Source of the DNA: a virus
Length of the DNA: 64,000 nt
Virus record (IMG/VR): IMGVR_UViG_3300037782_000115
Coordinates: 43,113-107,112 of that record
Direction: 5' to 3' (one strand)
Shown: positions 1 to 64,000 of the stretch, in pieces
Position numbering within the stretch: the stretch's first letter is position 1
How the letters are laid out: each line of letters opens with the position of its first letter
Made by a program: the position numbers and the translations under genes
Notes under the pieces: model-generated
The model's input: the letters and a program-made list of their open reading frames with translations, nothing else
The model's database searches: none
What the model was told of the DNA's origin: nothing

Positions 1-2
1 AG

Positions 3-437
3 GACCTCGGGCAGGAACGAAACTTCGCCGGCTGGGACGAGCTTGTCTTGAGCCTCAGAAATAGGATGCCCGGGTGTGAGGTCCGCAGTCTTGGCACAGA
101 GGCGGGCAACAGGCACTTCGGCGAGATCGATCTTCGAACCTACCCCGACGCCGGCCTCTTCATCACCAACGCGCGGCGTTGCCACCTGCTTGTCGGCGAA
201 TCCAGCGGAACGATGCACTTGGCGGTGGCGGCCGGCGTCCCGTCTGTGGTCTTCGGCCCAGACCGCGGCCGCGAGCGGTATCGTCGAGACAACGTCTGTG
301 GTGTGCCGATGATGTTCATCCCAAGCACCGAGCCCAATCCTGTTATAGTGGCAAGGCAGGTGCACCGCCTCATTCAGACCCTCCGGGGCAGCAACGAATA
401 CATCAACCAACTGGAGCCGCGCGGAAATGTCGACTAA
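3..437 (+). CDS. Glycosyltransferase family 9 (heptosyltransferase-like), C-terminal part, 5'-truncated by the window
   Basis: Frame is open from the window start; the motif LLVGESSGTMHLAVAAGVPSVVFGP is typical of the GT9 C-terminal domain. Confidence 0.75.
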   Translation, partial: DLGQERNFAGWDELVLSLRNRMPGCEVRSLGTEAGNRHFGEIDLRTYPDAGLFITNARRCHLLVGESSGTMHLAVAAGVPSVVFGPDRGRERYRRDNVCGVPMMFIPSTEPNPVIVARQVHRLIQTLRGSNEYINQLEPRGNVD

Positions 438-1032
438 ATACGACCCAAAGACGTACTTCACCAAACGGTGCGAGAGGCAGGGAAGCCAATATGTCACGAG
501 GCACGGCGCCACGCCCGAGTTCTTCCAGCAACAGATGAAGGACTTCGCCTCACACCTGCCAAACCTGCCGGCGGACGTGAGAGTGCTCGACTACGGGTGC
601 GGCGTTGGCAGGCTTCTCGACCAGCTTGCGGGCTTCGACGAGTATGCGGGCGTCGACATCGTGGAGAAGGCGATCGAAATCGCCCACACCGCTCACGACA
701 TGGAGCACTACGGCGGCAGGGCCCGGTTCTACGCCCTTGGAGACGACGGCAGGATCCCGTTCGACGACAACCACTTCAACCTGTCGTGTGCGATCACCGT
801 GTTCCAACACATCCCAGAGGACCTGGTGCTCGACGTGCTCGACGAATTCAAGAGGGTGTCCCTTGGCCGCGTGATGATCATCGACACGAACGAGGACAGC
901 ACTGCGGCCCACATGTTCAAAAGGCCGCCTGCGTTCTACACAGACCTGCTCGGGCTCAGTAGGCCTGAGCACAAGATCATCGACGTGGATCATCCCGGCT
1001 CACACTACGTGCTGCATGGTGAGATCAAATGA
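427..1032 (+). CDS. Class I SAM-dependent methyltransferase
   Basis: VLDYGCGVGR motif I, GVDI motif II, IPFDDNHFN...VFQHI. Confidence 0.85.
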   Translation: MSTKYDPKTYFTKRCERQGSQYVTRHGATPEFFQQQMKDFASHLPNLPADVRVLDYGCGVGRLLDQLAGFDEYAGVDIVEKAIEIAHTAHDMEHYGGRARFYALGDDGRIPFDDNHFNLSCAITVFQHIPEDLVLDVLDEFKRVSLGRVMIIDTNEDSTAAHMFKRPPAFYTDLLGLSRPEHKIIDVDHPGSHYVLHGEIK

Positions 1033-1610
1033 GCTTCATTGTCACAGGACTCGGCAGATCGGGAACGACATGGTTGGCCGCGCAGCTGGCCAAGGGCGAC
1101 CACATTGTGGGCCACGAGGGGAAGAAAGACGCCTCTCGCGGCCCACACGACCTGGTAAGGGCCTACAACGAGAGGCGAAGGGGAAGACACGCCTACGGCG
1201 AGGTCAACAGCTATCTGAGACACTGTTTACACCTTGTCGACACCGACGTGGCCGCGTTGCTCATCAGGCACCCGGACAGTCTCTGGGCTTCCGCTTACCG
1301 GTGGAGAAAAAAGAGGGGCGATGTTGACCTAAAGAAGCTCAACAAAGACGTCCAGGACGGCCTCTGGATCATCGCAAGGTTCCACGGGTACGGCGTGCCC
1401 GTGTTCCGAATCGAAGACCTGTCGGCCGACAAGGACGAGGTCTGCCGAATGGCTGACTACCTTGGGGTCTGTGTCAACAAGGACCAGATCAAACTCGATG
1501 CGATGAACACATCAACACACTGCGAAGTCCCGCCCGTCGGCGACCAGTTCGAGTGGTTCGCAAACAAGTTCTATTCGGCCACCTCGCCGCGGGCCGCGTC
1601 GGGCTCGTAA
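1029..1610 (+). CDS. Sulfotransferase-like P-loop protein
   Basis: N-terminal FIVTGLGRSGTTWLA (5'-PAPS-binding loop), followed by HE and LIRHP. Confidence 0.65.
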   Translation: MSFIVTGLGRSGTTWLAAQLAKGDHIVGHEGKKDASRGPHDLVRAYNERRRGRHAYGEVNSYLRHCLHLVDTDVAALLIRHPDSLWASAYRWRKKRGDVDLKKLNKDVQDGLWIIARFHGYGVPVFRIEDLSADKDEVCRMADYLGVCVNKDQIKLDAMNTSTHCEVPPVGDQFEWFANKFYSATSPRAASGS

Positions 1611-1618
1611 GCACCAGA

Positions 1619-1650
1619 GGGAGGGCTCGGGAACGGGCTGGGCCGTAATA
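1619..1650 (+). promoter_or_regulatory. Degenerate copy of the dispersed GGGGGTGCTCGGGACG-N10/11-GTAATA motif
   Basis: GGGAGGGCTCGGGAACG...GTAATA, immediately before the ORF at 1650. Confidence 0.35.
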
Positions 1651-2447
1651 TGCAAATCACAATCACAGCAGAGACGCGGGAGGTTGAGCCTGTCAAGAAG
1701 CCGTGCTCACTGCTTGGCGAGTGCATTATCGAAGACGGCGAATCGGCGGACTACAAGAAGCTCGCCGGTTACCACTATCGCGACACCGGCTTCCCCCCGG
1801 GCGTGCACCACATTTACCGCGCCAGACACGCCGCGTCCGGCAAAACCGTTGGTGTTATCGTTTACGCAGTGCCGGCGCTGAACCTTGCTGTGCGAAACAA
1901 GATATTCGGTGATCGGTATAAGATCGGCGGCAGTGTGGCGACAAATGTGCCGAGGTCTCAGCGACTCAACGCCGAAATGGAGCTCATCATCCGCGTGGTG
2001 GTGCACCCGACGTTCCGCGGCACAGGACTCGGCCGAAGGATCGTCGCCGAAACCCTACCGCTGAGGCCCTACAGATACATCGAGGCCTCAGCGGCAATGG
2101 GCAACATCAACCCGTTCTTCGAGAGAGCGGGCATGACGCCGGTCCAGGTCTCCAAGACCGAGCTGACCGTCAGGGTGCTCGGCGCACTCAGGTCGTTTGG
2201 GATGACTGACGAGGAGATTGCCAACTGGCGTGCGATTGTTGACAAGCTCGAGTCACTTCAAGAAGAGAAGCGTGCGTGGCTGTGGAAAGAGCTCGAGAGA
2301 TACGCGACAAGGTGGCTCAAGAGCAGGACCGGGCGCAAAATACACATCACGCCGGAGCTCGCCGCCAGACGCGTGGCAGCGAATGCCCTGATCCAGACGA
2401 CGTACTTCATCTACGAGAACAAACACCTCGCGCCAAAGGCTAATTAG
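1650..2447 (+). CDS. GNAT-fold acetyltransferase, resembling the acetyltransferase domain of ABC-ATPase/GNAT fusions
   Basis: LAGYHYR, VGVIVY, and the acetyl-CoA binding motif RVVVHPTFRGTGLG. Confidence 0.7.
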   Translation: MQITITAETREVEPVKKPCSLLGECIIEDGESADYKKLAGYHYRDTGFPPGVHHIYRARHAASGKTVGVIVYAVPALNLAVRNKIFGDRYKIGGSVATNVPRSQRLNAEMELIIRVVVHPTFRGTGLGRRIVAETLPLRPYRYIEASAAMGNINPFFERAGMTPVQVSKTELTVRVLGALRSFGMTDEEIANWRAIVDKLESLQEEKRAWLWKELERYATRWLKSRTGRKIHITPELAARRVAANALIQTTYFIYENKHLAPKAN

Positions 2448-2889
2448 GCGGCGAAATGTCCAGCCGCACACAGTCGATGGGAGCAAGAAACTCGTGGGTG
2501 GGAAACAAGCCAGACAGCGGCGACTTGTCCATGTCTTTGGTGTTAAACGGCCGACGCAACACCACACCCCTGTCGCCCACGTCCGGCGTTTTACAGACCA
2601 CGAATCCGCCTATGTGGCGGCCCATCTGGGCGTCATGGACCTCGACCCGATCGCCCTCACTGAGCGGCCTTTTCATATGCAGGCACATAACAGCCTCTTC
2701 AATAACGGACGGCCGCCAATACAACGCAGTATCTGTGTCGGAATCTCTGCCCACAACCCGCGGCCTGGTGATCTTTGTGATGTATCCATAGACGGCGTGA
2801 GACACAGAGTACCGGTGGCTGTCTTCGCGGGCCTCAACAAGGTTGACCTTAAACGCGCCGGCGGTGTACGAAACATCCTTCTCAGGCAT
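2440..2889 (-). CDS. Hypothetical protein
   Basis: ATG at 2889 overlaps the end of the ASCH gene; convergent with the GNAT gene. Confidence 0.55.
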   Translation of the reverse strand: MPEKDVSYTAGAFKVNLVEAREDSHRYSVSHAVYGYITKITRPRVVGRDSDTDTALYWRPSVIEEAVMCLHMKRPLSEGDRVEVHDAQMGRHIGGFVVCKTPDVGDRGVVLRRPFNTKDMDKSPLSGLFPTHEFLAPIDCVRLDISPPN

Positions 2890-3337
2890 GACAAGCTTCT
2901 CCGATGGTTTCAAAGTGAGACAGGAGCTCGGGCGATAACGCAGAGCGACCAACATAGAACACCCGTTGCCTGCCAGGCAAAGGGACGGGCTTGCACGCCA
3001 TGGGATTGCGCAAGAGCCAGCAAACGGGCCCGAACGACCAGGGGCAGTTCTGCCGAGATGGCGATGGCATGAGTGTGTGCCCATACACCTCAACACTGCC
3101 AAGGATGGCCCCGGCCGGGTGTGCCTCGAGTATTTCTGGCCACAGGCGGCGAAGATCATCGAGCGTGTTGGCATCGATCTTCGCCTTCTTCTTCGATGCG
3201 TGCACCAGCATGCGGAAAGAGCCGTTGACCATAAGACTCTTGGGTGGCGGCCACGACCTGTTCTCGACAGGCTTCTTGCCGGACAGAATGGCAGAGGCCC
3301 ACGGCTGGTGTACAGAGAGCGTGGGGAATAAATCCAT
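2882..3337 (-). CDS. ASCH domain protein
   Basis: LSVHQPWASAILSGKKPVENRSW, LVHAS, GAILGSV and the C-terminal PLPGRQRVF signature. Confidence 0.9.
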   Translation of the reverse strand: MDLFPTLSVHQPWASAILSGKKPVENRSWPPPKSLMVNGSFRMLVHASKKKAKIDANTLDDLRRLWPEILEAHPAGAILGSVEVYGHTLMPSPSRQNCPWSFGPVCWLLRNPMACKPVPLPGRQRVFYVGRSALSPELLSHFETIGEACHA

Positions 3338-3352
3338 GATGGATCTCCGTTG

Positions 3353-3724
3353 CTAAAACTCGCAATTTGTCCTGGTGAGCATGACCGCGTCGGCCATTCT
3401 GTCCAGCACATCTTGGCCCAGCCCGCACGGCGCCCCGTCTCGGTGGGCGATGTTCTCGGCGGCGAAGAACGCGTAAACCTGCTCGGGCGACTGGAACGCG
3501 TGGACCCTGCTGACCCCAAGGCGGGCAGCGCCGTCCAAGAGCTCTGAGACCTCTGGTGTCCGCTCGACCTCCTCAAACTCGATAGAGATAGAAACGGGCC
3601 TCACGTGCGATTCAAGGCGGCCTACGCGGGCCCGGTTGATTTCGATGAGCATGTCGCAGGCGGCGTCGGCCGCAGAGAACACGGACGCGGTGTGGGGCAA
3701 GCTAACCGTTATATTCCTGTTCAA
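3353..3724 (-). CDS. Hypothetical protein
   Basis: TTG start with an AAGGAG RBS; packed in the operon. Confidence 0.5.
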   Translation of the reverse strand: MNRNITVSLPHTASVFSAADAACDMLIEINRARVGRLESHVRPVSISIEFEEVERTPEVSELLDGAARLGVSRVHAFQSPEQVYAFFAAENIAHRDGAPCGLGQDVLDRMADAVMLTRTNCEF

Positions 3725-4277
3725 CGAGATCTCCTTCCAAAGCCGCCTCTTTCGCGGCAATCTTGAGTTCCAGCCCTGAGATCGATTCTGAGAGGTCACC
3801 AACGACCTTCTCGTACAGGGCACGCTGCTCGGTGAGAGAAGGGTGGATGCCGCGGAGTAGCCGGCGGTGCGTCTCTCTCATCGATTTCTCGACGCGCAGG
3901 AACTTGTAAAGCTCCAAGAGGTCTGCGGGCAAGATCCGCTCTCTGCCGAACGAATTATCCACAAATATCAATTCGTCCTTCGCCGGGCGGATGTATACCG
4001 ATTGCGCGTCACACTGAACGATCCAGGTGTGATCGTCGATATCCTGCTCATCCGGGGACAAGACTCGGCACGAACCGCTGTCGCAAGAGACGTGGATCCG
4101 GCCCACACACACCGGGACGCTCTCTTCGTTGTAGTCATCGACAAACTGCAACATGACAATGGCCATCATGTTCTCGTCACCAGAGATTTGCACGAGATGT
4201 GCACGGCAGTCCACGCACACGCCCGTTACTGCGCGAACCTGCTGCACATTCATCAATCTTACGCTCTTGGTCGACAC
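3702..4277 (-). CDS. Hypothetical protein with a C-terminal coiled coil
   Basis: GGAGG RBS; operon packing. Confidence 0.55.
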   Translation of the reverse strand: MSTKSVRLMNVQQVRAVTGVCVDCRAHLVQISGDENMMAIVMLQFVDDYNEESVPVCVGRIHVSCDSGSCRVLSPDEQDIDDHTWIVQCDAQSVYIRPAKDELIFVDNSFGRERILPADLLELYKFLRVEKSMRETHRRLLRGIHPSLTEQRALYEKVVGDLSESISGLELKIAAKEAALEGDLVEQEYNG

Positions 4278-5049
4278 GGCCGTCCTCCAATCTCAAGTTG
4301 GTCACAATAATCAGTCTGGATTCAGAGCCATACCGCCGCCCGGCCCAAAACGCGGCCTCTATATACTGCTCTGTTTCTCTTGGCGCCCGGTCCTGTTCTT
4401 TTTCCGGGCCACTATCGGCGCCATCTGTCACATCCTCGCCCACCACCGCCCGACCGGGCCCGGCCTCAGTTCCTGCCACGGCCTCGGCCTGCTCCTCAGT
4501 CTCAGGCTTGGGCTGCGGCGGCGAGGGCGGCTTGACTGGTCGATATCCCGGATGGGGCGCAGATGTTGGTGATGACGGCGGCTTTGCTTCCTTGCCACGC
4601 CCCGTCTCCTCCGCCCTCCTTATCTCTTGGCAGAGCATGAACCCGTAACAAAACGCGCTGTGAACCCTCGAGTCCCAGCCGGGGCCACGCCCGAGCACGC
4701 GTATCGCAATCTGGCTCACGGCGTCTCGCCAAACAAGGTATTGCTCAAGGGCGGAGTAAACACGGTCTCCCGGCCCGGTCAACTCAATACACCCGCTGCG
4801 ATGATTAAGCTCGGCTACACAGCCGTGGTGGTCGGCCGACAGAAACGCGACGGACTCCTTCCACTTCGACACATATCGATCGGCAACAACAACGATCTTG
4901 GGCTCGTCAAGATCCTCTGGCGTGAACCTGAATTTGGCGATCAACCGATCGAGCATCGCCCTGGCCGATCTCGTGTGACCGTTCTGTTCGCGATCGTTGG
5001 CCAGCGCCAGCATCTTGCGAGCCAACCTGAGAGCGGTTTCCCTTGTCAT
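4177..5049 (-). CDS. DUF2786-like protein
   Basis: N-terminal RKMLALAND...SARAMLDRLIAKF helical hairpin; later SAFCYGF. Confidence 0.5.
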   Translation of the reverse strand: MTRETALRLARKMLALANDREQNGHTRSARAMLDRLIAKFRFTPEDLDEPKIVVVADRYVSKWKESVAFLSADHHGCVAELNHRSGCIELTGPGDRVYSALEQYLVWRDAVSQIAIRVLGRGPGWDSRVHSAFCYGFMLCQEIRRAEETGRGKEAKPPSSPTSAPHPGYRPVKPPSPPQPKPETEEQAEAVAGTEAGPGRAVVGEDVTDGADSGPEKEQDRAPRETEQYIEAAFWAGRRYGSESRLIIVTNLRLEDGRVDQERKIDECAAGSRSNGRVRGLPCTSRANLW

Positions 5050-7845
5050 TCAAACACTCCAGTGGCGACACGAAGAACGCTCGCCCTCCATGTATGCAGA
5101 CACCCGCATAAAGCTGACGGCGTACGAAATCCCGGCGTGCTCAACCGGTATGAACCCAGAGTTCGGTCCGACATCGTCGACCGGCTCAACAAACGCGACT
5201 GCCCCATCTGGGTGGTGCTTATAGAACACAGCGAAGTTCCTCCCCCTCACGGTCCGCCTTGCCTTGGTCACCAGGAAGTACCACCTGAGCCCAATTCTCA
5301 ACCACTCGCCATCCTCCTCGTCGGGTCCGTCGATCCCAAGCGCGAGCATGAACGCCTCTTTACGGAGGGCCCGACGCTCTGCGATCGTTCCTTCGACAGA
5401 CGCCTTCTTCATCGGAGGCTCGTACGGAGACGGATCCGCGACCACCTCCTTTTTGTCGGCGAAAGCAACGGCGGGGGCCGCCGGAGCCCTCGCAACAACC
5501 GTGGGATCTTCGCGATCGGGCGCCGACATGTTGGGGGGTGGCTCCGCCGCGGCCGCAGGCTCCAGGCTCACACCCAGGTCTGGCAGGAGCGAATCAAACT
5601 GCTTGCGGTAAGCACCAAACGAAGCCTTTGAATCAAGGCCGGTGAGCTCGCCAGCGATGAACTTAGCCAGTTTCGAGGCAACATCCTCGCCACCAGACAT
5701 TGCCGCAAGGCCCTCGCTCGTGAAATCACCCTCGAGTGCCAGGCTCGCGGCCATCTTGTCGGCCATCAAGGCCAGGGCGGCATCTTGAACAGAACGAGAC
5801 GCTGTGCCGGCCGATACCACATAATCGACCTCGCAGCCAAACTGCTGCCCGAGGCGCCAGGCTCGCCGCGAAGCCTGGCGGAGTCGATAGGTGTTGTCGC
5901 CGGGGAACGCAAATATCAGGCTCGGAAAGTCGAACAGGTCAAGGCCGGTCTGAACCAATTGCGGGTGGCTGATGATCACGTCGCAATCTGGTGCGTGCTT
6001 CTCGATCCAGGCTTCGCGGTCGATCGGCTTAGGTCCGCCGTCAGCCGTCGATCGCATCACACCAACACGGATGCCGTACTCTGACAAATACTCCTTGTAG
6101 TAGGTCATCCAATCCCACGCGGGATCACTGCTCTTGCCGGTCAGCTCGGTAAACACCCATGTCTTTCGACCACGCAGCATATTCCGGTGGATCAGCCTGC
6201 GCACACGACGCGCCTTTGGCGTTTCTCTGGGTGGCAGGCTGTTGACGCCGAACACGTGGACCGGCATCTGTGTCTCATGATCGATGTGGTAGACGTCGTA
6301 GGGGTCGACCCACGGCTTGTCTGGGTAACGGAGGAATGTAGACCGCGCCTTTGCCCACGCCGTCGAACGACGTGTGGAATCAAGGTGCTCATCGAACGCG
6401 TCTTGCATCCGCTTGAGCTCTTGGTCGACATCGGCGTCGATGCCAACACGATGCACCTTCTCGTCGAACCTGGGCAGGTGGTCGTGCATATCGGCCAGGC
6501 GAATAAAAACCGCCTGATCGAGCAGGAAGTTTGTGTAGAGCACTGGCGAGATGCCGGGCAGCGACCTGGTGTAGACAGAAGACTGCTTGCCCCGCCCCAT
6601 AACAAGGTCGTTCGAAGACTGAAAATCGGATTCGGCGATGAACCGCCGCCGCTCTTGGAGAACCCCATACTCCTTGACGAAGTCTTCGTCGCCGCCATAG
6701 CTGAAAACCTGCCCGTCGTCCACCATCCTGTTCGGGCAAGTGCGCCAGAGAAGCTGGGTCAGGTTCTCCGCATAGCCGCCGACAAGCGTGCCGGTGAGGG
6801 GCACGACCTTCTTGCTCATTGAACAGAGGTCGGCGTACAGCCGCCCCTGGAGCGTCCCCCGCCCCTTGAGCTCGTGCACCTCGTCGGGCAGGTATAGATC
6901 GAACTGAGCGCCAATCTTCCGCAGGTACTGACACGGGGCCATGCGCCTGGGTGACACGCCCGGCACCGGAAGCGCGTCGGCGCCGCGAGACTGACCATTG
7001 AACGCTTGCCACAACGGCGTGCCGCACACCCACTTCGACTCTTCCGGATCCCAAACCTTGTTCTTGGCGGTTTCGGGGACCTCGGCATCGCAGCACCTCT
7101 TGCTGCCCAGCTTGCCCTTCTTGTTACACATGAGGCTGAGCAGGTCGGAGCGGCTCTCTGCGATAATGCCGCCGCAGCCAGGGCATTTGTACGTCTCCAC
7201 CCTCGCCTTCGGCTGACCGATGATGGTCGGCTCCAGGCGGGAGGAAACATCAACAGCAGCACGCCACGAGTAGCCCAACTTCCCCTTGTCTCTAGGCAGG
7301 ATGTAGATCTCAGTTGTGCTCGGCGGGGCCCAGCGGCGGTTCTTCTGAGTCGTGATACTCCCGTCGGCGTGGCAGACCTCCTTTTCGCTTACGACAGAAG
7401 ACTCACGCAGAGTGGACAGATCACTGATCGAGTTGACGATTACGGCGCGGCAGCCGGGAATGATCTTTCTAAAGTGGGATTGCCACTTCTTTACCAGGTG
7501 GTTCGGCGCCGTTACCACAACGCGTAGCTTGTGGCCGATGTCGCGTTCGTGCGCAGCGACAAGCCACGCACCCATGCACGTCTTGCCCGTTCCCATCTCG
7601 CCGACAATCCAGGCCGAGTTGTTCTGCCTCAGCAGCCGGACACACGACTCGATAACCGCCGCCTGTGCCGGGTATGGGGACATCGCAGCGCCAGAACACT
7701 GCCGCACATTCTCACTCAGCCGCTCGGTTTTGGGGTCGAACAACGGCGGCAGGCCGTCCTGTGCTTTGGACGCCATATCATCCACAAACACAGACATGTA
7801 AGACTCGATCGAGTCAAAGCATTCGGGGTTGCTAAGTGCCTTCAT
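5050..7845 (-). CDS. SF2 (SNF2/DEAD-like) helicase
   Basis: GEMGTGKT Walker A, DEVHELK, LTGT, LVQTGLDL, QASRRAWRLGQ. Confidence 0.9.
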   Translation of the reverse strand: MKALSNPECFDSIESYMSVFVDDMASKAQDGLPPLFDPKTERLSENVRQCSGAAMSPYPAQAAVIESCVRLLRQNNSAWIVGEMGTGKTCMGAWLVAAHERDIGHKLRVVVTAPNHLVKKWQSHFRKIIPGCRAVIVNSISDLSTLRESSVVSEKEVCHADGSITTQKNRRWAPPSTTEIYILPRDKGKLGYSWRAAVDVSSRLEPTIIGQPKARVETYKCPGCGGIIAESRSDLLSLMCNKKGKLGSKRCCDAEVPETAKNKVWDPEESKWVCGTPLWQAFNGQSRGADALPVPGVSPRRMAPCQYLRKIGAQFDLYLPDEVHELKGRGTLQGRLYADLCSMSKKVVPLTGTLVGGYAENLTQLLWRTCPNRMVDDGQVFSYGGDEDFVKEYGVLQERRRFIAESDFQSSNDLVMGRGKQSSVYTRSLPGISPVLYTNFLLDQAVFIRLADMHDHLPRFDEKVHRVGIDADVDQELKRMQDAFDEHLDSTRRSTAWAKARSTFLRYPDKPWVDPYDVYHIDHETQMPVHVFGVNSLPPRETPKARRVRRLIHRNMLRGRKTWVFTELTGKSSDPAWDWMTYYKEYLSEYGIRVGVMRSTADGGPKPIDREAWIEKHAPDCDVIISHPQLVQTGLDLFDFPSLIFAFPGDNTYRLRQASRRAWRLGQQFGCEVDYVVSAGTASRSVQDAALALMADKMAASLALEGDFTSEGLAAMSGGEDVASKLAKFIAGELTGLDSKASFGAYRKQFDSLLPDLGVSLEPAAAAEPPPNMSAPDREDPTVVARAPAAPAVAFADKKEVVADPSPYEPPMKKASVEGTIAERRALRKEAFMLALGIDGPDEEDGEWLRIGLRWYFLVTKARRTVRGRNFAVFYKHHPDGAVAFVEPVDDVGPNSGFIPVEHAGISYAVSFMRVSAYMEGERSSCRHWSV

Positions 7846-8230
7846 GTTTGTAGCCCTTCACTCTTTTTGCCGTCCACGTCTCGGGGTCATGCCCCATCGC
7901 CGTAAGTTGATCAAACAGGACGCTCTTGATCAGCTGCCGCATGTTCCGCGTGACAGACAGTTTGAGAACACGCCTGGCCGGCCTGGAGAACTCTTCGCCA
8001 TCCCTGTTCTTGCCCACATACCCGCACGAGACGCGGGTGTAGAGCGTTCCAAGGAACGGGATCTTTACAGCGTTGCCATTGGCTAGGTGCTCGACCCACC
8101 TGTCCATCATCGCGTACGCCAACGCCCTGGCGGCGTACGGATCCATGCCTATGTCCTCGCCAGCTCGAGAGGCGAGTTTTTCGAAATCGTTCCGGAACTC
8201 CGAGAGACGGCCGTTTGGCGGGGTGACCAT
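7832..8230 (-). CDS. HU/IHF-like DNA-binding protein (start uncertain)
   Basis: LANGNAVKIPFLGTL...GKNRDGE...PARRVLKL matches the HU beta-arm pattern. Confidence 0.65.
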   Translation of the reverse strand: MVTPPNGRLSEFRNDFEKLASRAGEDIGMDPYAARALAYAMMDRWVEHLANGNAVKIPFLGTLYTRVSCGYVGKNRDGEEFSRPARRVLKLSVTRNMRQLIKSVLFDQLTAMGHDPETWTAKRVKGYKHEGT

Positions 8231-8982
8231 CCGGGGAACGGCAAGGAACCATTTTGGGTCAGCTTTTTCACCATAGCGTCCAAGGTCTCTTGCGAAATCT
8301 TTAGCACACCCGCCCGGGTCCATTTCTCGTACAACTGCTCTGGGTGGGGGAGGGCGTTTACGAACAGGGCGGGATCCGCCATGATCTGGCTTGTTATCAC
8401 TCTTCTCCATGTCTCTGCGGCCTCCCGTTCATCATCGCTCTGGCCAGGCGCGCCGATCGGCAAAAGCGGCGTCGAATAGCTCGCGATCAGCCTGTTGTAC
8501 AGCGCCTCAGCAATAGCAGCGTCTGAGTCGCCGCATTCTGCAAACACACAGTAAGTCGGGTGTTTGATGTACTCATCCGGCTCTTCGTCCGAGTGCAGCG
8601 ACACCAAATGCAAATGCGTCCCGGCCACCTGCCGGGCCGACGGCCGCCACCGGCCTTGCCACACGCCCGTATACTCAGCGTCCTTGCCACGAAAGAGTAT
8701 CCGGTGCCTGGAGTGCTCATGCTCTGCCGAACACCCGGCGGCAAACGCCCTCACAGCCTGCTCTGGTCCGAGGATGCTCATGGCGTAGACGGACCGGGGC
8801 ATTGCTGAACGGCGGGTGCCTGCGAAATCGTAGTACGGAGCCGAAAGAACACCATCACACCACGCGCGGACCTTTGCGCGACCCGACGCCGCGCCATATG
8901 AGTAGTGGGTCTGCGGCGGAAGCAAGAACACCTCAATCAGTTGTCGCACGACAATCTCCCATAGCAACAAGGGCGAACCCAC
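8149..8982 (-). CDS. Hypothetical protein within the methyltransferase-helicase module
   Basis: Long ORF between the MTase and the helicase. Confidence 0.55.
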   Translation of the reverse strand: MGSPLLLWEIVVRQLIEVFLLPPQTHYSYGAASGRAKVRAWCDGVLSAPYYDFAGTRRSAMPRSVYAMSILGPEQAVRAFAAGCSAEHEHSRHRILFRGKDAEYTGVWQGRWRPSARQVAGTHLHLVSLHSDEEPDEYIKHPTYCVFAECGDSDAAIAEALYNRLIASYSTPLLPIGAPGQSDDEREAAETWRRVITSQIMADPALFVNALPHPEQLYEKWTRAGVLKISQETLDAMVKKLTQNGSLPFPGWSPRQTAVSRSSGTISKNSPLELART

Positions 8983-9202
8983 AGTGAGAACACAGGCCGT
9001 CCCGATAAGCCGAAATCTCCGCTTTCGTGCGAACCTCGTTCACACACCGACACCTGAAACACAAGGGGCTGTACGGGCCACTGCGGATCAGACGGCGTCT
9101 TCGATAACCAAAGACGGCGTGGTACATCACGGCGCCTAGAAAATAGACGGTCGCGATAGGCGTCGCGAACAAGAAACACGAGATGAGAATAATCTCAATC
9201 AT
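8933..9202 (-). CDS. Small membrane protein with CxxC motifs
   Basis: N-terminal hydrophobic segment; CFRC and CSHC. Confidence 0.5.
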   Translation of the reverse strand: MIEIILISCFLFATPIATVYFLGAVMYHAVFGYRRRRLIRSGPYSPLCFRCRCVNEVRTKAEISAYRDGLCSHCGFALVAMGDCRATTD

Positions 9203-10259
9203 CGCCGTCCTCTACGCCGTCTTCGGTGACCGACCCCTGTCCTGCCGTGGAGACAAGTGTGATGAGCGAGCCGTCTGGCCTCAGGGCACGGATTGCCACC
9301 GAGAAGAAGTCGGTCGAGACTTTGATCGCCGCCGCCTTGCCACCCTGGGTGGTGTCTGGCTTCCACTCGGTCTTGGTACGCCTGATGACCATACCCTTGG
9401 CTACGTGCAGCGATTCGCCACTGCCCATGAGACCGTCTGCGTGACCGCTCGCCAACACCAGCGAGACGTGCCCCTTCTTGAGAGGGAGCGGCGGCCGGCC
9501 GCGAGACCTCATGCGCTTGGCGGCGACGGGGAATCGCCTGAGTGGGCTTGTCTCAAACAGCCGGACGACATCTTCTTTGGTCAACATGCCAGACGCAAAG
9601 ATCCCCGGGTCTTGCCCGACAGGGACGGGGATGTGGGGCGACATGCCGGCGGGCATAGGGCCTAGCGACCCGATACTGAGCTTGGTCCGCATGAACACGC
9701 CGACGTCGGTGTCGTTCACGATGTTGGGCCTTGGAAGCTTCCTGGCCACCAGACACGTCTGTTTGAACGCCAGATCCGGCCCGTCGTAGAACGGCGCCGG
9801 AAATCTCCAGTGGGCCAGCGGCTCGAAGTCACGCAGCAGCCGCCTGACGACTTCTGAGTACATGGATTCCTTGATAATCAGGACGAGCACGCCGCCGGCC
9901 TCAAGCAGCCGGGAGCACCGGTCCAGAAAAACACGCTCGAGCCGCCCATGAGAACTCGCGTCGTATGGCGGATTGAGCAGAATGAGACCGAACTGCGGCG
10001 ATTCCATCCTGATATCTTGGAACGCGCAATTCACCACGCGGTCAAGCGACTCGTGCGCGTCGTCGGCTCGCTGCAATTCGAGCTCGACGCCGTAGTTCAC
10101 CCCAGACGGGTTCAGGGCAGCGAGGGCAGCGCCATCGCCGCAGCACGGGTCTAGCGCGTGCACCCCCTCGGGCAGCATGAGGCATGACCTCAAGCGGTCC
10201 ACAACCTCAAGCGGCGTCGGGACGTACATAAGATCAACAACAGATTGTGGCCTTGCCAT
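9195..10259 (-). CDS. N6-adenine (amino) DNA methyltransferase, DUF6094-like
   Basis: PTP...LDPCCGDG SAM-binding motif, YGVEL, LNPPY catalytic motif. Confidence 0.85.
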   Translation of the reverse strand: MARPQSVVDLMYVPTPLEVVDRLRSCLMLPEGVHALDPCCGDGAALAALNPSGVNYGVELELQRADDAHESLDRVVNCAFQDIRMESPQFGLILLNPPYDASSHGRLERVFLDRCSRLLEAGGVLVLIIKESMYSEVVRRLLRDFEPLAHWRFPAPFYDGPDLAFKQTCLVARKLPRPNIVNDTDVGVFMRTKLSIGSLGPMPAGMSPHIPVPVGQDPGIFASGMLTKEDVVRLFETSPLRRFPVAAKRMRSRGRPPLPLKKGHVSLVLASGHADGLMGSGESLHVAKGMVIRRTKTEWKPDTTQGGKAAAIKVSTDFFSVAIRALRPDGSLITLVSTAGQGSVTEDGVEDGDD

Positions 10260-10275
10260 CGTTTACACCACCCCA

Positions 10276-10653
10276 CTAGCAACTCGAAGCATAATCACAA
10301 AGCAGCCTCGCCGCCTCGTTCGACAGCGACTCGGGAACATCCGAAGCCATGACCGAGAAGCAAAGATCGAGAAAGCCGTCGGCCAGCGTGCGGCGGAACG
10401 ACTGGCCATCAGAGACCTGGCCAACCAACCACTCAACGGACTCATCGAGTGTATCAAAGCTTTCGTCCAAACAAACAGAAACAGATTTGGCGACATAGCC
10501 GCCGTTGCGGTGACCTATGAGCCCAAGAAAACCGCCGGTGCCGCCGGCTATATACCTTTTTTGGCGGTCGGCGCCGACCACGGTAAGGGCAACTACGTCT
10601 ACGCCGCCCACCGAAAATTTGAGAATCTCGTACATGAGAACACTCCTTGCCAC
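10276..10653 (-). CDS. Hypothetical protein
   Basis: ORF in the minus-strand operon. Confidence 0.5.
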   Translation of the reverse strand: MARSVLMYEILKFSVGGVDVVALTVVGADRQKRYIAGGTGGFLGLIGHRNGGYVAKSVSVCLDESFDTLDESVEWLVGQVSDGQSFRRTLADGFLDLCFSVMASDVPESLSNEAARLLCDYASSC

Positions 10654-10686
10654 ACCGTGCGCGGGTGGTCATATCCCATCTGCCCC

Positions 10687-11427
10687 CTATAGAGCAGAGA
10701 GCGCGTCCGTTTCAGAGGGAGTCAGAAGATCGTGTGACTCACGGAGCGAACGCCCAGCGTCCGACGTTGAGAGCTTGAGAATCCTGCGCACGACGCCCCG
10801 GTCCCATTTGCCACCAGACCTTGGTCGGAACCCCCTTGTGTCCAGCATCCTGGCGATCTCAGCGTAGCTGACGTTATCCTCGTGCCACGCAAGCATTAGG
10901 AGCAGCACCACCGACTCAGCGACGTCGGGTACAAGCACCTTGCCGTCTCGAGTGAAGCCGTACGGCAGGGTGCCCACCACCTCGCCCCGGCTCTTCTTGT
11001 GTTCGATCGACGACCTGGTGCGCTCGATCAGTTGATCGCGCTCGAATTCGGCGAGCACGGCCATGAGGCGGAAGATCATCTTGCCAGACGCCGTCGTAGT
11101 GTCGAACGACTCGGAGACCGATACAAAATCGCCGCCGCATCCGTTGATCCGGTCGACGATCTCGATGATGTCCCTGGTGTTCCGGCCCAAGCGAGAGATC
11201 GAGTAGACCACGAGCAGGCCCGAGTTTTCGCACACGTGTGCCATCGCGCTTTCCAGGCCGGGCCGGTTATCAACAGACTTGCCGCTTATCCCCTCGTCGA
11301 CAAACACATCGGTGAGCTCGAAGCCCCGCATCGTCAAATAGGCCTGTATCCGGCCCCTCTGCGCGTCGAGCGAAACCCCCTCAACCTGCCCATCGGTCGA
11401 TACCCGGCAATACCCGTAGCACTTCAT
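10687..11427 (-). CDS. Serine recombinase (resolvase catalytic domain plus a partial recombinase domain)
   Basis: YGYCRVSTDGQ with catalytic Ser, DEGISG, RPGL, SRLGRN, AEFER, PYGF. Confidence 0.92.
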   Translation of the reverse strand: MKCYGYCRVSTDGQVEGVSLDAQRGRIQAYLTMRGFELTDVFVDEGISGKSVDNRPGLESAMAHVCENSGLLVVYSISRLGRNTRDIIEIVDRINGCGGDFVSVSESFDTTTASGKMIFRLMAVLAEFERDQLIERTRSSIEHKKSRGEVVGTLPYGFTRDGKVLVPDVAESVVLLLMLAWHEDNVSYAEIARMLDTRGFRPRSGGKWDRGVVRRILKLSTSDAGRSLRESHDLLTPSETDALSAL

Positions 11428-12158
11428 TGCTGTTCTCCAGACGGCCTCGCGGCCAACGTCTCGTACACACTGTCTACTCGGTGACAATTCATCACGTCGC
11501 GTCCGTGCGACTTCCAGACGCCGCAATGACATGTCGACCGGGGCACGGCCCCGGCACACAACTCGTTCATCTCAAAGGGCATCTTCCACCGGTATCGCCA
11601 GGCGAACGCGGTCATCCTGTTGATGTAGCCGACGCGCACACCCCCTGAAACACTCAGTTTGTCGCGCCACTTTTCGCATTCCTCGTAGCTGAGAATCGGC
11701 GTGTCGACGATCAGGTGGTCGATGGTTTCTTCGCACTCCAGATACCAACGCAGCGAGAAGTCTTCGCACACCACCCCGATCGTCATGCCCGGGTTGGCCC
11801 GGCGGATCTTCCAGATCACCACCGCCAGGCGGCTGGAGAGCCTGCGAAGGCGGCGCCAGTTTGTAAACAGCTCGTGCCCATAGCCAAACTCATATCGGTA
11901 CAGCTTGGTGTAGATCACGGTGGGTGCAAACAGCGCGTAGGCAACCCTGCCGCGGCGGGCGTACGACAACTTTTGGATCTCGGCCTCGACGTTCTTTGTC
12001 AGGTCTTCGTCGACGCGAATGGAGCCACACCACCTAGACATCGTGCATATGCCAGGCGCCCAGATCCATATGCAGTTTGCCTGTTGGCCAACGAGGTAGA
12101 GCCACCTCGAGTCGACGGACCTAGACACACGCGTCATGCGGAAGTTAGCTAGTGGCAC
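11424..12158 (-). CDS. Hypothetical protein (start uncertain)
   Basis: Stop overlaps the recombinase start (ATGA). Confidence 0.5.
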   Translation of the reverse strand: MPLANFRMTRVSRSVDSRWLYLVGQQANCIWIWAPGICTMSRWCGSIRVDEDLTKNVEAEIQKLSYARRGRVAYALFAPTVIYTKLYRYEFGYGHELFTNWRRLRRLSSRLAVVIWKIRRANPGMTIGVVCEDFSLRWYLECEETIDHLIVDTPILSYEECEKWRDKLSVSGGVRVGYINRMTAFAWRYRWKMPFEMNELCAGAVPRSTCHCGVWKSHGRDVMNCHRVDSVYETLAARPSGEQQ

Positions 12159-12496
12159 GACACCTCCGAACGAACAGAGTTGATACCAGAGGACGCATCG
12201 ATGATCTGGTCTTTGCCGCCGCAACGGAGCCACCGGTCAATCGCATACTTCTGCGACGACGACCGGCAAACGATGACGACAGACCGGCCAGAGACGCGCA
12301 CTTTGGAGATCCCATCACGGACGAAAGGGGGTGCTCGGGACGCCAGCAAATCAGTAACCTGGTCATCGAGCCGCGACTCCTTCTTGATCTTCTGCGCCAC
12401 GGCCGCGGCCGCGGCGGAGCCATCGGCCGCAGCCGCGCGAGAACGCCGCGCTCGCCGCTGGGAGACGAGACGGTTGAGCATGTCCCACTTGTTCAT
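12149..12496 (-). CDS. DciA/DUF721-like protein
   Basis: SKVRVSGRSVVIVCRSSSQKYAIDRWLR resembles the DciA KH-like fold pattern. Confidence 0.4.
   Translation of the reverse strand: MNKWDMLNRLVSQRRARRSRAAAADGSAAAAAVAQKIKKESRLDDQVTDLLASRAPPFVRDGISKVRVSGRSVVIVCRSSSQKYAIDRWLRCGGKDQIIDASSGINSVRSEVSCH
12327..12359 (+). repeat. Copy of the dispersed GGGGGTGCTCGGGACG motif
   Basis: Exact 16-mer, also at 21079 and 26367. Confidence 0.7.
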
Positions 12497-12536
12497 AAAA
12501 CCAGGGCGAGCCGCTAAGCCCGCCCTAGCCAAGATA

Positions 12537-12833
12537 TTACTCAGGCACAGGGTAGACGACCTTGTGCCGCGACAGAATGCCGGCGCGCCCGCCGCCGGGC
12601 AGGCTCGGGTTCACAACCTCCAAGACCTCGACCTCCACCCCCGACGCGAGCCGCTCAACCGGAACCTGTTTGCGCACAGCAACCTTCGCCCTGATGAAGT
12701 CGCGGCACGCAATCTCAGCCCTGGGGGCGCTGATCTGGAGCGCGTTCTTGTCCTCGAAGATTGACTCCGGCATTCCGTCGGTCACAAATCTCGCTACCCA
12801 TTCGGCGTTCATGATTGTTTGCTCCGTTTCCAA
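12537..12833 (-). CDS. Hypothetical protein
   Basis: ORF in the operon. Confidence 0.45.
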   Translation of the reverse strand: METEQTIMNAEWVARFVTDGMPESIFEDKNALQISAPRAEIACRDFIRAKVAVRKQVPVERLASGVEVEVLEVVNPSLPGGGRAGILSRHKVVYPVPE

Positions 12834-13159
12834 GATTCCCTGAGCGTGGTTCCCGCCAGCCTCGCTAGCGCAGCTTCTGTAAAGTGCATCTTAGGGTCTC
12901 GCAGCCTGGCTATGTGGCCGGACATGGCCTTGCCGCCACAGACGTAGCCGCAGATGCACTCCTGTTCGCCAAAGCCCAATTCCCGAATAATCCATGGCGA
13001 ACCGGGATCGGCGGACGCCCCGCGAGTCCTTGAGCGGGGATCGCGAGGCGGCATGTGGTGCGTACACAGGTGGCCATGCAGGTATTTGATGCCCTTCACG
13101 TCCACGCCGCACAGTGGACACTTGTACTCGGATGGTGGGAGTCTAGTCTTGCGGCTCAT
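12809..13159 (-). CDS. C2H2-like zinc-finger protein
   Basis: YKCPLC-x12-HLCTHH and a second CICG...HI...H motif. Confidence 0.55.
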   Translation of the reverse strand: MSRKTRLPPSEYKCPLCGVDVKGIKYLHGHLCTHHMPPRDPRSRTRGASADPGSPWIIRELGFGEQECICGYVCGGKAMSGHIARLRDPKMHFTEAALARLAGTTLRESWKRSKQS

Positions 13160-13511
13160 CGCAACCCCCGTGTTCGGCGCCAGCAAGATCGACTACAGCC
13201 AACATGGCGCACGCATCAAGGAACTCCCGCGAGAGCAGCCAGCGGATCACGTCAGACCTGTTCGGGACAACCACACACCCGCGATCTAGAGTGAACAACA
13301 GAAACCTATTGCCGGACAACGGTTTCACAACGCGGCGGTGGCTATTCATGGCGTGGTGCAGCAGGCCGACGCCAGACGTAAACTGTGTGTTGCACACCTG
13401 GCACCACGCTGGCGCGACCATGATGTTGGTGTTGGTTCTGTCCATTATTCGATGCGACCTCATCAGGGGTGCCCGGGGAATATACCAAGCACCTACGGCA
13501 CACATAGACAC
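13143..13511 (-). CDS. C2H2-like zinc-finger protein (start uncertain)
   Basis: CQVCNTQF...LLHHAMNSH. Confidence 0.45.
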   Translation of the reverse strand: MSMCAVGAWYIPRAPLMRSHRIMDRTNTNIMVAPAWCQVCNTQFTSGVGLLHHAMNSHRRVVKPLSGNRFLLFTLDRGCVVVPNRSDVIRWLLSREFLDACAMLAVVDLAGAEHGGCDEPQD

Positions 13512-13538
13512 AGCAGCCGATTGTACAGAGTAGGATGC

Positions 13539-14300
13539 TCAGAGAGCGGGCCGCCAGAATGGGCACGAAACCTCGTCGATCTCGTCTTTGATCTCCCGGG
13601 CCTCCTCGATCAGGCCCCGGACCGTATCGGCGCACTCATCGGGCCCCATCCCGCCCGGGTGCTCACCGCGAGACGCGCGGGCCTCAGAGATCCGCCGAAA
13701 CAGCTTCTCAAGATCGAGCTTGAGGTCCGCCAGTTTCTCCGACTGGTGGTATTTGACATCCTCTGCAACCGATTCTTCTGCCACCCTCTCCGCCCACCGA
13801 TCGGCGGCATACACGGCGTCGCGAAAGCTCTCATATACATACGACAAATCAAAGCAGCAACAGTCATAAGAGTAGTCAATGCCGATGATGTACCTTGTGT
13901 TGCCACCACAACCCGCCAGCTGGGCCACCACGCCGTGACACGTCTCTTCGCAATATGCATCGGTGAACCAGCCGCGGTGATCGACCCTGTAGTCGTGCTG
14001 GTCGTGGCAAGCGACGATGTTGCGGAAAGTGTCGCACATGTCGTCGGCCGAGTAGCAGCCGACCATCCGCTTCCCGCTGTCGTCCTTGTACAACCAATAC
14101 TTGGACTCGATGCGGCCCAGGCTACTGCTCGCCATCCGCGACAGAAGCCCGACGGCATAATCAGAATTGCCCGCCAACTCCTTGAGCTTCGCCTTCATAC
14201 GCCAAGCATGGTTCACCATAAAGGAGCCGACTTCACCCGAAAAGGTGTTGGTCGTGTACGACGGCATCGTGAGTGTTTCGCCATCTGCATAGATCGACAT
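13539..14300 (-). CDS. Hypothetical protein
   Basis: Strong AGGAGG RBS; 253 aa. Confidence 0.7.
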   Translation of the reverse strand: MSIYADGETLTMPSYTTNTFSGEVGSFMVNHAWRMKAKLKELAGNSDYAVGLLSRMASSSLGRIESKYWLYKDDSGKRMVGCYSADDMCDTFRNIVACHDQHDYRVDHRGWFTDAYCEETCHGVVAQLAGCGGNTRYIIGIDYSYDCCCFDLSYVYESFRDAVYAADRWAERVAEESVAEDVKYHQSEKLADLKLDLEKLFRRISEARASRGEHPGGMGPDECADTVRGLIEEAREIKDEIDEVSCPFWRPAL

Positions 14301-14312
14301 GGGCTGCCTCCT

Positions 14313-14341
14313 AAAAACAACAAGCCGCCCTTTCGGGCGGC
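14313..14341 (-). terminator. Intrinsic terminator
   Basis: GCCGCCC-GAAA-GGGCGGC hairpin followed by TTGTTGTTTTT on the minus strand. Confidence 0.65.
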
Positions 14342-14369
14342 CGGTTGCGGTCTGTGTGTGTACGCGGTC

Positions 14370-14738
14370 CTATGGGGTGGCGCTGTCGGGCTCGGTGTTG
14401 GCCTCGGTCAGCACAGAGACCCCGCGGGTCATCCACTTCTTGTGCTGGAGATTGGAGAGCCAGTCATCAACAGAGGGGATGCGGCCGAGGTCTTCGATCA
14501 CGTGCTGCTCGCCGATCAGCCGGACAGGCACCTTGCGTCCGGTCGAGATCGTGATCGTCGTCCCGAACACCTTCTCGGCCAGGAAGATTCCGAAAGAGTT
14601 GTGCAGCAGGGCCCGGTGTTGCCAGCTGCACATAGTGCTCTTGCTGCTGTCGAAGAAATCATGGATCTCCTGATAGTCCTCCGGCACTCCGCCGAACTTC
14701 TTGGCAGACGACCTCGCATGCATGTAGGGGTGTGCCAT
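14370..14738 (-). CDS. DUF6915-like protein
   Basis: MAHPYMHARSSAKKFGG..EDY..IH.FFDSSK...HRALLHNSFGIF...EQHVIEDLG signature. Confidence 0.8.
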   Translation of the reverse strand: MAHPYMHARSSAKKFGGVPEDYQEIHDFFDSSKSTMCSWQHRALLHNSFGIFLAEKVFGTTITISTGRKVPVRLIGEQHVIEDLGRIPSVDDWLSNLQHKKWMTRGVSVLTEANTEPDSATP

Positions 14739-15292
14739 CAGCGGCCCTCCATCCATGGGATCCGGCACAAGAGGCCGAGTTTCACGCCGAGTTCGAGAAA
14801 GTCGAACTCATCCACCATCGGATCGAAGTCGTAGTGTGTGGAAAAAGAACAACCGGTCTCGGCGTCGCAATTACAAAAGCCATCGTCGTCGGCATTGTCA
14901 CATGCACACTCTCCATATGTGATCTCACACCTGCCGACCCACAACGCGAAGTCCAGAAAATAAATTCCTGTCGACCCCTCATTTTCGACGAGAAAGTTCT
15001 TATCCCAGCCGGGCACGCAGTCGCCATCCAGCTCGAACGAATAGGAATCAAGGCCGAGTTCATACACGAGAGTACCAGGCACAATATCGTCGAACTCGGC
15101 GACACCAGAGTCGCCGTATCCATTAAGATTGATTCTTAAATAACCCGAATATCCAGACAATGCCAACATGGCGGCCGCATGATCGGCGTGCTCCATTCTA
15201 TCAACACCATGTGCAATGCAGGTCATGTGTATCTCTGCCAGGCTCAGGGAGGTGGCATTTTGCGTGTTTGTGTCATCCATAAAATCACCCAT
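14738..15292 (-). CDS. DUF6878-like protein
   Basis: GYGDSG motif and NEGSTG; adjacent to the DUF6915-like gene. Confidence 0.5.
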   Translation of the reverse strand: MGDFMDDTNTQNATSLSLAEIHMTCIAHGVDRMEHADHAAAMLALSGYSGYLRINLNGYGDSGVAEFDDIVPGTLVYELGLDSYSFELDGDCVPGWDKNFLVENEGSTGIYFLDFALWVGRCEITYGECACDNADDDGFCNCDAETGCSFSTHYDFDPMVDEFDFLELGVKLGLLCRIPWMEGR

Positions 15293-16481
15293 CAATCTTG
15301 ATCGTTGTGCCAAAGGGGGCAACCACATCGGACGTCATGCACCAGACCGTTGGCAGCCCGGGGTCTTGTTCGGGGAACCGCGTGTAGCCGTCAGTCATGC
15401 AGATCACGCATGAGGGTGCCGGGATGTTGTCGACGATGTGCCTAAACACCGGCACGTGCGAGGTGCCCCCGCCACCCTTGGGCTCGACCACGATATCGCC
15501 GTCGCTCGATCGCCACTCCTGCACGTGCGCCACGTCATGGTCGTGGTAAACGATGATTACGGTGCATGAGTATGACATAAGGATCTCTTGTATCTCGCCG
15601 GCGTACTGGTTGATCTCGTCTTGACCGATCGACCCGGACGTGTCAAAGGCGACAACCACGGTCCCGAGGCTGTCGCTGCGCATGCCGGGCAGATACATCC
15701 CGGCGTGGATGAAGCGGCGGTTGGGGTGGGCCCAAGAGAAGTCATCGCGTGAGGTCGATGAGACGAATCGGCGAAGAAGCTCTTTCCACGACGCCTTGGG
15801 CCGCAGCACGTCGCCGACGATACGAGAGATGTCGCCCGGCAGATCGCCGCGGCTGGACGCGTGATGCGCCGCCTCTGCGACATTGACTTGCCACTGAGCC
15901 TCTTGATTGTCGGTATCGCCGTCCGCCGGCCGGCGCACCTGGCCAAAGCCCCCCTCGCCACTACCGCCGCCACCGCCGCCACCACCGCCACCACCGCCAT
16001 CCTCATTATCCGGAATCCTGGCGTAGTACCACTCGGCGCTGTTGCCGCTCTCTAGGTCGGCATACTTGCCTTCGCCCGGGAACAGCCCGCCCGAGGGCAG
16101 CGATATACCGGCATCTCTGAGGATTGAGTTGATCGCCAGATCGCCCGCGACGTTCCAGTTGTGGTGCTCGCGGGGCCCCATCCGGGTGTGATGGCCGAGC
16201 GTGCAATGCATGAGCTCGTGCATAATCAGCCCAACGGTCTCGTTCCGAGACAGGCCGACGATGAACGATGGGTTGTACCGCATGGTCTTGCCGTCGATAT
16301 CGGCCGTCTCGATATCCCAGGAGGGCACCATGTTGATCTTCATGGCCAGGATGCAAAAGAACGAGCACCGCGGGTCGCGGCGGAGCGCGAGGTATGTCTT
16401 GGCCTCGGTTATCCGCGCATCACTGATATCCTCGTCGGCTTGCCGACGAGACATCTCATCGACCACATCAAAAGCGTCCAT
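15285..16481 (-). CDS. Metallopeptidase-like plus vWA domain protein (DUF2201-like)
   Basis: HELMH, WNVAGDLAIN, poly-Gly linker, DTSGS MIDAS motif, GGGGT, TDG. Confidence 0.88.
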   Translation of the reverse strand: MDAFDVVDEMSRRQADEDISDARITEAKTYLALRRDPRCSFFCILAMKINMVPSWDIETADIDGKTMRYNPSFIVGLSRNETVGLIMHELMHCTLGHHTRMGPREHHNWNVAGDLAINSILRDAGISLPSGGLFPGEGKYADLESGNSAEWYYARIPDNEDGGGGGGGGGGGGSGEGGFGQVRRPADGDTDNQEAQWQVNVAEAAHHASSRGDLPGDISRIVGDVLRPKASWKELLRRFVSSTSRDDFSWAHPNRRFIHAGMYLPGMRSDSLGTVVVAFDTSGSIGQDEINQYAGEIQEILMSYSCTVIIVYHDHDVAHVQEWRSSDGDIVVEPKGGGGTSHVPVFRHIVDNIPAPSCVICMTDGYTRFPEQDPGLPTVWCMTSDVVAPFGTTIKIDG

Positions 16482-16542
16482 AACAACTCCTTTCTAGAGA
16501 GCCAATGGCGTTCATCGCCGTCAAGCGGTGAACGCCGGTGTG

Positions 16543-17376
16543 TCAAAACGTCTGGGTCGTCGAGAGCGCGGTCCGCATGACGACGGCCTCAGAGATGGAC
16601 TCCTTGGTGATGTCCAGAACCTTCCGCATATCGCCCAGCGTTTCGCCCAGGATGCCCTCATACTCGAGCAGCCGCTTGCGAAGGCTGTCAGCCCGGGCCT
16701 CGCGGGCTTCGAGCGCGGCCTCGTGCAGGTCGCCGGTCTCGATGTCCTTCATGATCTGATCGACGTCACTCTGGATGTCGGCGAGGATCCCCTCCTTGAT
16801 CGCGCGGAGAGATGATGCGTCGGCGGCGGTCTGCATCACATGCACCATCGTTCCGGTACCGGCTTTCTCGACGATCCTGGCGTAGGTAGCCCAATCATCA
16901 AGCTTGTCCCTGGGGATCCAATACACGCCACCGCTCTCGCGGAGAGGGATGCCGCTAAGCCTGCTCACGGCGGTGGTGAGTAGATTGGTGATTGCCTTTG
17001 CGGGCACAACACCTGCCGACTTCTTGTACTGGTCCCTGACCCGGCATACCTCGGCCCAAGGCGCCGAGGGCGAACTCACGTTGCCGTCGTCGTCGACCTC
17101 GAAGGTATACCGAGAGTCGTACCGGTTCTCGTCCTGGCCGCGGTCCTCGGACACCACAGTGAAGCCATTCTTCTTGCTCAGGGGCCTGATAAGAGTGGTT
17201 TTGTTGGCGTAGAGGGCGACCAGCGCGGCGTTCAACACAGCCTTGGGCGTCTGCTGCTTTGGCATCAACCCGGACAGGCCGTTGTCGTCGAGTCCGCGTT
17301 CGAGGATGCTGCGGTCACTGTCGCTGCCGCGCCAGAAGGTCACGGCGCCATTGAGAGAGATCTGGCCAGACTTCAT
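16543..17376 (-). CDS. Hypothetical protein (DUF3150/DUF6744-like) in the AAA/vWA cluster
   Basis: LRESGGVYWIP motif; C-terminal coiled coil; strong RBS. Confidence 0.6.
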   Translation of the reverse strand: MKSGQISLNGAVTFWRGSDSDRSILERGLDDNGLSGLMPKQQTPKAVLNAALVALYANKTTLIRPLSKKNGFTVVSEDRGQDENRYDSRYTFEVDDDGNVSSPSAPWAEVCRVRDQYKKSAGVVPAKAITNLLTTAVSRLSGIPLRESGGVYWIPRDKLDDWATYARIVEKAGTGTMVHVMQTAADASSLRAIKEGILADIQSDVDQIMKDIETGDLHEAALEAREARADSLRKRLLEYEGILGETLGDMRKVLDITKESISEAVVMRTALSTTQTF

Positions 17377-17406
17377 GCGAAACTCCTTTCAAGGGAAACA
17401 TGGAAC

Positions 17407-17441
17407 AAAAGCGGCCTCGCCCCCTCTCGGGAGCGGACCGC
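17407..17441 (-). terminator. Possible intrinsic terminator
   Basis: GCGGTCCGCTCCC-GAGA-GGGGGCGAGGCCGC followed by TTTT on the minus strand. Confidence 0.5.
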
Positions 17442-17456
17442 TAGAAAGGAGCGGCG

Positions 17457-18476
17457 TTATGAGTCGGCTCTCGAGGCCATGATGACATCTGAGTTCTTGC
17501 CAACCCATTCCTTGATTCGTGGGTTCTTTTGGCTTCCCGGGCACACACGGATGAAGTCGAGAACGAGGTTGGTGGCAAACTCGTTCGGCAATCTCTGTCC
17601 ATATGTCATCGCTGCATCGAGATTGTTGTTATCCTCTCGGACGGCGTTCACCAGCGCCCCGCAGATGGCATAACGGACCGACGGCTCACCGGGGACGCCC
17701 TCGGTCTCTGGGTTGGCCAGGACGCGACGAATGTCCGGCAGGCTTTCGCAGATATTGACGTAGTTGACAAACTCTGCGGCGGGCCCGGAACCGACGCACC
17801 CGGCGACGGCCTGCAACAACAGGCTGCCGGGTGCGTGCTGGATAACCTCTGACGCACGCACCCACGACCGAGGTGTGGGGAATGCGTTCTCGGCTCCGGA
17901 CGGGTCGAAATCAAACAGCGCCGCCGGCTTGAATTTGATGAAGCTGGTCACCCGGTGATCAACGCCGGCGGCGACCGCCCAATTGTGCCAGTCGTCTGCG
18001 TTGTAGCACATCTCGAAGTGTGTCAGCCGATTGAGCATCGGCGTGATCATCTTGTGCGCACCAGCGCGATCGGTCGCACGGTTCGACGCCGCGACGATGG
18101 CGCAGTTGTCGGGGAGCTTGTAGTCGCCGATTCGGCGGTCGAGCAAGAGCTCCAGGCACGCGCTCTGCACAAGCGGCGGGGCCTGTGCAAACTCGTCGAG
18201 GAAGAACACCTCGGTTGAGTCCGGGTCCTGCGGCAGGAAGTCCGGCGGGCACCACTTCGTCAGCCCCTTGTCGCTGATGGAGGGGATGCCGCGGAGGTCA
18301 ACGGGGTCGAGCAGGACCGCCCGCACGTCGCGAACGGCGCGGCCGAGCTTTGCGGCGGCCTGCTTGACGATGTCTGACTTGCCGATGCCTGGGGGCCCCC
18401 ACAAGATCACGGGGTGCTTGTTGTTGATAAAGCCGGGCAGCAGACTCTCGATCTGCTTGGGTTGAAGCGGTGCCAT
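17457..18476 (-). CDS. MoxR-like AAA+ ATPase
   Basis: WGPPGIGKS, DLRGIP, FFLDE, AASN, NRLTH, FPTPRSW. Confidence 0.9.
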   Translation of the reverse strand: MAPLQPKQIESLLPGFINNKHPVILWGPPGIGKSDIVKQAAAKLGRAVRDVRAVLLDPVDLRGIPSISDKGLTKWCPPDFLPQDPDSTEVFFLDEFAQAPPLVQSACLELLLDRRIGDYKLPDNCAIVAASNRATDRAGAHKMITPMLNRLTHFEMCYNADDWHNWAVAAGVDHRVTSFIKFKPAALFDFDPSGAENAFPTPRSWVRASEVIQHAPGSLLLQAVAGCVGSGPAAEFVNYVNICESLPDIRRVLANPETEGVPGEPSVRYAICGALVNAVREDNNNLDAAMTYGQRLPNEFATNLVLDFIRVCPGSQKNPRIKEWVGKNSDVIMASRADS

Positions 18477-18577
18477 GGTTTCTCCTTTCATGGACGTATG
18501 CAGAAACACAAAAACCGCGAGCGTGATTTCTCACCCCCGCGGTCGCGGCTTTCAGCCAACAGGTGCGCCGGTCGGTC

Positions 18578-19117
18578 CTATCCGGGTGTGCCCCTATATT
18601 GGGGCAGCGATGACATGACGCGGCTAATCCCTCTCTTCGAGGACCTGCCCGGGTAGTGCGGCAACCACTTCTTCAAACGCTCAGCCAGCAGGCTCATAGC
18701 GGGGCCATCCGGGGGCGACTCGCCGCAATCTAGGATTTCAACGAACACATCAAACACGGCCTCAACGAGCTCACTCGCCGCCTGGGACGGGCTGTGGACG
18801 GCGCCAACGTGGTCACCAAGCAGGCCCGGCAAAGACTCGCACTGCGTCATGCCCAATATCGCCGTCTCCATCGAGTTCGCCTCGAAGTTGTAGCCGCCAT
18901 CCAACAGAAGCTGAACAACGGATTTGCCACAATTCCACAGCGTGGACCCCAAAAGGGTTGGGGCCGCACAACAACAGGTGTGGCCCTGGGCGATCAGCAT
19001 GGCCTGTTCGTGTGTCGGCGCAATATCGTGCGGCGGCACGCTACTGAGCACGCCGCCGGACCAATCAAGGAACGCGTCCATGGCGTTGTAAATCGTCTTT
19101 CTCTTATCGCGATCCAT
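18578..19117 (-). CDS. Hypothetical protein
   Basis: Operon packing. Confidence 0.55.
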   Translation of the reverse strand: MDRDKRKTIYNAMDAFLDWSGGVLSSVPPHDIAPTHEQAMLIAQGHTCCCAAPTLLGSTLWNCGKSVVQLLLDGGYNFEANSMETAILGMTQCESLPGLLGDHVGAVHSPSQAASELVEAVFDVFVEILDCGESPPDGPAMSLLAERLKKWLPHYPGRSSKRGISRVMSSLPQYRGTPG

Positions 19118-19119
19118 AA

Positions 19120-19887
19120 TTATGCCCCCCTCTCAAACGGCCCAATGGCCTGCTCATACCTGTCGAGATAATGCCCGAAATCCTCATCGGGCGCGTCGCC
19201 AGCGGCCATGTTGTCAGCGGCACACCGCATCTCGTTGATGCAGGCCCGAAACTCGGACACCAACCGCTCGTGGTCGCCGAAGTTTGTTCCTCGCACGGTG
19301 TTCCACGCGTAAGACATCCACCTTGCGTTGCCGAGGTCGCCGTCTTCGCGGAGAGTGGTGAACCAGTCACCGTTGCCGTCGTCATTCTCTTCTGGCGGTA
19401 TGGTCGCGATAATGCCCACGCCCTTGCCTTGGAGCGCGATCGTTGCGCCGTGGTTCCATTGCAAAGGGCCGTGGAACATCTCGCATTGTGTTGGCCGGTC
19501 AAACGCTTCTCGCACATAAAAATCACGAAAGAGCATGTACGTGTACGACGGCTCTGCACACTGCCGTTGTTTGAATAACCAGAGACCGTATGGCTTCTCG
19601 CCTCGATGCCGGTATTCTATCTGGCCGCAGTAAACAATCTCGCCAAGAACCGGCCTGACCTCGTCTCCAGGCACTAAGTAGGAGCCGATAAGCTCGGCGT
19701 CTTCTTGACATAACACAACTGTGCCGCCGGAAGACCGCAGCGCGTCTTCAAGCGATACAAGGCAAGACTGGCGGTACGTTGATACTAAGTTATTGGTGGC
19801 ACACTCCCACCTGGTCAGCGTGCATCGATCGCCCGGGCGGGCCGCCTTCTTTTGGGCCCTGTCAAGAAGCTCGTGTGGCTTATACAT
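19120..19887 (-). CDS. Hypothetical protein
   Basis: GGAG RBS; operon packing. Confidence 0.6.
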   Translation of the reverse strand: MYKPHELLDRAQKKAARPGDRCTLTRWECATNNLVSTYRQSCLVSLEDALRSSGGTVVLCQEDAELIGSYLVPGDEVRPVLGEIVYCGQIEYRHRGEKPYGLWLFKQRQCAEPSYTYMLFRDFYVREAFDRPTQCEMFHGPLQWNHGATIALQGKGVGIIATIPPEENDDGNGDWFTTLREDGDLGNARWMSYAWNTVRGTNFGDHERLVSEFRACINEMRCAADNMAAGDAPDEDFGHYLDRYEQAIGPFERGA

Positions 19888-20230
19888 AGCGATAACTCCA
19901 GTCGGTGTAAACAAAACGATCGTGTGGCATCAAAGAAACAAGACCGCTCGGCAGGACCGTCGAAAGCGAGTAGGCCAGCTGATCACTGACACGTCCCGGG
20001 CGAGGCCGGTGCACCTTGGTGATCGCCAGCTTTGTCCCAGCAATCGGCACGAAAGCGGCGCCGGAGTGCCGGGCAATGTCTTCAAGGCGCATTGTGAACT
20101 CGACGGGCCTGCTCATCAGCCCACGGCGAAAGAGCCTGCACAACGAATGATTGATGACTGCGGAATCGCCGACGGAAGCGACGCCGCGGTCCATTGCAGA
20201 CACCAACACCTCGTCTGGCCTAGTCAGCAT
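19880..20230 (-). CDS. Hypothetical protein
   Basis: GAGGAGG RBS. Confidence 0.55.
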   Translation of the reverse strand: MLTRPDEVLVSAMDRGVASVGDSAVINHSLCRLFRRGLMSRPVEFTMRLEDIARHSGAAFVPIAGTKLAITKVHRPRPGRVSDQLAYSLSTVLPSGLVSLMPHDRFVYTDWSYRYV

Positions 20231-20492
20231 TCGACACCTCCTCTGTGTAGCCAACGATGGGCCACGAGAGCCACACAGGAACAAAGCTGCCGGGAGGCAG
20301 GGGGGTCAGAACGCCATCAACATACGGAACACCGCGCAGTGGCCAGACCCCAACCCGTCTCCCTTGGCTCTCGTGTTCTTCGGCCCAGCTTGAAATCTCT
20401 TCAAATGACTTTGACGGCTCGCTAAAGACTGCCGGGCCGACGCCGACGGCGACGCCCGCATAGCCGTGTATAGGAATGCGCGTGGTCGACAT
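20220..20492 (-). CDS. Hypothetical protein
   Basis: AAGGAG RBS. Confidence 0.55.
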   Translation of the reverse strand: MSTTRIPIHGYAGVAVGVGPAVFSEPSKSFEEISSWAEEHESQGRRVGVWPLRGVPYVDGVLTPLPPGSFVPVWLSWPIVGYTEEVSNAD

Positions 20493-20549
20493 AAGGAACT
20501 CCTTTGCTATAAGAAACACTCGCGGCAACTTCCGTCGCCGCGAGTGTGA

Positions 20550-21056
20550 TCAGAACACGGCGACGGCCGCGATGTTCTTGTGTGGCGAGTCGGGATATCT
20601 ACGGGAAAACATCTCGCAAATCGCCTTGGCGTGATCATGCGGCGTAGGACCCGGGTAGCCCCAATCCTGGAAGACAATCGCTTCCTGCCGCGATATCGAA
20701 AAGCGAAGGCAGTTCGCCATATCAACAGCCTCTATGTTTGGTGACAGGTAGAACGAGCTATCGCCGACCGTGCTGACAAGGATGTACCGCACAGCCGGCC
20801 TGGTCGGCACGCCCGGCGCCGCCATCTGCTCACGGATCAACCATGTGTACACAACAGCAACTTGCTGGGATAACGAAAGCGACTCTGGGTTCGGCCCATA
20901 ATGTGCGAACGCATCGGCATAGGCGCTGCCGCACGACGTAACCGATTCTATTGCTCGGTCAAGAAGCCGCTTGTCAATATTGTTGTGAAGCCCGCGCACC
21001 GAGAGATACGCGGACAGATCTGCGATAAATGCCGCACTCAATTGCTGCTTTGGCAT
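20550..21056 (-). CDS. Hypothetical protein
   Basis: GAAAGGG RBS. Confidence 0.55.
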   Translation of the reverse strand: MPKQQLSAAFIADLSAYLSVRGLHNNIDKRLLDRAIESVTSCGSAYADAFAHYGPNPESLSLSQQVAVVYTWLIREQMAAPGVPTRPAVRYILVSTVGDSSFYLSPNIEAVDMANCLRFSISRQEAIVFQDWGYPGPTPHDHAKAICEMFSRRYPDSPHKNIAAVAVF

Positions 21057-21078
21057 GGTTTGCCCTTTCAAACGAGGA

Positions 21079-21110
21079 GGGGGTGCTCGGGACGGCAGCC
21101 GGGCGTAATA
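21079..21110 (+). repeat. Intergenic copy of the GGGGGTGCTCGGGACG-N10-GTAATA motif
   Basis: Exact 16-mer plus GTAATA. Confidence 0.7.
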
Positions 21111-21228
21111 AGCGCTGAAGACGGCGACAGCTCCCGCTCCCGCTCCCGCCCGCCCCGCCACCCGGCGTGCGCCTAACGGCATCCTCTCTAGAGAACGCCG
21201 ACAGTCACACGCCGGGCAGCGGCGGCCT

Positions 21229-21879
21229 TTACTTTCCGATGTGTGTGGCACCCTGTGCGATGACTTGCCATAACGGCACGATCTGCACCTTGTTGCCGGA
21301 GTCGCGGAAGTCCTGGGCGATCTTGCCCGCCTCCGCGAACGACTCGGCAACGTCCCACGTGTGAACCTTGTTGTCACCACCCCAATCGGCCACCATCACA
21401 ACCATCGTGTCGTGCAAGAGCCGGAATTCGCTCGCAGTACCTGCTCCACCGCGGCCAACCCTGATGGCCTCTCTGAGCATCTTTGATAGCTCATAGAGAC
21501 GGCCGCCCGGCTGGCAGTCAGTGTCTTCTGGGTTCTCTCCGTGTGTGTCAACAATATCGGCGATCTCTAGCGACGCGCGATCCAGAGCACGCAGCAAGGT
21601 CGGCATTGCGTTGTGTGCATGCACGATCGACTCGCCGTACTCAAGACTACAAACCGTGGCGATGATTTCGTCAGAACCAGGCTCTGCACCGCCACCCTGA
21701 TTGTTGCGGATACAAAACTCGTTCTTGCCCTTGTCGACCGGATCAAGCCACCACCGCTTCTCACAATCACCGCGTGGCGCTTTGGGCGAATCGGACCCGC
21801 TCTCGGCGTTTGGTTGCAATCCCGAAAGATCGCAGATGGGGCAGCCGCTTCCGTTGCAGTTGTTGCATAACTGGCTCAT
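21229..21879 (-). CDS. Hypothetical protein with an N-terminal CxxCxGxGCxxC motif
   Basis: GAAAGGAG RBS. Confidence 0.6.
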   Translation of the reverse strand: MSQLCNNCNGSGCPICDLSGLQPNAESGSDSPKAPRGDCEKRWWLDPVDKGKNEFCIRNNQGGGAEPGSDEIIATVCSLEYGESIVHAHNAMPTLLRALDRASLEIADIVDTHGENPEDTDCQPGGRLYELSKMLREAIRVGRGGAGTASEFRLLHDTMVVMVADWGGDNKVHTWDVAESFAEAGKIAQDFRDSGNKVQIVPLWQVIAQGATHIGK

Positions 21880-21890
21880 GGCGACTCCTT

Positions 21891-22148
21891 TCAGAATGTG
21901 CGGACATATCCGCTGCGGATGGCTTGCCACTCGAGGTCTTCGAGCGCACAAACATGGTCGGGGTGAACGTCGCTGTCACCACAATCGAGCTCGTCGATCT
22001 CGGCGTCGATCGCGTGCAGCTCGCTGCTGATCTCGGCGGAAAACCGCTCCGCCTCGCCGATCTCGAAATCAGTGGGCATGCGCTCAACCAGCGGCTCGTC
22101 GAAGACAGAGGCATCGGTCCTGTTCAAACCAGTCATATTGCCGGACAT
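21891..22148 (-). CDS. Small acidic hypothetical protein
   Basis: AGGAG RBS. Confidence 0.55.
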   Translation of the reverse strand: MSGNMTGLNRTDASVFDEPLVERMPTDFEIGEAERFSAEISSELHAIDAEIDELDCGDSDVHPDHVCALEDLEWQAIRSGYVRTF

Positions 22149-22287
22149 AATGAGACTCCTGGGGCCGTGCCCCGGTTTGGTGTTCAGAACACACCGAGAT
22201 CGGCTTTCACCGATCTGGTGTTGACGGCAACACGGCAGCTGGTGCGCCGCGCGGTCCGTCTGGGGGGTTCCCCTACCTATAGCCCCG

Positions 22288-22380
22288 GGCTCCGGGCTCC
22301 AAGGCTCCGGGCTCCAAGGCTCCGGGCCCCAAGGCTCCGGGCCCCAAGGCCCCGGGCTCCAAGGCCCCGGGCTCCAAGGC
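22288..22380. repeat. Tandem repeat, 6 x 15 bp GGCYCCGGGCYCCAA
   Basis: Units start at 22288, 22303, 22318, 22333, 22348 and 22363; intergenic. Confidence 0.95.
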
Positions 22381-22385
22381 CGCAT

Positions 22386-23441
22386 TCAAACTGCGGTTGC
22401 CGATGCAGGCACGTCGTCGGGGTGCAGCACGTCCACATCGCCGTCCTCGCACCGGACCCGCACGCCGCCGACGATCTTCTCGACCTTGCCTGTCTTGAGG
22501 CGATACACCATCGCGGCACACTCGAGCCTGCCGTCGATCCAGACTCGCCGGCCATCATCGAGCCGGATCGGTTCGCCGTCGCGAGCGTCGATCAGGTCGT
22601 CCGGCGGGAGATCGTTGCGGCGCCTGGCCTCGCGGATCTCCGGCGAATCGATCTGGAACTCAGCACCCTTGCAAGCCGCCCGGAAGGCCTTGACGTCGAT
22701 GCCGCAGAGACGAAGCGCCTCTTCGACCGCCGACGGCACCGATCGTTGGTACGCCCGGGGATTCGCCTTGCGCACGGCCTTATTGTGATCCGCCTGGTAG
22801 CGGCGTGTGCGTTGCTCGGTGGTGAATCGCTTGCCCTGGCCCGGCGTGAGCGATGACGGGTCTCGCTTGTTGGCGATTCGCTTGCCCAGGGGCTGTTCGC
22901 GGCGGATGTCGGACATGACCTTGATGGCCCGTGCCTCGGTCTCTGCCGACTCGTCGACCTCTCGCTCGACCTGGCCGAGGTGGCCGCGGGTGTGCGCAGC
23001 CGGGGGCCTGATCTTGAAGTCGGACCCGCCGAATTGCTGGGCAAACTCGCCCCGGATTCGGCTGCCACCCCGGGCGACCGAGCCGCCTAGGTGGGTGTCT
23101 GCGGGGTCGTGCTCGGCCTGTCCGGGCTGGAGCCCGGTGCCACCGCAGCGCCCACAGACGCATGCGCCAGCCCGATCGGTCGATCCAGTGCCGCCGCAGG
23201 CGAGACACCGGAATCGGGCATCGTCGGCGGAGATCAGCGCCTTGCGTTGCGCACGGCGACCCATCTTGCGGGCCGGACCGTTGGCAGCGCGTGGGAATCG
23301 TTCACGGATCACGGTGTCGATGGCGAGCCGGATCTTCTTGGAAGACTCGTCGCCGAGCGCCTCCATGGCGGAGTAGGTGTCTCGGATGGCACGGAGCTCG
23401 GTTCGCGACTCGTTGCCGGTGAGGATTCGTTGGATATCCAC
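22386..23441 (-). CDS. Hypothetical protein with DnaJ-type CxxCxGxG zinc-finger repeats
   Basis: CLACGGTG...CGRCGGTG. Confidence 0.6.
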   Translation of the reverse strand: MDIQRILTGNESRTELRAIRDTYSAMEALGDESSKKIRLAIDTVIRERFPRAANGPARKMGRRAQRKALISADDARFRCLACGGTGSTDRAGACVCGRCGGTGLQPGQAEHDPADTHLGGSVARGGSRIRGEFAQQFGGSDFKIRPPAAHTRGHLGQVEREVDESAETEARAIKVMSDIRREQPLGKRIANKRDPSSLTPGQGKRFTTEQRTRRYQADHNKAVRKANPRAYQRSVPSAVEEALRLCGIDVKAFRAACKGAEFQIDSPEIREARRRNDLPPDDLIDARDGEPIRLDDGRRVWIDGRLECAAMVYRLKTGKVEKIVGGVRVRCEDGDVDVLHPDDVPASATAV

Positions 23442-23444
23442 GGC

Positions 23445-23732
23445 TCAGGCCTCCGGCGAAAGGGTGAAGGAGACCTGACGGATGCCGTTCTGGCCCGTGT
23501 GCATCATGAGAGCCAGCTCGAGGTCGTATCTGGCTTCCATGTCGTTCTGGTACGCGTTGCGCAGCGCGGTCACGCATTGGGACCGATCGCCAACCCGGAT
23601 GACCCGGACGGGCTCGCCGGCGTCCTTGGTGGTCAGAACTGCGGCGTACTGCCCGTCCTTGAGGAACCGCCGGTGGTCATCGGTCGTGATGATCGGCAGA
23701 TCTGCTCGTTTCTGTTCCATAGCGGCGTTCAT
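23445..23732 (-). CDS. Hypothetical protein
   Basis: GGAG RBS. Confidence 0.55.
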   Translation of the reverse strand: MNAAMEQKRADLPIITTDDHRRFLKDGQYAAVLTTKDAGEPVRVIRVGDRSQCVTALRNAYQNDMEARYDLELALMMHTGQNGIRQVSFTLSPEA

Positions 23733-23856
23733 CGGTCAATCTCCAATCGCTTGGCCATCATCGTCGTGCTCGCGACACGCGGCATCGGACGTCGGGTGCT
23801 TGGCCGTTGCAGCCCGAGAAAGCCCCCGCGGCGGTGTCCCGCGGCGGGGGTGGGGT

Positions 23857-24312
23857 TCATGCCGGCCTCTGGGCCAGGTAATCGATCGCGGCCTCTTCGA
23901 TGGCGTCCCAGATGCTGTTCATCAGGTTGTCGGCACGACGCTTGACGATGTTGCCGACAAGACGACACTCGTCGTCTGTGAAATCCCGGAAACGACGCAC
24001 GCCGTGCTCGTTCTCGACGCCGCGAATATCGCCCGGCGTGAAGACAAAGGCCACGGGGAAGTGCGAGACCGGCATATCGCTGAGCGATGGGGCGGTGTGC
24101 TCGGCGGCTTTGGGCTCTGGAAACTCTTCCTCGCCGTATCGCTCGAAGAGAGTCAGCTGATCGGCGTCGGTCGGCTCGTCTTCGACCGTTGTGCAGACGA
24201 AATGGCCCTCGCCCGAGCCGTTGTACGCCTCTCGGAGTATCTTGCCGACGTCCTCAACCTCGGTGTCTACCCGATCGTCTGGGACGGCGATTCTTGCGGT
24301 GATGATCTTCAT
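23857..24312 (-). CDS. Hypothetical protein
   Basis: AAGGA RBS. Confidence 0.6.
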   Translation of the reverse strand: MKIITARIAVPDDRVDTEVEDVGKILREAYNGSGEGHFVCTTVEDEPTDADQLTLFERYGEEEFPEPKAAEHTAPSLSDMPVSHFPVAFVFTPGDIRGVENEHGVRRFRDFTDDECRLVGNIVKRRADNLMNSIWDAIEEAAIDYLAQRPA

Positions 24313-24338
24313 GGCATAAGTCCTTGTGTGGCAATGGT

Positions 24339-24686
24339 TTAGTTTCGACGAACGCGATCCTTTGGGCTTCCGCCATCCTCGTGGACGCCCGGTGCCGGCG
24401 GGCTATCCATCGGCGACGGGTTCTCGGGGCGCGGCGAGATCCGAACGGTGTGCTCACCCTTGACGAAGTGGCCGATCTTGATGATGTCGTCGTTGGCGTC
24501 GGCGAGGGCCTGGACCAGTTTGCGGAGGCCCGGCAGTTCAGACCGCTTGGTGGCCATCAGGATCTTGGGATGGCCATCCTCGCCGCAGACCGCAATCGGC
24601 GCCATGATCGACGGCGAGCTTGGGATGCCGATCTCGTTGAAGGCCATCCAGATTTCGGACGGCATTTTGGGTTGCAGCTCGCTCAT
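24339..24686 (-). CDS. Hypothetical protein
   Basis: ATGA overlap with the upstream gene. Confidence 0.55.
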   Translation of the reverse strand: MSELQPKMPSEIWMAFNEIGIPSSPSIMAPIAVCGEDGHPKILMATKRSELPGLRKLVQALADANDDIIKIGHFVKGEHTVRISPRPENPSPMDSPPAPGVHEDGGSPKDRVRRN

Positions 24687-25030
24687 GCCGCACCGCCGAT
24701 CGCCTGGGGCGCCTGGGAAACCCCGCAGCCGGCGCAGTCGTTGCAGGCCCCGCACCCGATCGGCTCATCGGTCGCGGCGACCTGCTCGAGCATGGCCGTT
24801 CCTCGGTTGACGAGGATGGCGTGTCGCGCCAGCGGGAGTCTTTGGCGCGATTCTTTGACCATGAGGCGGCACTCGTGGCGTGATCCCACGCCCAGGACGA
24901 TCAGTGGCGTGCCACCATCGGAGGTGACGACCGCCACGTGCTGCCCGGGCTCGATCGGTCGCATCGTGCGCAGATCGTCGCGGATGAACACGGTGCCGTC
25001 GTCGTCGATTCGGTTTGGTTCAACCTGCAT
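24683..25030 (-). CDS. Hypothetical protein
   Basis: Operon overlap; C-terminal CxxCxxCxxC. Confidence 0.55.
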   Translation of the reverse strand: MQVEPNRIDDDGTVFIRDDLRTMRPIEPGQHVAVVTSDGGTPLIVLGVGSRHECRLMVKESRQRLPLARHAILVNRGTAMLEQVAATDEPIGCGACNDCAGCGVSQAPQAIGGAA

Positions 25031-25352
25031 TGGCCACCCCCTTGACGCCGGCGCCGGCCTGTGCGCGGACCTTCTTGGCGTAGGGCAGGCCGTTGATCTC
25101 GTCAGCGAAGAACGTGTCCCAGCGGCGTCCCTGGACATACTGGAACGTCGAAACTGACTGTGTTTTGGCGACAACGACGTCGCGACCGCGGCTGATCGCG
25201 TCCTCGATCTGCGTCTTGAGCCACTTGGCGGCATCGTGCTGGGCGTTCTCGTTGTCGAAGGACTGGACCCGGACCTCAATATCCGCCGGGTGCTCGCCGT
25301 TGCTTCGCACGGTGGCGACGAACGGCTTGTGGATTGTGAACCGACCTGACAT
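25020..25352 (-). CDS. Hypothetical protein
   Basis: GAAGGAG RBS. Confidence 0.6.
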   Translation of the reverse strand: MSGRFTIHKPFVATVRSNGEHPADIEVRVQSFDNENAQHDAAKWLKTQIEDAISRGRDVVVAKTQSVSTFQYVQGRRWDTFFADEINGLPYAKKVRAQAGAGVKGVANAG

Positions 25353-25380
25353 GGCGAAACTCCTTCCAGTTGGTGTGAAC

Positions 25381-25454
25381 GGCGGATGTTCCACGTGGAA
25401 CACTCGCAAATCGCCGCTCGAGCCCTTTCGGGCGCGATCGGCGTGATCGGGTCA
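25381..25454. repeat. parS: About 75-bp direct repeat, copy 1, containing the parS-type palindrome TGTTCCACGTGGAACA (25387-25402)
   Basis: Perfect 16-bp palindrome matching the consensus TGTTNCACGTGNAACA; near-identical copy at 25925. Confidence 0.8.
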
Positions 25455-25898
25455 GTCGCCGTCCGCATCCCGGACGAAATCGAGTCGCCGCGCCGCAAAC
25501 GCGCGCCTGGCGATTGCCTCGAGATCAGCCATCCTGGCGTCCACGACGGCGACACCCATAACGACAATGCCGTGTTCCTCCGCCTCAGACTCGGCGTAGT
25601 TGCTCAAAATGTCATTGTTGATGCCGACGAAGACGCTCTGTACGTCATCGTCGCACTCGACCACGAACGCCAGTTCAACCAAACCCGCCGGATTGGCGGC
25701 ACATTTGGGCATGGGACCAAGACGCCACCCGTCCTTTATCACCCATTGCAGAAAAGAACACTCGACCGGACAGAGCGGCATGTACTTGACCTCCCTGTCG
25801 GCTTCGTACGTGTTGAGCGCGGCCTCCCAAAGCGAATCAATGGCTTCCGGGACGCTGTATCCCTCTTTGACGGCGAATATGGCGAGCACGGTGTTCAC
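25452..25898 (-). CDS. Hypothetical protein
   Basis: AAGGAG RBS; flanked by the parS-containing repeats. Confidence 0.6.
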   Translation of the reverse strand: MNTVLAIFAVKEGYSVPEAIDSLWEAALNTYEADREVKYMPLCPVECSFLQWVIKDGWRLGPMPKCAANPAGLVELAFVVECDDDVQSVFVGINNDILSNYAESEAEEHGIVVMGVAVVDARMADLEAIARRAFAARRLDFVRDADGD

Positions 25899-25924
25899 GG
25901 CGAATCTCCTTGATCTGGGAACAC

Positions 25925-26010
25925 GGCGAATGTTCCACGTGGAACACTCGCAAAACGCCGCTCGAGCCCTTTCGGGCGCGATCGGCGCGATCGGCGTGAT
26001 CGTCGGGTCA
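25925..26010. repeat. parS: Direct repeat, copy 2, containing the parS-type palindrome (25931-25946)
   Basis: TGTTCCACGTGGAACA followed by the same GCCC-TTTC-GGGC hairpin. Confidence 0.8.
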
Positions 26011-26289
26011 CATCACGGCACTTGCGTCGTTAGACCACTCGATGGCGACCTGGGCCATGAACCTCTCCATGGCTTGGCCGTAGTTGCACAGCCGATAGAC
26101 CGCGAACTTCCACCATCCCTTATCCGGCGGGCAGACGGAGTAAACGGCGTATTCGGGACGGCCTTGGCGGTCGAGCCCGACCCCCAGGGCGAGGCCGGTG
26201 CCCGGATTCAGCGGATCGGCACATACGACGATCGTGCCGGCGGGCGCCTCTGGCAGGAAGCTGGTGTCGGACACGGCTGTGGTACTCAC
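26008..26289 (-). CDS. Hypothetical protein
   Basis: GAAGGAG RBS; GTG start. Confidence 0.55.
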   Translation of the reverse strand: MSTTAVSDTSFLPEAPAGTIVVCADPLNPGTGLALGVGLDRQGRPEYAVYSVCPPDKGWWKFAVYRLCNYGQAMERFMAQVAIEWSNDASAVM

Positions 26290-26366
26290 GGCAAGGCTCC
26301 TTCAATCTGCAAGGTGGCGAATTGGGTCAGCACACGCCGACCCGCCAGGTTGATGAAAAACGACAA

Positions 26367-26399
26367 GGGGGTGCTCGGGACGCTGCTCAGCCGGTAATA
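26367..26399 (+). repeat. Copy of the GGGGGTGCTCGGGACG-N11-GTAATA motif
   Basis: Exact 16-mer plus GTAATA. Confidence 0.7.
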
Positions 26400-26699
26400 C
26401 ATGGCGGTGGAGCAACGGGGGGTCCGCGGGGGCTCGGCGGGGGTGGGCTGGTTTGCCGTCCCACCTGGGTCATCGCCTCTGATCGGGGTCTGATCTCCCG
26501 ATCGGGGTCCATACGTGGCCCAAACAGGCCCGAATGCCGCGCGGCTAGCCAGGTACCAAACAGCGACCGAGCCGATTGATTCGGTTCGCGTGATGACCAT
26601 CCGACCAATGGGCGCGGTTGAGCCTTTGCCGTCGGTCAGTGTTTGGCGCAAGCTGGGCGCAGCTGGGCCCGTCCGCCCTGTCCGCCTAGGGCAGTCTCT

Positions 26700-27030
26700 G
26701 ACGGGCCCCCAAGGCCCCGGGCGAGTCTGAGCCCGACCGAGCAGGCCCGGGCCCCGCAGAGGCCCACACAGAGGCCCGCAGAGGCCCAGCTCGGATCTAG
26801 ACCGAGCCCGGGCCCCGCAGAGGCCCGCAGAGGCCCCGGGCGAGTCTGAGCCCGACCGAGCGCCTGCCCGACCGACCGGGCGGGACAAAGCCTTCCCGCC
26901 CGATCGACCGAGCGCCAGACTGAGCGCCGGGCCCGCGACCGAACGACCGAGCGCCGAACCGAGCGCGCATTCTGGGCAGAGATCGACCGAGCGCCCGAAT
27001 CCGAGCGCCGATCGATCAGCGCCGAACACG
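26700..27030. repeat. Complex short-repeat region
   Basis: 31-bp direct repeat AGGCCCCGGGCGAGTCTGAGCCCGACCGAGC (26712, 26831); multiple GCAGAGGCCC and GACCGAGCGC units; T-poor plus strand. Confidence 0.85.
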
Positions 27031-27173
27031 ACCGATTTGGCGAAGTGGTCAGCCCCAAAAACAAACAAGGCCCCGAATCGGGGCAAGTTGGGCGAATTGT
27101 GGCAGGTTGGTCGGGGGACCATAAACCCGCGCCCGATCTTTCGACCGAGCGCGGGCGGGAGAGTTTGCGGGGG

Positions 27174-28007
27174 TTACTTGCTGGTGGCCTTAGCCTGCGC
27201 CTTGGACGATTCGCCCTTGGGTGTCGGTTCGACGATCCCAGCCTGAAGCGCCCGCAGCACGTCCGCGATACCCGACACGACGGGTGCGGGGGTATCCTTG
27301 GGCAGGCTTGCCCCGGTGAAGACTTCCACCAGCTCGGACACGTCGCCATCGTGTTCGACGAACTGACGCGCCATGGTCAGCGCTGGAGCAGCGCCCGTTC
27401 CGAGCGCGTCAACAAACAGGGTGGCCCGGGCCTGATAGCCCGCAGCACTGGGCCCGCGCTTCACAGTCTCAAGCGCCGATTTCAGGGTGGGCGGGACAGA
27501 CGCTTGGGCCTTGGCGATTCTCTCAGCCTCAGCCTTGGCGCGGTCCGCCTCAGCCTTGACCAAATCGCACCCGCCAACCCGGGCGGAATCCAGCAAGGCA
27601 ACCAGCAAGGGGACGAGATTCGCACGGGCCTTGCCGACGTCGGTAATGCCCAGCTCCGACAAGGGGACGGACACCCCAACACTATCGCCGTCGATCAGCG
27701 AATCCGGCGCACGTTCTGCGGTGGGCAGAGGGGGGGCCTTGCCTTCGCCCTTCTCGCTTGCTGACAGGGCGCGGGCAAGCCTCAGAGCAGGGGCCTTGTC
27801 ATCACCCCCGACACCAACACCCACACCACCACTCGGTCGGTTGCGCCGCCACTCCCCGCAGTGACTGACGAAGCGCGGGGCCCGCACCACGAAAGACAGG
27901 GCGTCAGCATCGGGTAGCGTGAACCCGGTAGCGCCAAGGCCTTGCGGGGCCTTCTCCTGATCGGTGTTCTTGGTGTTGGTGGTATCGGTGTTCTTTGCGT
28001 CTTTCAT
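27174..28007 (-). CDS. Hypothetical Ala-rich protein, first gene of the leftward arm
   Basis: GGAG RBS; 277 aa. Confidence 0.6.
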   Translation of the reverse strand: MKDAKNTDTTNTKNTDQEKAPQGLGATGFTLPDADALSFVVRAPRFVSHCGEWRRNRPSGGVGVGVGGDDKAPALRLARALSASEKGEGKAPPLPTAERAPDSLIDGDSVGVSVPLSELGITDVGKARANLVPLLVALLDSARVGGCDLVKAEADRAKAEAERIAKAQASVPPTLKSALETVKRGPSAAGYQARATLFVDALGTGAAPALTMARQFVEHDGDVSELVEVFTGASLPKDTPAPVVSGIADVLRALQAGIVEPTPKGESSKAQAKATSK

Positions 28008-28521
28008 GGTTGAGACTCCAATAGGCCCCGGGGTGAATCGGTGGGAGTGGGGCCCATACTCCCGGTCTGCGGGACGTCCCACAAACGTAGGCCCAGCCTA
28101 CACCGGATCATCGGGCCCCGCTACCCTCTATCTCCATCATCCGAAAAAAAAATTTCAGCCCACCCCTATTTGGGCAAGCCCGGAATGCAAAGTGGCAGAG
28201 GCTAGCGCTAAACCGGGATCAGCAAGAATCACGCGGCAAGGCCCACTAGACCCGACACCCGGAAGGAACGACCATAACCCGGCGCTATCAATCGCATAGG
28301 CTCGGCTTATGGTCCCGATCAGCCTGCCCGATTCGCCACTCGCCCACCAACCGACCCGTCGGCGCGACCAACCGACCGGTCGACCGCGCGACCGAGCCCC
28401 GGGCCCCAAGCTCAGACCCCGGACCGTACGCCCAGAGGCCTTGGATCGGGCCTCGGACCGGACGGCTAGACCGATCGGCAAAGGGGACACTGGCAAGGTT
28501 GGGGTAGGGTGCCGTTAGCCT

Positions 28522-28560
28522 AACGCCACCCGACAAGACACTCTCCGAACGCCACCCGAC
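28522..28560 (+). repeat. 13-bp direct repeat AACGCCACCCGAC x2 (period 26)
   Basis: Copies at 28522-28534 and 28548-28560, at the strand-composition switch. Confidence 0.8.
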
Positions 28561-28708
28561 CAGGTACTGGCACTCAGCGGCTTACCCAATTTGTGGCGGT
28601 ATTTTCCAGCCCCTGTTTCGTTGTTTTTTTGGCTGGCGTTGTTCTTGGGGGTGTGGTCGTGTCGTGTTATTTTTGTGCGGGTATTTTTCTCGGGGAGTCG
28701 ATCGGGGT

Positions 28709-28738
28709 TTGACATGGATCTCAGTTGTCGTCTACGGT
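28709..28738 (+). promoter_or_regulatory. Sigma70-like promoter
   Basis: TTGACA-N18-TACGGT upstream of 28838. Confidence 0.55.
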
Positions 28739-28837
28739 GAAGTGGGGCCTGGTTTGTTGTGAGATCCCGCGGATCAGATGGGTTGGCGTAGTACCTGGGT
28801 CGGCGATTTTTTGGCGCGTTTTTTGGAGGCAGGAGAT

Positions 28838-29236
28838 ATGGATATTGCGTCTGTGGTTGCGGTGTCGAAGGGGCTTGAGCGGTTGGCGTTGGAGGTGGTG
28901 TTGTTTGAGCTCGAGCATTTGGATGGCGGCATGGCGAGACGTCGCGGTTTTTTGGTGTCGCGTGCGTGCAGGACTGTGATGGGCGAGTGCGGGGTCGCGA
29001 GCGAGCGTGCGGGGCTGGCGGCGGGCGTGCGGGAGGCGGTGGATGGGGCGATCGATGTCGCGATCCGGGAAGGGCTCGTGCGGGCGGATGATGGCCTGCT
29101 CACCTGGGTCGGGCCGGAGTTACCCATCGGGCGGGGCGAGAGGGCCGGCGACCGGGTCACGGATCTGGTCCAAGTCGCGGTGTTGGGTATGCTGCTCACC
29201 GCACTCGCCATGTTCTTTGTCCGACTCATCTTCTGA
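28838..29236 (+). CDS. Winged-helix-like protein with a C-terminal TM anchor (paralog 1)
   Basis: AGGAG RBS; AIDVAIREGLVRADDGLLTW; hydrophobic C-terminus. Confidence 0.6.
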   Translation: MDIASVVAVSKGLERLALEVVLFELEHLDGGMARRRGFLVSRACRTVMGECGVASERAGLAAGVREAVDGAIDVAIREGLVRADDGLLTWVGPELPIGRGERAGDRVTDLVQVAVLGMLLTALAMFFVRLIF

Positions 29237-29313
29237 TCGAGAGCAACCGACACGATCGGGTGGGGACCGTGTGTGGAGTGTGCGCTATTTCTGTCGATTC
29301 CATCGTCCGGGTA

Positions 29314-29342
29314 TTGACAAGGTAGTGGGTGCGCTGTACCGT
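29314..29342 (+). promoter_or_regulatory. Sigma70-like promoter
   Basis: TTGACA-N17-TACCGT. Confidence 0.65.
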
Positions 29343-29427
29343 GCGGTTCTCCCCGGGGACATGAGAGATTTCGGGCCCGAGAAGGGCATCGATCAGCAGA
29401 ATCGGGCCCGCTTTTTGGAGTCGCGAT

Positions 29428-29919
29428 ATGGATAACGAACGACCCGCCGCGAACCGCGTTGAGATTGGGCCCCGATTATGGCGATGGCCAGAGGCCGTAA
29501 AGGCGGTCTGCGAGGCCCTCTACACACACTCGACACCGCACGTCAGATCGATCGATCGCCAAGAGCTCGAGGAACTGGCCTTCCAGAAGATCATGAACGC
29601 GGGCGCCAACAGGCCCGCCGCCGTGGTCAGCCGAATGGTCATCCACTCGATCGATGAGTTGATCGAGCGACAGCACATCCGGGAGCTCGGGGGCGGAAAA
29701 AGCCTCTGCCTCACCCAGCTGGGCATCATGGAGTGCACGCCAACCCTCTATCTGACCCCCGAGCACTATGCGACCGGAACGCGGGCGAGTGCGCAGATCC
29801 CGGCGCCGCAGTGGCGACGGGCCACCTCCATCATCCGACTGGTCACCATGCTCGCAATGCCGGTTGTGCTCTACCTGGCGATCCAGGGCGCGAAGGTCGT
29901 GTTTGGAACGGGAGACTGA
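29428..29919 (+). CDS. Winged-helix-like protein with a C-terminal TM anchor (paralog 2)
   Basis: WRWPEAVKAVCEAL; SIDELIERQHI...LCLTQLG; TM near the C-terminus. Confidence 0.6.
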   Translation: MDNERPAANRVEIGPRLWRWPEAVKAVCEALYTHSTPHVRSIDRQELEELAFQKIMNAGANRPAAVVSRMVIHSIDELIERQHIRELGGGKSLCLTQLGIMECTPTLYLTPEHYATGTRASAQIPAPQWRRATSIIRLVTMLAMPVVLYLAIQGAKVVFGTGD

Positions 29920-29920
29920 T

Positions 29921-30826
29921 ATGGGAACCATCATCGCGGGCCGGGAATGGGAGTCGCCAGAAGGCGCGTTGGCGGTGATCGACGCGATTTGCAAGGCGGG
30001 CTATGAAACCGCGGCGGATCTATCCGAGCCGGCGCGAGAATTACTGATCTCCGAGGCCGCCGATGCGCTGCTCGGATCCAGGGTCGGGCTCGAGCGGACA
30101 TCGAGAACACGCGCCGCCGCCGGCTTCGAAGACCTGCTCAGGCTCGAGCTCATCATCAAACACGACGACCACTACCTCATCACCGGCCTCGTCGACGAGT
30201 GGTACCGGGTTCGATGCGCGTTGCGCTCGCACCTCCGAGCCGCGGCCGTCGAGGCCCAGGTCGCCACAAGGATGTCGGCGCGCGGGCCAGACCGCAAAGA
30301 CGACCCCAGAAATTACATCGACGACGAAGTCGATTTTGTAGGGAGTAAACAGATGGGAGATCACAAAGCGAATTCGCCCCACAAAGGGGCGGAAGTCATC
30401 CGGGCTGTGCTGAAAAAATATGGGTGCGGCCCGACATCGGGCGGCATGAGCAAAGAAGGATTGCTGGCAAGAGCCGTGGACACATTGGAGGCACAGTGCT
30501 CCGAAAGGGGGCCGACCCTTCAAGCCATCGCAACGGAGGGCCTCGGTCTACTTCTCGAAAGCGGCGATGTCGAAAGCGTCGACGGCATTATTAGGCTGCG
30601 CGTTGCGACCGCCCCAAGCGGCATTCCAGCCGGCGGCGAAACCAACTGCGACCGGCTCGCCTCCGACAGGGCCGCGTGTCAAGCCGCTGTGTCACGGGCC
30701 GAGGGTGCTTCCGCCTACGCCAACAAGATCCTGCCATGGGTTCTCGGCCTCGCCATTGCGGTCCAGGTCTGCGCCCTGGTCATCGTGGTGCTGGCGGCGA
30801 TGGCGATTGTTCGCATCATGGGCTGA
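29921..30826 (+). CDS. Protein with two winged-helix-like repeats and a C-terminal TM anchor (paralog 3)
   Basis: WESPEGALAVIDAI; FEDLLRLELI..HYLITG; LGLLLESGDV..GIIRL; long hydrophobic C-terminus. Confidence 0.65.
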   Translation: MGTIIAGREWESPEGALAVIDAICKAGYETAADLSEPARELLISEAADALLGSRVGLERTSRTRAAAGFEDLLRLELIIKHDDHYLITGLVDEWYRVRCALRSHLRAAAVEAQVATRMSARGPDRKDDPRNYIDDEVDFVGSKQMGDHKANSPHKGAEVIRAVLKKYGCGPTSGGMSKEGLLARAVDTLEAQCSERGPTLQAIATEGLGLLLESGDVESVDGIIRLRVATAPSGIPAGGETNCDRLASDRAACQAAVSRAEGASAYANKILPWVLGLAIAVQVCALVIVVLAAMAIVRIMG

Positions 30827-30855
30827 GACTCACGATCGATTCACGGGAGGTCAGC

Positions 30856-31338
30856 ATGGACGATCGAGAAGCACAGGCGGCCGAAGGCGGGGAACCGATG
30901 TTCTGGCGGTCGGCCGAGGGCGCGTACGCAGTCATCCAGGCGCTCAAGGGCAAGGACACCCTGCGCAGTGTGCACCACGACACGTTGATCCACTGCGCGG
31001 CGGAATCGATCGCGACCGAGACCGGCGAGAGCCCATGGTGGTCCCACCTCCAGGCGATGTTTGGGCTCGAGGACGCCGTACAAAACGGGGTCATCATCGA
31101 ATCGTCGGGAAGGTATTACCACCTGGCCAACAACGGGGAAGTGCCCCACAGATTGCTCGTCGATCTCCGGGTCGCCCGCAATCAAGAGCAGGACGCCAGG
31201 GCGCTGGGGTCATCACCGACAAGGCGAGAAAGCATCGGCATCGGCGCTGCGGCGGCGCTCTACGTCATGACGTGGGTCGCCGCGGCGATTCTGTTGGCGG
31301 CATTGATCAACCACGTATGCAACACACTCCGGTCATGA
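30856..31338 (+). CDS. Winged-helix-like protein with a C-terminal TM anchor (paralog 4)
   Basis: GGGAGG RBS; WRSAEGAYAVIQAL; GLEDAVQNGVIIESSGRYYHL; TM. Confidence 0.65.
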   Translation: MDDREAQAAEGGEPMFWRSAEGAYAVIQALKGKDTLRSVHHDTLIHCAAESIATETGESPWWSHLQAMFGLEDAVQNGVIIESSGRYYHLANNGEVPHRLLVDLRVARNQEQDARALGSSPTRRESIGIGAAAALYVMTWVAAAILLAALINHVCNTLRS

Positions 31339-31351
31339 AGGACGGGCGAAC

Positions 31352-31894
31352 ATGGAGAGGGTGATGACAGAGACAAAGGCAGTATGTCACGGGTGCAAAG
31401 CGGCTGGCGGTGACGGTAAAGACCCGGCAGCCGTGCGCACTGTGTCCACGAAGAGCCTCCTGCTGACACGCGGCCAGAGGGCAGAGACGATCGCTTGTGA
31501 CGCGGCGCTCTCGGCGTACAAGAACGGGGTCTGGTTGTCGCAACCAGACTTTCGAGAGGAGGTTGTTGGGCAGATTATGGTCCACACTGCGGCCTGGAAG
31601 GCGTTTCTTACAGAGAACAAGGGCAAGGTTGTCGTGGTCGATGAGAAAGACGAATCCGGCGCGACGATCAGGGCGTCGGCGGCGATATCAGAGCTAATTC
31701 TGGCCGGCTATTTCGATATTCGCGACGATGACGAGGGACGCGCCACACTGAGGCTGAACAAGCGTGGTGCTCGCTACGCCAAGAAGGTTGTGCGAGGGTA
31801 CGACCTCGTCGATTTCATCGGCGGGATCGTGCTGAACATAATCTTCTCGGCGATGTTCCTCGCGATCATAGGTTATTGGGTCAAGCCAATCTGA
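31352..31894 (+). CDS. Winged-helix-like protein with a C-terminal TM anchor (paralog 5)
   Basis: AISELILAGYF...LRLNKRG; C-terminal TM. Confidence 0.6.
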   Translation: MERVMTETKAVCHGCKAAGGDGKDPAAVRTVSTKSLLLTRGQRAETIACDAALSAYKNGVWLSQPDFREEVVGQIMVHTAAWKAFLTENKGKVVVVDEKDESGATIRASAAISELILAGYFDIRDDDEGRATLRLNKRGARYAKKVVRGYDLVDFIGGIVLNIIFSAMFLAIIGYWVKPI

Positions 31895-31940
31895 CACTGA
31901 ACAACAAGGACAATGGCCCACCGGGCCGAAGGAGACTCGC

Positions 31941-32234
31941 ATGATTCTCGACTGGAAAACATCAAAAGAAGACACGCTCGTGATCACAAAGATCGCCCGC
32001 CGGGCGATAGATGACGGCGTCACCGATGACGACATGCTCACGGTCAGCATGGACCTGACGGCGGTGCATCTTTCGGTCGGCCTCGAGCTGGCCAACCTCC
32101 TGGCCGCGCCGGCCGACGAATTCCGGCACGACATCGAGGGGATCCAGGAGAACATCAACCGCAGAACCGGCGAGCTCGCCGGGTGCTTTGTGCCCAGATA
32201 CGCGACACCGCAGGCCGAGAAGGGCGGCAAGTGA
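31941..32234 (+). CDS. DUF6874-like phage protein
   Basis: MDLTAVH...LLAA...FRHDIEGI..NINR.TG.L..CFVPRY. Confidence 0.65.
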   Translation: MILDWKTSKEDTLVITKIARRAIDDGVTDDDMLTVSMDLTAVHLSVGLELANLLAAPADEFRHDIEGIQENINRRTGELAGCFVPRYATPQAEKGGK

Positions 32235-32313
32235 TGCTCGGCGCGAGAGAGAACACTGAGTATCCGGCTCGCAACGATGCGCGCACACGCGCCGAGGGTA
32301 AGGGAGCGTAGTT

Positions 32314-32802
32314 ATGACCGAGCAAGAGGCGTTTGTCGGGATCATGAATCTCAGCCGCGAACACAATCTGGGGCTTGAGCCGGACGGGTTCCACCTTGTG
32401 GACTACTCGAACCAAAATAAACCCATGTGGGAGATACGATCCCCAGGCTACGCCTGCTCGCTTAGCCAGGCTTCGAAGCGAGATATCCAGGCACTTACCG
32501 CGACGGCGTCGGCGTGGCTCGAGGAACGCAACATTTGGGTTGTGGGCAAGTGCCACATGCCCGTCATGGTCAGCATCACAATCCATGTTGATATAGGGCT
32601 GGAGCGGGGCGAGACGAAGTCGCGTTCGATCGAGAAGTGCATCGAAGAATACCAGGCGGACGTGTTCTCACACATGAGGCCGCTTCAAGTGCCGGCGTGT
32701 GTGCACGAGAACAAACTCGCCGGAATACACGCAGCGATCGAGGCCGTCGTCAACCGCGGAGACTGCGCCGACGATCCAGGCATCTACACCATGTTATTGT
32801 GA
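32314..32802 (+). CDS. Hypothetical protein
   Basis: AGGGAG RBS. Confidence 0.6.
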   Translation: MTEQEAFVGIMNLSREHNLGLEPDGFHLVDYSNQNKPMWEIRSPGYACSLSQASKRDIQALTATASAWLEERNIWVVGKCHMPVMVSITIHVDIGLERGETKSRSIEKCIEEYQADVFSHMRPLQVPACVHENKLAGIHAAIEAVVNRGDCADDPGIYTMLL

Positions 32803-32859
32803 GCAAATGGATAGACAGGCGGCCGGGTGAGGTCGCCTCAGATCTACCCACGCGTCCAG

Positions 32860-33087
32860 TGACAGGGGCGTGCGGGTTTGCAGGGCCCGCTGCGGAACAG
32901 GCCGCAGCGAAGCCCGTAGCACAAGGCCGGCGTTCTCCGGGCCGAGCGGCCCGGCGTCGGTTTTGGGCAAGTCGTGAGTGCCCGGCAGTAAGCCGCCGAC
33001 TGACTCAGGGAGGGAAACCTCTCTGCGGCGCAAAGTCAGCCCGTCCAGCCCAGCGGGTGCCGAACCACGAAGGGCTCTCCCCTGTCA
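32860..33087 (+). ncRNA. Candidate structured ncRNA (about 230 nt)
   Basis: Intergenic; closing stem TGACAGGGG/CCCCTGTCA encloses at least 5 hairpins. Confidence 0.5.
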
Positions 33088-33124
33088 ACGAAAGGCGGCG
33101 GGCGGGATTGAAAGGAGCAACAGC

Positions 33125-33472
33125 ATGAAGGTAGGCGACACAATATGGGTTGCAAGTTGGGATTCAGTAAACCAGAAAGGCGAAGACCCGACCGTTGAGC
33201 AAGCGGTCGTCTGCCAATACAGGACAGGTCATATATATCCGGTTAATGAAAGAAAAAGGTGGGGAATCATTGACCGGAAGACAATGACATCTGGCGAGTC
33301 GAGCCCATACAGAAACACTGCCTACGGGCACACAAAGGAAGAAGCAATCGAAAGACTTGCCATGATGTTTGAAGAGTCTCGACTCCGTCAACTGCAAGTA
33401 GCAGCGGACTGTATGAGCAGGGCTGAGATTGTTCGGTCTATGTCGAAAGACTTGAAAGGAGCAACAACATGA
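33125..33472 (+). CDS. Hypothetical protein
   Basis: GAAAGGAG RBS; lower GC than its neighbours. Confidence 0.65.
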   Translation: MKVGDTIWVASWDSVNQKGEDPTVEQAVVCQYRTGHIYPVNERKRWGIIDRKTMTSGESSPYRNTAYGHTKEEAIERLAMMFEESRLRQLQVAADCMSRAEIVRSMSKDLKGATT

Positions 33473-33822
33473 GCAAGATGAGTGTGGAAGAAGCAGTTGA
33501 GGTACTTCAAAGAAACAGAAAGCTGTCTGCTTCTGCGAGGGCCGGATTAGTCCTCGCCGACGCCCTCGAAGCCTCGAAGCGGCGGGTGCGGGTGTTGGAG
33601 GGGATCGTCGATCGTTTGCCCAAGACGGCCGACGGCGTGCCGATCACGCATGGGTGCGTGACATATTGCAACGATCGAAACCCATTTCCGCATGAATGGG
33701 CTATACGTCTTCGCAGCGGGGAGACGTTCGAGCAACATTGCAAGAGGGATAATGAGACACACTACTCCACCCGCGAAGCCGCCCTCGCCGCCCAACCAAG
33801 GGAGCACACCGATGTCTGTTGA
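33469..33822 (+). CDS. Hypothetical phage protein
   Basis: GAAAGGAG RBS; LPKTADGVPI...YSTREAA. Confidence 0.65.
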   Translation: MSKMSVEEAVEVLQRNRKLSASARAGLVLADALEASKRRVRVLEGIVDRLPKTADGVPITHGCVTYCNDRNPFPHEWAIRLRSGETFEQHCKRDNETHYSTREAALAAQPREHTDVC

Positions 33823-34015
33823 TGGAATGAAAGACCCGGAAGCCGTTGCTTTGTCTTCCAAGATCATCCAGTTCCGTGACGAAATGATCCGCCTTCGCAG
33901 GACGAGGACCGCCCAGGCATTGGATCACGCTATGGACTGCTACGCCGCCGACGTGAGCGAGAAGCACAAAACGTCGCTCATTCTTGTGTCTCGGAAAACG
34001 AGGAGGCGGCCATGA
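33812..34015 (+). CDS. Hypothetical protein
   Basis: AGGGAG RBS. Confidence 0.5.
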   Translation: MSVDGMKDPEAVALSSKIIQFRDEMIRLRRTRTAQALDHAMDCYAADVSEKHKTSLILVSRKTRRRP

Positions 34016-34407
34016 CCACCGCACAAGGCTTCACCGACGCCGACCTCGTCTTCTGCATCGAGAACATAACCGACGACGCGAGAGCGAGGCTGAACATCAT
34101 GCAGTATGAACACGGCCTTTGGTGTATCGAGCGCGGCGAAGATTTCGGATTTGTTGACGAGTTCACCTACGCCGACCACGCCGCCGTGCTCGCGGAGGTG
34201 GAGATGGAATTGAGGACGAAGCACGGAACGCTGATAGTCCCGATCGCATTTGGGGGCGACATATACTTTGTCCCGTCGCAAATCACAAACATCGCCGGAG
34301 ATACCGTCGAACTCAAGATGGGCGACAAGGTCGGAGACACTCCGGACATCTTCACTGCCGCCCACGACGCACTCGCGCAGGTCAAGGAGGTGGGCGATGC
34401 CAACTGA
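34012..34407 (+). CDS. Hypothetical protein
   Basis: GAGGAGG RBS. Confidence 0.6.
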   Translation: MTTAQGFTDADLVFCIENITDDARARLNIMQYEHGLWCIERGEDFGFVDEFTYADHAAVLAEVEMELRTKHGTLIVPIAFGGDIYFVPSQITNIAGDTVELKMGDKVGDTPDIFTAAHDALAQVKEVGDAN

Positions 34408-34452
34408 CGCCGACCGAGCCGCCCTCGTCGCGCCTTGTAAAGAGGCTGGGAA

Positions 34453-34728
34453 GTGAGCCCCAACCAAATATCACACTGGCGGTCCGTTCTGTTTGAAAAG
34501 TACAGACTATTCCTTGGAGGAATCAAGGAAGAAACAGTCTCTTACCACGCTGGGAAGCTCCTGACTCGGCGAGGATACGAGCGAGTGTACAGGACTGGTG
34601 TGTGGGTCTGGCGGCGTCCGCAAGATACGTCTCGGGGTGTCTCGTCAACAAGCGAACCGCACGCCTGCTACTTGGCGACGTGTAAAGAAGCTGGCGTCAA
34701 GCCGCAGAAGCGCAAGGAAGGCAGGTGA
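34453..34728 (+). CDS. Hypothetical protein
   Basis: Operon packing. Confidence 0.5.
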   Translation: MSPNQISHWRSVLFEKYRLFLGGIKEETVSYHAGKLLTRRGYERVYRTGVWVWRRPQDTSRGVSSTSEPHACYLATCKEAGVKPQKRKEGR

Positions 34729-35156
34729 AGGACGTGTGTACTTCAAGTAACCCAGCCAAAGAACAGAAGAATACGCCAACTGGCGCCGACATCGAAGCGT
34801 TCAGTAGATTCATACGTGTGTGCGAATCACCCGCCAACAAGGCGAGAACCGGAACGCAGAGACTTCGGATGATCGATGGGTGGGAGAATCGTGATGGTCA
34901 CGGCTGGGGACGATGCACGGCGTACCAAGGGAAAATACCACCCACACATCCCGAGCCGATCGACATCCAGGCCGTGCACGGCGCAATCGCCACCTTCTGT
35001 GAGAACAACAACAACCTGATCCAGACGTGGAAAATAAAGGACGGCGAGTGCATGTGTCAGATCGTCGTGGACATGCACCGTGCAATAGCCACTGGTTATG
35101 GGCCGACATACCTGGCCGCCCAAGTGGACGCGATTGAGAATCTGATATATTCGTGA
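34725..35156 (+). CDS. Hypothetical protein
   Basis: GTGA overlap with the upstream gene. Confidence 0.55.
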   Translation: MKDVCTSSNPAKEQKNTPTGADIEAFSRFIRVCESPANKARTGTQRLRMIDGWENRDGHGWGRCTAYQGKIPPTHPEPIDIQAVHGAIATFCENNNNLIQTWKIKDGECMCQIVVDMHRAIATGYGPTYLAAQVDAIENLIYS

Positions 35157-35256
35157 TCGTGCCGGCACCCAACAGGAAGGTGGCGTCGATGGAAGCGGAT
35201 GACAAGATACAGGTTGCTCGCCGGGGCACCTTCCATAAATTCAGGGAGGGGAAGTA

Positions 35257-35442
35257 ATGGGCAAAGAAATGACACCGGGCCGAGCAATTGTTGAGGGCCT
35301 GTCTGGGCTACTGAAAACGCTGCGCGATGGAGCAAAGCCGGAGGAACGCTACAGGTCCGCAACGGTTCGGAGAATCACCAACCCGAAGACCGGCGAGGAA
35401 ATCATCACGCGGATCTCAACAGATCCAAAGGAGCAGAAGTGA
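35257..35442 (+). CDS. Small protein resembling the N-terminal segment of HigA-type antitoxins (no HTH)
   Basis: GRAIVEGLSGLLKTLRDG...RYRSATVRRI; GGAGGG RBS. Confidence 0.45.
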   Translation: MGKEMTPGRAIVEGLSGLLKTLRDGAKPEERYRSATVRRITNPKTGEEIITRISTDPKEQK

Positions 35443-35801
35443 TCACCCCCGATCCCGCCCACATCACCGCATTGCTCGAGTATTTACCCGAAGACGCACT
35501 GAATCGGCTCGGGTGGAAACGCAACAAAGCGATTCGCGGTGGGTGGACCGTACACGACGGGAACACCACGCGATGGGTCGCGACTGCGACCTATACCAAT
35601 CTCGCCGCCATCTGCCACGAGGTCTCAATATGGCTGAGGGACGAGCACGGCAAGATAGTGTCGCCGACCATCAGAAACATAGACGGCGTAAGGCGATGGG
35701 TCCTCGTGCATCTCGCCGAGAATGGGTGTGCACCACGGCTCGACTGTGCCGACAGCGAACCGGCCGCCCTCGTCGCGGCCTGCAAGGAGATAGGGAAGTG
35801 A
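35439..35801 (+). CDS. Hypothetical protein
   Basis: AAGGAG RBS. Confidence 0.6.
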   Translation: MITPDPAHITALLEYLPEDALNRLGWKRNKAIRGGWTVHDGNTTRWVATATYTNLAAICHEVSIWLRDEHGKIVSPTIRNIDGVRRWVLVHLAENGCAPRLDCADSEPAALVAACKEIGK

Positions 35802-36214
35802 GCATGACGAAAGAGGAAGCGATCCATCTCGTCAGCGAGGCCCGCAAGCGAGCCGCAGAGTTGGCCGAGCAGTCGGACTCCGTGAAATCTGAATACGGGC
35901 CGGGCCACAGCGACGGCGCGTGGGAGGACTCGGGCCTAATCTCGCGGCTCGCCGATGCCCTTGAAGCCAGTGAGCAAAAGGTGAAACAACAGGAGTTTGC
36001 GATCTCGGCGTTTTGGAACGAGCACGAGCGCCTGATGAGAGCCAAGTGCGGCATGCCGTCAATCGATCATCTGAGCAAAGAAGAGTTGGTCGTCGTCGAG
36101 ACACCGAATGGTGACCAGTGGATTGTTCACAAGGACATTGGCGCAGCACTTGCCGCAGCGAACACCACACGGACCGCTCACGCGGGCGGCTCGCCGGGAG
36201 ACCATAATGAGTGA
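35798..36214 (+). CDS. Hypothetical protein; N-terminus similar to the 33469 gene
   Basis: Shared M..EEA...LADALEAS. Confidence 0.55.
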   Translation: MSMTKEEAIHLVSEARKRAAELAEQSDSVKSEYGPGHSDGAWEDSGLISRLADALEASEQKVKQQEFAISAFWNEHERLMRAKCGMPSIDHLSKEELVVVETPNGDQWIVHKDIGAALAAANTTRTAHAGGSPGDHNE

Positions 36215-36641
36215 ACAAAAACAGAGACCGTCCCCGTCTCTTGCAGAAGCCGCGGTCGCACTAGACACATTGCGAGGCGAGTACGCGACCCGGGGTGCCG
36301 ACGTGCATGTCGAAGTCACGCAGGGTTTCATATCCAAATGCGTGAGCGTGATGCACAGATCGGCCGACCACATAGAAGAGCTTGAAGCAGAGAAAGTACA
36401 ACTCAAAGACAAGGCCGACGCATACGACATTCTGCAATGGCTGATCAGCGAGGGGCACCACGACTTCCGCTGGGACTACGACTGTGACACCGAGATCGTC
36501 ACGCTTGAATCGTCAGGGCTGACGGTCGAGACCTCACTGCACGAACTCGGGCGCGACAGTGTCGCGACAACGCTTCGGATGCTCAAGGCACTCGCTGAAC
36601 CAAGAAAGCGATCGGATGCGGCCGCCCACAAACAAGCATGA
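36207..36641 (+). CDS. Hypothetical protein
   Basis: GGGAG RBS. Confidence 0.55.
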   Translation: MSEQKQRPSPSLAEAAVALDTLRGEYATRGADVHVEVTQGFISKCVSVMHRSADHIEELEAEKVQLKDKADAYDILQWLISEGHHDFRWDYDCDTEIVTLESSGLTVETSLHELGRDSVATTLRMLKALAEPRKRSDAAAHKQA

Positions 36642-37107
36642 GGACGCGACGGGTGCTCTACACAGGTTCATGTTGCATGCGGCGTGCAATCCGGAGTTAG
36701 GCGGCATTTCTCTGCCCGAAACCATCGTGAAGTGTGTGATTAGCAACACAACCAGCAAGGGCCGCGGCGCCAGGGCGGTCTTATACAGAAACATGTATGT
36801 GGATACGCGCGATATCGGCATCATTGAGTATGGCATGATTGTGAACATAGTGACCTCTGTATTGATGAGCGAGGTTGACAGACTGCACAACCTGAGCGGG
36901 CGCGCCGGCGGCCAGGCGGCAAACATCATGACAAAGCAGAAGATGTCCACAGCAGCCGAGAGGATGGTGGTAGACGAAATAAGCAAACTCGAGAAGAAAG
37001 GAGATCTCGTAGTAGCGATGATCAATCCAACTGACGACACACTAGAGGTCTGGCTACGCCATAAAGATGTGTCGTTCCGTGAACCAGCGGGGCGGATGCC
37101 GCTATGA
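36616..37107 (+). CDS. Hypothetical protein, possibly winged-helix-like (start uncertain)
   Basis: EISKLEKKGDLVV. Confidence 0.5.
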   Translation: MRPPTNKHEDATGALHRFMLHAACNPELGGISLPETIVKCVISNTTSKGRGARAVLYRNMYVDTRDIGIIEYGMIVNIVTSVLMSEVDRLHNLSGRAGGQAANIMTKQKMSTAAERMVVDEISKLEKKGDLVVAMINPTDDTLEVWLRHKDVSFREPAGRMPL

Positions 37108-37472
37108 CAATCGTCGACACGATCGATGGGTCGGACTACGTGGATGCCGCGTGCATCACGGCGGTGTCGCGTATAACAAGCGATGGTTATGTGCCAGAAT
37201 ACATAGCCGTGGTCGACATGGCCGCAGCCAGCCTCGGCGGCGGCCTGGTGCGAGGCAAGAGCGCGGCATCATCGGTCAAGCATTCGCTGGAACGTCTGGT
37301 TTCACAGGGGTACCTAGAGATCGATCAGATCACTGTCATAAAGGGCTCGCCCATCGGGGTCTTGTTGAAGCTCACTAAGAAGGGCGAGTCCTTACAGAAA
37401 ACGGCGGCCGAAACGAGCAAGAGAGCGGAGCAATTTCTAGCAAGGTCGGCGGCCGAGGAGCGCTTTGAATGA
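37104..37472 (+). CDS. Winged-helix-like protein (no TM)
   Basis: SLERLVSQGYLE...LLKLTKKG MarR-like wing pattern. Confidence 0.6.
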   Translation: MTIVDTIDGSDYVDAACITAVSRITSDGYVPEYIAVVDMAAASLGGGLVRGKSAASSVKHSLERLVSQGYLEIDQITVIKGSPIGVLLKLTKKGESLQKTAAETSKRAEQFLARSAAEERFE

Positions 37473-37864
37473 ACAACGTGTGGAAGCGACCAGAGGGTAT
37501 GACGAAGCGGCGATGGGCCAGGTACATCAAGGCCATGGTCTATGTTCTCGAGCAACTTAACAAGTCCAGTGACATAACGAGAAGTAAACTCGTCGAAGTC
37601 GCGAGCAAAGCAAATGCCAACGACGGCGCCATCGTCAGTCAATTAATCGCAATCGGCTCTGTCAACCGGCTGGTCGACCACGGCATGGTTGTGTACGAGC
37701 GCAGTTGTGGCTGCAAAAACAACAGACTGATGTTTATCACTAACAGAGGCATTAGGGAGATGGCCAGAGCCAACAGGCGTGCCGGGCTAAGGAGAGTGTT
37801 GGCCGCGCTGGCCGTCGCTACGGCGTGTGGTGTGATAGCTTTTTTAATCGGATACTTGCAGTAG
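37469..37864 (+). CDS. Winged-helix-like protein with a C-terminal TM anchor (paralog 6)
   Basis: WKRPEG; ITRSKL; SVNRLVDHGMV...FITNRG; C-terminal TM. Confidence 0.65.
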   Translation: MNNVWKRPEGMTKRRWARYIKAMVYVLEQLNKSSDITRSKLVEVASKANANDGAIVSQLIAIGSVNRLVDHGMVVYERSCGCKNNRLMFITNRGIREMARANRRAGLRRVLAALAVATACGVIAFLIGYLQ

Positions 37865-37868
37865 CCAG

Positions 37869-37876
37869 CGTCTAAT
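37869..37876 (+). promoter_or_regulatory. CGTCTAAT motif (candidate late promoter)
   Basis: Intergenic copy of the recurrent motif. Confidence 0.4.
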
Positions 37877-37963
37877 GAAGTGGGCAAGGCCAGGCGAGAA
37901 GGAGAAGCCGATGCCTCAGACACCGAATGGACTCTCGGCGCCAGCGAAAGGGGATGTCTCGCG

Positions 37964-38437
37964 ATGAAGACCGCGTGGCACATGTCGGGGTGGGTGGCGA
38001 TCGCGACGGTTATGGCGACGGCCACGGCGGCCGCGAGCATCAGCATTGATGGATCCGTGACCAGGGCGGTTATGATGGCGGTGGTCGCGTTCAGCATCAT
38101 CGGGATGTTTGAGTCGATGGTGAACAAGACCAGGTCCTACCCGGTTTATATGGCGATCGTCTGGTTCAACAACGCCAGGTTCGTCTCTGAGGTGGCTGGC
38201 GCCGGTCCGGTGTGGTCGGTCGTAATCGGCGCCGTGGCGCTCCTGCTGGCGGCGTGGTTCGGAGTGATGTATCTTTACGCCAGCAGGTCGCACACCGAAG
38301 GCGACGGCGGAGACCATCAATGCTCAGAATCACCGGACAGCTGGCCACAATCAGGTGCCCACAGTGTAATGGGGTCGGCCGGGTGCCGATGGACCAGACG
38401 TACACAGTCAGAACGGGAACACCCGGCACACCACTGA
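37964..38437 (+). CDS. Multi-pass membrane protein
   Basis: 3-4 hydrophobic segments. Confidence 0.55.
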   Translation: MKTAWHMSGWVAIATVMATATAAASISIDGSVTRAVMMAVVAFSIIGMFESMVNKTRSYPVYMAIVWFNNARFVSEVAGAGPVWSVVIGAVALLLAAWFGVMYLYASRSHTEGDGGDHQCSESPDSWPQSGAHSVMGSAGCRWTRRTQSEREHPAHH

Positions 38438-38520
38438 GCAATCCCGGCGCAGGGTCGCCGATACCATGCCCGACGTGCAGGGGCAAGAAGGAGATCCCCG
38501 CCGAAGAGGAGCGCCCCTGA
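38320..38520 (+). CDS. Small DnaJ-type zinc-finger protein
   Basis: CPQCNGVG...CPTCRG; GGAG RBS. Confidence 0.55.
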   Translation: MLRITGQLATIRCPQCNGVGRVPMDQTYTVRTGTPGTPLSNPGAGSPIPCPTCRGKKEIPAEEERP

Positions 38521-38750
38521 TGGCCAGTGACAGCGGAACACAAACACAGCCAGGCAGCGTGATACTGATCACCACCTACAGAGTCGCCGGGAACGGCAGG
38601 AAAGAGAAGGCTGGCGAGCAGAAGTGCCTTGTGGTTAAACGAGAAGAACTGGACGACACGATGCTGTGTATGCCCATAAACGTGTCGGGGGAGCTCGGAC
38701 AACCCAGGTGGTACCACGCGCCGAGTACAGATTACAAACATGTTGCCTAA
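38520..38750 (+). CDS. Hypothetical protein
   Basis: GAGGAG RBS; TGATG overlap. Confidence 0.5.
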   Translation: MASDSGTQTQPGSVILITTYRVAGNGRKEKAGEQKCLVVKREELDDTMLCMPINVSGELGQPRWYHAPSTDYKHVA

Positions 38751-38853
38751 TGGCACACAAAAAGGACCACAACCGCCGATACACGTGCGTCTAGTGTTGT
38801 GGCGGGGCGTCCGTCTACACCGATAACACCAACTCGTGCGGGACGGACTGATA

Positions 38854-39459
38854 ATGTTTTGGGACTCACTCTTACAGCATTGGCAATCAGCGGCCCTTAT
38901 CGCCGGCGCAATCGGGTTCTTCATCGCACTCAGGGGCTTTGGCGAGTTTGTCAGACAGTTCAGCATGACCCAGGTCGAGATGCTGCGGGCGATCGTCAAA
39001 AACGAGGCGGTCGAGATCAAGCAGCACGCCGAGCAGGCGGTTATCAGAACCAATGGCTACCCGGCTCTGTGCTTGCAGAATTCCCCCTTTCCATTCTGGT
39101 ACAAGGAATACGTCGGCGGCGGCTTCGTGATGAAGAGCATCAACCCGGCGTACACCAAGCTGTTTGGCGTCACCCAAGAGGAGTACGTCGGCAAGTCCGA
39201 CGATGCGCTGTGGCCGAAGGCCACCGCCGAGATGATGAGAACCAACGACCAGACGGTCTACGTGACCGGTCGACAGCTCAGAACGATCGAGAGCCTGCCG
39301 GACAACCCCGCAGACCCGAACTCGCCAATGACGCAATGGCTGGTTGTTAAATACCCGGTGCCATCATCTGAGGGCGGCATCAAGGGTGTAGCCGGCACCT
39401 GCTACCCGCTGGAAAAATTCGACAAGATCATCGTCTCGACCCTGCCCTCGATCATCTAG
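38854..39459 (+). CDS. Membrane-anchored PAS-domain protein
   Basis: N-terminal TM; NSPFPFWYKE...INPAYTKLFG...YVGKSDDALWP..TA....ND..V...G..., VVKYPV...GVAG (PAS_4-like). Confidence 0.8.
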   Translation: MFWDSLLQHWQSAALIAGAIGFFIALRGFGEFVRQFSMTQVEMLRAIVKNEAVEIKQHAEQAVIRTNGYPALCLQNSPFPFWYKEYVGGGFVMKSINPAYTKLFGVTQEEYVGKSDDALWPKATAEMMRTNDQTVYVTGRQLRTIESLPDNPADPNSPMTQWLVVKYPVPSSEGGIKGVAGTCYPLEKFDKIIVSTLPSII

Positions 39460-39466
39460 ACCGCTG

Positions 39467-39495
39467 TTGACATACCAGTCCGAAACCAGTACGAT
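39467..39495 (+). promoter_or_regulatory. Sigma70-like promoter
   Basis: TTGACA-N17-TACGAT. Confidence 0.7.
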
Positions 39496-39543
39496 CGAAC
39501 GCTTCAATCACAAGCGCGGATCTGCTGCGTAACGGAGAAAGGT

Positions 39544-41133
39544 ATGAAATCAACAGGCCTGATCGTCGACAACTTTGCTGGCGCCGGTGGCGCGAGCGTG
39601 GGCATCGAGAGCGCTATGGGAAGGAAGGTCGATTACGCGATCAACCACGACCCAGAGGCGATAGAGACCCACGTTGCGAATCACCCGAACACCAAGCACT
39701 TGATCGAGGATGTCTTCGATGTCGACCCGCGTGAGCTATGTGCTGGGCGACCGGTCGACCTAGCCTGGTTCAGCCCAGACTGCACACACCATTCACGAGC
39801 AAAAGGCGGCAAGCCACGCGACAACAAGCGGCGAGGTCTCGCGTGGGTTGTCATTCGGTGGGCCGCAACAGTTCGTCCCAAAGTCATCATGCTCGAGAAT
39901 GTCCCGGAGTTCCAGACGTGGGGCCCGCTCAACAGCGACGGACAGCCGTGCAAACGCCGGACTGGAGAAACATTTAGGTCGTGGGTCGGCGAGCTGCGCC
40001 AACTCGGGTACGACGTGCAATGGCGAGAGCTCGTTGCCGCAGACTATGGCGCACCGACGATCCGCAAACGACTCTTTCTCGTCGCCAGGTGCGACGGCGA
40101 ACCGATCCGGTGGCCGACGCCGACGCACGCGCCGCGCCACAAGGCGGTCGTTCTTGGCCTTGAGCCATGGAGGTCGGCGGCAGACTGCATTGACTGGTCG
40201 CTCCCGATGCTCTCGATCTTTGCCACGCCGGACGAGGCCAAAGAGTGGGCCAGGGCCAACGGGGTGTCGGCGCCAAGGCGTCCGCTCGCAGACGCAACGC
40301 TGCGTCGCATCGCCCGGGGCGTGATGCGGTTTGTTGTCGAGTCGGATGACCCGTTCGTAGTGACGTACGCGCAGCATGGTGGATCATCACGCAGCCCATC
40401 AGAGCCGATGCACACGATCACAGCCAGCGGCAAGGACCAGAACTGCATCGCAGTCCCAACCCTGATCCAGACCGGGCACGGCGAGAGAAAAGGTCAGAAG
40501 CCGCGCAGCCTCGACATACACGCCCCCCTCGGCACCTGTGTCGCCGGTGGGTGCAAGCACGGCCTGGTGTCGGCGATGTTGTCCAAGCACAACGGAAAGA
40601 CCACGGGGCAGAGGGCGTCAGATCCGCTTCACACCATCGCCGGCAACATCAACAAAAGTCTTGTCGCCTGCTCTCTCGAGAAGATGCGTGGCACTGGCCG
40701 CGGCGGCAGCCTGCGAGAACCTGCGCCTACGCAGACCGCGGGAGGAAACCACGCCGGCCTCGTGTGCGCGTTCTTGCAGAAGTATTACGGCAGCACAAAA
40801 GATGGCGCCCCAATGGATTCTCCGATGCACACAGTGTCGTGCACCGATAGATTCGGACTGGTCACCGTGGCCGGGCATGACTACATGATCGGCGATATTT
40901 CAATGAGGATGCTACAACCGCACGAGCTGTTGAAGGCTCAGTTCGGACGATTCGCCAGTGGCTACACATTGCTCGGCACCAAACGCAGGCAGGTGTCGTC
41001 CGTGGGCAACAGCGTATGCCCAGAGGTTGCGTACGCACTCGTATCGGCGAACTTCTTGAGGAACAACGTGTCATCTCATGTCGGAATCCACGCAGATGCG
41101 AAGTCGCCCACGGCAAAGCAGGTGATCTCATGA
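39544..41133 (+). CDS. C5 cytosine DNA methyltransferase (phage type with a long variable region)
   Basis: DNFAGAGG, SPDC, ENV, R.RLF, GNSV. Confidence 0.95.
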   Translation: MKSTGLIVDNFAGAGGASVGIESAMGRKVDYAINHDPEAIETHVANHPNTKHLIEDVFDVDPRELCAGRPVDLAWFSPDCTHHSRAKGGKPRDNKRRGLAWVVIRWAATVRPKVIMLENVPEFQTWGPLNSDGQPCKRRTGETFRSWVGELRQLGYDVQWRELVAADYGAPTIRKRLFLVARCDGEPIRWPTPTHAPRHKAVVLGLEPWRSAADCIDWSLPMLSIFATPDEAKEWARANGVSAPRRPLADATLRRIARGVMRFVVESDDPFVVTYAQHGGSSRSPSEPMHTITASGKDQNCIAVPTLIQTGHGERKGQKPRSLDIHAPLGTCVAGGCKHGLVSAMLSKHNGKTTGQRASDPLHTIAGNINKSLVACSLEKMRGTGRGGSLREPAPTQTAGGNHAGLVCAFLQKYYGSTKDGAPMDSPMHTVSCTDRFGLVTVAGHDYMIGDISMRMLQPHELLKAQFGRFASGYTLLGTKRRQVSSVGNSVCPEVAYALVSANFLRNNVSSHVGIHADAKSPTAKQVIS

Positions 41134-41777
41134 CCGAGATCAAGATCCCAGAGCACCTGTCGGGTAACAGGCGATATCGCGGGCTGCCGGTGCCGAGAGT
41201 TGTCGCGGCGTCAGCCCGCGGCAGAATCGTCCTGGCCCCATCAACATGGAACAACTACGACCTGATGACGATGTGGGAAGCCGAGGATGGACCGCCCGAC
41301 TTCGGGAAATACGACGAAGAGCTCCAGCGCAGGAGTGTCGCCGAGTGTTGGTGTCACGTTTGCGGCAGGAAGGAGAAAGAACTCCTGATCTGCGCACCGA
41401 GTGATCCAAGCCAGATTACTGTTGCGGGGAGCGCCGTGTACGTGTGCGTTCAACCGTGGGTCTGTGCACCGTGTCTGGCGTTCTCGATCCTCGTCTGCGG
41501 TCCGATCAGGAAGGCGATCAAGGAGAACCGCGGCGCGGTGTTTGCCAACATCGATCACGCTGGGATTGTCCAGACCAGATGGAAGCCCGCATTGCCAGAA
41601 GATCCAGTGCCGCCCGAAGGCGCAAGAGTGCTGTCGGCCCACAAAATCATGCTGCGGGGCGAGAGAGGGAAGTACCCATGTGTTCAAACCCTGCCACTGT
41701 GGGCATCAACAGTGGCCAGGAGGTATCACCGAAAGTGGTCTCGCGACAGCGGCCTAGAGACGTTACAATCACCGTGA
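41130..41777 (+). CDS. Hypothetical phage protein with CxxC motifs
   Basis: RGLPVP...PDFG...CHVCG...C..C. Confidence 0.6.
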   Translation: MTEIKIPEHLSGNRRYRGLPVPRVVAASARGRIVLAPSTWNNYDLMTMWEAEDGPPDFGKYDEELQRRSVAECWCHVCGRKEKELLICAPSDPSQITVAGSAVYVCVQPWVCAPCLAFSILVCGPIRKAIKENRGAVFANIDHAGIVQTRWKPALPEDPVPPEGARVLSAHKIMLRGERGKYPCVQTLPLWASTVARRYHRKWSRDSGLETLQSP

Positions 41778-42012
41778 CCAGTTGGCGGGCACACGAGGAG
41801 GGGAGTGTTATGATCACGGCTGCCAAAATGAGATCGATTGCTGGAAGGTGCGCGAGCGACAGGAGGTGCGAGCAGACCTTTGGTGATTGCCAGAACCGTT
41901 CGTGGTGGGTTGCCCGGGTCATGGCCAGGGGCAGGCGCGGTGTGCCAGGCAGGGTGGACTCGCCCAGGGGCAAGGCTGTGGCGGGGGAGCGCGAGACAAG
42001 CCTGTCACACAC

Positions 42013-42041
42013 TTGACGAATACAGCACGGACGATTACAGT
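42013..42041 (+). promoter_or_regulatory. Sigma70-like promoter for the tRNA
   Basis: TTGACG-N17-TACAGT, 9 nt before the tRNA. Confidence 0.6.
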
Positions 42042-42050
42042 ACGATAGAC

Positions 42051-42124
42051 AGCGGGGTGGAGCAGTTCGGTAGCTTGCTGGGCTCATAACCCGGAGGTCG
42101 CGGGTTCAAATCCCGCCCCCGCTA
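42051..42124 (+). tRNA. tRNA-Met (CAT), initiator-like
   Basis: Cloverleaf with AGCGGGG/CCCCGCT acceptor stem, GGG/CCC anticodon stem, CTCATAA loop and TTCAAAT T-loop; CCA not encoded. Confidence 0.93.
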
Positions 42125-42187
42125 TTTCAGAGATACGCAGGAAGGCATGACAATCAAGCCACACCATTCGGTGAAGGGGTAAACAAG

Positions 42188-42532
42188 ATGCTCAGCGAAT
42201 TCGACATGAGTAAGCTTGGCGAGATCGACGAAGGTCGTCCGCTGATGATGATTCAGAAGGCGATCAAGTCGGCGACACAAGACTGTGTGAACAGACCTGG
42301 ACTGTCGAAAACCCGCAAGATCAACATCACCCTCGAGCTCACTCCGATCTGCTCAGAAGACGGCGTGTGCGAAGAGGTTGACGTGGAGGTTGTTTCAAGC
42401 GCGTCAATCCCAAAGTCGAGATCCAAGCCGGTCAACATGAGGCCGCACGTGCGGGGCAGCCTCTTGTTCAATAACCAGTCTCAGGACGACGTGCATCAAC
42501 ACACCATCGACGAGCTCGGCAAGCAAGACTGA
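42188..42532 (+). CDS. Conserved phage hypothetical protein
   Basis: RKINITLELTP pattern; paired with the next gene. Confidence 0.65.
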   Translation: MLSEFDMSKLGEIDEGRPLMMIQKAIKSATQDCVNRPGLSKTRKINITLELTPICSEDGVCEEVDVEVVSSASIPKSRSKPVNMRPHVRGSLLFNNQSQDDVHQHTIDELGKQD

Positions 42533-42585
42533 GAAACAGAAAGTTTGATCATCACTCAAGGGCAACACGCCAGTTGGAGATCACA

Positions 42586-43398
42586 ATGTCAGCAAACGAA
42601 GATCAGGGTCACAACGTACGCGGGCTAACGGAGCCGGCAATCCGATCCATCGCCAGCCTTGTCGCCGGATCAATGAAGCCGACAACGTACAAATACCCTG
42701 GTGTAGACGAGCGGGTCGGCACCGTCGACAAAGAAGGTGTAATCACAGACCAAGTATGGGTGCCGCCAAGGCGATACATGGCCGAATCCGTCGACGGCCT
42801 TGTTTCCATGCTCGAAGACCTGTCGGATGTTCATGAGGACATCAGGATCTTTGTCGGCCCCGAAGAGGTTGTTGCCATCCTGGGCGAGCGGGGGCACAGG
42901 CAGGACCGGATCATCATGCCGCTTAAAACGTGTGAATCATACCATTTCATCAAGGACGGCGTGAGGGTCACGCAGCAGGAGTTTGTATTCAAACTCCGAA
43001 CGCTGTACAGCGGCAATTACTCACCGGACACGCTGCTTCCGACCATCCGAAGCCTCAAGCTCAAGAAGACGGCGAGCGGCACCGCGAGGGTTGAGCATGG
43101 CAGCGAAACGGTTGACCACGAGATTGAGGCGATGATCCGTGGCGAAAACGGCGACATCCCGGACGAGATCACACTCAACACGCCGGTCTACAAACAGATC
43201 GCGATGGCTACGCCGAACGAGAAGCAGGTCATCCGGTGCGCGCTGCAACCGAATGTCGAAGACAAGACCTTCACGATCCAGCCTCTCGAGGGGGAGGTTA
43301 TCCGAGCCGCGAAAGGCGCCAGAGACCGAATTGTGATGGCTCTGAAAAACGTGGGTCTCACGGGCGCGAAGATCTACGTCGACGCGAAGTACAACTAG
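42586..43398 (+). CDS. Phage hypothetical protein (DUF2303-like neighbourhood)
   Basis: GGAG RBS; 270 aa. Confidence 0.6.
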   Translation: MSANEDQGHNVRGLTEPAIRSIASLVAGSMKPTTYKYPGVDERVGTVDKEGVITDQVWVPPRRYMAESVDGLVSMLEDLSDVHEDIRIFVGPEEVVAILGERGHRQDRIIMPLKTCESYHFIKDGVRVTQQEFVFKLRTLYSGNYSPDTLLPTIRSLKLKKTASGTARVEHGSETVDHEIEAMIRGENGDIPDEITLNTPVYKQIAMATPNEKQVIRCALQPNVEDKTFTIQPLEGEVIRAAKGARDRIVMALKNVGLTGAKIYVDAKYN

Positions 43399-43406
43399 CT
43401 TTGTTC

Positions 43407-43582
43407 GCGCGGGAGCGGGGCATGGTGTCCGGGGAGAGCCCGGAACGCACGTTGTAGAGGTGTTCATGAAACACCCCGCCGAAGCGCTTTGAAGAGGGAA
43501 CACGCCTGACCTTCTTGGCCAGTTCGAAGCGAAAGCACCGTCATGGCCGGCGAAATGGCGCGACAGCCGGGAGAGACCGGCA
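43407..43582 (+). ncRNA. Candidate structured ncRNA
   Basis: Nested stems GCGGGG/CCCCGC, TCCGGG/CCCGGA, GGTGTT/AACACC, CGCTTTGAA/TTCGAAGCG and terminal GCCGG-GAGAGA-CCGGC. Confidence 0.45.
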
Positions 43583-43585
43583 TTT

Positions 43586-43705
43586 GCCTCGGGGCGCATG
43601 GGTACGCGCCACGCACGGACGGCAGCGGGTGAGGGTTAACAACCCCCGCGTGAGGAAAGCCGATAGCCCCGTGTCTCATCACAGGTTCGAGTCCTGTCCG
43701 AGGCG
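43586..43705 (+). ncRNA. tRNA-like RNA with an enlarged anticodon domain
   Basis: 7-bp acceptor GCCTCGG/CCGAGGC, T-arm ACAGG-TTCGAGT-CCTGT, D-like hairpin, about 70-nt central insert. Confidence 0.6.
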
Positions 43706-43764
43706 TTATGTCGACACGCACCAGGCCTCACAGGTCGACTGGTGCTGATCCGGTAGCCACCCGC

Positions 43765-43804
43765 GAACGCCGCCTGCTTCTTTGTTGAGGCAGGCGGCGT
43801 TCTT
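43765..43804 (+). terminator. Strong hairpin, possible terminator
   Basis: 15-bp stem GAACGCCGCCTGCTT/AGGCAGGCGGCGTTC. Confidence 0.5.
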
Positions 43805-43831
43805 GAGTGTGCCGCACAAGAACAGTACGAT
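43803..43831 (+). promoter_or_regulatory. Sigma70-like promoter
   Basis: TTGAGT-N17-TACGAT upstream of 43858. Confidence 0.5.
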
Positions 43832-43857
43832 GCAGACGGTCGTCGAGAGGAGGATGT

Positions 43858-44676
43858 ATGCAAAGGCACGTCACGTGGTTCTACGACACGGTACCGTTCT
43901 ACAAAACAACGGTCGGCAACGCTCGGTGTGTCTATGGACTCCGTGCTGACGTCCGACACAGGACCGACCCGCTGAACCTCATGCATGACCAAAACGCGCT
44001 GATCTCGGCGATGGCGATGATCGCGCTCCTGCCAGACACAACCTTCTGTCTGCACACAGCACACCCGGACCGGCTTGAGGCCATGATGACCGCGGCCGAT
44101 TTCCAGCACAAGCTTTTGGTCGCATCGAGTGCGCATGTAGAAAATGCACCGTGTCTGCTGCCGAGGCAGTGCCGTCTGATTGAACAACTATCGCACGGAT
44201 CCACCTATCACGGTCTCCCAGGAAGCAGCCCAGACTCGGCCGTGCCCGGATTCTTGCCCCTCCCAAACCTGATGCTCGGCGTTGAAATCGATGACGACGA
44301 GGAAATGGGTGCGGCGAGAGTGAGCAGCCTGTGCCGTACTCCGGCGTCGTGCCGCTACTTGCTGGTTTACAAAGACACGGGGCCGCTCTGCCAGGCCAGG
44401 CGAGTCGGCGAAGAAACACTGGTTTCATACGCATTCACCGAAGGAACCGGCGGTTCGCTACCAAACCTGCACGCCGTCGGCGTGGTTGGCGGCGCAATGG
44501 ACCTGGACAGATACAAGGCGTGGGAACAAGCCATGCGCAACACGGGCGCGGTCCTGCTGGACTGTGCAGAGCACGTTTTTGGAGAGCCGCACACCAGCGG
44601 CAGAGGGGAAACGAACAATGGAAAGACTCCCAAGACAGCTGCCGATGAGTCAGAGGCAGAAGTACGCAGAGATTGA
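43858..44676 (+). CDS. Gp37/Gp68 (DUF5131)-like protein, degenerate
   Basis: P.TTF.LHT.HPDRL, LPLPNLMLGV, RV..L..TPA..R.L; GAGGAGG RBS. Confidence 0.55.
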   Translation: MQRHVTWFYDTVPFYKTTVGNARCVYGLRADVRHRTDPLNLMHDQNALISAMAMIALLPDTTFCLHTAHPDRLEAMMTAADFQHKLLVASSAHVENAPCLLPRQCRLIEQLSHGSTYHGLPGSSPDSAVPGFLPLPNLMLGVEIDDDEEMGAARVSSLCRTPASCRYLLVYKDTGPLCQARRVGEETLVSYAFTEGTGGSLPNLHAVGVVGGAMDLDRYKAWEQAMRNTGAVLLDCAEHVFGEPHTSGRGETNNGKTPKTAADESEAEVRRD

Positions 44677-44992
44677 GGAGCTCGTTCTCGAATACTTCGG
44701 CGTGAGCGCGGAGGTGTTCTCGAGCAGAACCCGCGGCAAGCGCGAGGTTGCGGCCAGGCGGATGGTCGCAGAACTCAGCCGCAAAAGAGCTAAAATTGCC
44801 TACCCCAAGCTTTCCAGTCTTATGTCCAGAAACCACTCGTCTGTGATCACCAGCAGGAACGCGTTGGCGGAACTGGTGAAAAAGAAGGCCAAAATGGACA
44901 TAGGGCACGAGTCAGACGGATTGACGTGGCTGGAAGTGTACTTTGTCCTTGAGGCCGAGTATGAGAGGCGAACGGGTGATACAGATAAGTAG
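44618..44992 (+). CDS. DnaA C-terminal (domain IV) HTH protein
   Basis: IEELVLEYFGVS...SSRTR...VAARRM...L.R....YPKL..LM.RNHSSVI matches the Bac_DnaA_C pattern. Confidence 0.8.
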   Translation: MERLPRQLPMSQRQKYAEIEELVLEYFGVSAEVFSSRTRGKREVAARRMVAELSRKRAKIAYPKLSSLMSRNHSSVITSRNALAELVKKKAKMDIGHESDGLTWLEVYFVLEAEYERRTGDTDK

Positions 44993-45527
44993 GCCGACGC
45001 CGAAAGCAGCGCACATGAAGGCAAGTCTCTCACAACAAGCGGTGAACACGTCCATCATGTCAATCGGCATAAGGTTAGGCAAATCACTCGGAGCCGCCGC
45101 GGCTAGGCATGTCGACTGCCACCTCATGCGCGAGCTCAACGTCCTCCCGAGATACAGAGACACCGAGGACGCACTAGACCTGCTTGCAAAGAAGATACTT
45201 CGGGATGAGTACGAGGCCGAGGTCATCCCCAGGATGTACGAGGCATCACACGAGACCGATGCGTACTCGAAGAAGACAATCGCAGGGACTATCACTTCCG
45301 AATCAGTGAGCGACAGAAAATCCCGGGAGGCGGCCAGGGAAGGCCTCCTGTCCGAGATCGCGATGTACAAACACTACGCGAGACAGAAAGATGAGACGAT
45401 TCTGAAAAAGAAGATCCATGTCGTAAAAGCCAGAAAAGAGTTGTGGCGAACCTGTCCGAAGGTTCCGAAGCAGTTCCAATACGGCGGTGTGCCGGAGGTG
45501 TGCATGCCACTCAGGAGATCGGTCTAG
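44976..45527 (+). CDS. Hypothetical protein (start uncertain)
   Basis: Operon packing. Confidence 0.5.
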   Translation: MIQISRPTPKAAHMKASLSQQAVNTSIMSIGIRLGKSLGAAAARHVDCHLMRELNVLPRYRDTEDALDLLAKKILRDEYEAEVIPRMYEASHETDAYSKKTIAGTITSESVSDRKSREAAREGLLSEIAMYKHYARQKDETILKKKIHVVKARKELWRTCPKVPKQFQYGGVPEVCMPLRRSV

Positions 45528-45532
45528 GCCCG

Positions 45533-45540
45533 CGTCTAAT
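45533..45540 (+). promoter_or_regulatory. CGTCTAAT motif (candidate late promoter)
   Basis: Intergenic, before 45568. Confidence 0.5.
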
Positions 45541-45567
45541 ATCGGTGACCCAAGACGGAGAGACCGA

Positions 45568-47091
45568 ATGGCCAGCACCGGCGGAAAGACAATGCTCGGG
45601 TTCACCAGAAGCGGACTGGCGAGCCATCTCAATACCGGCTATGCCCGGGTCCTCTTCGTGGGCGACCAAACAACAGACCCGGACTTTGGCGATCTTTCGA
45701 CCAACGGACAGGCTCACGGCCTGGCAAAGATGATCTGGAGCCGGTTTCGGCCCACCGAGGTGGTCGGCCACTGCTTCTGGCACAGCAGCGGCAACGTCGG
45801 CAGCGACGGAAATCTCATGATCACCGGATCGCCGCCATCATCGACAGCCACAATCAGAAGAGGAAACGGGTCGGATATCACTGGTCCGTACACGGCCAAC
45901 GAGACCTTTAGCAAGGGCGGCAGGAGCTTTGCGCCTGGCAGCTTGTCGGATAGATGGATCAACGGGTCGGCCTTCACAAGCACGAACATGGGTGGGCCGG
46001 CGCTAGACGAGAGCTACCCGGCCACGATGGACAAGTCGTGGTTCGACCGTGTCGACGTGAATGTCAGCTTCGGTCTCTGGAGAGAAGCTGATGGCAGCCC
46101 CAACGTCGACATTCGGGCCGCGAGAAAGAACGACGCCCTGACGGCGACCTATGGGACCGTGCTGCTAGATGGGGCGAACCTGACCCAGAACCAGGGCCAG
46201 GTCCTCGTGACGCTGAACAAGACGATTCCTGGAGAGATCGGCACCTCTGATAAGAAGTGGCCATATCTCAACATGATCACGATCGGCGCGCAGGCACAAA
46301 AGAGTGTGATCATGACCGCCTGCCGGATGTGGAAGGCCGGCGCCATCACGTCTGGTATCGAAACCAGCTTCTTCGGCGGTCCGGGCTACCCACCAGAGTC
46401 GTTCCTTGACGAGACAGACCCAGCCAGGGAGCTTATGGGAGTTACCAACCCCATCACAGATGGGTACGCCCACTGCAACGACACACACCTCGCGCCGTTC
46501 CTGTCGGTGTACGGCTGGCCAACGGTTCTCTGGATCCGCTTGGGTCACAACTCGCCGAATGCGGCAAGATCAAAGGCCGCGGCACTCAAAGAGACCTACC
46601 AGCGGATCGTCGAGCGGTTCGCCGCGGCCTACCGGGCCAACGGCAAAGACATCCCGTGGTTCGTGCTCGAGACGCCATACGCCTGTCCCGCGCTGTCCAT
46701 CGACCAGCACGATGCCTATCTCTCGGTGGTCGTCAACCTGCACAACAACGGGACGCCCGGCCACGATGCGCCGCCCGGCTCGCCATACTCCACATACCCA
46801 CCTGTGCCATCGAGCAAGATCGCGATCATCAACCGGAGACAGATACTGGTTGATGATGGCGCGAGGCCTGGCGTCTGGGACGCCAACGGCGTCTTTATCG
46901 CGAACGGCAGCGGGGGAACCGGCCTGGTCAACACAACCCAGAACTCGCTGTCTGGGGCGGTAGCCCAAGAGGACCTTCTGATCAGCCTTCTCGAAAACCC
47001 GGTGGTAGACACAAAGCCGTTCACGGGTGTCGCTGACATCACTGATTCGCCAGAGGCCAAACACCGTCTGAATGTGACCGGCAAAAGGTAG
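45568..47091 (+). CDS. Putative virion protein with an SGNH-like fold
   Basis: VLFVGDQ block I-like motif and IRLGHN block III-like motif; Gly/Thr/Ser-rich. Confidence 0.5.
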   Translation: MASTGGKTMLGFTRSGLASHLNTGYARVLFVGDQTTDPDFGDLSTNGQAHGLAKMIWSRFRPTEVVGHCFWHSSGNVGSDGNLMITGSPPSSTATIRRGNGSDITGPYTANETFSKGGRSFAPGSLSDRWINGSAFTSTNMGGPALDESYPATMDKSWFDRVDVNVSFGLWREADGSPNVDIRAARKNDALTATYGTVLLDGANLTQNQGQVLVTLNKTIPGEIGTSDKKWPYLNMITIGAQAQKSVIMTACRMWKAGAITSGIETSFFGGPGYPPESFLDETDPARELMGVTNPITDGYAHCNDTHLAPFLSVYGWPTVLWIRLGHNSPNAARSKAAALKETYQRIVERFAAAYRANGKDIPWFVLETPYACPALSIDQHDAYLSVVVNLHNNGTPGHDAPPGSPYSTYPPVPSSKIAIINRRQILVDDGARPGVWDANGVFIANGSGGTGLVNTTQNSLSGAVAQEDLLISLLENPVVDTKPFTGVADITDSPEAKHRLNVTGKR

Positions 47092-47098
47092 TCCCGAC

Positions 47099-48511
47099 GT
47101 GCCACCAAGAAGCGTCTATAGGCCCATTGTGAAGATACGGCTCGCCGGCCTGGTCGACGATGCCGACTCTGTCATTGAGAGCGAGATCACCGATGGCAGC
47201 GTGCTGCAACGGAGCGGCAACGCCATTGTAGGAGTGAACCCGAACACCCTCTACACGACGCCGTTGTATGACGACGGCGGCCTGGAGAGCGACGGCGGCG
47301 AAATACGACTGTCTGGGGCGGCGGACCTAAGCATCGTCACCGATGACGGCGTGTTCGAGTTCGCCGGCACAGACACAGGAAACGGCGTTGAGTGTGCCTA
47401 CGCATTTGTTGGCAACGACGGGACCACGTCCGACACAGCGATCTTCGCCCAGGTCGACAACCAGGCAACGCCTGCGATCTCACAAGACGCCGACGGCCTC
47501 ACCATCATCCAGTCGGCCAGCGGGGAGACGATTCATATCATCACCAGCGGCTCCGCCGGCATCCATATCGGGCAGACCGCATCACCGATCAGCCCGACAG
47601 GAGTTGGGTCGGTGGTAATCGGCGGCAAAGACGGAACCGGCGTGATTACAGCGAGTGGTGCGTACAGCCTTGTCATCGGCGCCGCCGTGTCGACCGGCGA
47701 ACTGATCGCAGACGGCGTCTACGCGGCGTATGTGCGAGGGCTCGCCTTGGCCGGTGGTGTCATCCAGAGTTCGGGATATGGCAGCTCGGCATCCGGCTAT
47801 GCGATCCTTGGCACCTCATCGATTACTGCGTCCGGGGCGGGCTCAGACTGCGGTGGCGTCGCGGGCTCAACGGCGCCATCGACAATGGTCACCTCGGGAG
47901 CGGGATCGTTTGCCAGGGGGGCGGGGCACAGTGTCGCCGGGGATTACGGCGCCGCTGTAGGGCTATCAAACACGATCAGTGCGGCCGGCGATTCGGGGTT
48001 CGCCGCCGGTTCAGGAAACAGCGTCACAGCAGACTCGGCAGCGGCGATCGGCAAAGAGGCGTCTGCCAGGCTCCCGGGCGCTGTCGCCGAGGCGTCTGGG
48101 TCAAACGCTGCGCCTGGAGACGCCCAGGGCCTGCGCGTCAGCCTACTCGCATCGACGACCGACGCGACTCCCACAGAAATGCTGATCGACGGAAGCGACC
48201 GAATCGCCATCCTTGCAAACAGCACGGTCGTGTTTAAGATCACAGTTGTCGCACAAGAGCAGGCCGGGGGCACTGAGAGGGCTGCCTACACACTCAAGGG
48301 GGCGATATACCGAGATGTCACGGCGGCAAGCACAACGATCGGCGGCAGCGTGGATAAAACGGTCGTCTTCGAGACAACCGCCGGGTTCGATGTCTCGGCG
48401 ACGGCAGACACCACGAACGGTGCGCTGAAGATCGAGGTCACCGGGCTGGCGGCTACGGACGTGTATTGGGTCGCCAGAGTCGAACTTTCAGAGCTCGTGG
48501 CGCCCGCATAA
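47099..48511 (+). CDS. Fibre/adhesin-like structural protein
   Basis: Gly/Ala/Ser beta-roll repeats (SFARG..., AAIG); C-terminal TTDATPTE...YWVARV domain seen in phage fibres. Confidence 0.6.
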   Translation: MPPRSVYRPIVKIRLAGLVDDADSVIESEITDGSVLQRSGNAIVGVNPNTLYTTPLYDDGGLESDGGEIRLSGAADLSIVTDDGVFEFAGTDTGNGVECAYAFVGNDGTTSDTAIFAQVDNQATPAISQDADGLTIIQSASGETIHIITSGSAGIHIGQTASPISPTGVGSVVIGGKDGTGVITASGAYSLVIGAAVSTGELIADGVYAAYVRGLALAGGVIQSSGYGSSASGYAILGTSSITASGAGSDCGGVAGSTAPSTMVTSGAGSFARGAGHSVAGDYGAAVGLSNTISAAGDSGFAAGSGNSVTADSAAAIGKEASARLPGAVAEASGSNAAPGDAQGLRVSLLASTTDATPTEMLIDGSDRIAILANSTVVFKITVVAQEQAGGTERAAYTLKGAIYRDVTAASTTIGGSVDKTVVFETTAGFDVSATADTTNGALKIEVTGLAATDVYWVARVELSELVAPA

Positions 48512-48569
48512 AGCCCGACCGGGTCTCGCCGGGTTGACATAACCAGTATGGCGGCGGTATCAATTGTGC

Positions 48570-48995
48570 GTGAGACTCGGCAGCATCAACAGCGTGACCA
48601 TGATGGGCAGGATTGCCAAGGACATCGCCACGCACACGCCGGGGGTCAATCGCCAGCTACTCGCCAAGTCCAGCATCGCGGTCAACACAAGAATCAAATC
48701 ACCAGCCGGCGAGGAGCGGGTTGAGACATGCTTTCTTGAATTCGAGGCGTGGGGCGATCTTGCCAGGGCGCTGTACAACGGGTTCGAGAAGGGCGACCCA
48801 ATTGTACTGATAGGACGTCTCAAGCAGTATCAATACGAAGACAAACGAACGTCGACCACTGCGACGAAGCACGTCTTGCGCGTGGAGTCGTTCCAGAATA
48901 TCAAAGGCGCAGCCAATGAGCCGAACAACGGCGACACCGCTCCAGAAAGCTTATTTCAGATCCCAAGCGAGACTGAGGAGGAGGGCGAGGGTTGA
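48570..48995 (+). CDS. ssb: Single-stranded DNA-binding protein
   Basis: NSVTMMGRI..D, IAVN, T.F...AWGDLA, KGD...GRL; acidic tail. Confidence 0.85.
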   Translation: MRLGSINSVTMMGRIAKDIATHTPGVNRQLLAKSSIAVNTRIKSPAGEERVETCFLEFEAWGDLARALYNGFEKGDPIVLIGRLKQYQYEDKRTSTTATKHVLRVESFQNIKGAANEPNNGDTAPESLFQIPSETEEEGEG

Positions 48996-49218
48996 GGCAA
49001 GACTCGGCGGCTGGCTGGTTGGCTGGACGATAATCACGGTCGCGGCGTACGCGGTATGGGTATTCGTGGACACGGTCGAGATGTACGTGCCACTCATCGC
49101 CAGCGCCTTTCACCTCATGCTGTATCTAGCTCTCCTGCTGACGAACCTGTTGAGGCACGCAGAGAGGCAAAGGCTGCGAGAACTCGACGCTCGCATATCC
49201 GAGGGCGACAATGGATAA
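48916..49218 (+). CDS. Small two-TM membrane protein (start uncertain)
   Basis: Two hydrophobic segments; overlaps the next start. Confidence 0.4.
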   Translation: MSRTTATPLQKAYFRSQARLRRRARVEARLGGWLVGWTIITVAAYAVWVFVDTVEMYVPLIASAFHLMLYLALLLTNLLRHAERQRLRELDARISEGDNG

Positions 49219-49894
49219 CGACAGGGCGACAACCGTCTACATGAGCCCGCACAAGTTGTGTGTGCACCCAAAGAACCCGAACGAGATGACCGACGAGGTC
49301 TATGAGAAGCTGCTCCGAAACATCAAAACAACAAAGCGGATGCCTCCGATAATCGCCAGAAGCCTCGAGTTGACCGAGGACTTCATTGAAGAACGCGACG
49401 CCGGTCTGATCCAAATACTCGACGGGGCACACCGACGGCGCGTGTCGATAGATATTGAAGAGGAAGAGGTCGAGGTCCGCGTGTGGTCCGGTGTGACTGA
49501 TGTCCAGGCGTACCGGTATCTGTTGACACTCAACCACGGCGGCAAGGACAACCGAAAGAAGAGACACGAGCTTATCACCAGCTTGCTCGGTGTCGAGAAC
49601 GATCCGAGCACTCTCGCCTTGACACTGCCTGAAACAGAAGCACAGATCGACGCGATTATCAGCGAGACCAATCGCGAGGACATCGAGGACGCTAGTGAGA
49701 GGGCCAGGGAGATCACCGAGCGAGAGCCGGTTACTTTCTTCATGCTGAAACACCAGTCTGCCACGCTGCGAAAGGCGATCAAGGCGGCGATGGCGTCGAT
49801 GGACAGCGAGCACCAGGAGGTAGACTGTGAAGAAGGTGAGGCGCTTATGCGTATCGCCGGCGTCTATTTGGAGAGCACCGGAGACGATAGTTGA
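49211..49894 (+). CDS. ParB/Srx N-terminal-domain protein
   Basis: HPKNPN..., L..NIK...PII, ILDGAHR. Confidence 0.8.
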   Translation: MDNDRATTVYMSPHKLCVHPKNPNEMTDEVYEKLLRNIKTTKRMPPIIARSLELTEDFIEERDAGLIQILDGAHRRRVSIDIEEEEVEVRVWSGVTDVQAYRYLLTLNHGGKDNRKKRHELITSLLGVENDPSTLALTLPETEAQIDAIISETNREDIEDASERAREITEREPVTFFMLKHQSATLRKAIKAAMASMDSEHQEVDCEEGEALMRIAGVYLESTGDDS

Positions 49895-50661
49895 CCGACA
49901 GCCTGCTGAACATCGAAGATGATACGGAGCAGCAGCGGGAGAAGTCCGCGCTTACCGATCGGGAGTGGTCGCTAATCAATAGCCTGAGCGAAGTCTGCAT
50001 GATTCTCGCACAGGAGCCGACGATCGACAAGGCGATCGAGTCGGTCGAAGACGCGCTTGTGGTGTCGACTGCGGAGGCCCGCCGATGGATCGCCAAGGCC
50101 CAGGAGTACATGGCGACCGGCTGTGTGAACAATGTGGCACAAGCCAAGCAAATGTATCAGCTTAGGCTCGAGCACATCTACAGCGTGGCAATCAAAAACG
50201 CCGTCACAGACGACATTGAGGTCACGCAGAAGCCGGTCAAGATCGTTGACGACACGGCGGCTGGCGCAGGAAAGACCAAAGTCGTCTACCAGTCGATCAC
50301 GAAGGTGAAAAAGAACACTCTCAACCCGGCAGCCCTATCGATCGCATTCAAGGTGCTTCGAGAGCAGGCCAGCCTCAATGGCCTGCGTCCAAAGGAGTCC
50401 CGCGGCCCGGTGCCAAGCGGCAACGTCAACGTCCAGATTAACCTCGGCGAAGAATCGGCAAGGGTGGTATCGATGTCCACCCAGGACCTGGCAAGCATGG
50501 TCGGCGCGGAGTACGTGGCAAACGAGGCACCAGGAGATGGCCAAGAACCCAGACCAGAAATACTTCCGAACGCCACTGGAGAAGAAGAAGGCACCAAAGC
50601 CGCTGAGCAAGGTGGGGAAGACCCAGAGACTCCAGATAGGTCGGGCGATGGCGCAGGCTGA
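49891..50661 (+). CDS. Putative terminase small subunit
   Basis: Helical protein immediately upstream of the large subunit; NVNVQIN tail. Confidence 0.55.
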   Translation: MTDSLLNIEDDTEQQREKSALTDREWSLINSLSEVCMILAQEPTIDKAIESVEDALVVSTAEARRWIAKAQEYMATGCVNNVAQAKQMYQLRLEHIYSVAIKNAVTDDIEVTQKPVKIVDDTAAGAGKTKVVYQSITKVKKNTLNPAALSIAFKVLREQASLNGLRPKESRGPVPSGNVNVQINLGEESARVVSMSTQDLASMVGAEYVANEAPGDGQEPRPEILPNATGEEEGTKAAEQGGEDPETPDRSGDGAG

Positions 50662-52540
50662 GGAAGAGGTCAGCACGCCGGCCGGCAGCGAGATGGTCAC
50701 CATTCAGATCAAGGGTGCCGACGGCAAGCCGGTCCGGGTCAAGATGCAGCGCCGCGAGCTCGTGCGCAGGGCGATGTCGACCCGTGTCGCGGAGCAGACG
50801 ATCTATCTGGCCAAGCACGTCCACATCACAGAGAAGGGCAAGGGGATCAAGCTCGACGCGCAGTGGGCCAGGATCTACGCCGACCCGTCGACCGATATGC
50901 GCATCATCTCGCCCGCCCAGCGAGGGAAGACGACCTACCAGGTTGTCAAGACCATGGCCCAGCTCTCACTCGGCATGTCCGTCGGCTGGGTCATGCCCAA
51001 ATACAACAAGATCCAGGAGTTGGTCAACGGCAAGATTAACCCGACCATCAGAAACACGCCGTTCTACGCGGAAATGCAGCGGGACTCGAGTGGTGTCGAT
51101 CAGATTCAGTTCAAGACATTCGGCAAGTACGGCAGGCTCTATCTTGTGACCGCGAACTCAGAGGATGATCTGACCTCGTTCTCGGCCGATGCGATGCACG
51201 TCGACGAGAGAGACTTCTGCGACAGAAACCTATTGCCGATGTATACGTCGCGCATGAACGCGAGTGACTACAGGCTCGCCGACGAGATCTCGACACCAAC
51301 CGTTCCCGGGGCCGAGCACATTCGGGGCCAGCGTGGCAACGACAACATCCATACCGAATTCCTCTGCGGCGATCAGCACAGATATTGGTCGAGGTGCCCC
51401 TATTGCCAGACCGAGCAAATCCTCGATTGGTATGAAAACGTGGTCAAGATCGAGACCGACGACTCGGGCCGGATCATCGATTTCGGCGTAAGGGACCAGG
51501 ACTGGTCTCCGGGGGCGCAGAACGACGCCCGCGTGTGCTGCAAGAGTTGCGAGCGGCCGTTTGACCGTCTCCGGGAGGGCAGGTGGATCGCGCACAAGCC
51601 GGGAAGGCGGGTGCGAAGCTATTGGGTCGAGGCCCTGGCAACAGAGGTGGGCCCCAGCATAAGCGAGATGGTCGACCGATTCGGCAAGGCTCTTGGCAAC
51701 CCCTCGAAGATGCAGCAGTTCCACAACATGGACCTGGGGCGGCCCTATGCGGGTGGCATGCTCGCATTCACAAGAGACATGTTCATCAGGTGCTCCGAGA
51801 ATTCGCACTGGATGATGACAAGCTCAGACGGGCCGTGCACGATCGGCATCGATGTCAACATGCCGTGGCTAGACATCCAGATCAGCCGGTGGAAGGCCGG
51901 CAGGCAGATCAAGGCGTGGGCGGGCCGGATCCAGGGTGACGAGACCCAGATTCTCGCCCTCTGCAAGAAGTTTGGCGTGGTGGGCGGCATCATCGACAAT
52001 CAGCCCGAGGCGAGGTTTGCCACCAAGACGCAGGAACTGCTTAGGGAGAACGGCATTTCGCTCGTGAGGTGCAAGTACGCCTCCAGCGACCAGCTGCGGA
52101 TGGTGGTGGTGTCGGTTCCTGGTGAGAACCCAGCGATCGACCCGCCGCGTCTAATCACAGTGAACAGAACGAACGCCATCGATGACCTCTTCGAGTCCAT
52201 GCTGAAAAAGGACGTGGTATGGTTCCGTGATTGGGAGAACACGCTCGACGGCGCGATGGTGCAGGAGTTCCTTGTCCCACAAAGGAAGCTACTTACCAGC
52301 GATGCCGGCAACGACCGGTATTCATGGGAGGGCAAGCCGGACCACCAGATGCACGCGGCGGTGTACGACCTGCTGGCCGGCAGCGTGCTTGAGATGGGCG
52401 TGGTCCGCGACTATTCGGGCGTTATGCCCGTAGTGGGAAGGCAACTAAGTGGTGGCGGCAGTATCATGCCGAAGGAGCCCGTCAACGAGAAGGGCAAGAA
52501 TGTCCAGAAGAGCGACTCGGTGATGATCTTTAGGGGTTAA
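50648..52540 (+). CDS. terL: Terminase large subunit (lambda GpA-like); alternative start at 50537
   Basis: PAQRGKT Walker A, HVDE Walker B, ISTPT, GDQH.Y..CP.C, F.N..LG.PY, IGID, DHQMHA. Confidence 0.88.
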   Translation: MAQAEEEVSTPAGSEMVTIQIKGADGKPVRVKMQRRELVRRAMSTRVAEQTIYLAKHVHITEKGKGIKLDAQWARIYADPSTDMRIISPAQRGKTTYQVVKTMAQLSLGMSVGWVMPKYNKIQELVNGKINPTIRNTPFYAEMQRDSSGVDQIQFKTFGKYGRLYLVTANSEDDLTSFSADAMHVDERDFCDRNLLPMYTSRMNASDYRLADEISTPTVPGAEHIRGQRGNDNIHTEFLCGDQHRYWSRCPYCQTEQILDWYENVVKIETDDSGRIIDFGVRDQDWSPGAQNDARVCCKSCERPFDRLREGRWIAHKPGRRVRSYWVEALATEVGPSISEMVDRFGKALGNPSKMQQFHNMDLGRPYAGGMLAFTRDMFIRCSENSHWMMTSSDGPCTIGIDVNMPWLDIQISRWKAGRQIKAWAGRIQGDETQILALCKKFGVVGGIIDNQPEARFATKTQELLRENGISLVRCKYASSDQLRMVVVSVPGENPAIDPPRLITVNRTNAIDDLFESMLKKDVVWFRDWENTLDGAMVQEFLVPQRKLLTSDAGNDRYSWEGKPDHQMHAAVYDLLAGSVLEMGVVRDYSGVMPVVGRQLSGGGSIMPKEPVNEKGKNVQKSDSVMIFRG

Positions 52541-52542
52541 AA

Positions 52543-54252
52543 ATGGCTGGCATATTGAGTTTTTCAGGGATCGCACAGATCACCCGCCAAATGGGTGACA
52601 CGATTGCCTCTCGCCCTGGGATGCTGGTCGAAGCCAACCCAAGAATCATCAAGGAGGGCGAACCGGCTGGGACCGGCTTCGGCGGCGACCAGTTCTATCG
52701 AAAGTGGCTCGACTCGACCCGGGTGCCCGGCAAACGCGTCAACGAGATGAAGTATTACGACGCGCTCGAGACCGAGATCCCGGACGTCCGTAAAGCCCTC
52801 GACGCGTTCGCGACGATGGCGGTGACCGGGAACCTCGCCGGCGGCGGGCGATCTGGATACTCGATCCGACCAACACTCGAGGAATCGCATTACCCCGACG
52901 AGATCAAAGACAGGTTCACGCGCCTCGAGCTGCTGATGCGCAATGTCGGTTGGACATGCATCCGCGAGATGGTGAAGTACGGCTCCTACACGCCGGCGGT
53001 TGTTCCAGGCAGGATGAGCGACAACCGGATGGGCGTGAGCAAGATCAAGGCCATTCCCCCGGGGACCATGTTCCGCCACATCACCAGCGACGGCGGGGAC
53101 GACCCGACCAAATACTGGTATCAGAAGTTGGACGGCGAGTACGCCAACCACAACATCGGAGCTTCGCGAGAGGTCGACAAGAAGACCATCCCCCAATGGC
53201 TGGTGCCGCACTTTGCGGTGTGGTCCAACGTGGTCGATGCGACCAGCACGCGGCTCTATGGCACATCGCTTTTGCAGCCATTCGGCGCCATCGGACTCAA
53301 ACTCCACGGCACACTCGACTCAGTCGTGCTCGCAAGGCTCAGCAGGGCCGCGATGCGATACGTGTGGAAGGTCGACGTCACAGATATCAAGTCGAACCAG
53401 GGTGCGATCCAGAGCCGGCTCAACGCGTGGAGAAACACGATGAGCCGGGGCCAGACCTTCGGCGGCTCTCCTGCGCAGTCCGACGCCTACACAAGACCAT
53501 CGACGATCGAGGACGACATCTTCGTACCGTCGGCGGACGGCCTGGCCTACGGCGTCGACACTGTCGACGGCGATACAAACCTGTCGAGGGTGCAGGACAT
53601 CGAGATGTTGACCAGGTTCTATTTCGGCGCACTTGGCGTGCCCGCACAGTATCTCGGTCACGAGTCGTCTCAGGGCGGCCGATCGAACATGAGCCAGATC
53701 GACATCAACTTTGCCAGAACGTGCAGGCACATCCAGATGTTCGGCGCCGCCGGCTTCGCCCACATCGTCCTTGTTGATCTCATGCTCGGCGGCTACGACC
53801 CAGACAAATTCCCGTTCGAGATCGTGCCGCCCCGGATCGGGGCCAGAGACGACCTGCTCCAGGCACAGATCATGATGATCCAGAGCACAGTGATTTCCAA
53901 CCTTCGCGCCGCCGGCATGAACATGGAGATCAACCCCAAATGGGTACTTCGCACATTCCTGAACCTCGACGAGGAGTTGGAAGAGCTCGGCGATGGAGAG
54001 ATCGACGAACTCTTCCAGAACGCCGGCATTGAGGACCCGGGCAAGGACGAGCCATCGAAGCCCGACAGGAGGGCTATCGAGGCCGTGATCCAGAAAACCA
54101 GGGACACGATGCCCGAGGAAGTGTTGCAGAACATAAACCTTCTGGCGACCGGAAGAGACTCATTTGTTGAGCAGGGAATCGGCTTCCAGTCCACGTCGCT
54201 CAGTGATCTTGTGACCTCGTACAAGCTCACCAGCATAACGAACGGGCGGTAG
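52543..54252 (+). CDS. Portal protein (T4 gp20-like)
   Basis: Follows TerL; YGTSLL, RLSRA..R.V.KVDV, EDDIFVP, DIE.....FGALGVP..YLG, DINFAR. Confidence 0.85.
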   Translation: MAGILSFSGIAQITRQMGDTIASRPGMLVEANPRIIKEGEPAGTGFGGDQFYRKWLDSTRVPGKRVNEMKYYDALETEIPDVRKALDAFATMAVTGNLAGGGRSGYSIRPTLEESHYPDEIKDRFTRLELLMRNVGWTCIREMVKYGSYTPAVVPGRMSDNRMGVSKIKAIPPGTMFRHITSDGGDDPTKYWYQKLDGEYANHNIGASREVDKKTIPQWLVPHFAVWSNVVDATSTRLYGTSLLQPFGAIGLKLHGTLDSVVLARLSRAAMRYVWKVDVTDIKSNQGAIQSRLNAWRNTMSRGQTFGGSPAQSDAYTRPSTIEDDIFVPSADGLAYGVDTVDGDTNLSRVQDIEMLTRFYFGALGVPAQYLGHESSQGGRSNMSQIDINFARTCRHIQMFGAAGFAHIVLVDLMLGGYDPDKFPFEIVPPRIGARDDLLQAQIMMIQSTVISNLRAAGMNMEINPKWVLRTFLNLDEELEELGDGEIDELFQNAGIEDPGKDEPSKPDRRAIEAVIQKTRDTMPEEVLQNINLLATGRDSFVEQGIGFQSTSLSDLVTSYKLTSITNGR

Positions 54253-54255
54253 GCG

Positions 54256-55377
54256 ATGGCCGGCAACAAACCCTTGCGGCGAACACCAGACGCTCATCAG
54301 CAGAGGATCGACGCGGCCCACCGGACCATGCCAGACTCGGTCGGCCGTCGCGAGATCGCCCGACTTGTGAGCAGGCTCGAAAAGCGTCACGTTGAGACCT
54401 TGTTCAAGATCCGCAAAGACTATGTCGACCAGAATGTGGGCGGCACGCAAACCAAGATCGACGTCGTGGCCCACATGGCCGAGGTGGCCCGGATCGCGAT
54501 GAGCCTCGGATACACAGCGGCCGGCACACCAAGGTGGGTCGAGACGGCTTCCCAGAAACGAGAGAGGATGTCGCTGGCCGAGACGGAGGCGAAATACTTC
54601 CTCTCCCTGCTTCTGGTCAAAGAAGCAATGGACCCAGCCAGGCGGATCCCGATGTATGGCGGGTTTGCGTGGTCCGGGTTCTGGCGAGGCTTCGCCTCAA
54701 ACATGCCGACTGGATCGGTCATCCACTGGAGGCTCGGAATCGCGGAGCACTGCCGTGACTGTCTGAATCTGGCGTCGAAGAGCCCGTACACAAAGCCTGG
54801 CCCGCGAAAGGGGGCGTTGCCGACCGTGCCACGCAACGGCGACACGCGATGCCTCAACAACTGCCGGTGTCGCCTTGTGGTCAATGGTGCGATAGCCGCG
54901 GGCCTCTTCAACGAGATAGGGGTCGAGGTCATCGCGATCGGAATGCTTGCGGTGGACCCGACATCGCCGGCGGCACAGGCATCAGCTTCGGTGTACCAGA
55001 GCTACGCCGATCTTTACGCGTACCAGACGAGGAGGGCCCACATCGAGGGCGGGGCGTGGGCAGGTGCGGCCGCGGCCACGCACCAGAGAATGCTTGCCAC
55101 CGGCAAATCGATGGGCCAGACGATCAGGATGGCGGCCAGTGATCAGGAGATCATCGAAGACGTCTCGGTTGCAGTCGAGCGAGGATACCGGCCTCTATTC
55201 GCTGTAAACGCGTCTGACGAGATCATTGGTGCTGCTGCGGTAGTTGTGGCGGCAGACTCTTTGGTCCGCGGTACGATCGCCCAGGTACACGACGGGTACA
55301 TCGTGCTCGACGGGGACGAGTCGGAGCAGTACCATATAGGCGAGCGCACGGGAACGATTCTTTTTCTGGAGCCCTAA
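54256..55377 (+). CDS. Minor head / morphogenesis protein (Mu gpF-like)
   Basis: W.LG.AEHC.DC..LA...PY...P.P..G.T.C..NCRC.L. Confidence 0.65.
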   Translation: MAGNKPLRRTPDAHQQRIDAAHRTMPDSVGRREIARLVSRLEKRHVETLFKIRKDYVDQNVGGTQTKIDVVAHMAEVARIAMSLGYTAAGTPRWVETASQKRERMSLAETEAKYFLSLLLVKEAMDPARRIPMYGGFAWSGFWRGFASNMPTGSVIHWRLGIAEHCRDCLNLASKSPYTKPGPRKGALPTVPRNGDTRCLNNCRCRLVVNGAIAAGLFNEIGVEVIAIGMLAVDPTSPAAQASASVYQSYADLYAYQTRRAHIEGGAWAGAAAATHQRMLATGKSMGQTIRMAASDQEIIEDVSVAVERGYRPLFAVNASDEIIGAAAVVVAADSLVRGTIAQVHDGYIVLDGDESEQYHIGERTGTILFLEP

Positions 55378-55554
55378 ATGAAACGTCGCACAAGCATCAT
55401 GTTGGTCATCGCGTCTCTCGTCACAGCATCATCGGTTGGGTGCGCACACTACAACAAGAAGACCAAGAGCGGGACGAGCAGGTATTACCACCGTGGGGGC
55501 CACGTCATCACGGTCGAGATCGAACGCAATCCGTACTCAAGATACACGTATTGA
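55378..55554 (+). CDS. Small lipoprotein (58 aa)
   Basis: MKRR plus a hydrophobic stretch plus SVGC lipobox; not in the supplied ORF list. Confidence 0.45.
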   Translation: MKRRTSIMLVIASLVTASSVGCAHYNKKTKSGTSRYYHRGGHVITVEIERNPYSRYTY

Positions 55555-55584
55555 GATTCCTTGGGGGCATCAAGGAAACCAGGC

Positions 55585-55872
55585 ATGAACCTTCAGCAAA
55601 TCATCGCGAACTTCACGAAATCGCCCAAGACCACGTTCGGCGGGGTCCTGATCGGCCTCATGATTCTGATCCCACAGATCGGAAACTTCACCGGCCATCC
55701 TCTCCCGCAAATGGATCCACATGGCGAGGTCGTCAGGGACGAGAACGGCGACGTGGTAATGAACGAGCCGTCCGAGGTGAACTGGCCCAGCGTCGTGCTG
55801 GGGCTCGGCTTCATCTGGCTCGGGTCACAGGCCAGAGATAACGACAAGCCCAGCGAGAAGGCGATTCGATAA
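55585..55872 (+). CDS. Holin-like two-TM protein
   Basis: KSPKTT.GG + TM ... TM + ARDN; AAGGA RBS. Confidence 0.5.
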   Translation: MNLQQIIANFTKSPKTTFGGVLIGLMILIPQIGNFTGHPLPQMDPHGEVVRDENGDVVMNEPSEVNWPSVVLGLGFIWLGSQARDNDKPSEKAIR

Positions 55873-55907
55873 TCGCGGCCGCTGGGCGCACACACGAAGG
55901 GAAGCAC

Positions 55908-56435
55908 ATGCAACCAAGCAGAATCGTTACCCTGATCGCACTTGCAGCCGTAGCCGCGATTGCCGGCTGCAACTCGATCAGTGAGCAGAGACAGTGGCAG
56001 TTGTCGAGCACGTCCTACCAGACTGCGACTGCGGCCGTCACGAACGCCAGCGCGTTCGATCTGATCTCGCTCGAGGACCTCGAGAGGTTCGCGATCGTCG
56101 AGGGCCAGGCTTATCAGCTGCTCGATGAGTGGCGCATGGCGATTATCGCCGGGGAGCCCTTCGGGGCAAAGCAGGCATTAAGCCGGCTGCTCGACACATT
56201 GATCTTGTATCAAATGCAATCGCAGAAAAGTAGGACCAATGGCGGCGATAACAATAGCGGAAGCTCTGATTCTGGCCAAGACGGCCGTGGAGGTGGGCTC
56301 GAAGCTCATCGACGCGATCTCGGAGGCTCAACAGAACGGTCAGACGGAACTGAGCGACAAACAGATCGAACAGATCGGCAAGGACACCGATCAGGTGCAC
56401 GCGGGGTTCCTCGCGGAACTGCGCAGGCGGCGTGA
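55908..56435 (+). CDS. Lipoprotein, possibly a lysis/spanin component
   Basis: Signal peptide ending in IAGC. Confidence 0.55.
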   Translation: MQPSRIVTLIALAAVAAIAGCNSISEQRQWQLSSTSYQTATAAVTNASAFDLISLEDLERFAIVEGQAYQLLDEWRMAIIAGEPFGAKQALSRLLDTLILYQMQSQKSRTNGGDNNSGSSDSGQDGRGGGLEAHRRDLGGSTERSDGTERQTDRTDRQGHRSGARGVPRGTAQAA

Positions 56436-56463
56436 GCAGGCCAAGGAATCGGGCACCGGCTAA
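56239..56463 (+). CDS. Small helical protein overlapping the lipoprotein gene
   Basis: AGGA RBS; amphipathic N-terminus. Confidence 0.55.
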   Translation: MAAITIAEALILAKTAVEVGSKLIDAISEAQQNGQTELSDKQIEQIGKDTDQVHAGFLAELRRRREQAKESGTG

Positions 56464-56469
56464 ACACCG

Positions 56470-56502
56470 AACCGTCCCGGTAAGCCGGGGCGGTTTGTTT
56501 TT
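56470..56502 (+). terminator. Intrinsic terminator
   Basis: AACCGTCCCGG-TAAG-CCGGGGCGGTT followed by TGTTTTT. Confidence 0.75.
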
Positions 56503-56526
56503 GTAATCGCAACTATCGAGCGCTGG

Positions 56527-56534
56527 CGTCTAAT
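56527..56534 (+). promoter_or_regulatory. CGTCTAAT motif (candidate late promoter, leaderless)
   Basis: 5 nt before the protease ATG; no SD. Confidence 0.55.
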
Positions 56535-56539
56535 AGCTC

Positions 56540-57910
56540 ATGCCAAGCCGCCAAGAGATAACTCGCGCGTTTGAATCCAGCACCATGCTCGCCGGGGGCG
56601 AGTCCGCCGTCGAGACCTTCAACATTCAGGCGGACTACCAATCCGCCGACGCGCTCGAGTCCGCCGGCAAAAAGAAGAAGGGGCGCCTCGGCCGGCTGAC
56701 ATGGACATTCAAAACAGCCGACCGTCTCAACAACAATCGCAGAATCTATCCCAGCTCTGCGTTTAAGGTTGCTCTCGAAGATCTCCAGACCAGGGTCGCC
56801 ACGAACACTGTCTATGGCCGACTCGATCACCCGGAGATGTACAGGGACTCTGACTATCTTGTCACGATCAACGATGCGGCAGTCAAGATCCACGAAGTCA
56901 CCATGGCCAACGAGACCGACGTCACGGTCGTTGCCGACATCATGGATAACGAGTATGGCAGGCAGCTTGTGTCGGTCCTGGAAGTCGGCGGCAATCCGGG
57001 CGTGAGCCAGCGTGCGCTCGCCCGGTGGCGAGAGGCCACGCCCGAAGAACGGACTGCATATCAGATCCCAGAAGACGTCTTCGTCAGTGTTGCGGAATCC
57101 ATGCGTCTAATTACCTACGACGTAGTTGGGCAGCCGGGGTTTAGCGATGCCACAGGCGCCAAGGCAACCGAGGCGAATCACACTCAAGGAGCAGAAAAGA
57201 TGACACTCGAAGAATTCAAGGCAAAGCACCCCGACCTGTATGCCAGCATCACCAACGAGGCCAAGGCCGAGGGCAAGAGGGAGGCCGAGAAGAACGCCAA
57301 CGAGGCCAGCCAAACCGCCGTCGCCGAGAAGGACGCCGAGATCAAGGCGTTGACCGAGGCCGCCAACGAGGCCAAAGAGAACGCGAAGGCAGCCATCGAC
57401 GCGCTCGCCGCGGTCAAGCCGGCAATGGAATCGCTCGGCATCGTCAACGAGAAGATCACCGACGCGGAGGCCGCCGCACAGATTGCGACCTCCAAGGCCG
57501 CCCTCGAGGCCGCAAACCAGCAACTCGAGGCCACGAAGGCCGAGCTCAAGAAGGCCAATGAGCAGGTCGAGTCGGCCAATCGGAGCCGCAAGATCCGGAC
57601 AGCACTCGAGGCCGTCGCTTCGCAGTACGACAAGAGTCCTGCCCGGGACGCGATTCTCAAGCTGGTGGCCAAGGGCAACCACGAAGACCAGGCCAAGGCA
57701 CTCGAGGCCGCGGCCGAGATTGCCGAAACTCTCGGCGACCTCACGGTCCCCAAGGCGCAACCCGCCAGCGAGGGCGTCAGCGGCAGTGACATCCTCAAAG
57801 ACCTTCTGAGGAGCAACCCGCAGAACCCGGAGGGCAAGGAAAGCGGCGGTGGTACCCCGGGCAACGAAAGCCTGACCCGCGGCATCTTCGAAGATGGTGC
57901 GTTCGTCTAA
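56540..57910 (+). CDS. Prohead protease (T4 gp21-like) fused to a scaffold domain
   Basis: N.N.RIYP, YGRLDHP, GVSQRA, LITYDVV..PGF; Ala/Glu/Lys coiled-coil C-terminal half. Confidence 0.85.
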   Translation: MPSRQEITRAFESSTMLAGGESAVETFNIQADYQSADALESAGKKKKGRLGRLTWTFKTADRLNNNRRIYPSSAFKVALEDLQTRVATNTVYGRLDHPEMYRDSDYLVTINDAAVKIHEVTMANETDVTVVADIMDNEYGRQLVSVLEVGGNPGVSQRALARWREATPEERTAYQIPEDVFVSVAESMRLITYDVVGQPGFSDATGAKATEANHTQGAEKMTLEEFKAKHPDLYASITNEAKAEGKREAEKNANEASQTAVAEKDAEIKALTEAANEAKENAKAAIDALAAVKPAMESLGIVNEKITDAEAAAQIATSKAALEAANQQLEATKAELKKANEQVESANRSRKIRTALEAVASQYDKSPARDAILKLVAKGNHEDQAKALEAAAEIAETLGDLTVPKAQPASEGVSGSDILKDLLRSNPQNPEGKESGGGTPGNESLTRGIFEDGAFV

Positions 57911-57993
57911 GTCACGAACGTTCAAGCAGTAAGGTCATCGCAGAATCACACAAACGGTAGCGTGAAACCGGCAAAAACACGAGGTATACAAAA

Positions 57994-59262
57994 ATGAGCA
58001 ACCTGAACCCATACGCAATGCCGGTTCCCGCCAACGGAAACAGCCGGCTTTCCAGACAGCGCAAGATGCTTGAGCCGATCATCAGCCAGCACATGGAGGG
58101 CTTTGGCGAAGCACTCGAAGGCGTGACGAGCAAGATCACGCCCGAGCGAACCCGAGCTCACACACTCATGCGCATCGCGCAGTGTGCCGGCCACCAGGCG
58201 AGCCACGTGGCCAGGAGCTTGGTCAGCAAGGGCAACCCGTTCGCTGCGAACGAGGCCACGCTCGCGTCGTCGACGCTCCAGGCCAATGTCACCAACTTCG
58301 TGACGCAGATGATCCACACGAACCTCGAGGTTTACCCGAGGCTCATCGCGCCACGACTGATGTCGGTCCAGCCGTTCACACAGCCGTCGGGCTACATCTT
58401 TTTCCTCAAGCGAATCGCCAAGAACAACGGCGCCGGCGGCGGAGGTGCCGGTCGGTCGCTGGCCGATCTGGACACGTTCGACTCGACCTACGGCGATCAC
58501 ACCAACGAAGGCGACCAAGTCAACGCGGTTGGTGTGCAGCTGACCAAGACCCTCGTTGAGGTCGAGTACATGGCGCTTATGCACCAGGGCTCGCACGAGG
58601 TCGAGGTGGCTCTTCGCAGCCAGTACGGCCTGGATCTTTCGGATCTTGGCAACCTGTTCACCGCCGAAGAGCTCGCATGGGAAGTCGACCGAAAGCTGGT
58701 CAGCGGCCTCTACGCCTTCGCGGCAACCAACCCTCGCGGCGACCTCACCTTCGACACGACCAAGGGCGGCACCTACGCCTCCCTCACGCCATCGGAGCAG
58801 AAGGCCTACAACCAGTCCTTCGTCACCGACATCCTCAACCAGGGCGCGGTCGAGATGGGCCACGACATCTTCCGCAGCCCGAACTTCTATGCCTGCGGCA
58901 CGAATGTGGCGTCCCTGCTTGCCAAGACGCCCAACGCGATGGCTGAGAAGACTGGCGACACTGGCTACTTCGACCAGGCGCTCGTGCAGGGGTCGATCAT
59001 CCAGTCTGGCCGGATGCGAGACGGCACTGTGGTTCTCCATGACCCGCAGATGAACCCCAACCACATGGTCATGGGCCACTACGACAACATGAACCCGTTC
59101 ATGGCGGGCTACATCATGTCGCCATTCGGCATGGCATCGCTGCTCACCGCCGCCTTCCAGGACCCCGACACGCTGCTGCGTAAGCAGGCGCGTGCACTGG
59201 CGTTCGCCCAGGTCGGCGTCAACCCGAAGCAGTACCGCCGCATCCGCCTGACGACCTCCTAA
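57994..59262 (+). CDS. Major capsid protein (T4 gp23-like)
   Basis: YPRLIA..LMSVQP..QPSGYIFFL, EL..EVDR; position; followed by a terminator. Confidence 0.85.
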   Translation: MSNLNPYAMPVPANGNSRLSRQRKMLEPIISQHMEGFGEALEGVTSKITPERTRAHTLMRIAQCAGHQASHVARSLVSKGNPFAANEATLASSTLQANVTNFVTQMIHTNLEVYPRLIAPRLMSVQPFTQPSGYIFFLKRIAKNNGAGGGGAGRSLADLDTFDSTYGDHTNEGDQVNAVGVQLTKTLVEVEYMALMHQGSHEVEVALRSQYGLDLSDLGNLFTAEELAWEVDRKLVSGLYAFAATNPRGDLTFDTTKGGTYASLTPSEQKAYNQSFVTDILNQGAVEMGHDIFRSPNFYACGTNVASLLAKTPNAMAEKTGDTGYFDQALVQGSIIQSGRMRDGTVVLHDPQMNPNHMVMGHYDNMNPFMAGYIMSPFGMASLLTAAFQDPDTLLRKQARALAFAQVGVNPKQYRRIRLTTS

Positions 59263-59290
59263 TCGTCGGACCGACAACCAGAGATCCCAA

Positions 59291-59326
59291 CGGGGCGGCC
59301 CGCGAAGGCCGCCCCGCTTTGTTTTT
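59291..59326 (+). terminator. Intrinsic terminator
   Basis: CGGGGCGGCC-CGCGAA-GGCCGCCCCG followed by CTTTGTTTTT. Confidence 0.8.
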
Positions 59327-59353
59327 CGGCGGCTATGTCGGTAGTATGTCGCC

Positions 59354-59848
59354 ATGCTATGGGGCTTCTTCGACGGCATGCCCGTCAATCATTTCAACGG
59401 GACGATGCACTCCTACCGGCCCGGATGGCTGTACAGCGGCAAGCCGGACTCCTGGGTCAGAAATGAGCGCAACGTGTCAAAATACTCGTCGGTCGCCGAC
59501 GCGTGCAGGAGGCGAGGCGCCAAAACCGTGTGCCTGGTCAGGACCTACGCGCTCGGCGACGTTCTGATGCTGCTGCCGGTCGCTCGCGCGATGAAGCAAA
59601 GCCTTGGGCTAACCCACCTGGCGATCGCGACGTCGGACGAGTATTACCAGCAGCTACGGGGCTGGAAAAACGAGACCGGGATCATCTTCTTGCCCGCGTG
59701 GAGGATGGACAACCAGTTCGGGGCCGATCTGTCGTTTGATCTCGATTCGTGCCTCGAGGCCGATCATTGGGGCGGAGAGGAAAGCCACAAGCACAGGTGT
59801 GTTCTGTACGGCGAGGCTGTTGGTTTGGAGGTCTCATGCGCTCATTGA
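59354..59848 (+). CDS. GT9-like protein, N-terminal domain only
   Basis: LVRTYALGDVLMLLPVARAMK...HR. Confidence 0.65.
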   Translation: MLWGFFDGMPVNHFNGTMHSYRPGWLYSGKPDSWVRNERNVSKYSSVADACRRRGAKTVCLVRTYALGDVLMLLPVARAMKQSLGLTHLAIATSDEYYQQLRGWKNETGIIFLPAWRMDNQFGADLSFDLDSCLEADHWGGEESHKHRCVLYGEAVGLEVSCAH

Positions 59849-60987
59849 ATCTTGAGAGGCTGGTGTATATCGGCGATCGCGACTCTGTCGAGATCCGCGA
59901 AACGGGCCGTCGCTGGCTCTTTAAGTACGGCAAGCCCGTCTCGGTCCCTGCCGACATGGCCGGGAGGATGCTCAGGAATCCCGATTACCAGCGGGAGGCG
60001 GTGTTTGGCCGGCCCATCGACGAGATCTGCCCAGACGGCGGCAGAGTCCTTCTGAGGCGTTACGGCGCTCTCGGGGACGTCATCATGCTCAGAGCTGCCG
60101 CCTCGTGCTTTCTGAGGCACAGAGGCGGCTCGTACGAGTTCTCAGTCAAGACGCAGTCCAGGCACGCCGACGTCTTCGACGCAGACACCATGTGGAGGTC
60201 CGTGATGGCCATTGGGGAACCAGCACCAGCTGTTGAACACGATCATGTCGCCGCGATGGGACAGGTGGCCGAGGCCGATCACCGCGGAGACTGGCGCCAC
60301 CGCGTCGACCTCTTCCTCGGGGCGTTCACGAAGGAAAAACTCACCATCGGACCCGAGGATTGGCAGATCCCCGTCCCGGAGGAGACACAATCGTGGGTCG
60401 ATACGTGGCTCCACGATCGCAAGCTGCTGGCGGAGCAGCGGTCTCGGCCGTTGGTGGGAATTCAGCTGCGAGGGTCTGGGCGGATGAAGACCCTGCCCCC
60501 AGAAGCGATGAATATGCTCATTGAACGCGTTGTCGCGGCCGGCCACGACGTGATCCTGATCGAGAACGACCCAAGAGTCACCGAGAAGTACGAGGCGATC
60601 GATGGTGTGTATTCGATGGCAGGCCGCGACCCGCTGCACTGCATCGCGATGATGAAGCGAACCGATGCGTGCGTGACGATGGACTCCGGGGCCCTGTGGA
60701 TGGCCCACATCGCGGCATGCCCGGTGGCTGTGATCCTTGGGCCAACCAAGCCTGAGCAGCGTATCACCTATCACCCGCTCTACCGCGAAGGACGCGCCAG
60801 GGCGGCGTGCCTGAACGACATCATTGGTTGCCCGGCATGCTTCGAAGCGGCCAAGGCGTGCGGCATGAAATACTCCTGCATCAGGGAGCAGCCCGATTGG
60901 GGCGTGGCTGTTGAGGCGGTTTACAGCGAGCTCAAGTCGGTTCTCGAAGGAGGCCGTGTCCAGCTCCAGACAGAATCGTCTAATTAA
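59836..60987 (+). CDS. Glycosyltransferase family 9
   Basis: RYGALGDVIM, HRVD, VGIQ, VTMDSGALWMAHIA..P..VILGPT. Confidence 0.85.
   Translation: MRSLNLERLVYIGDRDSVEIRETGRRWLFKYGKPVSVPADMAGRMLRNPDYQREAVFGRPIDEICPDGGRVLLRRYGALGDVIMLRAAASCFLRHRGGSYEFSVKTQSRHADVFDADTMWRSVMAIGEPAPAVEHDHVAAMGQVAEADHRGDWRHRVDLFLGAFTKEKLTIGPEDWQIPVPEETQSWVDTWLHDRKLLAEQRSRPLVGIQLRGSGRMKTLPPEAMNMLIERVVAAGHDVILIENDPRVTEKYEAIDGVYSMAGRDPLHCIAMMKRTDACVTMDSGALWMAHIAACPVAVILGPTKPEQRITYHPLYREGRARAACLNDIIGCPACFEAAKACGMKYSCIREQPDWGVAVEAVYSELKSVLEGGRVQLQTESSN
60977..60984 (+). promoter_or_regulatory. CGTCTAAT motif (candidate late promoter, leaderless)
   Basis: 5 nt before the ATG at 60990. Confidence 0.5.
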
Positions 60988-60989
60988 CC

Positions 60990-61709
60990 ATGGCCATAAA
61001 CATCGCAGACCTTATCACAGAGCTCAAGATCAACGCCCCCTCCGGCGTCGAGATCCCGCGGACCGACCTCAACGCCGAGGCGACGTCCGTGATGACCCGG
61101 TGGGCCGAGGACGCCGCGCAGAAGATCAACGAACGCCGCGGTGTCACAACGATGCTCGAGACGATCATCACGCTCGTGGCCGATACCACGGATTACAGCC
61201 TGCCCGCGGCGTGCCAGACGGTCCACTCCATCCAGCGCGAGCGGTCCGAGTCACCCCGCATCGAGGTGCTTGGGATACCGGTCAGTGCGGACAGCATCAT
61301 GGGACCGATCCCCAACGGGTTCCTGCCCAACGGGCAGAGCGTCACACCATCGATCGACAGGATCCGCAGAACAAACCTCCAGCACATCGTGCGCGAAGAC
61401 CAATTCGAGATGATCGGCGGCAAGATTCGGTTCCTCTTTGACATCGTCGCCGGCGAGGATGTCAAGGTGAAATACTCGGCGATCGACCGATCTCTGGCCA
61501 ACCTGGGCGATGACCGATTCACAATGATCCTGAACTACATGATCGTCGAGAACATCGACTACTTCATCGGCAGGTATGGCGCATCGATCAGTGTCGACGG
61601 GGACCACTTCGGCGCAGATACGATACCGGCCTTGTACCGGCTCAGGGCCGAGCGGCACGGCAAGTGGATCTCGGAACTGAACAGCATTGCCCCAGAGGCT
61701 CAGACGTGA
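60990..61709 (+). CDS. Putative head-tail adaptor/neck protein
   Basis: Position; ITLVADTTDYSLP motif. Confidence 0.55.
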   Translation: MAINIADLITELKINAPSGVEIPRTDLNAEATSVMTRWAEDAAQKINERRGVTTMLETIITLVADTTDYSLPAACQTVHSIQRERSESPRIEVLGIPVSADSIMGPIPNGFLPNGQSVTPSIDRIRRTNLQHIVREDQFEMIGGKIRFLFDIVAGEDVKVKYSAIDRSLANLGDDRFTMILNYMIVENIDYFIGRYGASISVDGDHFGADTIPALYRLRAERHGKWISELNSIAPEAQT

Positions 61710-62329
61710 TCACCATCCAGACCAAGATCGACGGTGCGGCCGAGATTGTTCGAGCCATGGACGCCATCGAGGGGGCCATCGACACGGCGGTGTCGGGATC
61801 GCTCGGGCGCCGGGTGGGCAAAGAGGGCGTCCGGATCGTCAAGAAGCTCACGCCGCGCCAGCGCAGCAGGTCCAGGACTGGATCGACAAAGCGAGGGTTT
61901 CCGCCGCTGCACTCGCAGTGGGAGTTGATCGAGCGCGTGGCCACGGGCAACAAGTACGAGGCATCGATCAGGAACCGGGCAGCGTCGAACCCAGAGGGGC
62001 TGGCAATTCTGGCCTCACTCGAGTTCGGTGCCAAGGCTCACGACATCTTGCCGGGCGGCCCCTACCCGCTCAAATGGAAAGACACGTCCAAAACCAGATT
62101 CGTCGGCCGCACATCGATTCTCGACAGCGGTCGCGTTGATGAGGTCAGGATCGGCCGGGTGCCGGGCGCCGAAGTGTTCGCTCGAAAGGTGCGCCACCCA
62201 GGCAACGCCCCGTTCCACATGGTCGCCGATGCTCGCGAAGAAATGAAGCTGATCGCCGACGCGGTGCTCATAAACTTCCAACAGGAGATCGAACGGACTT
62301 TTGGTTCGCTCACAATCCGCGTAAGGTAG
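61706..62329 (+). CDS. HK97 gp10-like tail-completion protein
   Basis: LEFGAKAH.I.P...LKW...VFARKVRHPG. Confidence 0.65.
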   Translation: MITIQTKIDGAAEIVRAMDAIEGAIDTAVSGSLGRRVGKEGVRIVKKLTPRQRSRSRTGSTKRGFPPLHSQWELIERVATGNKYEASIRNRAASNPEGLAILASLEFGAKAHDILPGGPYPLKWKDTSKTRFVGRTSILDSGRVDEVRIGRVPGAEVFARKVRHPGNAPFHMVADAREEMKLIADAVLINFQQEIERTFGSLTIRVR

Positions 62330-62333
62330 GCCA

Positions 62334-62897
62334 ATGCCCCCGACACTCACCGATCCCGACTACCTCGTCATGGAGGCCCAGCAGGCCAACATCGCCCGCA
62401 TTGACAGCGGCGTAGTCTTACTCGGCACAGACGGCAACGGCGATCAGATCGAACTCTTTGGCCCCACCCCGGATCTCATCCTGATGTGGGACGAGCCGAT
62501 CCGGCTGATCGAAGACTCCGTCCTCCAGGGGTGGGAGCGGATTATCACGATCAGGCCGTCCACAAACAACATCGTCGGCGCCAATACAGCAAGAACCGAC
62601 CGTGTGTTCTTGTACACCGTGTTCTTTTTGGTTCGCCTGAACCAGCAGGAGATCTCGGCCGACCGCGCCAAGGTGGTCACTGACGGCGTCAGGGCCCGCA
62701 ACTCGCTCGCCCAGAAGGTGCACAAGCTGAAGCAAGACTTCCACCATGTGTTCTACGACAACCTCAACCTGATCACAGACGACTGCCCATCCGGCGTCGT
62801 CAACCACGCACAGTACAACCTCCGGTACAGCCAGGATCTCAGCTACCCACAGGCCTTGTTCATGGCAGATATCAGCTGCGAAATAAACGCGGGTTAG
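62334..62897 (+). CDS. Putative tail terminator protein
   Basis: Position between the gp10-like gene and the tail tube. Confidence 0.45.
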   Translation: MPPTLTDPDYLVMEAQQANIARIDSGVVLLGTDGNGDQIELFGPTPDLILMWDEPIRLIEDSVLQGWERIITIRPSTNNIVGANTARTDRVFLYTVFFLVRLNQQEISADRAKVVTDGVRARNSLAQKVHKLKQDFHHVFYDNLNLITDDCPSGVVNHAQYNLRYSQDLSYPQALFMADISCEINAG

Positions 62898-62910
62898 CGC
62901 GGTCCTCCGG

Positions 62911-62918
62911 CGTCTAAT
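62911..62918 (+). promoter_or_regulatory. CGTCTAAT motif (candidate late promoter)
   Basis: Intergenic, before the tail tube gene. Confidence 0.5.
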
Positions 62919-62968
62919 TACCCTGCGAGGGGTCGGATTTGTCCGTACTCACGCAAGGAGCACGCCAC

Positions 62969-63994
62969 ATGACCTGTCGCCCGAATCGCGCCACCGGCAG
63001 TCGAACCCAGCTTTCGGTCCAAGAAGAGACATGCTGGGGCACCCTTGGGGAAAATTCCGACCCCGTTGCCGCCCAGAACCCGATCGGTTTCGACTTTGAG
63101 ACCGAGAGCCTGTCCAACCAAATCAACTCGATCGACTCGGCCTTGCAGCGAGAGGACCGCATGCGATCGGCCCCCCAGCTGGGCAACCAGCGGCCGGGCG
63201 GCACGATCAGTGGCGAGTTGCAGCCCAACGGCGCCTGGCCCCTGATCATGAAGCACGCCCTGGGCGGCAGCGTGACCACCAATGGTTCGGGTCCCTATGT
63301 CCACGAGATGGAGGGGGATGTGACCCTCCCAGAGGGCCTGTCGATCCAAAAGAAGTTCAGCTACCCCAGCGGGGCAGTGAAATACTTCCACTACCTTGGG
63401 TCCCGTGTGCAGCAGGTCGAGATCACGGCGGCCAACGAGGGCATCATCAAGGCCGCGGCCGAGATTCTGGCCAAATCGGAAACCACGCCGATTATCCCGT
63501 TCGACACGCTGCCGGCCTATCCGGCCAGTAATGAGCCGTTCAACTCGTTCCACGGCGCGATCATGCTCGATTCGAACGCCGACGGCACAAGGACGCCGAT
63601 CTCGACACTCAGCCGCCTGGTGCTCCGCGTCAATAACAGCATCGATGGCGACCAGTTTGCCCTCGACGGGTCTCCCTATCGCGCCGACCTCCCGGAGGAT
63701 CAGCGCATCGTCAGCGGCGAGGTCGACGCGTTCTTCACACAGGACAACTTCGCGCTGTACGAGCGGACGATCGCAAACGACACTGTCAGCATGGAGTTCA
63801 CGATCAGCCGCGGCGCCCTCTCTTGGCAGTTCACGCTCCCGGCCCTCAAGTTGCGTCTCCAGACGCCACAGGCCGGCGGCAGGGGCCCCCTGACACTGAC
63901 CAGCACATTCGAGGGCTTCCGAGACCCGGTTCTCGGCACAGACATCATGCTGGCCATCACCAACAACGACCCGTCGATCTCGACCGCTGCATAA
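62969..63994 (+). CDS. Major tail tube protein (siphovirus-type)
   Basis: ATGS..QL...EET.WG, ESL, GG.ISGEL, SIQK, Y.G..V, R.VSG. Confidence 0.8.
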   Translation: MTCRPNRATGSRTQLSVQEETCWGTLGENSDPVAAQNPIGFDFETESLSNQINSIDSALQREDRMRSAPQLGNQRPGGTISGELQPNGAWPLIMKHALGGSVTTNGSGPYVHEMEGDVTLPEGLSIQKKFSYPSGAVKYFHYLGSRVQQVEITAANEGIIKAAAEILAKSETTPIIPFDTLPAYPASNEPFNSFHGAIMLDSNADGTRTPISTLSRLVLRVNNSIDGDQFALDGSPYRADLPEDQRIVSGEVDAFFTQDNFALYERTIANDTVSMEFTISRGALSWQFTLPALKLRLQTPQAGGRGPLTLTSTFEGFRDPVLGTDIMLAITNNDPSISTAA

Positions 63995-64000
63995 AGCGCG

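Follow-up and report, generated by a model that had tools for sequence, protein, structure and literature searches.

A tandem array of predicted tail-anchored proteins, including a candidate winged-helix family, in an uncultured pond phage

The gene array and its membrane anchors

The window, a stretch of 64,000 nucleotides, comes from the 107-kb genome of an uncultured pond phage, for which a crude whole-genome gene call gives about 122 genes. It contains six open reading frames on the plus strand (g1-g6), five of them adjacent (28838-31894) and the sixth 5.6 kb downstream of the array (37469-37864), just where an earlier note on this DNA had placed them. All six have a coding-type GC3 (0.67-0.80) and a Shine-Dalgarno-like GGAG or GGAGG 6-10 nt 5' of the start. 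The first gene, g1 (28838..29236), encodes 132 aa, with GC3 of 0.79 and AGGAG 8 nt before the ATG. It is followed by g2 (29428..29919, 163 aa), by g3 (29921..30826, 301 aa), which starts 1 nt past the g2 stop, by g4 (30856..31338, 160 aa) and by g5 (31352..31894, 180 aa); g6 (37469..37864) encodes 131 aa. Public gene calls contain proteins of 163, 301, 160 and 131 aa identical to g2 (P0002), g3 (P0003, a single matched stretch), g4 and g6 (P0004). In the same calls g5 is a 176-aa protein (P0006), hence its start is 31364, not 31352. Two antisense ORFs reported by the crude caller (29520-29738 and 30841-31185) were discarded as GC3 mirror artefacts, the public calls matching the sense genes. 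The same phage was found in four further pond metagenome runs, among which the array does not differ at any position, thus there is no microdiversity on which selection could be tested. A multi-TM protein is encoded at 37880-38437, after g6.

In each of the six proteins a single 19-residue window exceeds a Kyte-Doolittle value of 2.0 (2.09-2.96), and in all of them this window ends 3-11 residues short of the C-terminus, which confirms the claim that five consecutive genes and a sixth at 37469 end in a single TM-length segment. The predicted helix occupies approximately residues 108-128 in g1 (nt 29159-29221; value of the window 2.42, with 4 aa following it), residues 134-152 in g2 (nt 29827-29883), 273-297 in g3 (nt 30737-30811), 133-151 in g4 (nt 31252-31308), 155-173 in g5 (nt 31814-31870) and 110-128 in g6 (nt 37796-37852), where it follows the wing by only about 12 residues. 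In a single-sequence AlphaFold2 model of g3 the C-terminal helix has pLDDT 80-93. All six show the layout of C-tail-anchored proteins, in which the only TM segment lies not more than about 30 residues away from the C-terminus and a signal peptide is absent, and by the crude call they are the only ones among the approximately 122 genes to do so; we estimate the chance of finding five of six such genes adjacent as roughly 1e-6 to 1e-5. In every protein Arg and Lys are more numerous before the TM helix than after it, which fits an N-in, C-out orientation, and we infer that the proteins are inserted in the membrane in this way. The TM helices are rich in the small residues Ala and Gly.

The earlier note described the array as standing at the head of a rightward operon and as served by two TTGACA promoters. 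The first part of this description is borne out: the genes are clustered at the head of the rightward unit, at a divergent promoter region, together with host-type promoter-like sites. The sites themselves are also present on the plus strand, one (P1, 28709..28738, TTGACA-N18-TACGGT) about 100 nt upstream of g1, the other (P2, 29314..29342, TTGACA-N17-TACCGT) between g1 and g2, which are 191 nt apart. The pattern TTGACA-N16-18-TANNNT is enriched, with three occurrences in the window where 0.27 would be expected, and two of its four occurrences in the whole genome lie in front of the array, but a strict TATAAT-based sigma-70 scan called neither P1 nor P2. To judge from these promoter-like sites and from the position of the genes, the array may be expressed early; the earlier note's statement that the proteins are made first in infection goes further than this.

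A diverged family and its modelled fold

The suggestion that the six genes form one expanded paralog family proved correct for four of them. g2, the N-terminal part of g3 (g3N), g4 and g6 are linked pairwise by SW shuffle tests with z values of 5.7-7.2 (g2-g4 5.7, g2-g6 6.2, g3-g4 7.2), their alignments are collinear, and a relationship as diverged paralogs is thus demonstrable at the sequence level. The motif W-x-x-x-E-[GA]-x-x-A-V-x-x-A-[LI], said to be shared by three of the proteins, is indeed present near the N-termini of g2, g3 and g4, and its W-x-x-P-E-G part is common also to g6. The conserved positions of the family lie in the soluble domain and not in the TM helix. Within the family the hydrophobic core is kept, as is the W-x-x-P-E-G/helix 1 motif near the N-terminus; what varies between members, in sequence as well as in charge, is helix 3 and the wing. 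Homology detectable among all six proteins was not found: against the family profile g1 and g5 gave no signal by SW shuffling, hhalign or hmmsearch, and the C-terminal half of g3 (g3C) did not reach significance by shuffling or profile comparison either. An apparent kinship between g1 and g3C (z 3.4) was rejected, the alignment being Ala-rich and out of register with the motif. The domain organization of g3 appears to be a winged-helix domain at about residues 10-95, a charged linker and a possible, degenerate second copy at about 160-235; this second copy, which the earlier note had proposed, is plausible by eye but without statistical support.

The fold of the family was modelled on g4. AlphaFold2, given an alignment that consisted of only the four paralog sequences, returned a model with pLDDT 77.5 and pTM 0.68, in which helix H1 (residues 20-32), strand b1 (39-40), helices H2 (41-56) and H3 (60-76) and a wing at 80-90 (E80-83, E87-90) are followed by a linker helix (98-118). 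The H1-b1-H2-H3-hairpin topology of the model is that of a winged helix. Compared with solved structures, its best 50 VIA matches were all winged-helix domains with Z 6.5-8.7 (rmsd 2.1-2.5 Å over 64-78 residues), although models that lack a clear match also typically reach Z 7-8 at best; the top Foldseek rows were likewise winged-helix proteins, with weak E-values (best 0.044). Taken together, the results support a winged-helix core for the family, modelled in g4 and assigned by homology to g2, which carries the N-terminal WxxPE motif, to g3N and to g6. They also indicate that four diverged paralogs in one genome can suffice for confident prediction of the fold of an ORFan. Modelling was less informative for g3 as a single sequence (pLDDT 42 outside the TM helix). 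For g5 the ESM Atlas model (pTM 0.61) had winged-helix neighbours in 8 of 10 rows (PadR, HTH_24/MarR, MukF, JetA and SarS, TM 0.41-0.49), and its domain is probably a winged helix too, a result that we treat as a lead only. In g1 the resemblance is at the level of the motif.

The helix-G-strand-turn-strand pattern that the earlier note saw in all six proteins can be read in all of them, but the model backs it for the four-member family only. It is pertinent to ask if the grouping is partly coincidental, with the four-member family as the real unit and g1 and g5 as unrelated small membrane neighbours, in which the motif was over-read in helical, Leu/Gly-rich sequence. The helix-wing motif is short and degenerate, and the lack of any signal from g1 and g5 with the family profile agrees with such a view. 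We nevertheless consider it distinctly unlikely, for the genome has no further tail-anchored genes and five of the six stand in an uninterrupted row, the g5 model points to the same fold, and in hhalign g1, g3C and the soluble protein encoded next to g6 have their best local matches on the same helix 3 and wing columns.

Searches for relatives and comparison with known systems

In searches of g1-g6 against Pfam and NCBIfam no wHTH profile matched at E<=1, and together with PHROGs these collections yielded nothing usable; the only match was phrog_21944, of unknown function (E 3e-4), to the part of g4 between the wing and the TM helix. Neither the family profile nor g5 had a significant match when searched against the sequences of the PDB. 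When the MarR_2, PadR and HTH_24 models were run against the six-frame translation of the 107-kb genome at E<=10, they found matches elsewhere in the genome and none in the array. The proteins had been called MarR-like, and they do share with the MarR/PadR wHTH regulators the L-x-x-x-G-hydrophobic...T-x-x-G pattern of helix 3 and wing; MarR/PadR-like structures also occur among the matches of the g4 model (Z 6.5-7.2) and among the Atlas neighbours of g5. They differ in that no MarR, MarR_2, PadR or HTH_24 profile matches in the array, the g4 model shows no flanking dimerization helices of the MarR kind, and the array proteins are membrane-anchored and in several cases acidic. The best structural matches are generic: MarR structures match the g4 monomer model at Z 6.5-6.9 and generic winged helices at 7.5-8.7, a gap that is within the noise of the method. 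The MarR assignment is not supported.

The generic domains that have the H1-b1-H2-H3-hairpin arrangement in common with the g4 model include cullin WHB (3o6b), linker histone H1/H5 (2lso, 1hst), the Hel308 WH domain (2va8), the KAT6A/MORF WH domain (7y43, 8e4v) and RPA32C (4mqv). They superpose with Z 7.6-8.7 and rmsd 2.1-2.5 Å over 64-78 residues, nearly the whole of these small domains, but they are only 8-16% identical to g4, have no profile relation to it, and none is membrane-anchored. Since the ligands of generic winged helices range from DNA to proteins, such a match names the fold and not the function.

The g2/g3/g4/g6 family is an ORFan, private to this phage. Searched against 1.84 billion representative proteins, the family profile retrieved exactly g2, g3, g4 and g6 (E 1e-26 to 4e-58); one extra match (P0005, a eukaryotic LRR repeat protein) was judged spurious. 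Word-index searches with g4 and with g5 each found only the query itself. Among cultured phages megablast found nothing that matched a 10-kb query, and IMG/VR scans that used g3, the neighbouring DUF6874 gene or TerL by itself identified no syntenic relative. TerL does have relatives with 42-65% identity, of which five lie on contigs of 93-110 kb. In the TerL-relative fragments, which stop at most 17 kb upstream of TerL, there was no tail-anchored array and no family match, but it must be noted that in our phage the array lies 18.5-21.5 kb upstream of TerL. No homolog of the family turned up in the protein universe from which the TerL relatives could be retrieved, although two different libraries were involved and the early genes of the relatives may not be covered. 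Fast turnover of this kind is typical of host-interaction genes. A TerL search of genome contigs found no prophage relative and thus gave no clue to the host. The BFVD viral structure library returned only weak, generic winged-helix rows, and neither there nor in the literature searched did we find a described phage-private tandem set of membrane-hung winged helices, in agreement with the earlier view that this is not a described phage module.

Bacillus phage phi29 makes early membrane proteins, p16.7 and p1, which by the account given in PMC4974454 (citing Serna-Rico et al. 2003) anchor replicating phage DNA. Like the array proteins, p16.7 is small and phage-encoded and has one membrane helix; its cytoplasmic domain binds nucleic acid or protein; it is expressed early and recruits its ligand to the membrane, properties that for the array are part of our proposal. 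It is, however, the product of a single gene, whereas the array is a diverged six-gene set with C-terminal anchors and, according to the model, a winged-helix fold. The TM segment of p16.7 is N-terminal and its dimeric DNA-binding domain is homeodomain-like. The PDB sequence searches described above revealed no kinship with p16.7. ToxR, CadC and TcpP also combine a cytoplasmic winged-helix domain with one TM helix. In these regulators the wHTH is of the OmpR type and there is a sensor domain in the periplasm; in contrast, the array proteins have no Trans_reg_C match and only 3-11 residues past the TM helix.

Bitopic wHTH regulators thus have precedents, and it is conceivable that the array proteins are membrane-tethered regulators of the phage programme, similar to ToxR or CadC but without a sensor, kept active or inactive at the membrane and perhaps released by proteolysis, which time the switch between gene classes. 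The modelled fold and the location at a divergent promoter region would suit such a role. We think it highly improbable, given that no OmpR-type or other regulator profile matched, the periplasmic domain is absent, several members are acidic, and six genes in a row without a conserved recognition helix are unlike the known phage switches.

Possible functions of the array

The charge of the proteins bears directly on DNA binding. The pI of the soluble parts spans 5.2-10.7: g1, g3 and g4 are acidic (about 5.2; g1 5.2, g4 5.3), g5 is basic (8.8) and g6 very basic (10.7). The number of Lys and Arg residues in helix 3 spans 0-5; g3N has five around this helix, whereas helix 3 of g4 has none and a net charge of -2, and the g4 wing contains one Arg. 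In the acidic members the charge argues against DNA binding, and it is unlikely that all members bind DNA alike. The proteins might still be, as the earlier note proposed, tethers that bind phage or host DNA to the membrane, possibly through the neighbouring non-coding repeats, and either organize replication or transcription or immobilize the nucleoid. The winged helix is the commonest prokaryotic DNA-binding fold, DNA-bound domains (H1/H5, KAT6A, SAMD1, DpnI, TubR, Fur and MarR) are among the matches of the g4 model, g5, g6 and g3N have suitable charge, repeat-rich non-coding stretches adjoin the array (26.3-27.2 kb and 28.1-28.8 kb), and phage membrane proteins that anchor replicating DNA have a precedent (PMC4974454). 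We regard this explanation as rather unlikely: g1, g3 and g4 are acidic, no DNA-binding wHTH profile matches any of the proteins even in the search space of one genome, protein-binding winged helices (cullin WHB, RPA32C, MCM-C, MukF/JetA) match the model equally well, and six diverged tethers seem more than anchoring needs.

A plausible explanation, to which we give slightly less than even weight, is that g1-g6 are membrane-tethered adaptors of diversified specificity, transcribed from host-type promoters. We favour adaptors with diversified specificity because the members differ in helix 3 and the wing, where winged helices usually bind their ligands, while the core is kept. The proteins would be made in the cytoplasm and inserted post-translationally into the host cytoplasmic membrane via the single C-terminal helix, so that 3-11 residues end outside and a domain of 100-270 residues stays on the inner face. 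YidC-dependent insertion has been documented for a bacterial C-tail-anchored protein, TssL of the T6SS (PMC3426401), which has the same layout (single C-terminal TM helix, no signal peptide, cytoplasmic N-domain). Proteins of this type can serve as a model for how the array proteins reach the membrane, although they are host proteins with unrelated cytoplasmic domains and functions and g1-g6 are phage genes. The winged-helix module of g2, g3, g4 and g6 would have arisen by tandem duplication within the phage lineage, and host RNA polymerase would transcribe the array from the two TTGACA-type promoters. Each member would bind a cytoplasmic ligand of its own and keep it at the membrane, which would serve counter-defence or takeover of the host; for the acidic members the ligands would be host proteins, for the basic members perhaps nucleic acid. 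The evidence on the fold covers g2, g3N, g4, g6 and, as a lead, g5, and the six may not share one function.

It is also possible to assign the activity to the membrane segment. The TM helices would then be the effectors, and the cytoplasmic domain would serve only oligomerization or regulation; candidate functions of such accessory proteins would be superinfection exclusion, interference with the divisome, transporters or membrane-bound defence, and lysis timing. The tail anchor is the sole feature common to all six proteins, including the sequence-unrelated g1 and g5, the Ala/Gly-rich helices suit helix packing, and the multi-TM protein encoded after g6 would be in keeping with a membrane-directed function. 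Small membrane proteins in early or accessory phage regions are often exclusion or host-interference factors, which also speaks for this alternative. Yet the family is conserved in its soluble domain and not in the TM helix, with 100-270 residues the folded cytoplasmic part seems oversized if it is no more than a handle, the short external tails leave nothing to meet an incoming phage outside, and the genes are far from any recognizable lysis cassette. We consider effectors of this kind, with all the candidate functions taken together, unlikely.

If the adaptor explanation is correct and the members capture host factors or DNA, tail-anchored adaptors would be an added mode of phage takeover, and the array would supply small modular domains for recruitment to the membrane. 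Taken singly, winged helices and tail anchors are ordinary; the novelty would be a phage-private tandem set of them on the inner face of the membrane. A more speculative version, about which we are doubtful, is that the array is a collection of winged-helix "traps", each of which pulls a distinct target, be it a nucleic acid or a host protein of defence, regulation or the nucleoid, to the membrane early in infection, the whole evolving as genes duplicate in tandem and their binding face diverges rapidly. Traps of this sort would amount to a strategy of host takeover or anti-defence by spatial sequestration that is undescribed for phages. The value of the array is limited for now, the phage being uncultured.

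The soluble protein encoded next to g6 deserves mention. Its gene (37104..37472, plus strand, 122 aa) overlaps g6 in an ATGA and is translationally coupled to it. The protein contains a helix-wing motif similar to that of the family, matches the family profile in hhalign on the helix 3 and wing columns (E 0.025), and gives weak matches to Fe_dep_repress (0.038) and LdtR (0.062); it may be a non-anchored relative of the family.

A row of genes for tail-anchored proteins

The 107,112 bp source record (IMG/VR; terminal repeats, rated complete), whose final 64 kb form the window, represents a tailed phage. Its large terminase (TerL) is of the GpA type, its portal is T4-like, and it also encodes a prohead protease. 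The identical sequence is present in pond metagenomes. Cultured phages are very distant (best TerL identity 22-28%), and megablast against them gave no match. Genes point leftward left of ~28.1 kb, and rightward from 28.8 kb into the packaging and head genes.

Six + strand genes encode tail-anchored proteins: g1 (28838-29236), g2 (29428-29919, 163 aa), g3 (29921-30826, 301 aa), g4 (30856-31338, 160 aa), g5 (31352-31894) and g6 (37469-37864, 131 aa). The earlier note had described each as ending in one membrane-length segment, and this description holds: coding signature, ribosome-binding sites, public gene calls and hydrophobicity agree. In all six ORFs GC3 is 0.67-0.80 and GC2 0.43-0.50, the coding signature of a 60% GC genome, and each gene is preceded by a GGAG-type ribosome-binding site. 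Proteins identical to g2, g3, g4 and g6 occur in public gene calls, where g5 is a 176 aa protein starting at 31364. g1 lies 191 nt from g2; the following three gaps up to g5 are 1, 29 and 13 nt. This single-helix, tail-anchored layout is confined to the six among ~122 genes of a crude whole-genome gene call, and an unbroken row of five of them is far beyond chance. That the grouping of the six is partly coincidental is unlikely.

In the six proteins the hydrophobic segment (Kyte-Doolittle 19-mer mean 2.09-2.96) ends 3-11 residues before the stop. Single-sequence AlphaFold2 modelled that of g3 as a helix (pLDDT 80-93), the remainder of this model being unreliable. Just before the segment there are 2-5 Arg/Lys residues, as opposed to 0-1 after it, in all six, a distribution that fits a cytoplasmic N-terminal domain. 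Membrane insertion would probably occur after translation, for example by YidC, which inserts the C-tail-anchored TssL (PMC3426401). It is rather unlikely that the membrane helix itself is the effector.

The TTGACA hexamers of the two promoters reported earlier, at 28709 and 29314 (+ strand), were found again, each with a TACGGT or TACCGT hexamer 17-18 nt downstream. A third promoter-like site on the same strand (TTGACA-N17-TACGAT, 39467-39495) is located just upstream of a C5 cytosine methylase gene (39544-41133), and in all three the -10 element begins with TAC. The a priori pattern TTGACA-N16-18-TANNNT has three matches in the window (0.27 expected) and four in the genome, all on the + strand; the three in the window precede + strand genes. 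A strict TATAAT scan did not call the sites at 28709 and 29314. They are plausible candidates for host-type promoters of a high-GC host, and the array may be transcribed early.

A family of four winged-helix domains

All array genes had been regarded as paralogs, with apparently two domain copies in g3. The domains of g2, the N-terminal half of g3 (g3N), g4 and g6 demonstrably form one family, because Smith-Waterman comparison of the soluble parts (300 shuffles) linked g2 with g4 (z 5.7) and g6 (z 6.2), and g3N with g4 (z 7.2), because the four domains are collinear (24-30% identity, W and E invariant in an N-terminal W-x-x-[PA]-E-[GA]), and because a profile built from them recovered g2, g3, g4 and g6 only among all ORFs of the genome with the HMMER filters off. 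The same search found no second domain in g3. In the shuffles the remaining pairs were at background, except for g1 and the C-terminal half of g3 (g3C; z 3.4); that alignment is Ala-rich and out of register, and this kinship was rejected. With hhalign, the family profile gave non-significant E-values for g5 (0.58), g1 (0.18), g3C (0.39) and the protein encoded at 37104-37472 (0.025). For each of the last three, the top local match lay in the columns of helix 3 and the wing. Judged by sequence, the other array proteins have only the architecture and a short motif in common with the family. Paralogy is thus established for the four domains, and is not borne out for g1 and g5, which had no significant profile or shuffle match; nor is the second copy in g3.

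Residues 1-125 of g4 were modelled by AlphaFold2 on the four-paralog alignment (mean pLDDT 77.5, core 74-95; pTM 0.68). The model consists of helix 20-32, strand 39-40, helices 41-56 and 60-76, hairpin 80-83/87-90 and linker helix 98-118, and its predicted topology is that of a winged helix. In an exhaustive comparison with 48,161 PDB representatives the best 50 matches were all winged-helix domains, among them cullin WHB (Z 8.7), linker histones H1/H5 (7.8-8.3), Hel308 WH (8.1), KAT6A WH (7.9) and RPA32C (7.6), with ORC/Cdc6, MukF/JetA, TubR, Fur, PadR-like and MarR domains at Z 6.5-7.5 (rmsd ~2.1-2.5 Å over 64-78 residues). According to the tool's own note Z 7-8 is the typical best score for models without a clear match, therefore we put weight on the unanimity of the list and the near-complete coverage of small domains, not on single rows. 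Foldseek returned the same kind of matches, weakly (best E 0.044), and a viral structure library added nothing specific. The ESM Atlas model of g5 (pTM 0.61) has neighbours in PadR, HTH_24/MarR, MukF, JetA and SarS clusters (TM 0.41-0.49). The winged-helix assignment of the earlier note is consequently upheld for the four-member family by the g4 model and fold search, and is a lead for g5.

MarR likeness found no support in sequence profiles. Pfam, NCBIfam and PDB sequence profiles matched no array member, and the MarR_2, PadR and HTH_24 models, run against this genome at E<=10, did not match the array; PadR matched nothing. The sole MarR_2 and HTH_24 matches in the genome are weak ones in the structural arm, outside the window (17638-17814 and 28431-28523 of the whole phage record, G000:C1; E 1e-6 and 1e-3, below cut-off).

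Possible roles of the array

Helix 3 is the usual recognition helix of winged-helix domains. In the alignment of the four, conservation is in helix 1 and the core, and helix 3 and the wing are variable; several of the best structural matches of the g4 model are protein-binding winged helices. The charge of the soluble parts also differs greatly between members, from pI 5.2 to 10.7. The simplest account, which we prefer tentatively, is that the array proteins are membrane-tethered adaptors: their domains would be held on the cytoplasmic face, and the members would have diverged so that each binds a different ligand.

Tethering of DNA to the membrane by the winged helices is less likely. The case is strongest for g6 and g5, whose soluble parts have pI 10.7 and 8.8 (g2, 7.8; g3 and g4, 5.3; g1, 5.2). 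Helix 3 has no Lys/Arg in g4, one each in g2 and g6, and five in the longer g3 segment. Candidate sites are next door, in two non-coding stretches (26290-27173 and 28083-28837) flanking a leftward gene (27174-28082). These are rich in short direct repeats: units of GACCGAGCGC occur at least 5 times and of GCAGAGGCCC ~5 times, AACGCCACCCGAC and ACCAACCGACC twice each. The repeats may mark an origin or serve as binding sites for regulators, and would be potential targets should one of the array proteins bind DNA. That the array proteins are membrane-held regulators is improbable.

The closest functional parallel is the anchoring of replicating phage DNA to the membrane by phi29 p16.7/p1 (PMC4974454). 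The array differs from p16.7/p1 in anchor position and copy number. The predicted fold differs as well. Both the winged-helix fold and the principle of membrane anchoring are already known. Literature and structure searches found no description of a tail-anchored winged-helix family that is private to a phage and expanded in tandem; the anatomy of the array is solid, and the combination of features is unusual.

Among 1.84 billion representative proteins the HMMER family profile matched nothing but the four phage genes and a single repeat protein, a spurious hit, and in word-index searches g4 and g5 each matched itself only. TerL searches identified a clade of uncultured phages from microbial-mat and other metagenomes (TerL identity 42-65%; five members on 93-110 kb contigs) whose packaging and head module is syntenic with that of the present phage: small upstream gene, TerL, portal, protease and major capsid (loci L005, L008, L014 and L016; proteins P0008-P0033). 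Upstream of TerL, the DNA varies among them. The fragments examined, which end short of the equivalent region, contained no tail-anchored array; equivalents, if present, have diverged beyond profile detection. We read this as fast turnover of the array genes, as is the case with host-interaction genes.

Neighbouring genes

The start of g6 overlaps (ATGA) a + strand gene for a soluble 122-aa protein (37104-37472) with a helix-wing motif (LERLVSQGYLE...LKLTKKGE) and weak matches to Fe_dep_repress (E 0.038) and LdtR (0.062); this protein is possibly a partner of g6, or a relative, that lacks the anchor. Directly 3' of g6 is a 185-aa multi-TM ORF (37880-38437, +). Two or more of its segments are strongly hydrophobic, it has no family match, and its true start may be an internal Met near residue 29. 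The DUF6874 gene immediately 3' of the array (31941-32234, +; Pfam E 1.5e-19) seems to be a mobile accessory, because its only IMG/VR relatives (L002 and L003, 42% identity) lie in unrelated gene neighbourhoods. PAS_4 was matched by a 207-aa protein (38836-39459, +; E 8.8e-10); such a sensory domain is uncommon in the early/middle region of phages. In the leftward arm a MoxR-like AAA ATPase (17457-18509, -) is encoded near a DUF2201 metallopeptidase/VWA protein (15285-16481, -), a pairing uncommon in phages.
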